Shown in pieces: positions 1 to 46,663 of a stretch of 46,663 nt of DNA (the first letter of the stretch is position 1; the number at the start of each line of letters is the position of its first letter). The DNA comes from a virus. The position numbers and the translations under genes are program-made. The notes under the pieces are model-generated. The model was not told the DNA's origin. It did not search any database and worked only from the letters and a program-made list of their open reading frames with translations. The stretch is taken from IMG/VR virus record IMGVR_UViG_3300045988_088633, one strand, 5' to 3'.

Positions 1-77
1 CCGACTTTGCCCTTTGTGCGGCTTGTGCGCCCTATTTGCGAGCGCGTCTTGTTTTTGTTTCTATTCTGCATTGTTCA
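1..77. repeat. Terminal overlap, copy 1 (identical to 46587..46663)
   Basis: 77/77 nt identical on direct reading (ccgactttgccctttgtgcgg...ctattctgcattgttca). This is the signature of a circular or circularly permuted contig. It duplicates the 5' end of the CDS that starts at 46657. Confidence 0.95.
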
Positions 78-79
78 CC

Positions 80-1327
80 TCAAAATGGCAACTGCTCATT
101 AGAACAATCTTGGAAACCATCTTCGTCTACTCCGAGTTCTCTGATGGTCTGCTTTTCGGAATCAAACACGCAGTCGATTGTACCAACGCGACCTTCTTTG
201 TTCTTGCCGAGAATCATCTTGTAGCCATCTTCATAGGCGTTGTGCAAGAGGAGAATCATATCGCTTGCTTCTTCGATGCCGCCCGATTCTTTCAAGTCTG
301 CCACTGTCGGCGCTTGCGCTGCTGCTTGACGGTTAATCTGTGCAAGAACGATTGTGACAATCTTTTCGTTCTGTGCCATAACGTGCAGTTCGTTGATTGC
401 GTTTGTCGTCATTTCGTAGCGACCATTGCCATGCGATTTGACGATTGTGAGGTAGTCAACAAAGATAACTTCCGCACCGCGCTTTACTGCTTCATTGCGA
501 ACCCATCTTACAGTGTGACCGGCAGATTCCACAATCTCTAAGTCCAAATTAGCAAACTCTGCTTTTGCTTCCCGCCACCGCTTTTTATCTTCATCTGTCA
601 AGCATCTGCGCTTAATGTTGGAAAGAGGAATCCCGCAGTAAGCCGCAATCATTCTGTCGATAATCTTCTCTTTACGTGTCTCAAAACTAAAGAATACGCA
701 CTTGTGCTTTCTTGCCATGTACATCATGAAGTTGATGCTAACGGCAGTTTTACCGGCTGACGGTCTGCCACCAATGACGACCAAATCGCCAGCTTCCACA
801 AAAGAGGAATCATCAAGTGTTGGAATGCCAAACTTGAAGTATTCCGGCGAGCGTTTCTGTTCCTGCTCGAAAATATCAACTGCACTCTTTGCGTTTGTGC
901 TTTCCGCTTCCTTAACTCCATTGAACGGTTTAATAATGTTCTCCGCGAGAACCTGTAACTCGTCAACAGTGGGGTTTCCGAAAGCTGTGGCATTCAACAG
1001 GTCGTTTGCCTTTGCGATTGCTTCCCGCGTCACATAAGCGTCTTTCACGCCCTGCATATATAACTTCCAGTTAGAAATAGACGGAAGCGTTTCCGCATAG
1101 CCCATCGCCAGTTTCTTGCAGTTTACGTTCATCTTGGAAGCAATGCTTGCAATGTCATAAGCGCCGTTTTTATCCAAATAGGCATTCTTGCAGATTCTAA
1201 AAATCTCTCTGCAACCTTCATCGGAGAACATAACTTCGCTTAACTCGGAGAAAGCGTCATCACAGCAGATTGATGGCTGAACCAGCAGACAACCAATCAT
1301 CGCTGTTTCGGAATCAAGTGGTGTCAT
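80..1327 (-). CDS. dnaB: Replicative DNA helicase, DnaB family
   Basis: 415 aa with Walker A GRPSAGKTA and Walker-B-like IFVDYLTIV. It has a DnaB-type N-terminal domain. ATG 1327 is preceded by AGGAG. Confidence 0.9.
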   Translation of the reverse strand: MTPLDSETAMIGCLLVQPSICCDDAFSELSEVMFSDEGCREIFRICKNAYLDKNGAYDIASIASKMNVNCKKLAMGYAETLPSISNWKLYMQGVKDAYVTREAIAKANDLLNATAFGNPTVDELQVLAENIIKPFNGVKEAESTNAKSAVDIFEQEQKRSPEYFKFGIPTLDDSSFVEAGDLVVIGGRPSAGKTAVSINFMMYMARKHKCVFFSFETRKEKIIDRMIAAYCGIPLSNIKRRCLTDEDKKRWREAKAEFANLDLEIVESAGHTVRWVRNEAVKRGAEVIFVDYLTIVKSHGNGRYEMTTNAINELHVMAQNEKIVTIVLAQINRQAAAQAPTVADLKESGGIEEASDMILLLHNAYEDGYKMILGKNKEGRVGTIDCVFDSEKQTIRELGVDEDGFQDCSNEQLPF

Positions 1328-1527
1328 TTTGTCTCCTTTTCATCAACGAACCAAATTGTCGTGTATAGGCAAGAACCAGCCACATATTGGGTTACTTGCA
1401 GAATATTTGCCGTTGAGAATGCGTTCATAAAGTTCTCAAGTTTATGCGGCTTTCCAACTCCATCTCTATTAACCATAGTCCAAAAATGCAAATCACCGCA
1501 TTTGACAGGAACACCGTTGAACTTCAT
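1324..1527 (-). CDS. Hypothetical protein (67 aa)
   Basis: ATG preceded by AAGGAG. ATGA start/stop overlaps with both neighbours indicate translational coupling. Confidence 0.6.
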   Translation of the reverse strand: MKFNGVPVKCGDLHFWTMVNRDGVGKPHKLENFMNAFSTANILQVTQYVAGSCLYTTIWFVDEKETK

Positions 1528-1802
1528 TTTTCATCGCTCCTTTTCAGAGGTTGCATTGCAAGCGCGTCACGGCCACGTAGAGGTGTCAATTTCGCGTACA
1601 AATCGCTTACCTTAATACAGTGCTGACAAGTCTTAGAGCACTCTATAAGCGCCGCTTTGACGCTCTCAAAGTCATATGCTCCAAGCGCTTTATGATACAA
1701 CATCGCAAGACTTTCAAAGTCGTTTTCCGAGAAACGGCAGAAGTCTAGAGGGTAAAGCAAGCGATTGGCAGTTACAAGCTGTTCTGCTTCACTTCTTGTC
1801 AT
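1524..1802 (-). CDS. Putative helicase loader (SPP1 G39P-like), tentative
   Basis: 92 aa with an LLYPLDF...DFESLAMLYHKALGAYDFESVKAAL pattern that resembles G39P-type loaders. It sits just upstream of dnaB. RBS AAGGTGGG. Confidence 0.4.
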   Translation of the reverse strand: MTRSEAEQLVTANRLLYPLDFCRFSENDFESLAMLYHKALGAYDFESVKAALIECSKTCQHCIKVSDLYAKLTPLRGRDALAMQPLKRSDEK

Positions 1803-2067
1803 CTTTTACCCACCTTGCCTTGTTATTTTCTTCGAGCCACTCCTTTTTGTAGCCATTAGAATCGAGCCACAACTCAAAGTTAGCTTGATTGTATATAAAG
1901 AACCTGTACTCGTCCCAGTTATCTTTAAACTTGATTAAAAGCTCTTGAAGCGTATTTGCAAGCATTGCAAGAATAATGCAAGCGATAACGCACACGGAAA
2001 GCGCTCCGACAACGGTGAACAGTGTCATTGCAAAGCCGATATACCCATGATAAATAGTTGCAAACAT
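1789..2067 (-). CDS. Small membrane protein
   Basis: Hydrophobic segment FAMTLFTVVGALSVCVIACIILAMLA. ATG 2067 lies 8 nt after GGAG. The track start at 2076 is GTG. Confidence 0.55.
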   Translation of the reverse strand: MFATIYHGYIGFAMTLFTVVGALSVCVIACIILAMLANTLQELLIKFKDNWDEYRFFIYNQANFELWLDSNGYKKEWLEENNKARWVKDDKK

Positions 2068-2069
2068 AG

Positions 2070-2465
2070 TTACCACTCCAATCTTGCCACATTATCTTTG
2101 TAAACGATGGGCGCTTTCTTTTGCGTCTCAACTCCGAGATAATCTTTGTAGCGAGTATTGAAGAAAGTCGAACCCATAAGCGTGTACTTCGGGTCACGGA
2201 TTGTCGCCTTGTAAGCGCTGATTGCTTCAATCATAGCACTCTCGCCAACTTTGAGCAACCGCTTCTTTGCTGTCAGGCTTACAGCGCTTCGCCCATCTTT
2301 TCGAGGATAAAGCGCCCACAGCCTATCAAACAGTTCGTTTGCGGCTTTCGTTTCCTCTGATTCCTTAACTTTTACTTCCGCGTTGCCATCTTTCAGTTCT
2401 GCGATAATTCCATCAATGTCTCCGCGAATTTTTTCAAGTTTCTTGATTGCTTCCTCGTTTGTCAT
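2070..2465 (-). CDS. Hypothetical replication-module protein (LWxxYPRK motif)
   Basis: I trimmed the 230-aa track ORF to Met-100 (ATG 2465), which is preceded by AAAGGAG. The longer version would overlap ssb, a terminator and a promoter. Confidence 0.6.
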   Translation of the reverse strand: MTNEEAIKKLEKIRGDIDGIIAELKDGNAEVKVKESEETKAANELFDRLWALYPRKDGRSAVSLTAKKRLLKVGESAMIEAISAYKATIRDPKYTLMGSTFFNTRYKDYLGVETQKKAPIVYKDNVARLEW

Positions 2466-2499
2466 ATTAGCGCAACTCCTTTCGACTTTCGATATGTCT

Positions 2500-2528
2500 A
2501 CTATACCACCATTTGTAACGTTTGTCAA
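2500..2528 (-). promoter_or_regulatory. Sigma-70/sigma-A type promoter (TTGACA-17-TATAGT)
   Basis: On the minus strand the -35 box is 2528..2523 and the -10 box is 2505..2500, with an exact 17-bp spacer. It lies about 28 nt upstream of ATG 2465. Confidence 0.7.
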
Positions 2529-2539
2529 TAGTTTTGTAA

Positions 2540-2579
2540 AATAAAAATGCAGAGAAGATTTCTCCACTCTGCAAAAAAT
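2540..2579 (-). terminator. Rho-independent terminator after ssb
   Basis: The GCAGAG/CTCTGC stem (2549-2554 / 2567-2572) is followed on the minus strand by ATTTTTATTTT. Confidence 0.6.
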
Positions 2580-2598
2580 ATATCGTAGCCACGCCAAA

Positions 2599-3009
2599 TC
2601 AGAACGGCAGGTCGCCAACCTCGCCAGGAACAGCGTCAAGGTCAAGGCTGCGCTCACCCTGCGTAGGTTGCTTATAGTCGTACATAGCCGATTCATAGTC
2701 AGGCTTGCAACCTCTGCTGTTCGCGGCGGCAGTCCCCTCAATAACAAGCGCGTAATTATCATAGCGCTTGCCGTTATAGTCGTTCATGGCGTGCTCAATG
2801 CTGTTAATCGCAGTAATCTTGATTCGACCAGCATTGACAATTTCCTCAACGTTGTTAAAGATTGTGACTTGATACCAGCCGAAATCCTTATAAGTGCCGT
2901 CCGGCTGGCGAACTGAATCACTCAGACTTGCGCGAACATACGGATTTCCTTTCTTGCTCATATACTGCTTAACTCGGAACAGGCGGTAAGTGTTGCCAAC
3001 TTTAATCAT
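2599..3009 (-). CDS. ssb: Single-stranded DNA-binding protein
   Basis: 136 aa of OB-fold-like sequence with an acidic tail ending DLPF, the canonical SSB C-terminal tip. RBS AAGGAG. Confidence 0.8.
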   Translation of the reverse strand: MIKVGNTYRLFRVKQYMSKKGNPYVRASLSDSVRQPDGTYKDFGWYQVTIFNNVEEIVNAGRIKITAINSIEHAMNDYNGKRYDNYALVIEGTAAANSRGCKPDYESAMYDYKQPTQGERSLDLDAVPGEVGDLPF

Positions 3010-3031
3010 AGTTATATCTCCTTACTTAAAT

Positions 3032-3362
3032 TTATTCACGGTATCCATCGTAGATTTCCAACTCCCAATTTCCATCGTCATCAACCATGAGAATTGTCTG
3101 CCCGTTATAGACATCTTTGTTTGTTTTCTTTACCATCTCAACGAAATATTGAAAATCTTCGAGTTTGCCAATCGTGACGTAAAGCGTGCTTTCATCTCGA
3201 AATCGCCACTTTCCAGACTTGTAATCAAAAAAACTCTCTCTTTTTGCCGTTTGTAACACGTTCAAGTTTGAAACGAGGGTCTTTGAGAAACGGATATTTC
3301 TCAATTATTTTGTCCCCATTGTTGTCAAACAATGAAGTGGTTGCTTCTACTTTAACGCGCAT
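3032..3362 (-). CDS. Hypothetical protein apparently split by a +1 frame break at a T7 run (ORF A 3225..3362, ORF B 3032..3304)
   Basis: ATG 3362 has a strong RBS (TAGGAG) and opens a 45-codon ORF ending ...UUU UUU UGA. The downstream 90-aa ORF is in the +1 frame and has only a TTG start directly after a stop codon. Confidence 0.45.
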
Positions 3363-3379
3363 AAGACAACTCCTAACTT

Positions 3380-4117
3380 TTACTTAACGACTTCTCCCTC
3401 AACGACTGTCTCGGAAAAACTTTCAATCTTGTTGCAGATTTCATCGTAATCTCGATTCAGAATATCCTTTGCCGTCTTGTAACCAGCATCAGCGATAATC
3501 TTTGCGGCGACCTCGGAATCAACGCTGTTCTGTGTGCAGAGCGTGTACAGGCGCTTGACCTGTTTTGCGGAAATCTTATCGTCAGGTCTAGTCACAGACT
3601 GCGCAACCTTGGCAAAGTCAGTAGTTTCGATTGCAGAATCTTCCAAATCTGCCGTGAACGCGCCAGAAAGCTGCGCAAGCATTAGGCAAGCATCAACCAT
3701 CGAGCGCTTCTTTGCCTTTTTAATGACACTGTTCGCCAAATCTGCCTTAGGAGCGCGACCACAAGAACCCTCGTTCGAGTTTGCACTTCCATAGCCATCA
3801 GTTATATGCTGACCACATTTGTACAACTCACACTTAAAGCGATAGAAGAACAGCGGCATTGTGCCATCCGCATTTCCGAACTCCTCAACCGCTTTTTCAA
3901 GGACAAACTTGCTCTCAACGCCGTATGCCATCAAGATACGCTCGGCTCCGCTCTTGTAGAGTGACGGACGCTGTGCCTTGGGGATTCGCCCAAAATCAAT
4001 GTTGCGGCGAAGCAAAAGGTTTGTGTTACCAATCGTGACCCTGTAATTCTCGTGGTCGGTTCGCACAACTGCGCCAACAGGCGTGTAACTCTGAATTGCG
4101 TTAGTTTCTTCGCTCAT
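3380..4117 (-). CDS. Putative single-strand annealing protein (Erf/Rad52-superfamily-like recombinase)
   Basis: The motif block GYGSAN...KKAKKRSMVDACLMLAQLSGAFTADLED is typical of phage annealing proteins. The gene lies between ssb and a PD-(D/E)XK exonuclease. ATG 4117 follows AAAGGAG. Confidence 0.5.
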   Translation of the reverse strand: MSEETNAIQSYTPVGAVVRTDHENYRVTIGNTNLLLRRNIDFGRIPKAQRPSLYKSGAERILMAYGVESKFVLEKAVEEFGNADGTMPLFFYRFKCELYKCGQHITDGYGSANSNEGSCGRAPKADLANSVIKKAKKRSMVDACLMLAQLSGAFTADLEDSAIETTDFAKVAQSVTRPDDKISAKQVKRLYTLCTQNSVDSEVAAKIIADAGYKTAKDILNRDYDEICNKIESFSETVVEGEVVK

Positions 4118-4838
4118 TGCTAAATTTCTCCTTTTTGTTTTTATATTTCTGATTAACTCCAATATATTTCCCGGTGTGACGTATTACCCTTGCTGGCTTT
4201 GTGAGCGCATCTTCAACGCTCCATCCGCTATTTAGCCTTCCGCGTAAGGTAGAATCGCTAATACTATGCCTACGCGCCATTTCGGCAAGCGTGGCAGTTT
4301 CTCCGTTAAGTGTCAAATAAACGTTTGAGCGTTTATTGCTGTTTTGAACTTGCATATCAACGAGCCTGCAATTATCAGGAGAATACCCTTTGCTTGGGTC
4401 TATTCTGTCAACTGTAAACTTGCCGCGAATTGCAGTTTCATCGTACCCATTTGAAAGCGCCCACGAACGAAACGAATCATAGTTACGCAACCATTCATCG
4501 CAAACTGTTATCCCTTTAGCTCCATAATTTGCATAACTTGGAGAGCCAACATAATAACAACGCTGTTTCATTGTACTCCATACGCCATACAAGCGCTCTC
4601 CGTGTCCATGCCCATGCGTTGTCAGTCTTTTTGCGGAAGCGTCTGCTCTATAACACCCGCAAGATTTCGTTACGCCAGTAACAAGTCTTGTTGTTGGAAC
4701 AATTACAATGTTGCCACAGTCGCACTCGCATCTCCACCAAACGCACGTTCTCTTTGTCTTCGGAATATCTTGTTTTTCTTTTTCAAGAACAACAAGCCTG
4801 CCGAACCGCTGTCCTACCAAGTCATAAACCTTGCTCAT
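4101..4838 (-). CDS. DNA-binding protein with N-terminal Zn-ribbon and AP2/HNH-associated-type domain (homing-endonuclease-like family)
   Basis: Motifs GQRFGRLVVL..WWRCECDCGN..SCGC and YGVWSTMKQRC...YGAKGITVCDEW...VDRIDPSKGYSPDNCR...Q..N. The start is ambiguous (ATG 4838 or GTG 4847). Confidence 0.45.
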   Translation of the reverse strand: MSKVYDLVGQRFGRLVVLEKEKQDIPKTKRTCVWWRCECDCGNIVIVPTTRLVTGVTKSCGCYRADASAKRLTTHGHGHGERLYGVWSTMKQRCYYVGSPSYANYGAKGITVCDEWLRNYDSFRSWALSNGYDETAIRGKFTVDRIDPSKGYSPDNCRLVDMQVQNSNKRSNVYLTLNGETATLAEMARRHSISDSTLRGRLNSGWSVEDALTKPARVIRHTGKYIGVNQKYKNKKEKFSNERRN

Positions 4839-4843
4839 TTTTA

Positions 4844-5500
4844 TCACTTGACTGCATACCGAACTCCTTTCATCGCTTTTATTGCGCGATAAATTTTCAA
4901 GCAGCTTTGAAACAAAATGTCACCAACCGATTCATCGCACTTGTACAATCTGTATTTACCATTGCGCATAAGTTGCAACCCGTACAAATTCAGACCTTTT
5001 TCCAAAATTGCATCCCATTTTTCTGGCGGGTATTCTTTATAGAGCAACGACCTATAGGCCGTAAGCTGTGCAGAAATGCTAGGCATGTCAACCTTGTACG
5101 ACGTTTTAATGTCAAGAATGGCATACTCGCCGTCAATCAAACCAAACCTGTCAAGCGTTCCAGCGTAGCCCATGTAACACGCATTGCTTCCCATGGCATG
5201 TTCAATGAGCGTCCATTGTGGTTTGTAGTCGCTGCAGAACTGCGCATAGGCTTCCAGATACGGCGCGTATTCAGCCGGGAAATCGTCTGGAATCTCCCCG
5301 GAGTAATCATACATTACTGTTGCTTCATGCACCGCAGAGCCGCGCTCTCGCGCCATCAGAGCCATATTAGGGTCAGCATTGTTCGCCTTGTCAACTGCAA
5401 GATAACGGATGATGTGCGTAACGCTCGGTAGCTCTACGCCATCTAGCGTGTAAGTGTGAGTTGCTTCATCAAACTGAACTTTGTTTGTATTTCTACTCAT
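4844..5500 (-). CDS. PD-(D/E)XK family exonuclease (RecB/Cas4-like fold)
   Basis: Motifs THTYTLDG..LPSVTHI, GSAVHE and D...AILDIKT (D..ExK-type). RBS AAGGTGA. Confidence 0.65.
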   Translation of the reverse strand: MSRNTNKVQFDEATHTYTLDGVELPSVTHIIRYLAVDKANNADPNMALMARERGSAVHEATVMYDYSGEIPDDFPAEYAPYLEAYAQFCSDYKPQWTLIEHAMGSNACYMGYAGTLDRFGLIDGEYAILDIKTSYKVDMPSISAQLTAYRSLLYKEYPPEKWDAILEKGLNLYGLQLMRNGKYRLYKCDESVGDILFQSCLKIYRAIKAMKGVRYAVK

Positions 5501-5726
5501 CCGAAATCACCTTTTGCATATTGTCAAAGCGTTCCTTTGTGCTAATATCCTTCGCAATTACAAGTGCAAGAATCTCATCCATGCAGGACTCCGCAGAAAC
5601 CGTGTCATTATGGTAAGCGTCAGCAATCTCGCATACGAGCGCAAATGCGTCAAAATCTGCCATAGGCGAATTTCTTTTCCACATATCGGAAAGCATCGAA
5701 ATCGTGTTTCTTGTTGATTCACGCAT
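5493..5726 (-). CDS. Hypothetical protein (77 aa)
   Basis: ORF in operon frame with short overlaps to its neighbours. Confidence 0.5.
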   Translation of the reverse strand: MRESTRNTISMLSDMWKRNSPMADFDAFALVCEIADAYHNDTVSAESCMDEILALVIAKDISTKERFDNMQKVISDE

Positions 5727-6045
5727 TTTGTTTAGCCTTTCTTTTCTCTAATTCAGAGTTGATTCTCTCTCTAAACTTTAGCCAACCCGGTTTGTCAATT
5801 CGTTCATCGCCAAGCTGGTTGATTCGTTCCGCAAAGTTGATGTCATCAACCATAACTTGTAGGTCATTGTCATTGAGATACTTGAAGTTCTTGCAAACGA
5901 AGTCTTGTACAAGGCTTGGAATATATGTCTGTCTGCCGAAGCAGTAACGAACAGCACACACGCAAATCGTTCCAAAATCCTCATCAATCCGCTTTGGTTT
6001 CGGCTTGCTTGCGCCAGGAATCGGGCATCCTATTGTTGTGCTCAT
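5719..6045 (-). CDS. Hypothetical protein (AVRYCFGRQTY motif)
   Basis: Trimmed to ATG 6045, which forms an ATGA overlap with the upstream stop. Confidence 0.5.
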   Translation of the reverse strand: MSTTIGCPIPGASKPKPKRIDEDFGTICVCAVRYCFGRQTYIPSLVQDFVCKNFKYLNDNDLQVMVDDINFAERINQLGDERIDKPGWLKFRERINSELEKRKAKQNA

Positions 6046-6629
6046 TCTGATACCTCCTCTACAAATGCCATTCTCTGGCGCAGATTGAGCGATTTTGGAT
6101 TGAGAATACAAGCCGGTGCTACGGCATTACCGTAGTACGCACAGAAGTTGTTCAACTGCCCCGTAGTGTACACGACGCGAACGTTGTTAGCGTTGCCCGC
6201 GTCGGAATCCTTGTCACCGCAACACCAAGGCGTGATAGTCCACACAAAACTGTCGTAGTGCGGGATGTAGTCACGGTACTTTCGGTACTCATCACAAGAT
6301 AGAATAAAAACATTGTCATGAACAGTGCCATAAGCTCTGTCGCCGTTGTCGGCAACAAGGTCAACGGTATGTGACAGCAGACTTTCTTTATCGAAAAAAC
6401 TGTTCGCCATATCAGATAGAATCCCCCGCACATTACTGGTGCGGTAGTTATTCCAGTTGCCTTTTTCATCGACAAATTTACCACTTGGGCAGAACTTGAC
6501 ATCTTTTGCCCATGGCTTTGCCATAATGGCCAACAGGCCGCCGTCAGGGTGGTTCGGGTCAAGGCAGACCCACTCGAAGCCTTTGAACATGAAGTGTTCG
6601 CCGGGTCGTAGGGTTGTTATGTCAGTCAT
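6042..6629 (-). CDS. DUF6273-like protein
   Basis: The pattern FKGFEWVCLD...GLLAIM...NVFILSCDEYRKY...WTITPW...NAVAPACILN matches the architecture I remember for DUF6273. RBS GGAGG. Confidence 0.5.
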   Translation of the reverse strand: MTDITTLRPGEHFMFKGFEWVCLDPNHPDGGLLAIMAKPWAKDVKFCPSGKFVDEKGNWNNYRTSNVRGILSDMANSFFDKESLLSHTVDLVADNGDRAYGTVHDNVFILSCDEYRKYRDYIPHYDSFVWTITPWCCGDKDSDAGNANNVRVVYTTGQLNNFCAYYGNAVAPACILNPKSLNLRQRMAFVEEVSE

Positions 6630-6975
6630 TGTCTGTTACCTCCGTGAGCCAGTAAGTCCTTTTGCATTCGTCACACTCCCTATCGCCGCAGCATTTTTTC
6701 ATTTCTTTTTCGATGCTGCATGGCGATATATCTATAACACCTTGACAAAAGTCGGCGTTAGGAAACATCCTCAGAAACTCGCTCTGGCGGGTCTTGGCTG
6801 GATGCTCTTTCGCCCATTGCTCTAATTTTGAAATCGTTTCTTCAATGTTTCTAATTGAAATATCATCGAACCCAACCATGCAACGCCCTTTTTCCTTAGC
6901 AGGGCATACATTGCAGTCTCGATTTTTACATAACCTGTTTACCGTCTTACAAAATTCAACTGCGTCCATAGTCAT
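6622..6975 (-). CDS. Cysteine-rich hypothetical protein
   Basis: 117 aa with multiple CxxC-like pairs. The start is ATG 6975 (ATGA overlap) or ATG 6969. Confidence 0.5.
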   Translation of the reverse strand: MTMDAVEFCKTVNRLCKNRDCNVCPAKEKGRCMVGFDDISIRNIEETISKLEQWAKEHPAKTRQSEFLRMFPNADFCQGVIDISPCSIEKEMKKCCGDRECDECKRTYWLTEVTDND

Positions 6976-7367
6976 TCTCCTTTTGTTTGCTTTGTTGGTG
7001 GTTCTGGCAGCGGCATCCAGTGGGTGACGTGTGTCAAATTTTCCGGATAAGACATTTGAGAGTTCCAGTACCAGTTAACAATACCGTTTTTTCTTGGCGT
7101 AGTTTCTCTCCACGCGATTGAAATTGAAGTATTGCTAAAGGTATCATACACAAGAACTTCATCAAAGACATCCGGCAGTCTGTCTTTAACGCTTATCCAT
7201 TCTTCATCATGACGCATGGATTCTGGTTTTATAGCTGGTGCGTCCTCTATCAGACTACGAACATATTCAACACCAGCCTTGTATGCCTGATACTCGCTGC
7301 CGTCATAGGCGCTACCGTTTACGTCTATTGAACGTAATACGCTGTTTGCATCAATCAGTCGTTTCAT
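6972..7367 (-). CDS. DUF551-domain protein
   Basis: WISVKDRLP...THWMPLPEPP is the DUF551 signature. ATG 7418 of the track ORF sits inside the promoter initiation zone, so I chose ATG 7367, which follows AAGGAG. Confidence 0.6.
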   Translation of the reverse strand: MKRLIDANSVLRSIDVNGSAYDGSEYQAYKAGVEYVRSLIEDAPAIKPESMRHDEEWISVKDRLPDVFDEVLVYDTFSNTSISIAWRETTPRKNGIVNWYWNSQMSYPENLTHVTHWMPLPEPPTKQTKGE

Positions 7368-7420
7368 TTCATCAATTCTCCTTTCGGTTTTTCTCGGGTT
7401 TTTTCGCTTCCGATACATTT

Positions 7421-7449
7421 ATTATACGCTTCTTTCGGCTGAATGTCAA
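7421..7449 (-). promoter_or_regulatory. Leftward early promoter (TTGACA-17-TATAAT)
   Basis: Perfect consensus hexamers on the minus strand (-35 7449..7444, -10 7426..7421) with an exact 17-bp spacer. Confidence 0.8.
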
Positions 7450-7484
7450 TATCTTTCGCAGAAATATTTTTTTGAAAATAATGC

Positions 7485-7513
7485 TTGCAAGCGCAATCCT
7501 GCTGTGCTATAAT
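7485..7513 (+). promoter_or_regulatory. Rightward promoter (TTGCAA-17-TATAAT), divergent from the leftward one
   Basis: -35 box 7485..7490, -10 box 7508..7513, spacer 17 bp. Confidence 0.75.
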
Positions 7514-7519
7514 AAAGAG

Positions 7520-7648
7520 GTAATCAGAAGTCTTGTTTAGAGGTGATGGGCTAAACAAGCCAAACAACTAAATAGGACTTCGGGCTTGCTCTGGTTGTAA
7601 CCATCACTACAATCAAAGCAGGCTTTTCTTTTTATCTTTTCTTTTTAT
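7520..7648 (+). promoter_or_regulatory. Structured 5' leader with competing hairpins and a U-rich terminator-like end
   Basis: A perfect 9-bp hairpin (7532-7540/7551-7559) competes with CAAGCC/GGCTTG (7556-7561/7583-7588). The stem GCTTGCT/AGCAGGC (7584-7590/7617-7623) is followed by TTTTCTTTTTATCTTTTCTTTTTATT. Confidence 0.5.
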
Positions 7649-7663
7649 TAAGAGGTGCATGTG

Positions 7664-8152
7664 ATGCAGGAATTTCTTGAAGATAGTCTTGTCATAATGA
7701 CAAAAAGCACGATTGACGCATTCTTAAATACAGATTGCTACGCAGAACTAATCGGCTTGTATTCCTTTTATTATTACACAGCAAAGTGGCAAAAGACGAA
7801 CCAGCCAAAATGTACAACAGATTATGTTGCAAAAGGCATCGGATGGAATGTGGCAAAAGTGCGCAAATATAAGCAAAAATTGATTGATTTGGGCTTGATT
7901 GAGGACGTAGTTACAAAAGACGACAAGGGCAAAGTAACTGGTCACTACATAAAGCTGAAATATGTCGTTTCATCGAAAAAAGTGAGTGAGCTTTCTGCAC
8001 AGAATCCACCCCATCAAAAATCCACAGGGTGGGTTTCTCCACGGGTGGCAAAATCGGGAGACAAATGCTTAAAGAATAAATATAATAAATGCTTAAAGAA
8101 AAATAATAAAATGCTTAACGGCAAAAACGAAAAATCAAAGCTGGAATGGTAA
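7664..8152 (+). CDS. Winged-helix DNA-binding protein (replication-initiator/DnaD-like or regulator)
   Basis: Pattern YVAKGIGWNVAKVRKYKQKLIDLGLIE..GKVTGHYIKL. ATG 7664 lies 8 nt after AAGAGG. It is a paralogue-like counterpart of 32297..33340. Confidence 0.45.
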   Translation: MQEFLEDSLVIMTKSTIDAFLNTDCYAELIGLYSFYYYTAKWQKTNQPKCTTDYVAKGIGWNVAKVRKYKQKLIDLGLIEDVVTKDDKGKVTGHYIKLKYVVSSKKVSELSAQNPPHQKSTGWVSPRVAKSGDKCLKNKYNKCLKKNNKMLNGKNEKSKLEW

Positions 8153-8272
8153 CGGCTTTGCCGTGAAACGCTTTGCCTTATTAGCCTAACTTGCGCAAGC
8201 AAGGAAAAGGAAGCGAAGCGCAGTAATAAAAGTTCCGACCTGTTAAAAATTTATCAAAGTAGGTGAAACAAA

Positions 8273-8674
8273 TTGAATTTCAAAAAAGCTATGGGTAAAA
8301 AAGACTACACCATCGAGGAACTTGCTCAAATGGCCTACAAGGGGGCTAGGAGCGATTTTAAGACGCTTTTGCGTGGGTCTGAACAAAGTGCCTACCTAGC
8401 GCTTCGATACCTCTACAAGCTCTATGAGGTGGGCGGAATCTCAAAGGAAGAAGCTGGAAAAACCAAAGCACAGATAACTCGGCGTTATGGTCAAGACCGG
8501 CTTCGTGAGGAACAGCTTGATTCCACAATCAAGGCTTTCGCTGATACCGTGAAGCGCACAGCAACGGCAAATGAAAATTACAGGCGTGAAAGAACGCTTG
8601 ACAATGCTGATAAACTGTGCATGGCTATTGACGGCATCGCCGTACAGAATGGGAGCAACAATAATGCTGTGTGA
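8273..8674 (+). CDS. Hypothetical protein (133 aa)
   Basis: TTG start 6 nt after AGGTGA (alternative ATG 8291). No recognisable motif. Confidence 0.45.
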   Translation: MNFKKAMGKKDYTIEELAQMAYKGARSDFKTLLRGSEQSAYLALRYLYKLYEVGGISKEEAGKTKAQITRRYGQDRLREEQLDSTIKAFADTVKRTATANENYRRERTLDNADKLCMAIDGIAVQNGSNNNAV

Positions 8675-8894
8675 AAAATGTGGCAGCTGGAATGTGTACG
8701 TCAAAGATAATGTGTTTGCACCGCCAGAGAACACAAATTATAGAAAGCGAATCTGCAAAGACTGCGGATATGAGTTCTTCACAGTAGAGTTTTCCGTTGA
8801 AAAAGGCGATGAAACCACAATCAAAGAATGGAACAAATGGCATCGCATAAGCGCAAAAAAAGCCGCAAAGCGTAAAAGCAATGCGGCTAAGTAG
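8664..8894 (+). CDS. Zinc-ribbon protein (NrdR-N-terminal-like CxxC...CxxC)
   Basis: MLCEKCGS...RKRICKDCGYEFFTVE. ATG 8664 follows GGGAG. The C-terminus is basic. Confidence 0.5.
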   Translation: MLCEKCGSWNVYVKDNVFAPPENTNYRKRICKDCGYEFFTVEFSVEKGDETTIKEWNKWHRISAKKAAKRKSNAAK

Positions 8895-8897
8895 GAG

Positions 8898-9386
8898 TTA
8901 CTTCTTGAATTTTTTGCTGTAACCGGGCTGAATCTCTGCAAGGTAAACCATGTCGTAATCGCAGTTTTCCAGTTCCATGTATAGGCTCTCTGCGAATGCA
9001 AGTTCTTTCGACACATCAAGTACAAGATTCTCTTTAACGAAGTCTGCAAAATCTATCGCGTTATCGTTTAAAAGTTCCTTATAGCTTGTGGAGTAGAGGT
9101 CTTTAGTCTTGCGTTCCCATTCCACCCACTTCGCCATTGCGTCCTTTACGGCTCTGCGCTTTGTGGTGGCATCTACATCTTGCCTGCGATAACTGCGCCA
9201 GTTCTGCGGAATGTAACTTTGAGTTGATACAGAGTATTCCGGGATGAACGAGTTTGCGTGTCTCATGTAGAACGAATCAGTTTTTACTAGACTGTCAGAT
9301 TCCTCTTTGTAGTGGTGTTCGTGCATACGCTTGAAGCCTTTTAAATTCAAGAAATCGAAGTATTGGCGCATTTGGTCGTGGAACAT
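8898..9386 (-). CDS. Possible ferritin-like helical-bundle protein
   Basis: YFDFLNLKGFKRMHEHHYKEESDSL resembles the ferritin helix A/B region with E..H ligands. I chose ATG 9386 over the GTG at 9449, which has no usable RBS spacing. Confidence 0.35.
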   Translation of the reverse strand: MFHDQMRQYFDFLNLKGFKRMHEHHYKEESDSLVKTDSFYMRHANSFIPEYSVSTQSYIPQNWRSYRRQDVDATTKRRAVKDAMAKWVEWERKTKDLYSTSYKELLNDNAIDFADFVKENLVLDVSKELAFAESLYMELENCDYDMVYLAEIQPGYSKKFKK

Positions 9387-9445
9387 AACTCCCTCGACCT
9401 GATGCGCTTTTATTCTTGAAAAGACATCGGAAACCGCCACGGAAA

Positions 9446-9877
9446 TCACTCCTTAACAACTTCTACTGCAACATTCATTGTGTTGACTTGCTGGCTATTC
9501 ACATAGATTTGCAGTTTGCTGGACAGCTGACCGCGATACACGCGGATGGGAGCAGTAATAGAGAAGTTCATCAGGTCGTTTGCTGCGGCGGCAGTGGCGC
9601 TCTGAACCGCGCCGGGGACAAGCTGGCCGTCTTGATACAAAGAAACCGTAACAGCGCCAGCGGCAGATGCAGTCAAAGTTGTGTTGACTGAAACGGTGTA
9701 GTAACCGCAAACGGATTCAGCATTGCAAGGGCAAGTGGAAGAACGAATAACAACAGAGTTGTTTGCCAGACGGATGCAGTTGCCATACTGACGGATTGTG
9801 TTTGTGATAGGGAGTGTTTCGCCAGCGCCAACTTCTGTCGTGCCGGTGTAAGTGTAATAACCAAGTGCTTTAGCCAT
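9446..9877 (-). CDS. C1q/TNF-like (BclA C-terminal-domain-like) beta-sandwich protein
   Basis: The pattern GYYTVSVNTTL..AAGAVTVSLYQDGQLVPGA...NFSITAPIRV...LQIYVNS matches BclA/C1q-like domains. Confidence 0.4.
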   Translation of the reverse strand: MAKALGYYTYTGTTEVGAGETLPITNTIRQYGNCIRLANNSVVIRSSTCPCNAESVCGYYTVSVNTTLTASAAGAVTVSLYQDGQLVPGAVQSATAAAANDLMNFSITAPIRVYRGQLSSKLQIYVNSQQVNTMNVAVEVVKE

Positions 9878-9904
9878 TTTGTATATTCCTCATTTCTCAT
9901 ATTG

Positions 9905-9941
9905 ATAAAATAAAAAGCAGGGCAAGTAATTCCTGCCCTGC
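9905..9941 (-). terminator. Rho-independent terminator
   Basis: The 8-bp stem GCAGGGCA/TGCCCTGC (9917-9924/9934-9941) is followed on the minus strand by TTTTTATTTTAT. Confidence 0.7.
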
Positions 9942-9977
9942 CTGTCACCTCGCCATCAGGGCGTGTCTAAGTCAAAG

Positions 9978-10637
9978 TTAGACGTTTGTTGCGTAGCAGC
10001 CAGCGCAGCCGCCACAGAACGGGGACTGACCCGCGCTGTAAGCGTAGCTCATGGGGTACTTCACAACGCCAACCATCTGGGAAGCGAGTTCCAGAGCACT
10101 GATTTTAGCAGCTTGCTCTTGAATCTGGCGCTCAAGGCCAGCCTTTTCCAGAGCCGCGAACTTGTCATCAATGTTCTTGTTGATGGCGGCGGTGTTGATA
10201 GCACCGTTGTAGTTTACGCTGTCAATGCCACGCTGGGTAGTGCAGCAGCACTGCGACAGCTGGGAAGCGAGAGCCGCGGCGTTGTTGCTTGCTTGCAGCT
10301 GCAAGTTAGCTTGGCCGAGCGCGACATCCTTTCCCAGACCTGCGATGTTGCCCTGCATATCGTAGCCAAGGCTACAAATGCCGTTGCCGATGTTGGTCAG
10401 GCGGTCATTGATTTGACCAAAGTGCTGACCGAACAGAATGTCCTGCTGGGAAGCCGCAGTTGCGTACTTACCGAGTTCGCCGTTGTTGTAACGACCACCC
10501 CAGCCGCCGCCCATGAAGCCAAAGAACAGCAGAATCAGCACCAGCCAAGAAATGCCATCGCCACCGAAACCAGTGTTGCCACGGGTCAGAGCGGCAATAT
10601 CGGCAGGGGACATCATGCTAGAATCTTCCATTGCCAT
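9978..10637 (-). CDS. Membrane protein, Gly/Gln/Ala-rich with Cys-rich C-terminus (unknown function)
   Basis: One TM segment (ISWLVLILLFFGFMGGGW), a QCCC motif and a terminal PFCGGCAGCY. ATG 10637 lies 8 nt after AAGGTGG. Confidence 0.5.
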   Translation of the reverse strand: MAMEDSSMMSPADIAALTRGNTGFGGDGISWLVLILLFFGFMGGGWGGRYNNGELGKYATAASQQDILFGQHFGQINDRLTNIGNGICSLGYDMQGNIAGLGKDVALGQANLQLQASNNAAALASQLSQCCCTTQRGIDSVNYNGAINTAAINKNIDDKFAALEKAGLERQIQEQAAKISALELASQMVGVVKYPMSYAYSAGQSPFCGGCAGCYATNV

Positions 10638-10708
10638 GAGAAGTTCCACCTTTCATAAAATTGTGTATTTGAGAAAAGCAATATTGCGCACTACTGCTTA
10701 ACTGCTAG

Positions 10709-10945
10709 TTAAAGGAAGCTCTTTACTTGCGGATAAATCTGTTCAGCCATCTTTTTGGCTTGGTCTACTTGCTGTTGGCTGAATCTGCCGGTTTTTACAA
10801 GTTCGTCAATAACAGCGCCGGGATTCCGAGAACCAACCATCTGCTTTACCTGCCCGAGCATCTGAATCATTTGCATCGGGTCACTTTGCAGATTTGGTGT
10901 TGACGCGGCGTTCGCCTGTTGGAACAGAGAAGTCAGAGGATTCAT
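10709..10945 (-). CDS. Hypothetical protein (78 aa)
   Basis: ATG preceded by AAAGGAG. Gln-rich. Confidence 0.55.
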   Translation of the reverse strand: MNPLTSLFQQANAASTPNLQSDPMQMIQMLGQVKQMVGSRNPGAVIDELVKTGRFSQQQVDQAKKMAEQIYPQVKSFL

Positions 10946-11363
10946 TCTTCACATCTCCTTTAATATTCAATAATTCATTAAGTCGTTCGTCTACAATCTG
11001 ACGGATTCTACTTTCGTCCAGTTGCTTACAATCTGTAAGCGGCTCTCCCGATGTTTCGGAGAACTTGAACTTCTTGAATGTGACAGCGCCAGAAACATCG
11101 CAGGACTTCACATAGAAGTACGGATTATTGTTGTCCATAAACCAAGCTGTTTGATTCGGCTGCACAATGCGATTTCTTGCATCTTCCTCACTGGAAACAA
11201 AAATCCAAGGCATTGAGCCGTAACCCTGATTTAGGCCGTCTGGGGCGTTCTGTGCCTTAGGCATAAAACTATTCGTCTGCGGTTGATAAAGCTGTTGTGG
11301 AGCTTGCCAGCCGCCATACGGCTGATTGTAGCCCATAGGTGAGCCATACATAGGCATCTGCAC
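10881..11363 (-). CDS. Hypothetical protein with P/Q/G/Y-rich N-terminus
   Basis: GTG 11363 lies 7 nt after GAGGTG. It overlaps the next gene by 65 nt. Confidence 0.5.
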   Translation of the reverse strand: MQMPMYGSPMGYNQPYGGWQAPQQLYQPQTNSFMPKAQNAPDGLNQGYGSMPWIFVSSEEDARNRIVQPNQTAWFMDNNNPYFYVKSCDVSGAVTFKKFKFSETSGEPLTDCKQLDESRIRQIVDERLNELLNIKGDVKNESSDFSVPTGERRVNTKSAK

Positions 11364-11394
11364 TGTCTAACACCTCATTTCTGATTCAATTATA

Positions 11395-11440
11395 AAAAGA
11401 AAAAGCCCTATCGAGAAGTCCCGATAAGGCTTTTATTTGT
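11395..11440 (-). terminator. Rho-independent terminator (potentially bidirectional)
   Basis: Stem AGCCCTATCG/CGATAAGGCT (11404-11413/11422-11431) has T-runs on both strands. Confidence 0.7.
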
Positions 11441-11447
11441 CTATTAT

Positions 11448-11945
11448 TCAGATGTGTTTGAACAGTTGTTCTTCGGCTTTATAGGTGATAACTTTGATTC
11501 GCTGGACGGAGTAGCCAAATTCTTCTGAAAGCTGGTCAAACGTCCGCTCATCAATCAGGCGACGTTTCAGAACAGCTCTCGGCGTTTCCCCTCTTACCCA
11601 CAAATCAATCAGTTCGGATAACTCTTTGTTAGAAATATCCTCACTTACCACTCTTTTTGCCATTGCTTTGATTCTTTCTAACGCGGTTTCTTGTGTTGCG
11701 TCAACTGTTTGCGTTGTAGTGGTTGTTACTGTTTCCGATGCCTGCACTTGGAACTGTGCTTCATAAAACAGCCACGCAACATTTGTTGCAACAAGCAGAA
11801 CGATAAGCAGAACAATAATCGAAAAGTATCGCTTCTCGCGCTTCTCGTGACGCATTTCGCAAGATTCAAACACAAACTGTGAAATGTAATTATCTGTCCC
11901 GCTGGTAGGGTCTTTCACCATGTCCAGCTTTGTATCAACGTCCAT
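11448..11945 (-). CDS. Membrane-anchored protein with C-terminal sigma-70 region-4-like HTH
   Basis: A TM segment (YFSIIVLLIVLLVATNVAWLFY) follows RHEKREKR. The C-terminus reads LIDERTFDQLSEEFGYSVQRIKVITYKAEEQL. ATG 11945 follows AAGGTG. Confidence 0.5.
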   Translation of the reverse strand: MDVDTKLDMVKDPTSGTDNYISQFVFESCEMRHEKREKRYFSIIVLLIVLLVATNVAWLFYEAQFQVQASETVTTTTTQTVDATQETALERIKAMAKRVVSEDISNKELSELIDLWVRGETPRAVLKRRLIDERTFDQLSEEFGYSVQRIKVITYKAEEQLFKHI

Positions 11946-11957
11946 TGGATTCACACC

Positions 11958-12167
11958 TTAATCATCAAACAGTTTGTCCTTGATTTCTTCAAGGTTTTTT
12001 CGGATTTCGGGAAGCTCTTTTGAAAGGGTTTCAATTATGCCGTATAGCTTATCCTCGCGTTCCTTGGAAGTCTTAACGACCCACCAAATCAGGATGAAAA
12101 ACGACACGATAACGCAGCCAAGAACGCCGTAGTTCATGTAAACGTTTTGGGCAACTTCTGTCGGCAT
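11958..12167 (-). CDS. BhlA/UviB-family holin-like protein
   Basis: An N-terminal TM segment is followed by VKTSKEREDKLY, close to the BhlA signature KTSKERESKLY. 69 aa. RBS GAGGTG. Confidence 0.7.
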   Translation of the reverse strand: MPTEVAQNVYMNYGVLGCVIVSFFILIWWVVKTSKEREDKLYGIIETLSKELPEIRKNLEEIKDKLFDD

Positions 12168-12170
12168 AAG

Positions 12171-12398
12171 TCACACCTCGCTCAACTCTGCATTGTCGTA
12201 GCCGAGAGACTTTAACTTGAACTTAAAGTTCTCTGCGTTTTCGCGGCTTGCAAATCGAACAAAGACTTGATACTCTTTCGCTTGAGGAATATCTTCTACC
12301 GGCACAACTTCGTCAGGAACTACGTCAGTAGAAACAGCAATCGGCTCTGCATCACCGATTTGCCTTTGACTTGCAATCTCTGCTTTCTTAGTGCGCAT
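12171..12398 (-). CDS. Small protein with SPOR-like C-terminal beta-alpha-beta segment
   Basis: YQVFVRFASRENAENFKFKLKSLGYDNAEL. ATG 12398 lies 7 nt after GGGGTG. Confidence 0.35.
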   Translation of the reverse strand: MRTKKAEIASQRQIGDAEPIAVSTDVVPDEVVPVEDIPQAKEYQVFVRFASRENAENFKFKLKSLGYDNAELSEV

Positions 12399-12413
12399 CT
12401 TCAAACACCCCTA

Positions 12414-12686
12414 TTATTTATTAGAGGACTTGAAAATGCCCTCATACAGTGCAACAGCAGTTGCACCAGAGCCAATACCCATTGCGCACGCGGTAAACGC
12501 ATCCGTGGCAGGGTAAATAGACGGGTAAACGACCCAAGCAGCAATGCTAAGAATTGCGCCAGCAATCATGCAGATGACAGGAATCCACTTATTGTCTGCC
12601 GAGGTCTTTGTCTTGTACGCATAAGCGATAAGCTCAACAATGGCGGTAATAGATGCCATCGAAGCAACATTCATGAAAATATCCAC
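12414..12686 (-). CDS. Holin (phage phi LC3 / LL-H-like family)
   Basis: 90 aa with the pattern NKWIPVICMIAGAILSI...GIGSGATAVALYEG. The GTG start lies 6 nt after GAGGTGA. Confidence 0.65.
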   Translation of the reverse strand: MDIFMNVASMASITAIVELIAYAYKTKTSADNKWIPVICMIAGAILSIAAWVVYPSIYPATDAFTACAMGIGSGATAVALYEGIFKSSNK

Positions 12687-12734
12687 CTTGTATCACCTCT
12701 TTTTATTGTAGTTTAGCATACCAGCTCGAAGTTG

Positions 12735-12983
12735 TCAAGCGTCATTTTTAATCTGCTCATTCGTTTCGGCATTTTCCGAGGTTACGTCAGATGCGGCATC
12801 CAGCGCATCGTAGTATTCCTGTGCCAGCGCTTCCACCTCTGCAATGTCATCTTCTGTCAGTAGCCCATTGTCAAGGTGCGTGTACGCCTTGTCAAGCCAA
12901 AAGGCAACATCGCGCCCCGCTGCAATCTCTCGCTTGATGCTACGCAGCGTTAAATCGTGCCGCGCTTTACTCTTGATAGCCAT
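12735..12983 (-). CDS. Hypothetical small protein downstream of the tail fibre
   Basis: ATG 12983 follows AAAGGAG. The C-terminus is acidic. Confidence 0.5.
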   Translation of the reverse strand: MAIKSKARHDLTLRSIKREIAAGRDVAFWLDKAYTHLDNGLLTEDDIAEVEALAQEYYDALDAASDVTSENAETNEQIKNDA

Positions 12984-12996
12984 TTTATTACTCCTT

Positions 12997-15690
12997 TCAG
13001 TTGATAGAAGCAACCGCTGCTTCCAAATCCTCAATGCGTTTAATGGGGTCTGCGCGTCCCGTCACAGTCGTGCTGTCGGCATCGGTCAGCACGGTATTCA
13101 GTCCTGCAAGCGCGGGCAACGCCTGTGCGCCTGTCGCGGTAAACGGCACCGGCTCTGCCAGCTTGTAAGCAATTTGGACAGGTGTTCCCGCGGCGTTCTG
13201 GGCGGCAAGATAGGATGAAAACGCACTTGTGTCCGTAAACATATTTGTATAAATACGGATAATTGCTATTCCAGCAAAGCTAACGTTTCTAAAGTGCGAA
13301 CATATCTTTGCAATCGGTGTTTTATCAAAGGAATATTTAGTCGTGTAAAAAAATTGCCCTGTACCACCAGCATCAAATACTAGCCAATTCTCTGTACCAT
13401 CAAAGGATATGGCTTGCCACGTCTCCTGCCCCTCACCGCTCACCGCGTCCACCTCACCGCCATAAACGGTTTCAGGCAGGGTCAGGGTGTTGGTTTGGCC
13501 GTTGTATGGCGTGTAGGTGGTAGGGGCGGTGGTGCCAGCATAAATTCCAAAGTCGTATGCCACAAAGCTGCCAGATTCGATGTTTTGTGCATAAAATATA
13601 ATCGAACCGCTTGCTAGCTCGGGCATGGTTACTGTAACCGTCTTTGTCTTTTTCCCATTCTTCGTTAGCTCATCGTTTGCATCATCAAACCAGCACTGCA
13701 GCGTGTATACTTCTGTGCCGTCGGCAAGTGTTCCGTGGCATTCAAAGCCTATCCTTTTTCGCCATTCGTCCTCAACATCATCATTGAAAACAATATTTTG
13801 TGTTTCTGTGGAAAAAGTCAGGGTTAATTCCTTCCCAGCGCAAGCCTTTGACAAGAGTAATAAAGCATCAGATGACATAATTTGCTGTTTATAAATGTTT
13901 TCAATACGTTCTCCGAATGGCAGCAGATTCTCCCCGCACCGTTCGACATTTACGCTGTCCCTGCCCTTGATGGGACGAATGTTTTCGTATGGCGCATAGG
14001 CTGTTGCAGTCGCACCTTTCTCTATCTGCGGTTTTGCCGAAACATTATCCAGTGTGCCAGAGGCGGCAAAAAACAAGGAGGCATTTTGTATGTCATTCTC
14101 TACTGTAAACGTATGTGGCTGTCCAACTTTTTGCACGGCAATCGTAGCACTGCCTGCATCCCTATTGAGAATTGATATACGGAAATGCGACATTGCGCTA
14201 ATCGTGTATGTACCTGCAGGAAGCGAAAAATTATCAGAGTTGTAGTATGTAGTTCCACTTGCCGTTCCGTTTGCTGTTACGGTGCCATCGGGGGTTGTGG
14301 TCCACGTCACTCCATGGTCTATGCCTTTTTCTGGCATCCATGCAGGGTTAAACAGGTTCTTCCCGCCACCTGATGGATACGGTGTACCGCTCCCTTCCTG
14401 CATGGGTTCCCAGCTGGCCTTTACCCCCAGCGGATAACCCGCCACGGGGTAGCACACAACAGGGTTGCCGCTTTCTTCCAGCGGCGGGCAGAGCATATCA
14501 ATGATGTTCTTGCTGCTCCACGGCTTGTCCCCGATGCTGCTGTCATCGGGAGTTATGTTCGCCACCTGCTGTTTCAGCGTAGCAATATCATTCACTGCTG
14601 TCGTGTAATCTTCTGGCAAGCTATCGGCAACGTCCTGTGCCTTTTTCGCACTTGCGGCAGCGTTTACCTCGCTGGTTGCCGCTGCCGTTTTACTTTCCAG
14701 TGCTGCCTGTGCGGATTCCGACGCAGCTTGTTCACTCGCCTTTGCTGCTTTTTCACTTTTAGCAGCTTTTAATTCCGATGTTTCTGCCGCCCGTTCACTT
14801 CCCGCAGCAGCGCTTGCAGAGTTTTCCGCTGCATTAGCTGAACCTGCCGCAGCTTCGGCGCTGCCCGCTGCCGCAACTTTGGCATCGAATGCGGTTTTAG
14901 CATCTATTGCCGCGCTCTGCTGGCTTTTCGACGCAGCGTCGGCGCTTGCTGCTGCCACACTCTGGCTTTCTGCGGCATTTTTTGCACTCTGCTGTGCGGC
15001 TAGTGCGCTTTTATGTGCATTTTCTGCGTTCAGTGCGCTGCCACCTGCCGCGTCTGTAGCGATACCTGCTGAACGTTCTGCTTCTTCGGCGGCGTTACTT
15101 GCTGCAATGCCCGCCTGTGTGGCACGCTCTGCGGCTTCCTGCGCAGCTGTTTTACTTTCTGCTGCGTTCTTTTCACTCAAAGCCGCAGCTGTTGCCGCCC
15201 GTACAGCTTCTTCCTTGTATGGCTTTACAGTGTCTGCCGCATCTTTCGCTGCGTTTTTGGCGCTCTGCTCTGCGTTCTTGGCGGCGGTTTGTGCGTCCTT
15301 ACTTAGAGTTAAAACTTGTTGCAGCAGGTCGGGCGTAGGCTCTGCTGGCTCTGTACCGCTTGCATTTGAGTGTTTCCTTACGATGTACTCACAATCGGCA
15401 GAAATGCGCTGTACTCCGTCTGCAAGACCTACAAACACAATCGTTCCAACGCCGTACAAGTCAGCAGTAGCTTCCTTCGGAACTTTAATCACGCCGGTAA
15501 CGGAATCAACAGCAACTTGAACAGGCTTTTTGTTTGGTGGATTAAATGTCGCTATTACGCTCAAGTTTACCCAATCCGGCGCTTCAACAATTTGAAGCTG
15601 CTCCTCTCCATAGCTGTCAAATGTACCGAGTTCCAGCTTTTCACCATTCTCTGTAGTGGCATTGTAACCATTAAGTTTTATAACGTGCAT
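12997..15690 (-). CDS. Tail fibre protein (long)
   Basis: 897 aa from ATG 15690. It has a long Ala/Ser/Glu/Lys repeat coil (AAKNAEQSAKNAAKDAA...) typical of fibre shafts, then a globular Gly/Thr-rich C-terminal half. Confidence 0.75.
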   Translation of the reverse strand: MHVIKLNGYNATTENGEKLELGTFDSYGEEQLQIVEAPDWVNLSVIATFNPPNKKPVQVAVDSVTGVIKVPKEATADLYGVGTIVFVGLADGVQRISADCEYIVRKHSNASGTEPAEPTPDLLQQVLTLSKDAQTAAKNAEQSAKNAAKDAADTVKPYKEEAVRAATAAALSEKNAAESKTAAQEAAERATQAGIAASNAAEEAERSAGIATDAAGGSALNAENAHKSALAAQQSAKNAAESQSVAAASADAASKSQQSAAIDAKTAFDAKVAAAGSAEAAAGSANAAENSASAAAGSERAAETSELKAAKSEKAAKASEQAASESAQAALESKTAAATSEVNAAASAKKAQDVADSLPEDYTTAVNDIATLKQQVANITPDDSSIGDKPWSSKNIIDMLCPPLEESGNPVVCYPVAGYPLGVKASWEPMQEGSGTPYPSGGGKNLFNPAWMPEKGIDHGVTWTTTPDGTVTANGTASGTTYYNSDNFSLPAGTYTISAMSHFRISILNRDAGSATIAVQKVGQPHTFTVENDIQNASLFFAASGTLDNVSAKPQIEKGATATAYAPYENIRPIKGRDSVNVERCGENLLPFGERIENIYKQQIMSSDALLLLSKACAGKELTLTFSTETQNIVFNDDVEDEWRKRIGFECHGTLADGTEVYTLQCWFDDANDELTKNGKKTKTVTVTMPELASGSIIFYAQNIESGSFVAYDFGIYAGTTAPTTYTPYNGQTNTLTLPETVYGGEVDAVSGEGQETWQAISFDGTENWLVFDAGGTGQFFYTTKYSFDKTPIAKICSHFRNVSFAGIAIIRIYTNMFTDTSAFSSYLAAQNAAGTPVQIAYKLAEPVPFTATGAQALPALAGLNTVLTDADSTTVTGRADPIKRIEDLEAAVASIN

Positions 15691-15691
15691 A

Positions 15692-15850
15692 TTATTCCAC
15701 CCACTCGGATTTATATAGGTTTTTCTCCACAAGGCCAAGCTCCTTGCAGAGGCTATAAATTTTATCAGCGTCACCCTGCGAAACCGGCCCGACAGAGATT
15801 AGCTGTAACTTGGACTTAGGTTCATCAACTTCTTTGTTAGCAGTTCTCAT
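15692..15850 (-). CDS. 52-aa stand-alone paralogue of the M23-peptidase C-terminal domain
   Basis: MRTANKEVDEPKSKLQLISVGPVSQGDADKIYSLCKELGLVEKNLYKSEWVE is 35/46 identical to the C-terminus of 17437..18090. ATG 15850 sits 1 nt after the upstream stop. Confidence 0.55.
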   Translation of the reverse strand: MRTANKEVDEPKSKLQLISVGPVSQGDADKIYSLCKELGLVEKNLYKSEWVE

Positions 15851-15851
15851 T

Positions 15852-16283
15852 TCACGCAATGCGGCGGTAACGGTAAGTGCCGATGTAGGGCTGCATATTG
15901 TTGTGGGGCTGACCTCCACCCTCTGGACGTGTCGTAAGATTTGTGTTGTCGTACACATCGAAGGGATGAGTTGGTGCATATTGCGTTGATGAGGCGGCTG
16001 TGATGCCGATTGCCCATCCGTGGAGCTTATGCTGATGGGACGGAATCTCTACAATATTCAGTGTATGTTCCTTCTCACCGCCAGTGCTACCCGCATCATA
16101 CTCTCCGCCAGCACCCACCGTTACCCGGTCAATACCGTACCGTTCCCACGTGCCATAACCAAAATAATTGTGCACTTTTTCTGGCGTGCTTAAATCTGGT
16201 GCACCGGAAATTCCAGTTGGGTCAAATTCAAAAATATACCCAATGGGGAGTTCTTGCATCCACACTCCAATAAAATTACTCAT
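15852..16283 (-). CDS. Phage tail-collar domain protein (MdpB-like)
   Basis: Contains GGEKEHTLNIVEIPSHQH and GGGQPHNNMQPY, the tail-collar signature. ATG 16283 overlaps the XkdX-like stop. Confidence 0.7.
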   Translation of the reverse strand: MSNFIGVWMQELPIGYIFEFDPTGISGAPDLSTPEKVHNYFGYGTWERYGIDRVTVGAGGEYDAGSTGGEKEHTLNIVEIPSHQHKLHGWAIGITAASSTQYAPTHPFDVYDNTNLTTRPEGGGQPHNNMQPYIGTYRYRRIA

Positions 16284-16407
16284 TTTTTGTCCCTTCCACA
16301 ATGGCTTTGTACTGTTCTTTGGTAATCAGCCCTTTCCTGACGGCCTGAGCAACCATGGATTCGGTCCACCAGCCTTTTTTATGCCAAAGTTTAATTTTTT
16401 CGTACAT
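16276..16407 (-). CDS. XkdX-family mini-protein (43 aa, below the ORF-track cutoff)
   Basis: My own translation gives MYEKIKLWHKKGWWTESMVAQAVRKGLITKEQYKAIVEGTKNE. It follows RBS GAGGAG. The W..G.WT...V...V.KG.IT.E.Y pattern fits XkdX. Confidence 0.65.
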   Translation of the reverse strand: MYEKIKLWHKKGWWTESMVAQAVRKGLITKEQYKAIVEGTKNE

Positions 16408-16408
16408 T

Positions 16409-16849
16409 TCAGTTCTCCTCGGGAATCATTGTGCCTGTCATCATTGCAGTGTATGTTACCTGCGCATTAAGTTTTTCGGCGGCATCGCGGCGCGCTTCTT
16501 CCTCTTTGGCGGCTTGTTTGGCGGCTTGCTCGAAAGCCTTTGCGGCGGCATCGGTGGCATCTTTTTCTGCCTGTGCCTTTTCTGCAATATCCGCAAGTTC
16601 CGCATCGGTGTACGGCACATACCGCTGCACTTCTTCGTACTCGTCCCATGCGTCCTGTGCTGGAGTTGTGATTTCCTGCCGAAGCCCATCTGGGAAATCG
16701 GCAGTGACCGTTCTTGTCATTACTTCATACCGCACGGATGCTGGTACAGCTTCGTGATGCACCGTGACACGTTTCGCAGTTTCTAACTTGCCGAGCGTCA
16801 TGTCTGGGTTTTGCAACTCGTGTTCAAGTGTTGCATCGTAAATTTTCAT
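16409..16849 (-). CDS. Hypothetical tail-fibre-associated protein
   Basis: ATG 16849 follows GAGGTG. There is an Ala/Glu/Lys-rich coil near the C-terminus. Confidence 0.5.
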   Translation of the reverse strand: MKIYDATLEHELQNPDMTLGKLETAKRVTVHHEAVPASVRYEVMTRTVTADFPDGLRQEITTPAQDAWDEYEEVQRYVPYTDAELADIAEKAQAEKDATDAAAKAFEQAAKQAAKEEEARRDAAEKLNAQVTYTAMMTGTMIPEEN

Positions 16850-16851
16850 GC

Positions 16852-17364
16852 TCACACCTCTAAGTACCACGTAACGTCCAAGTCGCAGTCCGGCTTAGTG
16901 TCGGCGGTAACTTTTACCGTGACGTTGCTTACGGTCACTGTAAACTCTGTTGTGCCCCTAGCAATCGTTCCAAGATTGCGGCGCTTCGTGGCATCTGTGT
17001 TGGCGTTGCCCGTCTGCGTTGTCAACGGTGGAAGAACGTTTTTAATCGTAAATGTCTCACTGTTGGTGACAGTCTTACTCTGCGTGTACTTGCCGTTTTT
17101 CTCCGTCCAGCCATCCACGGTAAATGTGGCGGTGACTGTCTTAAACTGGTCTTTAATTTTTCCTGTTATTTCTTCCGTTGCCGATGCCACTGCTGATTTT
17201 ACAGCTTGTGGAGTTACTGCAAGACCGCCTTGAGAATCGTTCAAATCGTCTGTCAGCTTTAACAGCCCAGCCGTTTCTTTGCTTCCCATGCCAACGCCGT
17301 CAATTTTTTCGAGAAGCGTGTCAATCTTTTCGCCAGAATATTTTAATCGGTATTCGTCAGGCAT
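16852..17364 (-). CDS. Short tail-fibre-like protein
   Basis: YSGEKIDTLLEKI and GLLKLTDDLNDSQGGLAVTPQAVK are typical fibre N-terminal motifs. RBS GAGGTGG. Confidence 0.5.
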   Translation of the reverse strand: MPDEYRLKYSGEKIDTLLEKIDGVGMGSKETAGLLKLTDDLNDSQGGLAVTPQAVKSAVASATEEITGKIKDQFKTVTATFTVDGWTEKNGKYTQSKTVTNSETFTIKNVLPPLTTQTGNANTDATKRRNLGTIARGTTEFTVTVSNVTVKVTADTKPDCDLDVTWYLEV

Positions 17365-17436
17365 TTAGTCTCACCACCTCTAATGAATAGTTCTGCGCCA
17401 ATAGTGAAGCAACAACTCAATGTTATTACGTTCATT

Positions 17437-18090
17437 TTACTCCACCCATTCAGATTTGTAAAGCCCTTGCTCTGTTAAGCCCAGTTCCTTTGCTGTGGCG
17501 TAGATTTTATCTGCATCGCCTTGCGAAATCGGGCCAATGGTAATCACCTGTAACTTTGACTTAGGCTCATTCACTTCCGGAACGTCGTCTTTATTTACCT
17601 CAACTTCTGAATCATAAACGCCAACGGCATTTGCAAATCCAATATACGCAGTAGGGTTAAGTCCTTTGCCGGTGGCAGATGCGCGAACCTCAAAGTGGCA
17701 ATGCTTGAAAGGCGGGTTTGCGAATGCTGCATTGCCAGTGTTTCCCATAACGGCAATCGGGTCGCCGCTTTTAACTTTCTGCCCAACTTTCACTAGCAAC
17801 TTCTCACAGTGGCAGAAGTACAGGTAATTTACGACATCTGGCGTTTGGTTTGCGTCCAGCTTAACGCAGACATAATAGCCCCATTCCCATGTCTTATTGC
17901 GCTTGTCAGTTACAATTCGTGCTGTCATAACATGGCCAGTGATTTCTTTGCCATAGTACGACGGAAAGCGAATCGTTGAATCGTCCAGGCCGTCAACATC
18001 AGCACCACCGTGCCAAATTTTTCCGTTTCCGCGAGTGTATCCATAGCGCGAGTACGGGAAACGGATTCTGTTTCTACCGTCAAAAAGCAT
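17437..18090 (-). CDS. M23 (LytM-type) peptidoglycan endopeptidase with 46-aa C-terminal module
   Basis: HGGAD (HxxxD) and HCHFE (HxH) motifs are present. ATG 18090 lies 8 nt after AAGGAG. It is the only peptidoglycan hydrolase I recognise in the genome. Confidence 0.8.
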   Translation of the reverse strand: MLFDGRNRIRFPYSRYGYTRGNGKIWHGGADVDGLDDSTIRFPSYYGKEITGHVMTARIVTDKRNKTWEWGYYVCVKLDANQTPDVVNYLYFCHCEKLLVKVGQKVKSGDPIAVMGNTGNAAFANPPFKHCHFEVRASATGKGLNPTAYIGFANAVGVYDSEVEVNKDDVPEVNEPKSKLQVITIGPISQGDADKIYATAKELGLTEQGLYKSEWVE

Positions 18091-18095
18091 GAAAA

Positions 18096-18317
18096 TCACT
18101 CCTTTTCTGCTTCTTCTGTTTCCTCTTGTTCTTCTTTTATGCCGACTTGTTCTTGCGTTTGTTGTGCCTGCTCGTCAGCTTCGTTCTTCATTGTCGCATT
18201 AACCTTGAGCAAAGCATTTTCAAGAACAAGGGACTTTACCATAAGCGGCATCTGTGAAGAATTTATTGCGTTCAGAACATTGGTTTGAAGTTGAATAATA
18301 AGTTCATTATCCGACAT
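18096..18317 (-). CDS. Hypothetical acidic protein (73 aa)
   Basis: RBS AAGGAG. Glu-rich tail. Confidence 0.5.
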   Translation of the reverse strand: MSDNELIIQLQTNVLNAINSSQMPLMVKSLVLENALLKVNATMKNEADEQAQQTQEQVGIKEEQEETEEAEKE

Positions 18318-18339
18318 AATAGTCTCTCCTTGCCTAAGT

Positions 18340-20787
18340 TTAAATATACTGACCGTTTCTTTTTATCGACCTGCACTCAAGCTCTCCGTCAAAAGAAACA
18401 TGAGGCCTTCCGTCTGCGCTTGTTGATATAGAAAAAAATGTATTTGTATTATTGTCTGTGTTGCTGGAATCGTTTAGCACAAAGCATCCGTGACCATAGT
18501 TATCCGTAAAGAGACGAGCATACTGATTCCCATAGGAATTTTTTAAATAAAAAACTGCGCCTGTTAAAGATGAATACAATGCAGCCTGTTCAGTCCCATC
18601 TCCGAATACATTGATACTACCCATTGAAGAATTTCCGCCAGTTCCATAAAAACGCAAAACCAAGTTATTCATGCTGGAAGAATTTGTTCTATAAAAATCA
18701 ATCATGCCGGACGAAATATGCACTTCGTTTCTTCCTGCGCCATTTATGCCGTTGTTTGCATTAAAAGTTCCTGTTATAGATACAGAGCCACTTGGCGACA
18801 GCTTGAAGTTTGTACTGTCTACCACAAGTGTGTTCGACTTGAACGTTATTACTCCGCTTTGTATTGTGCAATTACTTGAATCAAGCGCAAACTTTGAACG
18901 AATTTCACCGTTCTTTACAACAGTTGCAGAAAGACCATCAATACCGACCTTTAACTCCGTGTTAGTTGCAAACTGGTTGAGGTTAAGTTCCCCTGCTGAA
19001 ATTACAGTCCCGTCTTTTGTTAGTGAAATAATGGATTCTTTGTTTGACGCAAATGTAATTACAGGATTCTTAATAGAAATGCTACCTGTTCCGCCGTAAA
19101 TATACGCATAGAAATATACCTTTGTAGGAGTTTCATCTTTTGAAGTAAATTTAACTGTCGCAGTCTGCCAGTCTGACGGCTCCGGATTTTTTAAGAAGTC
19201 AACTATTCTTATGTCTGTATTTCCACTTGCATAATTAAGCCACACAACAACTGCTGAACTTTTTGTTGGCGATGCAATAGATACTGTTTCGTTTACCTTG
19301 TAGTCAACGGAAATTGATGCATAAGCTCCTTTAATCGCACTTAGATTCTTGATTGGCATATAATACGCTGCGCCACTCCTTGCATCTGGTTCGCTTGAAC
19401 CTGGTGCAATAACAGTAGCAACATTATTTTCATCAAATGTGGCAGAACCAGTCGTTCCGGTAGAATGTGTACTAGTTGAAAAACCGTCCATCAAGTTATC
19501 GCTTGCGGTTTTCTCTGATACAGAAATGTTAATCTTCTTTATGCCAATGTCAATGGCAGCGTTCATTTCCTCTGTTGTGGAATATTCCGACAACCTAGCG
19601 CTGATTCCGTCAACACTTGCTTTCAACTCGACTATTTTCTGACGAGCGTTATACTGCGCATTGTTTACGGCAGTAGTCGTGTTGCGGTTAGCATTACCAA
19701 CGCTCTCAAAAGTGCATTTGCCACCACTGTGCTTTACGCTTGTAATCCAAGTGTCGAACTCATTTTTGCCGTCACTTACAGTTACAATATCGCCAACCTT
19801 GATTTCAAGTGTCTCCGGTGTCTGAATATTTGAACAAGGAACATAGGTAATGTTATTCAGACCATCGTACAGATTCTTAACATACGGACGCAACGCTGCA
19901 TCGGAAGTTGTCGAAAGAAGCTGATTACCTTGAATGATAAGCGCGTTAGTGCCTTGTTCGTCAGCCGGATAAATAACGCCGACATCATCATCAGATTGTC
20001 TAACTTGTACTTTATCAATTTTTTGAACCGTAAAATCAGAGAAAGTAAGCGCGTTAATAAAATACGGAATGCCATCCGGTGTCTTTTCACCATCCGCAGT
20101 AATAAGAGCACGAGGAACATTGTCAAACAGCCGTTTTGAAACAACGTCAAACAAATAATAGCTAGGAATATTGCCCTTGCTCTTATTCGGCATAATTGCC
20201 ACATTACTATTCTTTTTGTACCAGTTAAATGACAGCTTGCCGTCTGCATCGGCAATGCAGAAGCAGCCGGACGCAGAGCATACCATCTTCATCAGGTCTC
20301 TAGCCTTAACGCCAGAACCGGTGAACTTCTGAACTTGGTAGTCCTTGTTAAGACGAGGTTCGTTTGCAAGCTCCAACTCGCACTTAGCGGCGAGCGCTGC
20401 TGCAAATTCTTTAATTGTGATAGGGAAAGTAAGAGCGTTGAGCCATTCCGAAACATCAACATCAAGTAGCGTGACGTTATCGTAGGCAGTCACTTTATAC
20501 TTGTTTGAGCCTGTCTTTTCCGGCTTGTCGCACGTGAAAACGCCAATTTTTGTTTCTATGCCAATGTCGTTATCATCCTTGTAAACCTTGTAATATGTCA
20601 GTACCGTTCCTTGTGTTACGCTAAGAGCGCTGTCGGAATTGACCCAAAACTCAATCTCAACAGCGCTCGCGCACACAGAACCGGGTGCGATGTCACTGTC
20701 AGAGTTTGATGAAGTAGTCCAGTCAACGCCAACAATGTTGCTTTGAAGCGATGTTCCGTCCGCTAAAACAAACTTATCTTGAAACAT
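18340..20787 (-). CDS. Tail tip / tail-associated minor structural protein (Tal-like)
   Basis: 815 aa immediately after a Dit-position gene and the tape measure. The N-terminus resembles the phage minor structural protein N-terminal region. Confidence 0.6.
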   Translation of the reverse strand: MFQDKFVLADGTSLQSNIVGVDWTTSSNSDSDIAPGSVCASAVEIEFWVNSDSALSVTQGTVLTYYKVYKDDNDIGIETKIGVFTCDKPEKTGSNKYKVTAYDNVTLLDVDVSEWLNALTFPITIKEFAAALAAKCELELANEPRLNKDYQVQKFTGSGVKARDLMKMVCSASGCFCIADADGKLSFNWYKKNSNVAIMPNKSKGNIPSYYLFDVVSKRLFDNVPRALITADGEKTPDGIPYFINALTFSDFTVQKIDKVQVRQSDDDVGVIYPADEQGTNALIIQGNQLLSTTSDAALRPYVKNLYDGLNNITYVPCSNIQTPETLEIKVGDIVTVSDGKNEFDTWITSVKHSGGKCTFESVGNANRNTTTAVNNAQYNARQKIVELKASVDGISARLSEYSTTEEMNAAIDIGIKKINISVSEKTASDNLMDGFSTSTHSTGTTGSATFDENNVATVIAPGSSEPDARSGAAYYMPIKNLSAIKGAYASISVDYKVNETVSIASPTKSSAVVVWLNYASGNTDIRIVDFLKNPEPSDWQTATVKFTSKDETPTKVYFYAYIYGGTGSISIKNPVITFASNKESIISLTKDGTVISAGELNLNQFATNTELKVGIDGLSATVVKNGEIRSKFALDSSNCTIQSGVITFKSNTLVVDSTNFKLSPSGSVSITGTFNANNGINGAGRNEVHISSGMIDFYRTNSSSMNNLVLRFYGTGGNSSMGSINVFGDGTEQAALYSSLTGAVFYLKNSYGNQYARLFTDNYGHGCFVLNDSSNTDNNTNTFFSISTSADGRPHVSFDGELECRSIKRNGQYI

Positions 20788-20818
20788 CTAAAACACCACC
20801 GTTCTTGTTGTTCTTATT

Positions 20819-21217
20819 TTACGCTCCCGTGCCGATAATGTCAAACTTAAAATCTCTATACAGGCCATTATAAAAATATGTGCTGTAAGAAGAACCACTT
20901 GAAGTGGAGCAATATGCCTCAAATGTTTCGGGAGTTCCATCCTCTTTCGGGCAAGTAAACTGAAACGTCTTGCCTTGAACGAGGTTATTCATGTAAGCTA
21001 ACTGCTCTTTAGTAACAGCCTTGTAAGAGAACTTCGCTTTAGGGATTCTCCGTTTGACCCACTCGATGTGCATAACCCCATCTTGTGTGCGGCCAGACCC
21101 CTCTGCTGCAATGGAGTTCCATTCCATCTGAATGCCACCGTCAGCATCAGGCTCATATAAGGGCGTTCCATCAACGAAAAATTGCGTTGACAGAGGCCTG
21201 TCAAGCGGACTTGCCAT
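20819..21217 (-). CDS. Putative distal tail protein (short form)
   Basis: Called on position only (between the tape measure and Tal). 132 aa is short for a Dit. Confidence 0.35.
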   Translation of the reverse strand: MASPLDRPLSTQFFVDGTPLYEPDADGGIQMEWNSIAAEGSGRTQDGVMHIEWVKRRIPKAKFSYKAVTKEQLAYMNNLVQGKTFQFTCPKEDGTPETFEAYCSTSSGSSYSTYFYNGLYRDFKFDIIGTGA

Positions 21218-21219
21218 TG

Positions 21220-23691
21220 TTATGCACCCCCATTGATTACTGCTTGCTTACGATTGTATCTGGAAGCCGCTTTGCCAATCACATCATCGCCAATGCTAAC
21301 TTCGAGTTGATTGTCATTGATTGCTTGAACAACAGCCATGCACCCTTGCCAGAACACATCTGCAAGGCTCGCATTTGCATTCATTTGTGCTTGCGTGAAA
21401 GAACCCATGTCGTTGCCGAACTGCCCGGAAACGCTGTCTACGCCGAGCATAGGTACTGTCATTGCAGACTTCATGCCGGAAGCAAGGTTATTAACACTAG
21501 AATATACCAAGTCTGCGTTAGTGTCAATACCATTTGCAAGACCGCGCATAAAATCAGGCATCCACTTCTCGTAATCGCGAAGAACGCCCTCGTCAGGACG
21601 CGAGAAGTGAAGAACGGATGCAATACCTTGAGCAACTGCGTCAGCGGCGCTCTTAGCCCATTCCTTTGCCCTTCTGATACCGTCAGACAAACCTTGCACA
21701 AAGTCAGAACCCCAGCCTTTGGCGGTTTCTTTCATCTTGGAAAGGTCGAGCGCTTCCTTGACTTTTCTAATTGCACTACGGACTTTTTCAATAAATCCGT
21801 TAATGCCATTAGTCAAACCTTGGACAATGTTTTCACCAAAGCCCTTAAAGACAGTGGACGGAGAATGGATTCCGAAAATGTCCTTAAACCAGTCGATGAC
21901 GCTATTCCACTTTTCTTTCCACCACTGCTTAAATCCAGCCCAAGCATCTTGAATTCCTTGAATAATACCGGGAATAATCTCTTGCGCCCACTGAATTATG
22001 CCATCAACGAAGTTTCTAAATTCCTCGTTTTCGTCATACAGCTTGACGAAAATGGCAATAAGCGCAGCGATTGCGGCGATAACTAAGCTAACGGGGTTTG
22101 TAAGCACACCGATAACAATTGTAACGGCAGAAATAGCAACTTTAGCCGCGGCGATTGCGGCAATGACTGCGGCAATTACGCCAGCAACATAGCCAATCTT
22201 CTCCGAAATCTTAGAGATTGTATCGCCGTGCTCGTCGATGAAGCCAAAAATGTCTTGAATTTTGTCATAAACAGGGCCAAGTGCTTCTCTTATAAACTTG
22301 TAAATCACAGTTGCAGCGTCAGAGAATCCTTGAATAAAACCGCTTGCGAACGGAGCAATAATATTGTTAATGACGATTGACAGGTCGTTCATAGTATCTT
22401 CAAGCAACGTCAGCGCATCATTGAACAGCAGTGCGCCGATGCGACCCTCTCCAAAGAAGTTGTCAAAGAACGATGTATCGGCCATTTTTGCAAGATTGTC
22501 GATAGATTGCCATAGATTACTTGCGGCAGACTTCAAACCTTCGGAGTGTTCATCCCATATTGCACGCATCCTGTCTAGTGCCGCACGGAACGGTTCAACA
22601 AGGTCGTTCATGCTGGATTCAACTTCTGCACGCTCCCACATCGCAGATGGGTCAACACCAAGAGTAGCGCCAGCTCCGCCGCCTTGCGAACTTTGCACAA
22701 CTTCGAGTTCGTCAAAACCAGCAAGAAACGCTTTTTGAGCTTTGCTGCCAGATTTCAGAGAGTTCGCGTAGTTGACATTGTTCTTAATTGCCTTGTTATA
22801 GAACGAACGGCCAGTTAGCGCGGAAAGGAAGTGCGAAAGAACATTAAATGCGTTCGCGATAGCAGATGCAAGCATATTAAATGCGGGAGTTAATGCGGAG
22901 ATGATGGGTTCTACCGCCGCCATAATTGCGTTACGTGCGAACAGCAAGTTAGATGCAATAGACGAAATGTTGTCATTGAAGCTGGCAATAGCACCAGTTG
23001 CACCTGTGTCAAACTGCTCCGACCAAATGGCCATTGCGTTTGCGGATTCTTTCGCAGCGTTTGTGATTGACTTAATTACGCCGCGAACTATACGATAAAA
23101 TGTGATATTTTTGACAGAACGAACCAGTTGTGCAAGAAATGTATTGTTCTCTTTTGTTGCCTTTTTTACTGGTTCGCCCATATCTTCAACTGAATCGTTT
23201 ACTTCCTCTTGTGAAGCGTAAAAATCATCCAGTTTCTGTTTTGCGACTTCAAGTTGAACGCCGTAAGAAGCAAGTTTTTGCTGCGCCTGTGATAGAGCTA
23301 ACTGCTTTTTAGCCAAAGCAATATTGCTTTTATCCATAGCAGCATCATCGTCATCATCAATTTCATCTTGCAAGTATTCCAAGCGTTCTATTTCTGCTGC
23401 AAGAATGTTTATTTTTGCTGCTTGATTTTCAAATGCAGCGCTTGCGCTTGCAACCGCGCTTTGAAGTCTTGCTTCCTGAGAATCAAATTCATCAAGTCCG
23501 AGACCGTCTAACGCTGCGTGAGCGGCTTCTGCTTGCTCCGCGATTGACGATGCAATGTTTCCTTGGGAAGTTGCATTTAGCGTGTCTTGTAGTGTTCTGC
23601 TTGTATCTCTAAGAGAATCCATAAGTTCTGATAGAGCATTTATAGCGCCTTTAGCATCGGAGTTAATTTCAAAACCGAGGTCATCAGCCAT
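21220..23691 (-). CDS. Tape measure protein
   Basis: 823 aa with a coiled-coil N-terminal part and long hydrophobic stretches (IGYVAGVIAAVIAAIAAAKVAISAVTIVIGVL...). It lies after the G/GT chaperones. Confidence 0.85.
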   Translation of the reverse strand: MADDLGFEINSDAKGAINALSELMDSLRDTSRTLQDTLNATSQGNIASSIAEQAEAAHAALDGLGLDEFDSQEARLQSAVASASAAFENQAAKINILAAEIERLEYLQDEIDDDDDAAMDKSNIALAKKQLALSQAQQKLASYGVQLEVAKQKLDDFYASQEEVNDSVEDMGEPVKKATKENNTFLAQLVRSVKNITFYRIVRGVIKSITNAAKESANAMAIWSEQFDTGATGAIASFNDNISSIASNLLFARNAIMAAVEPIISALTPAFNMLASAIANAFNVLSHFLSALTGRSFYNKAIKNNVNYANSLKSGSKAQKAFLAGFDELEVVQSSQGGGAGATLGVDPSAMWERAEVESSMNDLVEPFRAALDRMRAIWDEHSEGLKSAASNLWQSIDNLAKMADTSFFDNFFGEGRIGALLFNDALTLLEDTMNDLSIVINNIIAPFASGFIQGFSDAATVIYKFIREALGPVYDKIQDIFGFIDEHGDTISKISEKIGYVAGVIAAVIAAIAAAKVAISAVTIVIGVLTNPVSLVIAAIAALIAIFVKLYDENEEFRNFVDGIIQWAQEIIPGIIQGIQDAWAGFKQWWKEKWNSVIDWFKDIFGIHSPSTVFKGFGENIVQGLTNGINGFIEKVRSAIRKVKEALDLSKMKETAKGWGSDFVQGLSDGIRRAKEWAKSAADAVAQGIASVLHFSRPDEGVLRDYEKWMPDFMRGLANGIDTNADLVYSSVNNLASGMKSAMTVPMLGVDSVSGQFGNDMGSFTQAQMNANASLADVFWQGCMAVVQAINDNQLEVSIGDDVIGKAASRYNRKQAVINGGA

Positions 23692-24061
23692 TTATCTCAC
23701 CACTCTCCCGTTTGTGTTTTTCTTTAATCATCTTGTTCCACTCCAAAGACCAAGCATAGAATTTAGCGGCATCCGCGTTCATTCTAGCTGTTTTTTCTTG
23801 CTCTGGCTTGGAAGTCAAATTCAATTCTGTGGGCTTGTCTGGATATGCCGTCTTGCCAAAAGAAGCACCGAGGGCGCGAAGAACATACGCTCCGTTAAGC
23901 CATGCGGAGACATTGTTCGTTTCAAGCGTCAGGTCGGTTTTTATCTTGAAAGCGTCATAAAATGGTTGCAGCAAAAAGGGGTTGAGCGACCAGAATGTGT
24001 CATACCCAACCCCCATTGCCAATGCTTGCGGTAGCCACCCTTTATAGATGGCATCGCGCAT
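23684..24061 (-). CDS. Tail assembly chaperone, T part (probably expressed as a G-T fusion by -1 frameshift)
   Basis: There is no RBS before ATG 24061. Its frame is open back to the slippery site at 24142-24148 and is -1 relative to the upstream gene. Confidence 0.65.
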   Translation of the reverse strand: MRDAIYKGWLPQALAMGVGYDTFWSLNPFLLQPFYDAFKIKTDLTLETNNVSAWLNGAYVLRALGASFGKTAYPDKPTELNLTSKPEQEKTARMNADAAKFYAWSLEWNKMIKEKHKRESGEING

Positions 24062-24072
24062 ATTTTTGTATT

Positions 24073-24393
24073 TTACGCTTTCTTTGCGGGAACTTTCTGC
24101 ACAGTTGCTTTCCCCGCGTCCGCTTTCTTGGCGAGAGCGCGAAAAAAACCGCTTTTCTCCATTGATTCAGTCATAACACTGACAAGTTCCTTGAGGTCGT
24201 TCCCTTCCTCGACGTACTTCTCAATGTCAGCACCAGCTTCCTCAACAGTCTCGTCCAGAGCCAGCGCAACGAAAGCGCGAAGCGTAGACAGAGTTTTGCC
24301 GCTTGAGCCAAGGTCGATGCCCATGTCCTCAAGTGCGCAAACATGATTGAATGTGACTTCCATTACGGAAAAGTCTTTGCCGTTAATTTTCAT
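24073..24393 (-). CDS. Tail assembly chaperone (gpG-like)
   Basis: 106 aa between the major tail protein and the tape measure. RBS AAAGGAG. It contains the U UUU UUU heptamer. Confidence 0.7.
   Translation of the reverse strand: MKINGKDFSVMEVTFNHVCALEDMGIDLGSSGKTLSTLRAFVALALDETVEEAGADIEKYVEEGNDLKELVSVMTESMEKSGFFRALAKKADAGKATVQKVPAKKA
24142..24148 (-). promoter_or_regulatory. -1 programmed ribosomal frameshift slippery heptamer (U UUU UUU)
   Basis: In the zero frame it reads GG-U UUU UUU-CGC. I checked codon by codon that the -1 frame has no stop from here to 24061. Confidence 0.65.
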
Positions 24394-24518
24394 AATTGCT
24401 CTCCTTTAACTATGAGTTAGGCTTTATAGTTTTGCGCTCCCACCTCGCCCAATGAAGGGCGCAAGGCACGGAGTAGGGGAACTTCCCCATACTCCGCAGG
24501 AGAGCGCCTTGCTGTTAG

Positions 24519-24938
24519 TTAAGCAGACGGTTTCTCGGTTTTGACCTCGGAATCGCAAGTGACGATAATCTTAGCTTCCACAGCTGCGCCAGTGCCAGCA
24601 CCGGAGACATAAGTGGAAACCTGACCGGAGAAGTAGAAAGAACCCTCACCGCCAGCGCCGTCATTGCCGAAGTCCAGTTCAAAGAAATGCTTTGCATTAT
24701 CATCGAGAGCCTTGACCTTTGTGAAGTCAGCCTTAGTGTAGTTGTAAGTAAACTCAAAACTACCAGTGTCTTGCAGACCTTGAATGTACCGCTTCATCTT
24801 GTCACTAAGAGTAGTGACTTCGATAGTGTCAGGGGCAGAGCCAAGGTCGGGAAAATCCTTGATGTCAACCAGCTTGGTATAAGCGCCAGCGGCTGTATCA
24901 GAGGTCTTGAGAATTACATTATAGCTTGAAATAGCCAT
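24519..24938 (-). CDS. Major tail protein
   Basis: 139 aa in the expected position. The motif IKDFPDLGSAPDTIEVTTLSD is typical of TP901-1/phi13-like major tail proteins. Confidence 0.7.
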   Translation of the reverse strand: MAISSYNVILKTSDTAAGAYTKLVDIKDFPDLGSAPDTIEVTTLSDKMKRYIQGLQDTGSFEFTYNYTKADFTKVKALDDNAKHFFELDFGNDGAGGEGSFYFSGQVSTYVSGAGTGAAVEAKIIVTCDSEVKTEKPSA

Positions 24939-24944
24939 TTAATT

Positions 24945-25352
24945 TTACCCCCTGTAAGTTGTGTCTGTTTCAGTGTTAATGATGGCAGTAAAACGCATAA
25001 CTACCCGTTGATATTTCTGCGTCTTATCGCCCATGTTTGGGTCATGGGAATCCATTTGAAACCCTAGTTCCTGCATTGCGTTGGCTGCAAGATTTGCGAT
25101 AGAAGCGGCGCTTTCTCGGTCATTCTCGCCTTGCGTGTATACATTCACATCAAAAGCATAACGTACATGATGCCAACCAGCAGAATCATAAGTCGAACTT
25201 AGCGCACTGGCATCCGTCTGTGTGACGATAACGGCAGGGTAATGTGTGTCGCCAGTGTTTGCACCGGCATAAACCCGAATACCGCTAACTTCGCCTTTCA
25301 GCTTCGAGAGAAGATACTTACGAATATCAATTTCATAATTCTTAATATCCAC
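24945..25352 (-). CDS. Tail terminator / tail completion protein
   Basis: Called on position and size. The GTG start lies 7 nt after AAAGGAG. Confidence 0.45.
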   Translation of the reverse strand: MDIKNYEIDIRKYLLSKLKGEVSGIRVYAGANTGDTHYPAVIVTQTDASALSSTYDSAGWHHVRYAFDVNVYTQGENDRESAASIANLAANAMQELGFQMDSHDPNMGDKTQKYQRVVMRFTAIINTETDTTYRG

Positions 25353-25353
25353 A

Positions 25354-25935
25354 TTACTTCTCCTTTAGCTGGATTCCATGTTGCGCGAAAGATGTGCGAA
25401 CCCATGTAGGCATATTTTTCTTGACTTCTTGAACAGTCAGGTACATAGGTGCTTGAGCCTTTTGGCCGCAAGTGAAAATGTGCTTTTGGCCTGTTTTGGG
25501 GTCTGTGTATGGCATATCTCCGGGTGGAATCCACTGCCCGTAAGGAACGTGCAATATTTTTCCGTTCTTCATGGTAATATATTCATCATTACCGGAATGT
25601 TTACCGGAATTGTAATTCCAAGTACCGCCCTCTGGGTCTGGATTTCCACCGGGAAATGTGCCAACACCGTTAAGGCCAGTGCCATACTCAACAAACTTTG
25701 CGTTGATGTCGTGATTGTAAATTCGTGCGCGGTAACTCTTACCAGTTGACTGCCACTCAACATCCACGCCATCTGCGTCTGCAAGTCTGCCGGAGTATTC
25801 AGCTTTAGCACGTTCTACAACATAATCATGCGCGGATTCAGTGTATTTCTGAATATCCTTTGCCATGATGTCATATTGTTTAACAAGCTCTTTTATACCC
25901 TTTGTTCCGAGCCATACTCGCCTTACACTAGGCAT
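25354..25935 (-). CDS. HK97-gp10-like head-tail joining protein (with insertion)
   Basis: AKFVEYGTG matches the gp10 family. ATG 25935 follows AGGTGA. Confidence 0.45.
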   Translation of the reverse strand: MPSVRRVWLGTKGIKELVKQYDIMAKDIQKYTESAHDYVVERAKAEYSGRLADADGVDVEWQSTGKSYRARIYNHDINAKFVEYGTGLNGVGTFPGGNPDPEGGTWNYNSGKHSGNDEYITMKNGKILHVPYGQWIPPGDMPYTDPKTGQKHIFTCGQKAQAPMYLTVQEVKKNMPTWVRTSFAQHGIQLKEK

Positions 25936-25940
25936 TGGAA

Positions 25941-26285
25941 TCACCTATGCTTCAAACCGATTCTGACTTGATTTATGCTATCCGCAACTCTGTCAACAAT
26001 CAAGTTAGCAGAACCGTCCTGCGGTGTCTTATTGTGCCATACAAGAGTTTTCCCCTCTACAAAGTTCAATAATCCAAACTCTTTGCAAGTCACAGTTATG
26101 ACATAATCATAACCAAGCCACATGCCGTTTTCTGTTCCGTATGCGTAGCCTGTTGGCGCAGAGATGTTGAGCATGGCGTGAATCGGGTCGCTGTATGTTA
26201 ATACATCGTTGCCCGTTTCATCTTCGCCAGACACAACAGGATTGGAGAACCAGACGCTACGCTTGTTCTTTTCAAGACTGCGCAT
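25941..26285 (-). CDS. Head closure / head-tail adaptor protein
   Basis: Called on position in the connector module. 114 aa. Confidence 0.4.
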   Translation of the reverse strand: MRSLEKNKRSVWFSNPVVSGEDETGNDVLTYSDPIHAMLNISAPTGYAYGTENGMWLGYDYVITVTCKEFGLLNFVEGKTLVWHNKTPQDGSANLIVDRVADSINQVRIGLKHR

Positions 26286-26607
26286 CTGTTTTCACCGTAG
26301 GAACGCCGCAAAAGGTCACAACGTTGTTTCTGATGAAGTCCTCGATACTTTCATAAGTACGATGAACTCCGTTCTCGATGTGCTCTTTCTCGCCTTCCGC
26401 ACCTCTCAAGTTGTACATACGCTCCGCAACTTCTAGTTGCAGGAAACCGTATCGGGGCGGCAATCCAACGCCGGATGTGTCCTTGTACGGATACACCGCC
26501 CCTACAATTCTATCACTAGCTCGAGTGAGCAACAGAATCAGGAGTTCATCTTCGTCTGTGCCATCAATGCCGAGCATGATTTTCAACTGTTGAAGTTTTT
26601 CTTCCAT
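26272..26607 (-). CDS. Head-tail connector protein (gp6-like)
   Basis: LQQLKIMLGIDGTDEDELLILLLTRA is typical of gp6-like connectors. I prefer ATG 26607 over the TTG at 26634. Confidence 0.55.
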   Translation of the reverse strand: MEEKLQQLKIMLGIDGTDEDELLILLLTRASDRIVGAVYPYKDTSGVGLPPRYGFLQLEVAERMYNLRGAEGEKEHIENGVHRTYESIEDFIRNNVVTFCGVPTVKTDAQS

Positions 26608-26640
26608 AACTCTGTTCTTACTCCTTAATACCAACTTAGA

Positions 26641-27663
26641 TTAGCCGTTAGAGACAATCTTAGCCAGCTTGATATTCTTTGCGTCCCAAACCTTAGTCCA
26701 GTTAGCTGCAGTGCCAAGTTCGGTGCGGGTGGGAGAGTTCTTGGCAATCTGGGTTGTGTCAATAGACATACCAAGCGGATGCAGAGCCATACCCCACTTG
26801 CTGTACAGCTTGTTCACGCCGCCCTTGCTCTCGGGGTCGTAATCGACATAGTTCGGACGGTCAATGCGGACATTCCGAGCAGTAGCGATAGCGCCCTCAC
26901 CAAGCAGGTAGGTGTTGTATGTGGTCAGGCCGTCCTTAGTGCCAGTTGTCAGACTGTCATCGACCATAACCAGATACTTGTTCAGCAGAAGACCGAACTG
27001 AACGCCACGGCTATAAGCGCCTGGGGTGGTAGCAATGTTGTTGACCAGTTGCAGTTTCAGCAGGTTAGTGTACACGCGAGAGTGCATAGCAACCATGGTC
27101 AGGTCATCGAAGTTGTCACCCAGAGCTTCCTGCGCAGCATCAAGGAAAGTATCGCCGGACAGGCGGTTCTCGGCAGTGGCAGTGGCAGTGGTCTGGCTAC
27201 CCTTGCTCGCGGAAATGTCCTTGACGTGAGTGTTCATGCCGGAAACGCCCAGAACACCGTCAACAATGGACAGCAACTCTTTCTGGTTGTTCTTCTGCTG
27301 GTAGTAAGCAACCTTACGAGCAACATCGCCCAGAGGGTCAGCGCCGGTCAGCTCACGAGTAAAGTCTTGGTCTTTCCAAGCGGCCATTCGGCGGAAAGCC
27401 ATGCCGGTCTGCTTGTTAGCAGAAACCTCAACAGGGGTGTTGTCAGTCTCGCCGTCATAGTTCTTAGCATCGCCAGACAGGGGCGCGTAGTTAGGAACGG
27501 TGAAAACGTTGTTTTTGTCGGTCAGAACTGCGGAAATGTCGGGAGACACGCGCAGAACGCCAGAATTGATAATTGAAGTGTGTACGGGGTCTACCTCTTG
27601 GATGTAATCAGTGAAAACATCGGGGTCGAAGTAGAAACCACCAAAAGTACCGGTAACAGCCAT
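26641..27663 (-). CDS. Major capsid protein (SPP1 gp13-like, HK97 fold)
   Basis: 340 aa. The N-terminal pattern FDPDVFTDYIQE...SGVL...NVFTVPNYAPLSGDA...AWKDQDFTRELTGADPLGDVARKVAYY parallels SPP1 gp13. Confidence 0.8.
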   Translation of the reverse strand: MAVTGTFGGFYFDPDVFTDYIQEVDPVHTSIINSGVLRVSPDISAVLTDKNNVFTVPNYAPLSGDAKNYDGETDNTPVEVSANKQTGMAFRRMAAWKDQDFTRELTGADPLGDVARKVAYYQQKNNQKELLSIVDGVLGVSGMNTHVKDISASKGSQTTATATAENRLSGDTFLDAAQEALGDNFDDLTMVAMHSRVYTNLLKLQLVNNIATTPGAYSRGVQFGLLLNKYLVMVDDSLTTGTKDGLTTYNTYLLGEGAIATARNVRIDRPNYVDYDPESKGGVNKLYSKWGMALHPLGMSIDTTQIAKNSPTRTELGTAANWTKVWDAKNIKLAKIVSNG

Positions 27664-27690
27664 TGTCTGATTCCTCTCTTTAACTTAGAT

Positions 27691-28272
27691 TTAGAAGTGT
27701 TTCGCCAATTTCGCGGATTCGGCTTTGTACAGTTCCGGGTTTTTCTGTTTAAGCTCCATCCGTTCCTGCATGGTCATCTTGGAGAACTCTTTCTGACCAT
27801 CGCCAGAACCGCCACCAGAGGGTTGTTTCATGCCTTGCATGAGTTCCTGCCGAATTTGAGTTGTGATGCTCTCCTTCTCGGCGTTGTAGGTGTCGATGAT
27901 GGTTTGAGCGCCAGCCATCGCATCTTCATCTTCCATGTCGGAGAACTTGTCAATCAGCTTGGAATACCCATCTGCTTTAATTCCGTTCTTCGCAAGTTCA
28001 GATTCAATCTTACTCTTGCGCCGGTCTTTCATGAGCGCTGCGTTTTGTGCCTTGATAGCGGCAATGTCAGCGGCTTGCTTCTCTGCATCAGTCATTTTGT
28101 TCTGTTTCAGTTGGTCTAGTTCAGATACAGCGTTCTGATACTTGCCAGCGTCAACATACTTGCCAGTGCCGAGGTCTGCCAGCTTAATGCCCTTTTGTTG
28201 AAGCGCGGTTTCAAGTTGCTCTTTGGTCATGCTCTCTGCGTCGCCAAAGATTGCGGTAAAGTCAAATGCCAT
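27691..28272 (-). CDS. Scaffolding protein
   Basis: It lies between the portal and capsid genes. It is helical and charged, with Met/Gln/Lys-rich repeats. I prefer ATG 28272. Confidence 0.65.
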   Translation of the reverse strand: MAFDFTAIFGDAESMTKEQLETALQQKGIKLADLGTGKYVDAGKYQNAVSELDQLKQNKMTDAEKQAADIAAIKAQNAALMKDRRKSKIESELAKNGIKADGYSKLIDKFSDMEDEDAMAGAQTIIDTYNAEKESITTQIRQELMQGMKQPSGGGSGDGQKEFSKMTMQERMELKQKNPELYKAESAKLAKHF

Positions 28273-28366
28273 AAGAGTTTTCCTTTCCACTGTTTAAACG
28301 TGTTGTGAATCCACAGTCTCTTGCAGTTAAGCGCCAGCAAGATAGGCGAAATATATTAAATCAGAA

Positions 28367-30046
28367 TTACTCTGACTTAGCCTTGTTGATTGCATCGTTC
28401 TGTGCGTTGTTGTCGCCAGAAGTTGTCGTATCATTAGCTTTGGCATTGCGCTGTGCGTTCTGTGCGCTGTCAGCGTCCTGCTTCTTATTTGTCATGTCAT
28501 CAGTTCCGGTACGTTCCTCTTGCTGCGTGTTATCTACTTTCCACTTGGGAATAATAAATTCCTCGCTCATTGCATAAAGGTTCTCCGGGTCGCTGGTGAT
28601 GTCGCTAAGAGAAATAGCACCAAGCGGGTGTACGCCAGCTTGAAGCAGATTCAAAAGCACTTGGCTCTTGTTCAGCAGATTGTCGGTTCTGTTCCGAGTA
28701 AACTTGATGTCAATATCTGCTGTTTCAAGACTTGTAACTTTGAATTGCGGATAGCTTTGCAGAATCTTCAAGGTGACAAGAATGGTTTCGCGCTCGCTCT
28801 TGAAGAACATCTTCTCAAAGCTCAATGCGCGGCTCTCTGCATTTGTCCAACCTTGACCGATAATAAGTGCTTGACCAGTGTTACCGCCAGCGGAAGCGCG
28901 TCTATCAGGCACACCAGCAATGGCAAGAACCTTGTTGTACATATCCTCGACAAGCGTCTGTGTCTGGTCTTGATTCAGTTCGCTTGTGATAATGTCAACA
29001 TCCGAAGTGTACTGACCATTTGACTGAACCTTGATAGCGCCAAGTTCTTTCATCGCCTTAAAGGTATCTTCGTCAATGTCGCAGTTAATGAACTTGATGA
29101 AGCTCTGCACAAACTGCTCTACACCATCAACGCGGTTTGAAACTGTTTCATTCAGCGCGTCAAGAAGTTCGATAACAGGCTCAAAAGAACCCAATCGTGA
29201 AGTGTTAGCGTCATACTCAACAATCGGGTTAATCCCCATAGGATTGGGCGCAACTTCAAATTGGGTTGTCCCACTGACGACAATGTCCATCCAAGATGTT
29301 GACTGGTCACTGTCATCAGCAACGGGCATTGAATACGGAAGCGATGTTGTGTACACGTTATCATCCGTATAGGCAACGATTTCAACCGTGTCAATCTGAC
29401 CAGAACCGTGCTTCCTGTGATAACTGCAACTTAGCAGCTTTGAGTGTTCCATGTTTGTGCTGTACACGCAGAAGGTGTTTCGTGGGTCTAGCACAGATGT
29501 GTGGAACGGTGGTGCAGACTTTTCCTTTCTGCGCATCGCAGAAGCGGAAAGCGGGAAAGTAGCCTTGTAGCCAACGCCGCACTCAAAAATCCAGTCAGCA
29601 AGCTCTCTATCTGTATTCGGCTTATCATCGTTAAGGCAAAGCGTATTCAGCTTGTTCACCTTGTCCTCATTGCCGCGTTTGCGCAGCTTAGAGGGCTGTT
29701 CTGACGGTTCTTTTTTGTCGGTAGTATAATCTGCCGTCTGAACACTGTCATCATTTTTAGCCCTTGCTACATAGGTTACAGGAGAGCCGAAGCAATAGCC
29801 GGTCTTGAACTCAACAATCTCATACGCATGGTTCTCAACAATTTTATTGTTGATTTCCGGGCGCACTTCCTTTGTGCGGTCAAGTACAGGCTGAATACCC
29901 TTTGTATAATTATGCAAATAGTCAATGTCTTGAGCATTGTTAAGGTGAACAGGAATCGCATCAGCCAGAATCCGGGCAACTGCAACAGCGTCAATCTCAT
30001 CCGGTTCATAAGAAGAATAGATTCTATTTCGGCCTTTGTTAAGCAT
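28367..30046 (-). CDS. Portal protein (SPP1 gp6-like)
   Basis: 559 aa with IDYLHNYTKGIQPVLDRTKEVRPEINNKIVENHAYEIVEFKTGY. RBS GGGGGTGA. Confidence 0.85.
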   Translation of the reverse strand: MLNKGRNRIYSSYEPDEIDAVAVARILADAIPVHLNNAQDIDYLHNYTKGIQPVLDRTKEVRPEINNKIVENHAYEIVEFKTGYCFGSPVTYVARAKNDDSVQTADYTTDKKEPSEQPSKLRKRGNEDKVNKLNTLCLNDDKPNTDRELADWIFECGVGYKATFPLSASAMRRKEKSAPPFHTSVLDPRNTFCVYSTNMEHSKLLSCSYHRKHGSGQIDTVEIVAYTDDNVYTTSLPYSMPVADDSDQSTSWMDIVVSGTTQFEVAPNPMGINPIVEYDANTSRLGSFEPVIELLDALNETVSNRVDGVEQFVQSFIKFINCDIDEDTFKAMKELGAIKVQSNGQYTSDVDIITSELNQDQTQTLVEDMYNKVLAIAGVPDRRASAGGNTGQALIIGQGWTNAESRALSFEKMFFKSERETILVTLKILQSYPQFKVTSLETADIDIKFTRNRTDNLLNKSQVLLNLLQAGVHPLGAISLSDITSDPENLYAMSEEFIIPKWKVDNTQQEERTGTDDMTNKKQDADSAQNAQRNAKANDTTTSGDNNAQNDAINKAKSE

Positions 30047-30072
30047 TAGTTCACCCCCATTTGCTTGTTTAC

Positions 30073-30101
30073 ATAATAATTTATTTTCGGCCTACGCGCA
30101 A
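30073..30101 (-). promoter_or_regulatory. Possible promoter for the structural operon (TTGCGC-17-TATTAT)
   Basis: The hexamers are weaker, but the spacer is 17 bp and it lies 27 nt upstream of the portal ATG. Confidence 0.35.
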
Positions 30102-30128
30102 CAATCTTGCCATAGTTTGCTCTCGCAC

Positions 30129-30157
30129 TTGAAAAAGTTGCCGTCATAAGTTATAAT
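30129..30157 (+). promoter_or_regulatory. Promoter of the terminase operon (TTGAAA-17-TATAAT)
   Basis: -35 box 30129..30134, -10 box 30152..30157, exact 17-bp spacer. Confidence 0.75.
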
Positions 30158-30191
30158 TAAGCCATAAACATTACAGAAAGGGGTTGACAAA

Positions 30192-30443
30192 GTGGAAATT
30201 AAGCCACTCACGGCCAAAGAATTGACCTTCAAAGGCTACGGCTCAAGCACCACAATTAGCAAGTATGTTGCCATGGGTATGCCAAGGCATGGCGTTAGAG
30301 GTAACTACTGGTTTATTGAGGAAGAAGTAAAACAATGGATTCTTTACCGTGGCGAAAAGCTGTTTATAGCTTGTCCGCATTGCGGAAAACTGATTCAAGT
30401 TCCTAAAGAGGTGGTTGCAAATGCAAAGACAACAACAGATTAA
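30192..30443 (+). CDS. HTH (excisionase/MerR-like) plus Zn-ribbon DNA-binding protein; positional small-terminase candidate
   Basis: LTAKELTFKGYGSSTTISKYVAMGMP....WFIEEEVKQW plus CPHCG. The GTG start follows AAAGGGG. It overlaps terL. Confidence 0.45.
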   Translation: MEIKPLTAKELTFKGYGSSTTISKYVAMGMPRHGVRGNYWFIEEEVKQWILYRGEKLFIACPHCGKLIQVPKEVVANAKTTTD

Positions 30444-32124
30444 CGACCATAAGCGAATTGCTTCGTTCTCCAAGTTGCTGAAAGAAAACCCGAAGGACAT
30501 TCGTCTTGCGGAAGCATTGCTTTCTGCCTGTGCAAACGCAACCGCAAAAGATGACGGCAGTTATGAAACAAAAACAGTAGAAGCGGAGTACGCCTTTAAG
30601 AAAGGCATGGAAGTTTACAACGCCTGTTTGTTCAACGTGGCAAATGCGCGAGACATTGACGACAAACGTAAGTGGCTTGTCCTAACTAAGAGTTCGCTTC
30701 TGTTTTTGGCTCATAAATATTTTGACAGTTTCTTGCTCTACTTGGAGTTTGACCGCAGACCAGACAAGCGCTTTTACGCCCCAAGAAAGAACCAGCTAAA
30801 AAAGATTGTTGACGGGTATCAAGACATAGCAGATGGAAAACTAGACCTTTTGACGGTTTCCATGCCGAAAAGATGCGGAAAATCGCAACTTGGTTCGATT
30901 TTGTTCTCAATTTGGCGAGCTGGAATGTACCCCGATAAGTCAATTCTGTTGACAGGACAAGGCGACCAGCTTGTAAAATCGTTCTATGACGGTTGTCTTG
31001 AAATCATGCAGGACAGGGCAACTTATAATTATTGGGATGTTTTCCCGGGAGCAACCATTGCGAACACTAACGCGGAGTTAAAGTCAATCGACTTGAACTC
31101 AAAAAAGCGTTTTCCAACAATAACTTGCCGCTCCATCGACGGAAAATTAACGGGCGCCACGGAAGCAAGCAACTTTTTGTCGATTGATGACCCCGTGTCT
31201 GGATTTGAGGAAGCGAACAACTACGCTCGCCTTGATTTGCTGTGGAACAAAATCCGTGGTGATGTACTCGGCAGACGAAAAGAGGGCGTTCCGATTATTA
31301 TTATCGGCACTCGGTATTCCATTCATGACCCTATCGGCCATTTGCAAGAAATGGGCAAACAGCTTGGTTGGCGCGTAAAGATTGTCGAAGTGCCAGCGCT
31401 TGACCCCGTTACAGACGAATCAAACTTCCGTTACAAATACGGTCTTGGTTTCAGCACTGAATATTACAGAAACGAGCGAAAACTAACACTAGAAAGCCAG
31501 TGGGCATCTGAATTTCAGCAGCAGCCCATCGAAACCCGTGGCGCTATCTTCCAAAAAGACACGCTTCAATACTATATGGAGCTTCCGCAAGGTATTGAAC
31601 CTGATGCGATTTTGTCCGTCACAGATACGGCTCTTGGCGGCGGCGACTTTACATCAATGCCGGTAGGATATATCTACGGAGAAGATGTTTATATAGAAGA
31701 TGTTGTTTATAACTCTGCGTTACCAACAGTAGTTGTCCCAGAGATTGCGCAGAAATGCAAAAAGCACAAAATATCAATCAATCAGGTAGAATCAAACAAC
31801 CAAGGTTTGATGATTGCTGAACATATTGAAAAGGAACTGCAAGTAATCGGAGCACACACTTCAATCAGAACGAAGCTAACAACAGCAAACAAACAGACAA
31901 AAATCCTTACGCAGTCAGACTACATTAAGAAACACTTTTTCTTTAAGCATGAGAGTATGTACGAAGCTGGAAGCGAATACGGCGCTGCGATGCGTGAAAT
32001 GTGGTCATATTCACAGCTTGCAAAGAATAACCATGATGATTTCTGCGACAGTTGCAGTCAGCTGTCAATTTTCGTGCAAACAATAGTTGGATGCAAGGTT
32101 ACTGCTTTCAAAAGACCTTTCTAA
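30421..32124 (+). CDS. terL: Terminase large subunit
   Basis: Walker A MPKRCGKSQ, IIIGTRYSIHDP and a nuclease-domain DTALGGGDFTS. ATG 30421 lies 6 nt after AAGAGGTGG. Confidence 0.85.
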   Translation: MQRQQQINDHKRIASFSKLLKENPKDIRLAEALLSACANATAKDDGSYETKTVEAEYAFKKGMEVYNACLFNVANARDIDDKRKWLVLTKSSLLFLAHKYFDSFLLYLEFDRRPDKRFYAPRKNQLKKIVDGYQDIADGKLDLLTVSMPKRCGKSQLGSILFSIWRAGMYPDKSILLTGQGDQLVKSFYDGCLEIMQDRATYNYWDVFPGATIANTNAELKSIDLNSKKRFPTITCRSIDGKLTGATEASNFLSIDDPVSGFEEANNYARLDLLWNKIRGDVLGRRKEGVPIIIIGTRYSIHDPIGHLQEMGKQLGWRVKIVEVPALDPVTDESNFRYKYGLGFSTEYYRNERKLTLESQWASEFQQQPIETRGAIFQKDTLQYYMELPQGIEPDAILSVTDTALGGGDFTSMPVGYIYGEDVYIEDVVYNSALPTVVVPEIAQKCKKHKISINQVESNNQGLMIAEHIEKELQVIGAHTSIRTKLTTANKQTKILTQSDYIKKHFFFKHESMYEAGSEYGAAMREMWSYSQLAKNNHDDFCDSCSQLSIFVQTIVGCKVTAFKRPF

Positions 32125-32129
32125 GCCTA

Positions 32130-32158
32130 TTGACTTTTCCGTTTCCATCTGCTATAAT
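32130..32158 (+). promoter_or_regulatory. Promoter (TTGACT-17-TATAAT)
   Basis: It starts 6 nt after the terL stop and has an exact 17-bp spacer. Confidence 0.75.
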
Positions 32159-32223
32159 ACAGATATGGGTTCTGTTCGGAAATGCGGTCTGAACAAGGCC
32201 GCAAAAACTGAATAGAATCTATC

Positions 32224-32274
32224 AAAAAAGTCATTACGGGGCGTACCGCATTTGCGTCCAGTAATGGCTTTTTT
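32224..32274 (+). terminator. Strong rho-independent terminator inside the leader of 32297..33340
   Basis: A two-part stem (32230-32237/32261-32268 and 32239-32245/32253-32259) is flanked by A6 and followed by U6. It ends 9 nt before the RBS. Confidence 0.7.
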
Positions 32275-32296
32275 GACTATTTGGAGATATATCAAC

Positions 32297-33340
32297 ATGA
32301 TGAAATTCGTAAATGGTTTTCCGCAAGAAGAACTTGCGTGCATGGTTGACGTTATGATTGGAAAAGACAAAAAACCGCACGAAGTTAGAATTGACGCGGC
32401 TGACACGCTTATTCTTCAATGGCTATTGCACTTTTATCCCAGAATGAACAAGAAAAAGGTAAATGATGAAGAATACGCATATATCAGCTACAAGAAAATC
32501 GTGGAAGATTTGCCGATTCTGAACACAACCAAAAGAGCCGTTGCCGCAAGATTTAAGAAAATTGAGCACTTCGGACTTGTTAAAATGCTTGTAGAGAAAG
32601 ACGAATTCGGAACTTACACATATATTCATCTGACGAAGAAGTATTTTTCTTTGCTTGAAACAGCAGATGGGGGTTGTCCCTCGAAGAACAACGGGGTTGT
32701 CCCTCGACACGCAACCAAAAATAGTAAGTTAGAAAACAGTAAGATTAGAGCTAATATTTCTCAACAAACCGATTCAAGCGCAAGCGATGCACCAATTCCT
32801 GCGGAATCGGTGAGAAATGAGAAAACAAAATCTCTTTGGGATATTAGCAGAGAAATAACAGGGAATGACCCGTTTACTTTTCCCTGTCAGCCTACGAGCG
32901 ATAGCGAGGAAAACAGCGCCGCAGGCATTGTAAAGAAGAAGTCGCTTGTTAAAAATTTAACAGATATGGATGATAAGGACATCAAATTGTTGAGAGCAGC
33001 GCTTCTTGGTAAGGCATACGGCATGGCGATTATAGATGATGTACCATTTTCAATGCAATGTGGCACAGACCACGGAGTTGCTACTCTCACAATGGAAGGG
33101 GCGTTTGACTATTGGCTCGACCATGCGCTATACCGTGAGAGCACGAGAGAAGCCTATTTAAGCAAGTTTCTTGAAGCGTGGAAAAATATCTGCGATAACT
33201 GCGCGGACCGTTTTTGGATGCCTTCGCGTGGCGGTGACGGCTATGTGTGGCAGAATGTAATCAATGGTTATGCAAACAACTGGAATCCGGGTACTCCAAG
33301 CGAGCGCCGGGAAGCTAAAGCAAAGGGGATTTTTGAATGA
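32297..33340 (+). CDS. Winged-helix DNA-binding protein with large unknown C-terminal domain
   Basis: ISYKKIVEDLPILNTTKRAVAARFKKIEHFGLVKMLVEKDEFGTYTYIHL resembles the N-terminus of 7664..8152. Confidence 0.45.
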   Translation: MMKFVNGFPQEELACMVDVMIGKDKKPHEVRIDAADTLILQWLLHFYPRMNKKKVNDEEYAYISYKKIVEDLPILNTTKRAVAARFKKIEHFGLVKMLVEKDEFGTYTYIHLTKKYFSLLETADGGCPSKNNGVVPRHATKNSKLENSKIRANISQQTDSSASDAPIPAESVRNEKTKSLWDISREITGNDPFTFPCQPTSDSEENSAAGIVKKKSLVKNLTDMDDKDIKLLRAALLGKAYGMAIIDDVPFSMQCGTDHGVATLTMEGAFDYWLDHALYRESTREAYLSKFLEAWKNICDNCADRFWMPSRGGDGYVWQNVINGYANNWNPGTPSERREAKAKGIFE

Positions 33341-33567
33341 GCGCTGAAATTTTTAAGGCAATTTCCATTGCTGGTTTTATGATATTTTTGAATTGTCTTA
33401 TTCTCATGCTCCTGTGCTGTATGTTGAACGCGATTGGTGAAAGCAACGGGTACGGAACGAAATTTTGTGACTTAATAGAAAAATGCACAATGCTTCTGAT
33501 TGTTATTGGCGCATTTGCTATTATGACGGCGTTAAATTGTGCAATCCTGTACGCCTTGTTTTCATAA
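33337..33567 (+). CDS. Small membrane protein (2 TM)
   Basis: ATGA overlap with the upstream gene. Two hydrophobic helices. Confidence 0.55.
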   Translation: MSAEIFKAISIAGFMIFLNCLILMLLCCMLNAIGESNGYGTKFCDLIEKCTMLLIVIGAFAIMTALNCAILYALFS

Positions 33568-33593
33568 TCCATAAATTCTGCAACATCTGTCCA

Positions 33594-33622
33594 TTCACAT
33601 ACTTCGAGAGACGCGGTATAAT
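33594..33622 (+). promoter_or_regulatory. Promoter (TTCACA-17-TATAAT)
   Basis: -35 box 33594..33599, -10 box 33617..33622. Confidence 0.6.
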
Positions 33623-33652
33623 CATACCAGAGACAGAGAAAGGAGATTTGAC

Positions 33653-35059
33653 ATGGACGAACTGCTCAAAAAATGCTATGGCGGACTTTTCAAGGTCGGA
33701 GATAAAGTCAGAATAAGGAGAGACATTAAAGATTTAGCTGAATTAAAGAGAGTCGATATTGATAGATATACGATAATATTTCCAAACAAAATTCAAGAAT
33801 CTCAGAAATCGCTCTATAAAATCAGTTATGGCATGGTTGTGAGTGCTGGTAAAACAGCAGAAGTGACAGAAATTATTCCAAACCAAAGCGGAGCGCCTCT
33901 TTTAAGCACTCTGTATAGACTTAAAATCAATGGAAGCTATTCTGAATGGTGTTGGAAACACGCTCTGCTTGAAAAAGTGGAAGAAGAAAATTCAGACAAT
34001 TCTTCCGAAGTCGATGGCGCTAAGTGGGAATTACCGCTGAAAATCGGTCAAAAAGTTTCAATCAGAAAAAATTTAAAAGAAGGAAATTTTGAAGACTTTT
34101 ACATTTGCGGAACGAGGTTTAGAAACGCTGGCATTGTATGTGAAATGGAGAAATTTCGCGGCTGCATAGCTACTATTACAGACGTTTTACCAAATGAGGA
34201 AATTGTAGGTGGTTGCATTTACTATCTGGCTGTTGATGGAACGAAATGCGGTTGGCAATGGGATATTTCAATGTTTGATGGATTTAACGCTTGGAGAGAC
34301 AAACAGGAAACAGACGCTAAACGTAAGACAGAATCTTCCCCGTCTTTTCCTCTCAAGGTTGGAGACACCGTAACTGTTAGACGCGATATTGCGGAAAGGC
34401 GCGATAAAAGTGGGTACATTTGGTCTACTGTGAATGGCCAAAAAATTAAATCGCATTTAGTAACAAGCAGTATGGTTAGTATGGCGGGTGAATCTGGTAA
34501 AATTACAAGTATTTACAGCGAAGGCAAAGATATTGTTTATACATTGGCGTTTTCCAATACAATGTATAATGGATTTCTTTGGAGCATAAGCTGTCTCGAA
34601 GAATTTCACGACTACAAGGATTATGTTGAGGGAAACAGCGGCAAAAAGAAAGCACCACGAAAGAAATCGGAAGAACGCGGAGAAGATTACTACGGAGACA
34701 GTCGAAAAATAATTGACGATTCGGCAGGGCTTAAAACCGACTTCTTTTTTGCGTATGACTACAAGGGCAGAAAGCGCGTGTTCCCATACATCGAAGGATT
34801 TATCACCAAGATTGATGTTACAATCATTTCTGGCGATGAAACAGGTCTGGTTTACTTTGTGAAAGACGGCAAAGCAAATAGAATCGCGTTTGACGCAAGC
34901 GTTGGAACTCGGTTTATATCCTATGATGACGGAACTTACACTGTTGAAGGCAAGGAAAACATCAAAAAGTGGCTAAGTTGGAGTTATGACAAAGACAAAG
35001 CCAAAAATGTAAACTACGCAATTCAGCACATGATTGATTTCTTGGGCGGTGATAAGTGA
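33653..35059 (+). CDS. Unknown 468-aa protein with three tandem ~100-aa repeats
   Basis: The repeats start FKVGDKVRIRRDIK / LKIGQKVSIRKNLK / LKVGDTVTVRRDIA and each ends in a W-containing strand. RBS AAAGGAG. Confidence 0.6.
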   Translation: MDELLKKCYGGLFKVGDKVRIRRDIKDLAELKRVDIDRYTIIFPNKIQESQKSLYKISYGMVVSAGKTAEVTEIIPNQSGAPLLSTLYRLKINGSYSEWCWKHALLEKVEEENSDNSSEVDGAKWELPLKIGQKVSIRKNLKEGNFEDFYICGTRFRNAGIVCEMEKFRGCIATITDVLPNEEIVGGCIYYLAVDGTKCGWQWDISMFDGFNAWRDKQETDAKRKTESSPSFPLKVGDTVTVRRDIAERRDKSGYIWSTVNGQKIKSHLVTSSMVSMAGESGKITSIYSEGKDIVYTLAFSNTMYNGFLWSISCLEEFHDYKDYVEGNSGKKKAPRKKSEERGEDYYGDSRKIIDDSAGLKTDFFFAYDYKGRKRVFPYIEGFITKIDVTIISGDETGLVYFVKDGKANRIAFDASVGTRFISYDDGTYTVEGKENIKKWLSWSYDKDKAKNVNYAIQHMIDFLGGDK

Positions 35060-35613
35060 TGCCTTACGCTGACACAGAAAAGAGACTGGCGTACCACAGG
35101 AAGTACAACAGAGAGACGCGGGAATGGGCCAAGAAAAACGGAATTTGCGTTGTTTGTTGCAAACAAAAGGCCGATGAAGGTCATGCCACTTGCCTACAAT
35201 GCCGTATGGCCGACAGAGAACGGTCTAAAAAGCCGAGAAATCTAGCAGCAGATAAAGTTGCCGAGCAAAAAAGCAAACGCGCACAGCGCCGCTTAGACCT
35301 CATAGCGCAAGGGATATGCGTGCAATGCGGGAAGCGGAAAACTGGTGAGTATCAGATATGCGACGTTTGTAGAGCAAAAATCAACGCAAGACGCAAGAAA
35401 AAGTATAACGAATCAAAAGAAATTCCAATCGTTCTTTACGGAGAACAAGGAATGTGCGCAAGATGCGGGAAGCCTACTTACGCTAACTCAAAGTTGTGCA
35501 AGTTCCACTATGATGTTGCTGTACAGAACCTGGGCAAAGCAGAGAACCGCGGTTCTGAAACATACAGAAAAACGAATCAACTATTTTTTAAACGAAAAGG
35601 AGCAGACAAATGA
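35056..35613 (+). CDS. Triple zinc-ribbon protein, basic
   Basis: Three CxxC-(9-11)-CxxC units (CVVCC..CLQC, CVQCG..CDVC, CARCG..CKFH). ATGA overlap with the upstream gene. Confidence 0.55.
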   Translation: MMPYADTEKRLAYHRKYNRETREWAKKNGICVVCCKQKADEGHATCLQCRMADRERSKKPRNLAADKVAEQKSKRAQRRLDLIAQGICVQCGKRKTGEYQICDVCRAKINARRKKKYNESKEIPIVLYGEQGMCARCGKPTYANSKLCKFHYDVAVQNLGKAENRGSETYRKTNQLFFKRKGADK

Positions 35614-36029
35614 AAGTTTTTCTTGATGTTGGCGCATATATGCCGACATACGCTCACGATGCAGACGCGGGAATGGATTTGCGCACACCTGTGGCGTTTA
35701 TTGTCCCGGCGCATGGCGATTACACAGTTGACACTGGTGTTCATGTGCAGATTCCTGTCGGGAATGTTGGCTTCATCAAGGCAAAGAGCGGCTTGAACAT
35801 CAATGCTGGTCTGACTGCAACTGGTGTTGTGGATGCGCTCTATAGCGGCAGCATCCGTGTTAAGCTGTACAATCACAGCGATGAGGATTATGTGTTCAGC
35901 CGTGGCGACAAAATCACGCAGATGGTTATTCTGCCGATTGCTAAGTTTGACTTAGAGTTAATCGACACACAGGAGTGCTTTGAAAAGTCAGAGCGTTGCA
36001 GCAATGGTTTCGGTTCAAGTGGGAGATAA
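35610..36029 (+). CDS. dut: dUTP diphosphatase
   Basis: Motifs AGMDL, KSG, GVVDALYSGSI, GDKITQM and NGFGSSG. Confidence 0.9.
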   Translation: MKVFLDVGAYMPTYAHDADAGMDLRTPVAFIVPAHGDYTVDTGVHVQIPVGNVGFIKAKSGLNINAGLTATGVVDALYSGSIRVKLYNHSDEDYVFSRGDKITQMVILPIAKFDLELIDTQECFEKSERCSNGFGSSGR

Positions 36030-36031
36030 AA

Positions 36032-36292
36032 ATGAACACAAGCGTAGAATACAGGCTGATGCAAGCATCCGTTGATGTTGAGCACATCATTGACGAAGAG
36101 CGAAAGGAACTCGTCTTTAGCGCCATGGCCAAATATAACGAAAAGGCAAAAATGGACAAGGAAACAGCAGAGCAGGAGTTTCTTGATGAGGTTCTGCACA
36201 TCGAGCGCGAATCAATGGAGCAGAAAGAAAGGTTCATGAATATGTTCAATAAAGCTGTGTTTCATAAAGCTGTGAAGCAAGAGAAAAACTGA
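36032..36292 (+). CDS. Hypothetical protein (86 aa)
   Basis: ATG 36032 follows GGGAGA. Confidence 0.5.
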   Translation: MNTSVEYRLMQASVDVEHIIDEERKELVFSAMAKYNEKAKMDKETAEQEFLDEVLHIERESMEQKERFMNMFNKAVFHKAVKQEKN

Positions 36293-36311
36293 AAGAAATG
36301 GAGAATTAAAG

Positions 36312-36749
36312 ATGAAAGAACTTACGATTACAGCTAAAGACTTTGCAGAGCTTTTTTCTGATGCAGACAAAATGCTCACTTTGCGTGAGGTTGACAACGG
36401 GAGAGAGACCGGACGAAAGATGGTTTGCAGGGTAGTTTCCGCGTCAAAGTCTATTGGCGGCAAGGAAGTCAAAAAGGCAGACAGCGGTCTGCTGATTCGT
36501 CCTAGCTATTATAACCCGGATTCGGCTTACGAGCCGCGCAAGGTCATCAAGGCGTGGGGTCTTGACTGGAATCTCGGCACTGCTCTGAAATACATCGAGC
36601 GCCGTGGGCACAAGCAGGGCGAAACAACGCTGAAAGACCTCAAGAAAGCACTCACTTACATTCACTTCGCAGTTGAGGACGAAGAAGAACGCATTGCGTC
36701 AGAAAAAGAGCGCATTGTGTCAGAAAGGGGTATAAGTGATGCTTGTTGA
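36312..36749 (+). CDS. DUF3310-domain protein
   Basis: WGLDWNLGTALKYIERRGHKQG...DLKKALTYIHFA is the DUF3310 signature. Confidence 0.6.
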   Translation: MKELTITAKDFAELFSDADKMLTLREVDNGRETGRKMVCRVVSASKSIGGKEVKKADSGLLIRPSYYNPDSAYEPRKVIKAWGLDWNLGTALKYIERRGHKQGETTLKDLKKALTYIHFAVEDEEERIASEKERIVSERGISDAC

Positions 36750-37458
36750 ACTTATCGCTTATTCCACGCCAGCAAACGAGAGATACAAGTACAATCCGAT
36801 GAAAGTTGTTGAGCAGTGTGCAAGCGTGTGCTATGGCAGCGAGCCGGATTTTCACGACTACCGCATTGCCAAGGGATGCGCAAAAACAGGGCACATGAGT
36901 GTGTTTGAGCACGCATACTTCACATTCCGTGTGGCAGAAATCAGCCGTGCTTGCCTTGCGCAACTTACAAGGCATCGGCATTTCAGCTTTTCCGTGCGTA
37001 GCCAACGCTATTGCGATGAAAGCACAATCGGGTGCATTATTCCGCCAACGGTGACGGAAGAACAGTATGACATCCTCATGCAATCTTACAGTGATTCAAT
37101 CGACAAGTACGCATTTTTGACTTCGTCTGGCATGGCTAAGGAAGATGCACGGATGGTTCTTCCTAACGCCGCAGAGACGGAATTGTATATGTCAATGAAC
37201 GCAAGAGCACTGATTGAAGCAAGCCATTTGCGGCTGTGCAACAGAGCACAAGATGAAATCAGAACGATGTTCGGCGTGATGAAAGGAGAGGTCAAACTGG
37301 TTTCTCCCGAAATCGCAGATATGATGGTTCCTAAGTGCGAGGTAAATCCGAGTTATCCGTTCTGCACGGAGCGGAAAGGCTGTGGAAAGCACCCGCCGTT
37401 AAGCGAGGTTTACGGAAAGTGCAAGTGCAATGGAAAGTGCGAGGTGAAAAGCAAATGA
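36739..37458 (+). CDS. thyX: FAD-dependent thymidylate synthase ThyX
   Basis: The ThyX motif is present in QLTRHRHFSFSVRSQRY, with SVFEH upstream. Confidence 0.9.
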   Translation: MLVELIAYSTPANERYKYNPMKVVEQCASVCYGSEPDFHDYRIAKGCAKTGHMSVFEHAYFTFRVAEISRACLAQLTRHRHFSFSVRSQRYCDESTIGCIIPPTVTEEQYDILMQSYSDSIDKYAFLTSSGMAKEDARMVLPNAAETELYMSMNARALIEASHLRLCNRAQDEIRTMFGVMKGEVKLVSPEIADMMVPKCEVNPSYPFCTERKGCGKHPPLSEVYGKCKCNGKCEVKSK

Positions 37459-37790
37459 CACCGATGACGCAGAATGAGAAAATGGCAGAATCGCATTGTG
37501 AGTTCACAATGGCCAAGTATGGTTGCGATGAGTGCGCCAAGCATTGTGCTCTAGCAGACATCTGCAAGGCTTGTGACGGTGATTTCAGCCGCAACGTGGG
37601 TGAAGATACAATCGCGGCAGACAAGGCCGTACAAGCGCTGGAAAGGCAGGAAGCGGACAGCATTGCAAATTCCGTAATGGTGGAGTATTACAAGAAACAG
37701 CTTGAATCCGCAAATGAGGAAATCGCAACACTGAAAGCGATGAACAAGATGCTCACCGAAAGCATCAAGAATCTTACGGCAAAGGGGTGA
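37455..37790 (+). CDS. Hypothetical Cys-rich / coiled-coil protein
   Basis: ATGA overlap with the thyX stop. Confidence 0.5.
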   Translation: MTPMTQNEKMAESHCEFTMAKYGCDECAKHCALADICKACDGDFSRNVGEDTIAADKAVQALERQEADSIANSVMVEYYKKQLESANEEIATLKAMNKMLTESIKNLTAKG

Positions 37791-37794
37791 GTTC

Positions 37795-38001
37795 ATGATT
37801 TTCAGAATCCTGTGGTTTGTGTTCATGTACTTGGTTGCCGGAACTGTGATTGCCGGGGTTTGCGTTGCGATTCTCGGTGATGATGCGGACAAATACGAAA
37901 ACAAGGTTGTTACGCTTGCAATTCTGATTTGGCCTGTTATGCTTGTGATACTTGTCTTTGGTGTGCTGACAGGGATTGCAATCAGAATCGGCAAAAAATA
38001 A
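37795..38001 (+). CDS. Small membrane protein (2 TM)
   Basis: 68 aa, hydrophobic. Confidence 0.5.
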   Translation: MIFRILWFVFMYLVAGTVIAGVCVAILGDDADKYENKVVTLAILIWPVMLVILVFGVLTGIAIRIGKK

Positions 38002-38023
38002 TCAGTTTTGCAACAAAAGTCCA

Positions 38024-38052
38024 TTGCAATACAACATGGAGTGTGCTATAAT
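38024..38052 (+). promoter_or_regulatory. Promoter (TTGCAA-17-TATAAT) driving the tRNA/ncRNA locus
   Basis: -35 box 38024..38029, -10 box 38047..38052, exact 17-bp spacer. Confidence 0.75.
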
Positions 38053-38238
38053 AAAGACAATCCAACAGGGAAGCCATTTGAACGATTGCTTCATCTGGGG
38101 ACGAACTGCTGTGTGAGTTCCAAGTCTTAAAGCACAGATTTCCTGCTGTTGGGAATACGCTAAAGCCATTAGAGCAAGGCACAACAGATTTTGCCTGTTA
38201 CGGTTCAATGATTACTTGAATACCAACAGGCATTATAT

Positions 38239-38314
38239 TGCGGGTTAGCCAAGAGGTAAAGGCATCGCACTTTGACTGCGACATTCGTTGGTTCGAATCC
38301 AGCACCCGCAACCA
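38239..38314 (+). tRNA. tRNA-Gln: tRNA-Gln (anticodon UUG), CCA encoded
   Basis: I folded a 76-nt cloverleaf by hand. The acceptor TGCGGGT/ACCCGCA is fully Watson-Crick paired with U1-A72. The D arm is GCC-AAGAGGTAAA-GGC. The anticodon arm is TCGCA-CTTTGAC-TGCGA. The T arm is GTTGG-TTCGAAT-CCAGC. The discriminator is A, followed by CCA. Confidence 0.92.
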
Positions 38315-38800
38315 CCGTATAGTATGGGCTGTGTCCATAGTATACCTCCTTTTGGCGTGATTGGGTTTGCGATTTTTCCCCGATTACCGACCCGAGATGC
38401 TTATTCAGCCGATGGGTTTCAAACAGCAGTCGGCTATTATGGTTTCTTAGTTTAAGCAAAGCAGTTGTCCATGGCAACAGATGATGGTGCAAATCCATCA
38501 GGAACCGCCACGCGCCTACCAACAGTGCGTGCCATGTGGCGGATTCTGTAATACAGGGTGAGCCTTGCCGTGAAAGTCGGCAATACCAACGGTTCCGCTA
38601 AGCTCCATTGTGATTGTGGCGAAGATTAAAGCGTGTGCAGGTAAGGGGACACCGCCGTTGAGTTATCCCGCACAGCTAACTTTATGCCGGTGGAGCAAAT
38701 AGCGTAGATGTCGGCATAATGGACAAGAGCGGCTCGCGCCAAAGCAACTGCGAGTAGTCAGGAGCAAGACCTGCGTGTGGGCTTAATTTGAATTTAGAGG
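38315..38800 (+). ncRNA. Candidate large structured non-coding RNA (possibly contiguous with the leader 38059..38238)
   Basis: There is no plus-strand ORF with an RBS. There are many GC-rich helices, including a multi-helix junction closed by 38501-38507/38590-38596. Confidence 0.5.
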
Positions 38801-38808
38801 TGCAGATA

Positions 38809-39150
38809 GTGAATACGAAAACGGTCAATATTCTCGGCACTGATTACAGCGTGATTCTCGCAAATGAGCAGGAAGAACCAAGGTTATGCAACATGGATGG
38901 ATTTTGCGATGATTCTGCAAAAGAAATCTATGTGGACGACATGGGCAAGGCTGCTAAATCTCCGGACAGCAAGAAAGACCTTAAAGCGTACAGAAACAAA
39001 GTTATGCGGCACGAACTCACGCACGCAATGCTTTCTGAAAGCGGTTTACAGTCAGAGTCCGCTTGGGCTATGAATGAAGAAATTGTTGACTGGATTGCCA
39101 TTCAAGGCCCAAAGCTTATGGAAGTTTGGAGCACCGCTAAATGTCTTTAA
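38809..39150 (+). CDS. Putative zinc metallopeptidase-like protein (HExxH)
   Basis: RHELTHAML motif. The GTG start lies 6 nt after AGAGGTG. Confidence 0.45.
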   Translation: MNTKTVNILGTDYSVILANEQEEPRLCNMDGFCDDSAKEIYVDDMGKAAKSPDSKKDLKAYRNKVMRHELTHAMLSESGLQSESAWAMNEEIVDWIAIQGPKLMEVWSTAKCL

Positions 39151-39296
39151 TCATCAACTGCATCCAAGCAATAGCAGTCGTAATTATTATGATTCTTTGC
39201 TTCATTGCGGGCTATGAAGCTGGCAAAAACGATGCCGCTACGCACAACGAATACCGTGAATATCCTATCATTATGGAGCATAATCACGGCGAATAA
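39141..39296 (+). CDS. 51-aa membrane peptide (below the ORF-track cutoff)
   Basis: My own translation gives MSLIINCIQAIAVVIIMILCFIAGYEAGKNDAATHNEYREYPIIMEHNHGE. It overlaps the upstream stop and is followed by a strong terminator. Confidence 0.45.
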   Translation: MSLIINCIQAIAVVIIMILCFIAGYEAGKNDAATHNEYREYPIIMEHNHGE

Positions 39297-39337
39297 ACTT
39301 AGACATTCACTTGGTTTTCCATCATATCCTTTCTCGG

Positions 39338-39374
39338 AAAAATACCTCTGGCTTCGGCTGGGGGTATTTTTCTT
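39338..39374 (+). terminator. Rho-independent terminator with UUCG tetraloop
   Basis: An 11-bp stem (39342-39352/39357-39367) with a TTCG loop is followed by TTTTTCTT. Confidence 0.8.
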
Positions 39375-39385
39375 GCAAATAGAAC

Positions 39386-39414
39386 TTGAAATCAGAGCGG
39401 AAGTGTGGTATAAT
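39386..39414 (+). promoter_or_regulatory. Promoter (TTGAAA-17-TATAAT) of a small RNA gene
   Basis: -35 box 39386..39391, -10 box 39409..39414. Confidence 0.7.
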
Positions 39415-39420
39415 GGAGAT

Positions 39421-39492
39421 GCTAACAATCTTAGTTGGAGATTTTTCCAACTCAAAGGCTCTTGCGGATAAAACCGCAGGGGTCTTTTTTTT
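39421..39492 (+). ncRNA. Candidate ~72-nt small RNA
   Basis: Hairpin AGTTGGA/TCCAACT (39433-39439/39446-39452) is followed by an 11-bp terminator stem (39457-39467/39474-39484) and U8. No ORF is present. Confidence 0.6.
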
Positions 39493-39838
39493 ATTTTTAG
39501 CGCGGATTCAAAAACGGCAATAGGGGAGTACCATAAATAGGACTGCAACCAAAGCAGGGGAGTAGCACTAACTTGGAGTTGGGAATGGGAATGGAAAGGG
39601 AAGGGCGGGGAATAATATATATAATATATAACTATAAGCAGGGGAGATATATAATAATAAATATATAGACAGTCTTTTTATTTTTTATGTAGTAAGAGAT
39701 ATAGCTATTTTATATATATGGCTTTTTATCTAAAACTTCCAGAGAGATATAACACACAGGGCTGCTCGGCTCGGCAGACCCCCGGCCCCCGGGTCACTGT
39801 TTCCGGCTGCTGCCGCGTCTCTGCGTTGTGCCCTGCCA

Positions 39839-39851
39839 TAACTCCGATTTA
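39839..39851 (+). repeat. TAACTCYGATTTA motif, copy 1
   Basis: TAACTCCGATTTA, preceded by GCCCTGCCA. Confidence 0.8.
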
Positions 39852-40140
39852 TACCAATTATGTCCCGCTTTACTGCCATTTTGCCCTATTGCAATACCGC
39901 AAAAGCTATATAATACGTCTAACACGGGCAGAAACGTGCCTAGAATGCGTTATTTTGTGTTAGGAATATAAGTTTATACCTCTGCAATAGAACGCTTTAA
40001 AATGCCCTCTGCGCCGTTCTCATGCGGTACGCCATCAAAAGCCCATAAACGGTCAAATGTTTTTGCACCCTATCCCCTACCCTGCCGCTATAGCTGCCCC
40101 TATTTTCTCGGCTATCCCCTGCCCCGTCTCGCCCTCACAC

Positions 40141-40170
40141 AAAAAAAGGACGCCCCACGCGGGACGCCCC
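40141..40170 (-). terminator. Rho-independent terminator ending the long minus-strand early unit
   Basis: On the minus strand GGGGCGTCCC-GCGT-GGGGCGTCC folds into a stem of about 10 bp (with G-U pairs) followed by U7. Confidence 0.65.
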
Positions 40171-40174
40171 TTGC

Positions 40175-40187
40175 TAACTCTGATTTA
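40175..40187 (+). repeat. TAACTCYGATTTA motif, copy 2
   Basis: TAACTCTGATTTA, preceded by CGCCCCTTGC. Confidence 0.8.
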
Positions 40188-40255
40188 TTTTGCCCTGTAT
40201 CCGTGACCTGTGCCCAGCCAGCACCGGAAAAAGCGGAACATTAGAAGCGCCAAAA

Positions 40256-40657
40256 TCATGCTACCACCTCGCCGGTGCTGTGCAGAATCCACTTGCCACA
40301 TACAAGTACAGCCTCATCGCCGCCAGCTAGTGCGGGCTTTAATGCCAGTATAACGCTATCTGACAAGCCACACTCACGCATTGCAAGCGTGAACTGCCTT
40401 GACGTTGTGCGGCTACAATTCAGCGCAGCCGTGCCGCCTGTCGTGTCCACCCTGTACGCTGTGCCGTGAGCGTCTAGCCAGACAGTTGCAATCTTGCTGC
40501 TATAGCTGTAGAGTACTGCGGCAGCGTTGCCGCCCACTGTTTTTCTGTTGCGCCAGCCCGCCTGTGCATATGGCGCATACTGTAAACGGCGGTCAACCGT
40601 CATTTTTACCGTCTTTTCATAGACGCCACTAATAACTTCGTGTGCTGTGTAAGTCAT
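40256..40657 (-). CDS. Hypothetical protein (LYSYSSKIA...SRTTSRQ motif), GC-rich gene
   Basis: 133 aa. RBS AAAGGAG. It is visibly more GC-rich (about 57% in a 60-nt sample I counted) than the structural genes. Confidence 0.55.
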   Translation of the reverse strand: MTYTAHEVISGVYEKTVKMTVDRRLQYAPYAQAGWRNRKTVGGNAAAVLYSYSSKIATVWLDAHGTAYRVDTTGGTAALNCSRTTSRQFTLAMRECGLSDSVILALKPALAGGDEAVLVCGKWILHSTGEVVA

Positions 40658-40702
40658 GGTTAAAATCTCCTTTTGTGTGTGTTTTTATCGTCATACCGTC
40701 AT

Positions 40703-40912
40703 TTAACGGTACAAAACTCTGTCAAGTAACGTCATGTTGCTTTTGCGCTGTGCGCTATAGTTTACGGTGTGCAGCACCTGCTGCCCGTTGGCGTACAACC
40801 CTAAATTGGAGTTAGCAACGCCGCGCGCCGTATAGATTACCTTGCCGCTGCGCTTGACGTTGTGCTGCACGGTACCGAAAAACCGCGCGGTGTGCTTTTG
40901 TAAAATGTTCAT
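40703..40912 (-). CDS. Hypothetical protein (69 aa)
   Basis: ATG 40912 follows GGAGG. Confidence 0.5.
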   Translation of the reverse strand: MNILQKHTARFFGTVQHNVKRSGKVIYTARGVANSNLGLYANGQQVLHTVNYSAQRKSNMTLLDRVLYR

Positions 40913-41186
40913 GCTCTCGCCTCCTATCTGTTAAAGTATCTATATATTATCATAACACATAGTTATATAACATAGATAATTATCTCATAATTATGGATTA
41001 TTATTATAATCCCATTTATAGTATTATTATAATTATATATAATCAATATTATTATAATACAATCAATCATATCAATATAGAATCAACAACTCCCATACCC
41101 CATCGCTGTCTGGATGACCCGGTCAGGGTGGGGCTGAGCCGCTGGCTAGTCCGGTCTCACTGTTCAGCTTTATATATATTATATAT

Positions 41187-41231
41187 ACGATACGATATAA
41201 TACGATTGACTATATACGATTGACGATTGAC
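41187..41231. repeat. ACGATTGAC direct repeats (3 copies) plus ACGAT half-sites
   Basis: Copies at 41202-41210, 41216-41224 and 41223-41231, with ACGAT at 41187 and 41192. They are embedded in (TA)-rich DNA. Confidence 0.8.
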
Positions 41232-41247
41232 CACTCCCCTTCCCTGC

Positions 41248-41481
41248 TTAAAATCCGTTGTCCCATCTTGTAAAGCCGTCTGTTGTTAATTCAGACTTGC
41301 GCTGTTCGAGTTCCTCGCGCTCCTGCTCAAGTCCTTCTTTCTCGTCCAGTAGCTCGTATACGCGCTCCGTCCCCTGCTCCGCGTACCCTAGTTCTTCCTC
41401 AATCTCGTCCAGTCTCTCGCTGATTTCCTCGCTTCGCTCGTCCAGTGCGTCAAGTTCTCTTGCTGTCTGTTGGTAGTTCAT
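41248..41481 (-). CDS. Acidic coiled-coil protein (77 aa)
   Basis: Glu/Leu-rich heptads. The ATG is preceded by AAAGGGG inside motif copy 3. Confidence 0.5.
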   Translation of the reverse strand: MNYQQTARELDALDERSEEISERLDEIEEELGYAEQGTERVYELLDEKEGLEQEREELEQRKSELTTDGFTRWDNGF

Positions 41482-41495
41482 TGCTGTCGCCCCTT

Positions 41496-41508
41496 TAACT
41501 CCGATTTA
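41496..41508 (+). repeat. TAACTCYGATTTA motif, copy 3
   Basis: TAACTCCGATTTA, preceded by GCCCCTT. On the minus strand it supplies the RBS for 41248..41481. Confidence 0.8.
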
Positions 41509-41630
41509 AAAGTTTTAATTTACATATATCGCCCGCGTCTGTTGCGTCTTGCTTTTCGTGCCGCTGGTGGGTCAGCCCATCTGTCAAAAAGAATTAGAAA
41601 CGTGAAGAATAAAACCACGCTGCTGCCCCC

Positions 41631-41909
41631 TTAGTTAATATTCAATCTTTTGTAGGTTGAAACAACCACAAAACCCGCCCACACGCTAGGAAGTTCCTGC
41701 CGCAGCCGCTCCGCGTTAATCCTCTGCTGCTTTACTGCGCTCTCACTGATTTTATATTGCCCTGCTACAAGTGGGGCATCCCCTCCCCTCTCTTTGAGTT
41801 CGTCAACCAAAAGCGCTTTAATGCGCTCGTTTGCTTTCTCAAGCGCTTCAATCTGGAGCTTGTTTTTCTTGTACTCCGTCGCCGCTCGGATGATTTCTTG
41901 CTCTGTCAT
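41631..41909 (-). CDS. Hypothetical protein (coiled coil plus beta-rich C-terminus)
   Basis: 92 aa. ATGA overlap with the upstream gene. Confidence 0.5.
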   Translation of the reverse strand: MTEQEIIRAATEYKKNKLQIEALEKANERIKALLVDELKERGGDAPLVAGQYKISESAVKQQRINAERLRQELPSVWAGFVVVSTYKRLNIN

Positions 41910-42781
41910 TTTTCTGCGCTCCCCTTTAACTCTGATTTAATAAGCTCAAGTAGCTTTTCGCCGCTTGTGATTTCCTTGCTACGTGCAAGTTTGCTCATGT
42001 AAAGCACAACCGCGTTTTCGTGCGTTTTCTTCATGTACTTGTTAAACTTTGCGGCAATCTTTTCGTTTGCCATTGCCACTACTCCGTATCCGCTCGGGCT
42101 ATAATCTCCCGCCCTACTGCCGTTAAGCAATTCACATGGACACGTCTCAATGTATTTAAAGCACAATCGGCGGAACATCCCTACGTGTACGAGCGCAAAC
42201 GACAACCGCCCCGCGTCCAGCGTCTCACTTGCTTTCTTTAGCGTGATTTCAGGGCAGATAATCAATTCTTCTGCTGCGCTCCTATTCTGGCTGATACTGT
42301 CCGCAAAACCCGTAATAATCTCAACCCGCGTCCCCTGCTCCTCTATTGCTTTGATTGCCTGATAGATATAACCGCCAACTTTCTGATACCTGTCTTTATC
42401 CAACATACCAGAAACGCACATATCAATAAAGACCGTCACGACCTTTTGCTTTTGTGGCGTGCGGTAAACCTGCCGCATAGCGTCGGGCAAGCCCTGTAAA
42501 GCTCTGGGAACGTTGGGGCAAGCCCCGACGTAGTAATTACGCACAAGCGCCCTGGGCGCTGGGCTAGAAAAGTCTCCCCCCTTCCCTGCCTTGATTTTTT
42601 CAAGACCTGCGTCCCACCCGTTCCTGAAAAGCTCCGCAGCTTCCGCAAAGTTTTTCGTTCCCGCAAAACTTTCCGAATTTCTGTCACTGTCGTGCTCGTC
42701 TGCAAAAACTTTGTTATTCTGCGCGGTGGTAACGAACTTGAAAAAGCTGTCCATGGTCTCAAATTTTTGCGCGTAAATCAT
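41906..42781 (-). CDS. vWA-like / CobT-like partner of the AAA_5 ATPase (tentative)
   Basis: SFAGTKNFAEAAELFRNGWDAGLEKI at the N-terminus, then VVTVFIDMCVSGM (a vWA-like beta strand with a DxSxS-like position). ATG 42781 lies 3 nt after the upstream stop. Confidence 0.4.
   Translation of the reverse strand: MIYAQKFETMDSFFKFVTTAQNNKVFADEHDSDRNSESFAGTKNFAEAAELFRNGWDAGLEKIKAGKGGDFSSPAPRALVRNYYVGACPNVPRALQGLPDAMRQVYRTPQKQKVVTVFIDMCVSGMLDKDRYQKVGGYIYQAIKAIEEQGTRVEIITGFADSISQNRSAAEELIICPEITLKKASETLDAGRLSFALVHVGMFRRLCFKYIETCPCELLNGSRAGDYSPSGYGVVAMANEKIAAKFNKYMKKTHENAVVLYMSKLARSKEITSGEKLLELIKSELKGSAEK
41927..41939 (+). repeat. TAACTCYGATTTA motif, copy 4
   Basis: TAACTCTGATTTA, preceded by CTCCCCTT. 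It overlaps the 3' end of 41906..42781 and supplies the RBS for 41631..41909. Confidence 0.8.
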
Positions 42782-42783
42782 AG

Positions 42784-44046
42784 TTAGAAAATCTCCTTCC
42801 ACGCTGCTGTGTACTTGTCCGAACCATTCAGCCGCTCCGCAATCATGTGCGCAGTGTCTTTGCTCAAACCTTTAGCAATGCACTGCTTAACGCAATCCGC
42901 AGTAGACAGTCCCACGCTCTCCATCGCAGTTACGTTTTGCGCCGCGCGGTAACTAAGAATTAAACTTGCGCCGACGGTCTGCGCTGCTTTACGCAAGCTA
43001 CCGATAAAGCAAATTAAATCTTTATTTCCGTTCGTCACAGCGTTGAAAATCTCATTGCTGTAATCAATCTCGACCACTGCAAAACGGTCAAGCGTTGCCG
43101 CGTCAAGCTGATAACGTCCAGTATACTCAGCGTCCGCACCAGTGCCGTAAGTATTGCCCGCGCAAATAAAGCGGCAATTTTCGTTTAACTCTACTTTACC
43201 GCAAGGGAAGTCAAAATAGCGGTTCGCAATCGCTGCGTTAAGTGCCACAAGCACCTCAGGGATTGATGCGTCCATTTCGTCCAGAAAGAACACACCGCCA
43301 TTGCAGCAGAAGTCGTAAAACTGCGTTTTGCTGTAGTTTCCGTTGGCGTCAATAAATCCGGTGAACTTGTAAATGTCATTTACTGCGCCGGAAAAGTAGA
43401 AATCAAGCCCAAGGGCTTTTGCGGCATTTTTTGCAATGCTGCTTTTGCCCGTTCCGGCTGCGCCGCTCATGAATACCGGCACATCAGCAGTCAAGTATTT
43501 GAGGATAGTCTCAAATTTCTCGTGCTGGATGCCGCCAGCGCTCTTTTTACTGCCGTCCGGCAATTTTAACACAATTTCCTTTTGCGGCAACTTGCCGTAT
43601 TTTTCAAAGATAAAAGCATCTAGGTCTGCACAGACTTTTCCAAAAATCTGTTCCTCTTTAATCTGCGCCAGCATCGCCAGCGCTGCACCTGCTGCCGTGA
43701 AGTCTGCCGCTTGTGCCGTGGGCATTGCTCCGGCTGGTTGCGGCTTGTGTGCGTCCTCGTTGCGCTCTTTACGGGCTGCGCCGTGCTCGTCGGCGTACTC
43801 TGCAATGGCTTCATTCAGATTCTTAATACAAACCTGCAAGTCCTCTTTGACGCCGCGCTCAATCACTTCACCGTTGCAGGTATAGCGCGGTTCATTGGGG
43901 ACTTTCTCAAAAAGTCTGCCGTCACGGCTGCACATGATACGCTCAATATAGGCGCTGGCTGGTTTGCCTTCGTTGACTGCCGCCTTGATAACGCTGTTAT
44001 CAACGCTATAGGTGTTTCTCTTATTTCTGTAAAGAATGCTTTCCAT
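42784..44046 (-). CDS. AAA_5 (MoxR/CobS-like) ATPase
   Basis: Walker A GAAGTGKS, Walker B VFFLDEMD, and sensor/arginine region AGNTYGTGADAEYTGRYQLDAATLDRF. ATG 44046 follows AAAGGAG. Confidence 0.75.
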   Translation of the reverse strand: MESILYRNKRNTYSVDNSVIKAAVNEGKPASAYIERIMCSRDGRLFEKVPNEPRYTCNGEVIERGVKEDLQVCIKNLNEAIAEYADEHGAARKERNEDAHKPQPAGAMPTAQAADFTAAGAALAMLAQIKEEQIFGKVCADLDAFIFEKYGKLPQKEIVLKLPDGSKKSAGGIQHEKFETILKYLTADVPVFMSGAAGTGKSSIAKNAAKALGLDFYFSGAVNDIYKFTGFIDANGNYSKTQFYDFCCNGGVFFLDEMDASIPEVLVALNAAIANRYFDFPCGKVELNENCRFICAGNTYGTGADAEYTGRYQLDAATLDRFAVVEIDYSNEIFNAVTNGNKDLICFIGSLRKAAQTVGASLILSYRAAQNVTAMESVGLSTADCVKQCIAKGLSKDTAHMIAERLNGSDKYTAAWKEIF

Positions 44047-44107
44047 GGTGTTCTCCTTTTGGTGTGTGGTTTGTGGTGTTGTGTGTCGTTCCGCTTGGAA
44101 CACCCTA

Positions 44108-44136
44108 AGTATATCGCCGTTTTGCAATTTTGTCAA
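44108..44136 (-). promoter_or_regulatory. Promoter (TTGACA-17-TATACT) for the ATPase operon
   Basis: On the minus strand the -35 box is 44136..44131 and the -10 box is 44113..44108. This argues against the longer track ORF that starts at 44163. Confidence 0.7.
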
Positions 44137-44344
44137 CAACTTTTTTATGGACATTTGTCTCATGAATATGCACTATTCTCTCCCATACCGCGTGGCGGCA
44201 TATTGTTAGATGTAGTATATATTATATATTATATATACTTTGTTTTGCATTGATTGACTGCACTTTTGATTGATTCAATGCTTTTTTGACTAGAAAATCA
44301 GCTGGGCATCAGCGCGGCAGGGCAGGGGAGCGCCACCGGACAGC

Positions 44345-44382
44345 AAAAAGCCCCGCCAGCCGGTTTCCCAGCCAGTGGGGCT
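44345..44382 (-). terminator. Rho-independent terminator
   Basis: On the minus strand AGCCCCACTGGCTGG-GAAA-CCGGCTGGCGGGGCT is followed by TTTT. Confidence 0.6.
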
Positions 44383-44386
44383 ATAT

Positions 44387-44467
44387 AGCGATTAGCGATT
44401 TGACTTTTAGCGATTAAGCGATTAGCGATTGCTTAATTGCGATTTAGCGATTAGTCATCCAGCGATT
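44387..44467. repeat. Iteron array: eight head-to-tail WGCGATT units
   Basis: Copies at 44387, 44394, 44409, 44417, 44424, 44438, 44446 and 44461, all in the same orientation. Seven more copies lie between 44502 and 44975. Confidence 0.9.
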
Positions 44468-44924
44468 TAAGCACATCCATCAGGACGGCGCTGATTACAT
44501 CTGCGATTTCGTCCTTGTCAAAATCGCCCTCGTCGTTTTTTTGCGACTTCTGCGATTCGCTTTTCTGCGATTCATCGCTGTTTTTATCGGCATCGAGCGT
44601 AGCTTTTGCTTTCTCAACGCTTGCGATTGCTTTCTTGATTTTTTCAGACTTATCGCTTGCTTTGACAATGTTGTCCAGCGCTTTGCTTGCGTCCTTGTCG
44701 CTGTCGATTGCGATGCACATATACGCCAGCCGCTTGAGCGTGATGCCGAGCTTGCGGGCGATGGCGAAAATCATCATCATTGCTTCATCTTGAGTACAAT
44801 GCGCTGCGATTAAAGCGTTGCCTGTTTCATCATCGCGAATAAATGCGATGCACTCGTGGTTTTCGCAATCGCGTTTGCTGTCGAGGTACTCGGAAAAACT
44901 GCTTTCAAATTCTTTGAAGTTCAT
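44451..44924 (-). CDS. Acidic hypothetical protein whose gene is studded with WGCGATT iterons
   Basis: 157 aa. RBS AAAGGAG. It carries an ESQKSESQKSQK repeat. Confidence 0.55.
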   Translation of the reverse strand: MNFKEFESSFSEYLDSKRDCENHECIAFIRDDETGNALIAAHCTQDEAMMMIFAIARKLGITLKRLAYMCIAIDSDKDASKALDNIVKASDKSEKIKKAIASVEKAKATLDADKNSDESQKSESQKSQKNDEGDFDKDEIADVISAVLMDVLKSLDD

Positions 44925-45023
44925 GATACATTCTCCTTTATGTATTCATCACAGCGATTAGGCTTTCAAGCGATTTGCTTGTTTCCTGCTGTGTCTTTAC
45001 TATATCACATTACATTCTGTTTG

Positions 45024-45689
45024 TCAAGTAATTTCTTGAAAATTTCCATCAATAGTTTTGCTGTTTTTATCCGGCTCATAGTCTGCGAGGATTTTGTCAA
45101 GCTCGGCATTGCTTGCAGTAGCGACAGGATTGTTCGTTGTGGAAATTTGGATTTCCTGTTTAGGCGACCAGCCACCGCCATTGTTCATCATGCCAACGTA
45201 CAGCAGCGGCGGCATCTTCCCGCTCAATCCTAACTGTGATTTAATAGCCATGAAGTCGTCTTTTGCCTTTTGAACCAGTTCGGATGCAGAAGCAAAGATT
45301 TCCTCTCCGTTCCCGTCAATGACTGATTCCTTGCGCATCTTCGTAGACTGGATGTAATCCATCTGTCTGCGAGTTATGCCAACAAAACTGCACCAGCCAA
45401 GGTAATCAGGAATCAGGTAGACATCGCTGTCGTAAATATAATTTAGATAGCTAATCTCCCAGTCAAGAACCTTTTGAGCCGTTACTTTATCCGGGCTTTT
45501 CAATGTGATTGATAGCCCTTGAAGCAATGCCCTGATGTTTCCCTTGTCCTCACAGGGCGGCGGTGGCGGTTCACCTTGTTTGAATCGCTCGCTCGGCACA
45601 AAAGGCTCACTCGCTAACACCAAGTTATTGTTTTCATCCCTGTATGTCCGCACGGGAGTTTTGTTTTTACTGCCCTTAGGTCTGCCCAT
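45024..45689 (-). CDS. Small-terminase-like DNA-binding protein (P22 gp3 / GP3_package-like pattern)
   Basis: N-terminal GRPKGSKNK, then IPDYLGWCSFVGITRRQMDYIQ and KAKDDFMAIKSQLGLSGKMPP...NNGGGWSPKQEIQ. This is the layout I associate with gp3-type TerS. Confidence 0.45.
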   Translation of the reverse strand: MGRPKGSKNKTPVRTYRDENNNLVLASEPFVPSERFKQGEPPPPPCEDKGNIRALLQGLSITLKSPDKVTAQKVLDWEISYLNYIYDSDVYLIPDYLGWCSFVGITRRQMDYIQSTKMRKESVIDGNGEEIFASASELVQKAKDDFMAIKSQLGLSGKMPPLLYVGMMNNGGGWSPKQEIQISTTNNPVATASNAELDKILADYEPDKNSKTIDGNFQEIT

Positions 45690-46299
45690 TTTTCATCACC
45701 TTCTTTTCGTAGTGCACTCTTGCGCTCTCTCTAACCTGCGAAACCCTCTGCCGAGACACGCCACACATTTTTGCGATTTCAGAGTAGTTCTTACTCGGAT
45801 TCTCTGCGATTGCCTTTAGAATTGTTGCCTGACCTGCCACACAATTTGCATGATTCGTGCGACTTTCGTTTACACACGCAAACTTAGCGATTTCGCAGTC
45901 ACACGGAATCATGTTTGCAGTCAAAAATTCTTTGATTGATTTCGGCCAGATGACTTTGCGGCCACACTCTTTGCAGACAAGCGTGTAATTGTCTAGTTCG
46001 ACTTCGCCTTGCTTCCTACAACGATTGAAGTGAATTTCAACATCCTTGCAAGTCCAGCATGTACCGCACAAAGCCATATTTGCTTCCTGCATTAACTTTG
46101 ACTTAGCTGAAATCTTTTTGTATCTCAACGGAATAACGGAGCCGGTTTTTGCTTTTCTGTTTTCGCAAGTTCGGCACAGCCATCCATAATTTTTGTCACG
46201 ATACCATGCAGGTTGAATGATTTTTCCCCGCGATATAATGTGACTGTACGTAGTGCCGCAGTAACCGCATTTCCGTTCTTCATTGTTCTGAATATTCAT
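45676..46299 (-). CDS. Multi-zinc-finger protein with C-terminal HTH (regulator)
   Basis: Several CxxC pairs, then NYSEIAKMCGVSRQRVSQV. I prefer ATG 46299; the track start is TTG 46314. Confidence 0.5.
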   Translation of the reverse strand: MNIQNNEERKCGYCGTTYSHIISRGKIIQPAWYRDKNYGWLCRTCENRKAKTGSVIPLRYKKISAKSKLMQEANMALCGTCWTCKDVEIHFNRCRKQGEVELDNYTLVCKECGRKVIWPKSIKEFLTANMIPCDCEIAKFACVNESRTNHANCVAGQATILKAIAENPSKNYSEIAKMCGVSRQRVSQVRESARVHYEKKVMKNGQT

Positions 46300-46657
46300 G
46301 TTTGTACCACTCAACCCAATCCGAAAATCTCATTGTAACAAGCCATTCAGCCCCGTTCTTGCGATGAATCACAACCGGGGTTCCGTCTTTCTGCAATTCA
46401 CTGTCCCTGATTGACTGCTGCATTGCGTTTTCTAAGTTCAACTTCTCTACGCGCTTGACTTCAACGTGTATGCCCGGAGTTCCGGCAACATCTGCTTCAC
46501 TGTCTTTGCTGTTACCTCTGCACTGTGCGCTTCTGTGAGCGTCTGAAAAGCCGTTGTCGATAAACAGGTGAGCAACTTCCCGTTCTCCGACTTTGCCCTT
46601 TGTGCGGCTTGTGCGCCCTATTTGCGAGCGCGTCTTGTTTTTGTTTCTATTCTGCAT
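46280..46657 (-). CDS. Putative Holliday-junction resolvase (PD-(D/E)XK, Hjc/RecU-like)
   Basis: GKVGEREVAHLF...DVAGTPGIHVEVKRVEKL...AMQQ has D..E.K geometry. Its RBS (GAGGTGA) lies across the circular junction at 73-79. Confidence 0.5.
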   Translation of the reverse strand: MQNRNKNKTRSQIGRTSRTKGKVGEREVAHLFIDNGFSDAHRSAQCRGNSKDSEADVAGTPGIHVEVKRVEKLNLENAMQQSIRDSELQKDGTPVVIHRKNGAEWLVTMRFSDWVEWYKHEYSEQ

Positions 46658-46663
46658 TGTTCA
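46587..46663. repeat. Terminal overlap, copy 2 (identical to 1..77)
   Basis: See copy 1. Confidence 0.95.

Follow-up and report, generated by a model that had tools for sequence, protein, structure and literature searches.

Does the tract at positions 38024-38808 of this phage genome encode one large structured RNA, or a succession of small ones? A preliminary description of the window, i.e. the whole stretch of 46,663 nucleotides that was analysed (IMG/VR record IMGVR_UViG_3300045988_088633), had proposed a single large ornate RNA, either ROOL/GOLLD-like or of a new class, spanning roughly 38053-38808, with a tRNA embedded in it and with its helices forming one nested architecture. Comparison with about 40 related human-gut phage contigs revealed instead a mosaic of units that vary independently, namely a leader hairpin, tRNA-Gln, two spacer hairpins, a tRNA-Met(CAU)-like gene, a deletion scar and a swappable spacer, together with a four-way-junction tRNA-like element, hereafter TLE (Table 1). 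The reading favored here, with a probability of about 0.6, is that a phage operon of small RNAs, and not a single large RNA, occupies the tract.

Table 1. Features of the tract and of the protein gene that follows it, in window coordinates.
Feature	Position	Strand	Evidence
Sigma-70-type promoter, TTGCAA-17-TATAAT, TG extended -10	38024-38052	+	10/12 matches
Leader, 186 nt, ending in hairpin 38193-38199/38225-38231 just 5' of tRNA-Gln	38053-38238	+	
tRNA-Gln(UUG), encoded CCA	38239-38314	+	ARAGORN; Rfam RF00005
Spacer with two conserved hairpins	38315-38440	+	
Non-canonical tRNA-Met(CAU)-like gene, encoded CCA	38441-38510	+	Rfam tRNA; ARAGORN -ps90
AACCGCCAC, scar of 419-bp deletion between direct repeats	38503-38511	+	
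Hairpin CCGCCAC/GUGGCGG, conserved loop GCCUACYRACAGUGCG	38505-38542	+	Inverted repeat I4
Swappable spacer modA, including hairpin 38565-38570/38578-38583	38512-38664	+	
Four-way-junction tRNA-like element (TLE), subfamily A	38664-38787	+	CM R1, 147.7 bits
TLE P1	38667-38673/38775-38781		
TLE P2 base	38675-38677/38728-38730		
TLE variable arm P2a	38682-38690/38711-38719		
TLE P3, loop 38738-38749	38733-38737/38750-38754		
TLE P4, loop AGCAAGA	38759-38762/38770-38773		
TLE discriminator position	C38782		
RBS AGAGGTG (38796-38802) and GTG-initiated gene of 113-aa HExxH protein (38809-39150)	38796-39150	+	ORF list

The promoter and the tRNA-Gln gene had both been recognized beforehand and were recovered here. 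The promoter also carries a TG extended -10 element and its position is kept in distant relatives (TTGAAA-17-TAAGAT, with TG); a second promoter of the same type occurs in the window at 7485-7513. ARAGORN calls the tRNA as tRNA-Gln(ttg), and it scores 64.3 bits with RF00005 against a gathering score of 29. The two helices that had been drawn in the leader fared differently: the hairpin abutting the tRNA shows double compensatory changes in 3 pairs (RNAalifold, 8 relatives), whereas 38062-38068/38146-38152 is missing from the consensus. As had been stated, the ORF list holds no credible ORF ahead of the GTG at 38809, its entries being short ones that overlap the tRNAs and a 105-aa antisense ORF without a Pfam match. 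A 46-aa ORF antisense to tRNA-Gln, with a strong RBS and an ATG at 38338, was considered and discarded, as it shrinks to 3 codons in the relative L004. The expectation that a strong promoter leads into about 0.75 kb of non-coding structured RNA including a tRNA stands, but not the expectation that this is one large RNA.

The spacer that follows tRNA-Gln is 96-100% identical among close relatives, a conservation at least equal to that of the tRNAs, and both of its hairpins (38317-38327/38335-38345, followed by CUCCUUUU, and 38407-38412/38430-38435) survive via compensatory changes in L004. In the second hairpin, which had been listed previously, these changes are AGCCGA/UCGGCU versus AGUCCG/CGGACU in L004. 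Next comes a tRNA-like gene that the preliminary description had missed, scoring 40.8 bits with RF00005, above the gathering score of 29, and detected by ARAGORN as tRNA-Met(CAT) with CCA only at -ps90, not with default settings. The canonical invariants (U33, G18G19, T-Psi-C loop, 5-bp anticodon stem) are lacking: the anticodon loop is UCCAUGG, with C33 in place of U33, the top of the anticodon stem is an A-A mismatch, the D loop is AAGCA, without GG, and the T loop is UGCAAAU. The gene is 94-98.5% identical even in distant relatives and, judged by per-module identities, spacer and tRNA-like gene are more conserved than the neighboring protein genes. Two segments previously assigned to other helices belong to this gene, 38482-38487/38495-38500 being its T arm and not a separate hairpin, and 38501-38507 the 3' strand of its acceptor.

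Beyond this point, the window differs from its relatives. In L001 the repeat AACCGCCAC is found at 3276 and again at 3695, with tRNA-Ser(UGA) and tRNA-Thr(UGU) between the copies and with flanks that are 99-100% identical to the window. The 419-bp deletion, and with it the loss of both tRNAs, is confined to this window among the relatives, and reflects a recent event of recombination between two AACCGCCAC repeats in this genome. Segments 38501-38507 and 38590-38596 had been taken to close a junction; in relatives either the distance between these arms is greater by about 420 nt or one of them is missing, and they stand as 7 bp here only because the window-specific deletion joined them. The supposed multi-helix junction is the end of the tRNA-like gene plus an unrelated spacer, read across a deletion scar. 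In this window, the 5' strand of the hairpin CCGCCAC/GUGGCGG shares nucleotides with the CCA end of the tRNA-Met-like gene. The counterpart of this hairpin in L004, CCCCAGC/GCUGGG, differs by three double compensatory changes, as read from the alignments, and in L104 the same module sits ahead of tRNA-Trp. The modA spacer is partly deleted in relatives or exchanged for two unrelated modules, and its hairpin is invariant where present and therefore shows no covariation. The TACCAAC motif does occur at 38221, 38517 and 38584, as had been noted, but is not conserved in the relatives.

Most of the complementary segments originally listed are real and correctly placed, and what is at issue is whether they form one molecule. 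In favor of a single large RNA, the tract is promoter-driven, ORF-free and hairpin-rich, and its 756 nt taken as a whole fold modestly better than shuffles (MFE z = -2.0, 1 of 20 shuffles), which falls short of the dense folding that had been described. However, no ROOL, GOLLD or other large-RNA model matched at E<=10, the models consulted including raiA, HEARO, OLE, tmRNA, RNase P and group I/II introns; cmscan of the whole window with Rfam 15 at gathering thresholds returned two tRNA matches and nothing else, and at E<=10 the region 37900-38900 gave tRNA only, plus two chance-level matches. A group II intron was also considered on account of weak D1-D4 matches, of about 26 bits, that follow the TLE in L013, L026 and L039, and was discarded with no domain V match. 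Nor does the tract behave as a conserved unit of several hundred nucleotides, since its segments are gained, lost and swapped independently. The changes among relatives comprise the 419-bp indel in mid-tract, a 115-nt deletion, three alternative spacer modules, and a terminal motif, the TLE, found alone in unrelated, wholly different contexts; other rearrangements are a deletion of the L003 type, a deletion in L010 and a T-arm fusion in L019. Two of the listed helices are arms of the tRNA-like gene, the junction helix is not conserved, and neither is the proposed pseudoknot 38602-38607/38691-38696, which is mismatched in L003, faces another loop in L002 and lacks its partner in many loci that have the loop. 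The comparative data already largely refute a single large RNA, which we consider extremely improbable. Of the "new class" proposal one part holds, in that a portion of the tract belongs to an RNA family absent from Rfam, but the supported unit is a cloverleaf of about 115 nt and not an RNA of 480-750 nt. The locus is hereby struck from the candidates for new large ornate RNAs, and most of it is accounted for by an ordinary phage tRNA cluster, processing hairpins and a recent deletion.

The TLE, present as one copy in the window (CM R1), is a well-supported RNA family absent from Rfam. Two helices of the preliminary description, 38683-38689/38712-38718 and 38733-38737/38750-38754, correspond to its P2a and P3 and display compensatory changes. 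Over 64 distinct copies, 98.4% of cells are paired, as compared with 22-48% in slid controls. Double changes occur in 6/19 pairs, with a covariation score reached by 0/500 shuffles, figures to be read in the light of an alignment (A5) fitted to the model and of covariation that derives from two subfamilies and few events. Further compensatory changes, in P1 and P3, are seen in the paralogue carried by L013 and L032, where two tandem copies flank a tRNA, and the TLE of L026 is a chimera of a subfamily-B 5' part and a subfamily-A 3' part, with mismatches exactly at the covarying pairs. One copy in L032 has lost the 3' strand of P1. The G-U pairs and the C-to-U changes opposite G fit only an RNA of the plus strand.

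The family occurs in at least 80 gut-phage contigs, with probable hosts among the Bacillota. Its members measure 78-121 nt, the minimal one (L091) being 78 nt long, and the P2 arm has been exchanged for at least 7 unrelated hairpins of 20-59 nt. A P1-P3 seed (CCCGCACAGC..CCRAAGCAAC) added only chance matches in IMG/VR. Among isolated phages megablast gave no match to 20 kb, and the 851-bp locus matched through tRNA-Gln alone; in GTDB genomes, the 20-mer seed AGTCAGGAGCAAGACCTGCG produced two chance matches without flank similarity, and no host prophage was found. Several additional features were examined and set aside: an extra CCG/CGG helix within the P3 loop is unsupported by subfamily-A substitutions, an 8-nt pairing of 38719-38726 with the anticodon arm of the tRNA-Met-like gene (38465-38472) is missing in other P2 variants, and a promoter proper to the TLE (upstream TATAT) has no -35 at workable spacing, the string itself being absent from the window's variant. 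Antisense targets of the TLE loops within the window were limited to complements of 8-10 nt, at chance frequency.

Several traits liken the TLE to a tRNA. P1 has 7 bp in 64/64 copies, U precedes it at -1 in 63/64, and ACCA follows it directly in 41/64, these being all copies of subfamily B except one, together with a single copy of subfamily A, that of L032. The window's copy, in contrast, has no CCA, reading C then UUA, as other subfamily-A copies read C then UUA or AAA. In all copies the P4 loop is 7 nt long, (U/A)GCAAGA, resembling the UGCAAAU T loop of the tRNA-Met-like gene, and it should be kept in mind that the search seeds partly fixed the conserved P3 and P4 sequences. The P4 stem of the window's copy consists of 4 bp and a U-C mismatch at the fifth T-stem pair, that of most subfamily-B copies of 3 bp, a mismatch and 1 bp, and that of L088 of a perfect 5 bp abutting P1. 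The loop of P3, with its 12-14 nt, is not an anticodon loop. The tRNA covariance model gave no TLE match at E<=10, either in the window or on the minimal member, and the family is placed in arrays with real tRNAs.

Downstream contexts distinguish the two subfamilies. In the window, the HExxH gene (phrog_1233 at 3e-24, with a weak peptidase Pfam match) starts 26 nt after the TLE; many relatives lack this gene as a cassette, and in these the next ORF, preceded by the same RBS, directly adjoins the TLE. The same 26-nt linker, which bears the RBS, follows 19/23 subfamily-A copies. The paralogous subfamily B is consistently placed at the start of the leader of terS, just ahead of that gene, and in 10/12 of its loci examined the D12-methyl RNA (RF02950) occurs 0.3-0.7 kb downstream in the same pre-terS leader, scoring 82-94 bits in these relatives of the other lineage; its covariance model has no match in the window. 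Rfam lists D12-methyl as an sRNA only, with no assigned function, and a literature search for "D12-methyl" returned nothing. A 129-aa ORF that precedes subfamily B matches no Pfam family and only a PHROG without assigned function, and is therefore not called a late regulator. Directly upstream of most TLE copies there is a terminator-like hairpin with a U run, which raises the question of how the TLE is transcribed in those contexts.

How would such an operon be expressed? Transcription from the sigma-70 promoter (38024-38052) would yield leader, tRNA-Gln(UUG), structured spacer, tRNA-Met(CAU)-like RNA, mosaic spacer and TLE (38667-38782), and would continue into the protein genes, since no plus-strand terminator is predicted within 37700-39300. 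Host tRNA-maturation enzymes may then cut the transcript: each acceptor-like stem would be cleaved on its 5' side, next to the U at -1, by RNase P, and on its 3' side by RNase Z or exonucleases, so that the TLE would be set free as a stable RNA about 115 nt in length. Such cleavage could double as tRNA-style "punctuation", in that the mRNA downstream would keep a short leader of 26 nt, RBS included. Processing by RNase P and RNase Z is predicted from the architecture. Counted against the operon and its processing are the blindness of the tRNA model to the TLE, the missing CCA of the window's copy, its U-C mismatch, the 12-14-nt P3 loop, the few events behind the covariation, the seed-fixed P3 and P4, and the upstream terminator-like hairpin.

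Three other accounts of the TLE need to be weighed against this processed operon. It could be a cis-acting leader, riboswitch-like or a protein-binding operator, controlling translation or transcription of the HExxH gene or of the terS late operon: protein genes follow it in every case, on the sense strand, the start codon falls at a fixed 26 nt in 19/23 subfamily-A copies, its junction and loop nucleotides are conserved around a variable peripheral stem, as in aptamers, and subfamily B shares a leader with D12-methyl RNA. Yet neither an RBS-alternative pairing nor an expression platform is seen, the module ends exactly with P1, the sequence downstream is wholly different between contexts, tRNAs often intervene before the next gene, and the tandem copies flanking a tRNA in L013 and L032, like the encoded ACCA end and the U at -1, point to an excised RNA. 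We regard control in cis as quite unlikely. Still less weight is given to functionless debris, in which all non-tRNA parts, TLE included, would be decaying tRNA genes and recombination linkers kept by a recombination hot spot. Short repeats and paralogous copies are indeed frequent sites of rearrangement, related arrays contain tRNA-like sequences that are truncated or armless, and one L032 copy is without its P1 3' strand, but decay is difficult to reconcile with 98% of TLE cells pairing over 64 distinct copies with compensatory changes, with spacer hairpins preserved in the same manner, or with a spacer and tRNA-like gene more conserved than the adjacent protein genes, making this account very improbable.

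Alternatively, the excised TLE might act in trans as a non-decoding tRNA mimic, serving as decoy or substrate for host proteins that handle or target tRNAs, or as a late or packaging cofactor. Its acceptor-like stem, T-like arm and ACCA without an anticodon loop, its spread over at least 80 gut-phage contigs, the constant position of subfamily B just upstream of terS and the hypervariable P2 arm are consistent with this; no partner protein co-varies in the loci examined, however, loop complementarity to targets in this genome stays at chance level (8-10 nt) and the window's copy has no CCA, so that a role in trans is deemed unlikely. Candidate partners would be defence nucleases, modification enzymes and synthetases, with the variable P2 arm tuning specificity. 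That the TLE founds a new class of tRNA mimics that phages encode and that do not decode, are cut out by tRNA enzymes and act in trans, is likewise a tentative and rather unlikely proposal. If it were true, the class would be defined by an acceptor/T minihelix cloverleaf in which a 12-14-nt loop replaces the anticodon and a hypervariable arm the D arm, ending in ACCA in the terS-linked subfamily; its members might act as a decoy or substrate for host proteins that handle tRNAs or direct defence at them, or else, alongside D12-methyl RNA, as a cofactor in late gene expression or in the packaging of DNA.

Under the favored reading of an operon of small RNAs, the locus is a documented example of phage tRNA arrays being rearranged through short repeats and paralogous RNA modules. 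The TLE family is abundant among contigs of human-gut phages. It resembles a tRNA whose decoding has been lost and to which a hypervariable arm has been added, and offers a testable handle on why phages carry non-decoding tRNA-like RNAs and on whether tRNA-style punctuation organizes phage transcripts.

Comparison with known systems places the TLE close to, and yet apart from, canonical tRNAs (RF00005). It shares with these the 7-bp terminal stem, the four-helix cloverleaf topology, the U at -1, a 4-nt segment at the place of the variable loop, a hairpin of 7-nt loop adjoining the 3' strand of that stem and, in subfamily B, the encoded ACCA. It differs in that a variable hairpin of 20-59 nt takes the place of the D arm, the "anticodon" arm bears a conserved loop of 12-14 nt and no anticodon, the tRNA model gives no match, the length is 78-121 nt and the window's copy has no CCA. 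ROOL and GOLLD RNAs are tied to phages and prophages, often near tRNA genes, and the present locus resembles them in both respects; here, however, the conserved unit is about 115 nt as opposed to 500-800 nt, the remainder of the tract is mosaic and no covariance model matches. D12-methyl RNA is also a motif of human-gut phages and shares its leader with subfamily B, but has another structure, of two hairpins in 64 nt. Non-decoding RNAs that imitate the acceptor/T-arm of tRNA and are acted upon by tRNA enzymes include the tRNA-like domains of YrlA, a bacterial Y-RNA-like RNA, and of tmRNA. Neither has an Rfam match in the TLE; in YrlA both ends of the RNA lie at the opposite side of the tRNA-like domain, and tmRNA is much larger and carries an ORF. 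The tRNA region of phage T4 also encodes small stable RNAs, species 1 and 2 (rnaC, rnaD), of unknown function. Like the present locus, it is a promoter-driven polycistronic array in which tRNAs are accompanied by other stable RNAs, about 100-140 nt long and probably freed by the tRNA-processing machinery; the likeness is one of description, and the TLE is set apart by its own conserved cloverleaf and hypervariable arm, in phages of the human gut.

Searches of the whole window with cmscan at gathering thresholds recovered two matches, both to tRNA, and a search of the region at E<=10 added chance-level matches only. Neither search gave a covariance-model signal for ROOL, GOLLD, raiA, HEARO, OLE, tmRNA, RNase P or introns, so that the kinship with ROOL and GOLLD RNAs proposed in the preliminary description found no backing in the type of search recommended there. 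The tRNA-Gln(UUG) gene was confirmed by both ARAGORN and Rfam. Downstream lies a tRNA-Met(CAT)-like gene that had been overlooked; the helix 38482-38487/38495-38500 and the 5' arm 38501-38507, previously listed as ornate-RNA helices, are its T arm and acceptor 3' strand. This gene, with discriminator G, is found by ARAGORN only at a relaxed threshold and is non-canonical (anticodon loop UCCAUGG with C33, D loop without GG, T loop UGCAAAU); its identity stays at 94-98.5% in relatives with far more diverged flanking genes.

About 40 related stretches were fetched from IMG/VR and human-gut metagenomes with downstream protein and DNA seeds. The nearest large terminases belong to human faecal phages and a Clostridium innocuum phage, and none of the isolated phages is closely related in DNA sequence. 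The window's own large terminase gene shares its strand with early-type nucleotide-metabolism genes, an unusual layout. In all relatives with a contig spanning the interval the tract is ~0.33-0.45 kb longer, and tRNA-Ser(UGA) and tRNA-Thr(UGU) genes lie 3' of the tRNA-Met-like gene. The tRNA-Ser(UGA), called by ARAGORN at -ps90 only, has acceptor, T and D stems of 8, 4 and 6 bp and a long variable arm, an architecture similar to that of tRNA-Sec and 'allo-tRNA'; it scores 36-41 bits with the Rfam tRNA-Sec model, below the gathering score of 47. Because the related contig L001 matches the window at 99-100% identity on either side of the missing segment and carries AACCGCCAC twice (3276, 3695), versus once in the window (38503-38511), the window is, by its sequence, a 419-bp deletion derivative. 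The helix GGAACCG/CGGTTCC, earlier read as closing a junction, is perfect only because this deletion fused the end of the tRNA-Met-like gene to a spacer.

Other rearrangements of the same interval among the relatives include a 115-nt deletion immediately 3' of the tRNA-Thr CCA and, in L019, the fusion of two T arms. The spacer 5' of the last motif occurs in three unrelated versions, and L026 carries a chimera of two paralogous motifs. Relatives do not conserve the TACCAAC repeats, the leader helix 38062-38068/38146-38152 or the pseudoknot suggested earlier. These independent rearrangements and unconserved features exclude, on comparative sequence grounds, a single large ornate RNA; the large-RNA reading is refuted, and the locus is for the most part ordinary.

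The complementary segments listed in the preliminary description are nonetheless all present, and its helices at 38193-38231 and 38407-38435 are upheld by compensatory changes, as are two further hairpins (see table). The 126 nt that separate the tRNA-Gln and tRNA-Met-like genes are 96-100% identical in close relatives, a conservation at least equal to that of the tRNAs and above that of neighbouring protein genes. The hairpins of the tract may guide the processing of a polycistronic tRNA precursor or stabilise it. The promoter also holds up, its motif and TG being present; it is accepted as real because distant relatives keep its position (TTGAAA-17-TAAGAT with TG) and a promoter of the same type occurs elsewhere in the window. 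The two share the string TGTGCTATAATAAAG and suggest a reused phage promoter type. Directly 5' of the RNA operon lies a nucleotide-metabolism block (dUTPase, nucleotide kinase, ThyX).

As had been described, the ORF list of the tract holds no credible ORF before the GTG at 38809. The minimum free energy of the 756-nt transcript is modestly below that of shuffles (z = -2.0), and no plus-strand terminator is predicted before the protein genes. On the minus strand, a near-perfect RBS and start codon (AAAAGGAGGTATACTATG, 38338-38355) open a 46-aa ORF antisense to tRNA-Gln, which is probably not a gene, since its counterpart in the relative L004 is three codons long. Read on the plus strand, the same bases are ACCUCCUUUU, directly 3' of a hairpin, and resemble the 16S rRNA 3' end.

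Features of the locus and of related contigs (L numbers, own coordinates; all other positions refer to the window)
Feature	Position	Strand	Basis or remark
Promoter TTGCAA-17-TATAAT, TG extended -10	38024-38052	+	position kept in distant relatives
Second promoter, same type, TTGCAA-17-TATAAT	7485-7513	+	
Large terminase gene	30415-32124		
Nucleotide-metabolism block	35610-37458	+	
Leader hairpin	38193-38199/38225-38231	+	compensatory, 3 pairs with double changes
tRNA-Gln(UUG)	38239-38314	+	ARAGORN, Rfam
Hairpin 3' of tRNA-Gln	38317-38327/38335-38345	+	compensatory, GUUUACUU/AAGUAAAC in L004
Hairpin	38407-38412/38430-38435	+	kept via compensatory changes
tRNA-Met(CAT)-like gene	38441-38510, encoded CCA included	+	Rfam tRNA 38441-38507, 40.8 bits; ARAGORN relaxed
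Hairpin	38505-38511/38536-38542	+	compensatory, CCCCAGC/GCUGGG in L004
P1	38667-38673/38775-38781	+	predicted fold
P2, 3-bp base bearing long distal hairpin		+	predicted fold
P3, 12-nt loop	38733-38737/38750-38754	+	predicted fold
P4 CAGG/CCUG, 7-nt loop AGCAAGA		+	predicted fold
113-aa HExxH protein gene	38809-39150	+	phrog_1233, weak peptidase Pfam match
tRNA-Ser(UGA)	L001 3412-3498; L002 3384-3468; L003 3488-3572		absent from window
D12-methyl RNA just 5' of terS	L026 7904-7967; L039 582-645; L013 9574-9637		82-94 bits
D12-methyl RNA, subfamily B example	L072 7825-7888		
58-nt tRNA-like sequence	L075 2286-2343; L104 3387-3444; L111 4483-4540; L064 1010-1067; L032 9612-9669		Rfam tRNA, 39.5-40.9 bits
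tRNA-His(ATG), 84 nt	L072 7437-7520; L105 6459-6542; L060 4392-4475		ARAGORN
Type II hammerhead ribozyme	L088 11612-11677	-	56.9 bits
RAGATH-5, two sub-threshold matches	L032 6037-6086, 5154-5206 (-)		37-43 bits, gathering score 50

The block 38664-38787, here called the tRNA-like element (TLE), is present in every relative, including those in which both flanks are unrelated, and is predicted by RNAalifold and single-sequence folds to form a four-way junction. Covariation was thin in the first 22 copies (one double-change pair), in which 97.8% of cells pair versus 27-46% in slid controls. A covariance model trained on this set found one TLE in the window and, in L013 and L032, a diverged second copy 5' of tRNA-Thr, with P1 pairs changed from C-G to A-U and U-A and a P3 pair from U-A to G-C. 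The L026 copy joins a 5' part of this paralogous subfamily (B) to a 3' part of the window's subfamily (A), and its mismatches fall exactly at the pairs that covary in the paralogue. A looser seed added 65 copies from several gut viromes. Among 64 distinct sequences, in an alignment fitted to the model and with seeds that partly fixed the P3 and P4 sequences, 98.4% of cells pair versus 22-48% in slid controls; 6 of 19 pairs changed on both sides, few independent events given the division into two subfamilies, and none of 500 shuffles gave as high a covariation score. Only a plus-strand RNA accounts for the G-U pairs and for the C-to-U changes facing a G. At least seven unrelated sequences, 20-59 nt long, serve as the distal arm of P2, and nearly all fold into hairpins on a common GCY/RGC base.

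Subfamily A lies at the end of the tRNA operon, and in 19 of its 23 copies one and the same 26-nt linker, with the RBS of the next ORF, follows directly. The HExxH gene downstream is a cassette that many relatives lack; there the TLE is fused to the following small ORF, with identical RBS and first codons. Subfamily B lies ~124 nt 3' of a 129-aa ORF without known function and 0.5-0.8 kb 5' of terS, with as many as three tRNA or tRNA-like sequences downstream and, in 10 of the 12 loci examined, a D12-methyl RNA that shares the TLE's leader (82-94 bits). The latter is preceded by some 300 nt of conserved non-coding sequence, GC-rich and with weak matches to group-II D1-D4. The terS leader arrays also contain a conserved 58-nt tRNA-like sequence with acceptor, D and T arms and no anticodon arm; AAGGCTGGGT... 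occurs downstream of it and of some TLE copies. A '...GAGCCTTATAT' leader precedes several tRNA-like units and the tRNA-His(ATG) matches, which have an unusual anticodon and an insertion 3' of the anticodon arm. A hammerhead ribozyme and RAGATH-5 matches were also recorded in related contigs.

The array comprises a strong promoter, tRNA and tRNA-like units and, at its end, a structurally conserved cloverleaf. The favoured reading, at a probability of roughly 0.6, is a small-RNA operon processed by tRNA enzymes: RNase P would cut between U(-1) and +1, the 3' sides would be trimmed by RNase Z or exonucleases, and the TLE would be freed as a ~115-nt RNA by a cut that would also divide the transcript into tRNA precursor and downstream mRNA. 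Most of the remaining probability is divided between a leader with a cis-regulatory role and a tRNA mimic that acts in trans, each a less likely account than the processed operon; the latter of the two agrees with excision. Rfam 15 has no entry for the TLE, which may already figure, unnamed, among the 8,495 IMG/VR candidates of PMC10690425.

In comparison with known RNAs, the TLE is not a tRNA, because the Rfam tRNA model scores neither the window copy nor the 78-nt minimal member, the 12-14-nt P3 loop has no anticodon, a variable hairpin takes the place of the D arm, and the window copy has C and then UUA in place of ACCA. Its predicted architecture is tRNA-like, because P1 has 7 bp in all 64 copies, U precedes it in 63, ACCA directly follows it in 41 (all but one of subfamily B), the P4 loop recalls a T loop, and the family occurs in arrays with real tRNAs and other reduced tRNA-like sequences. 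The 7-nt P4 loop, (U/A)GCAAGA, recalls the UGCAAAU T loop of the adjacent tRNA-Met-like gene, and in L088 the P4 stem has five perfect pairs and adjoins P1, as the T stem of a tRNA adjoins its acceptor stem. The TLE is grouped with the small, stable RNAs of tRNA-like type that phages encode within their tRNA clusters.
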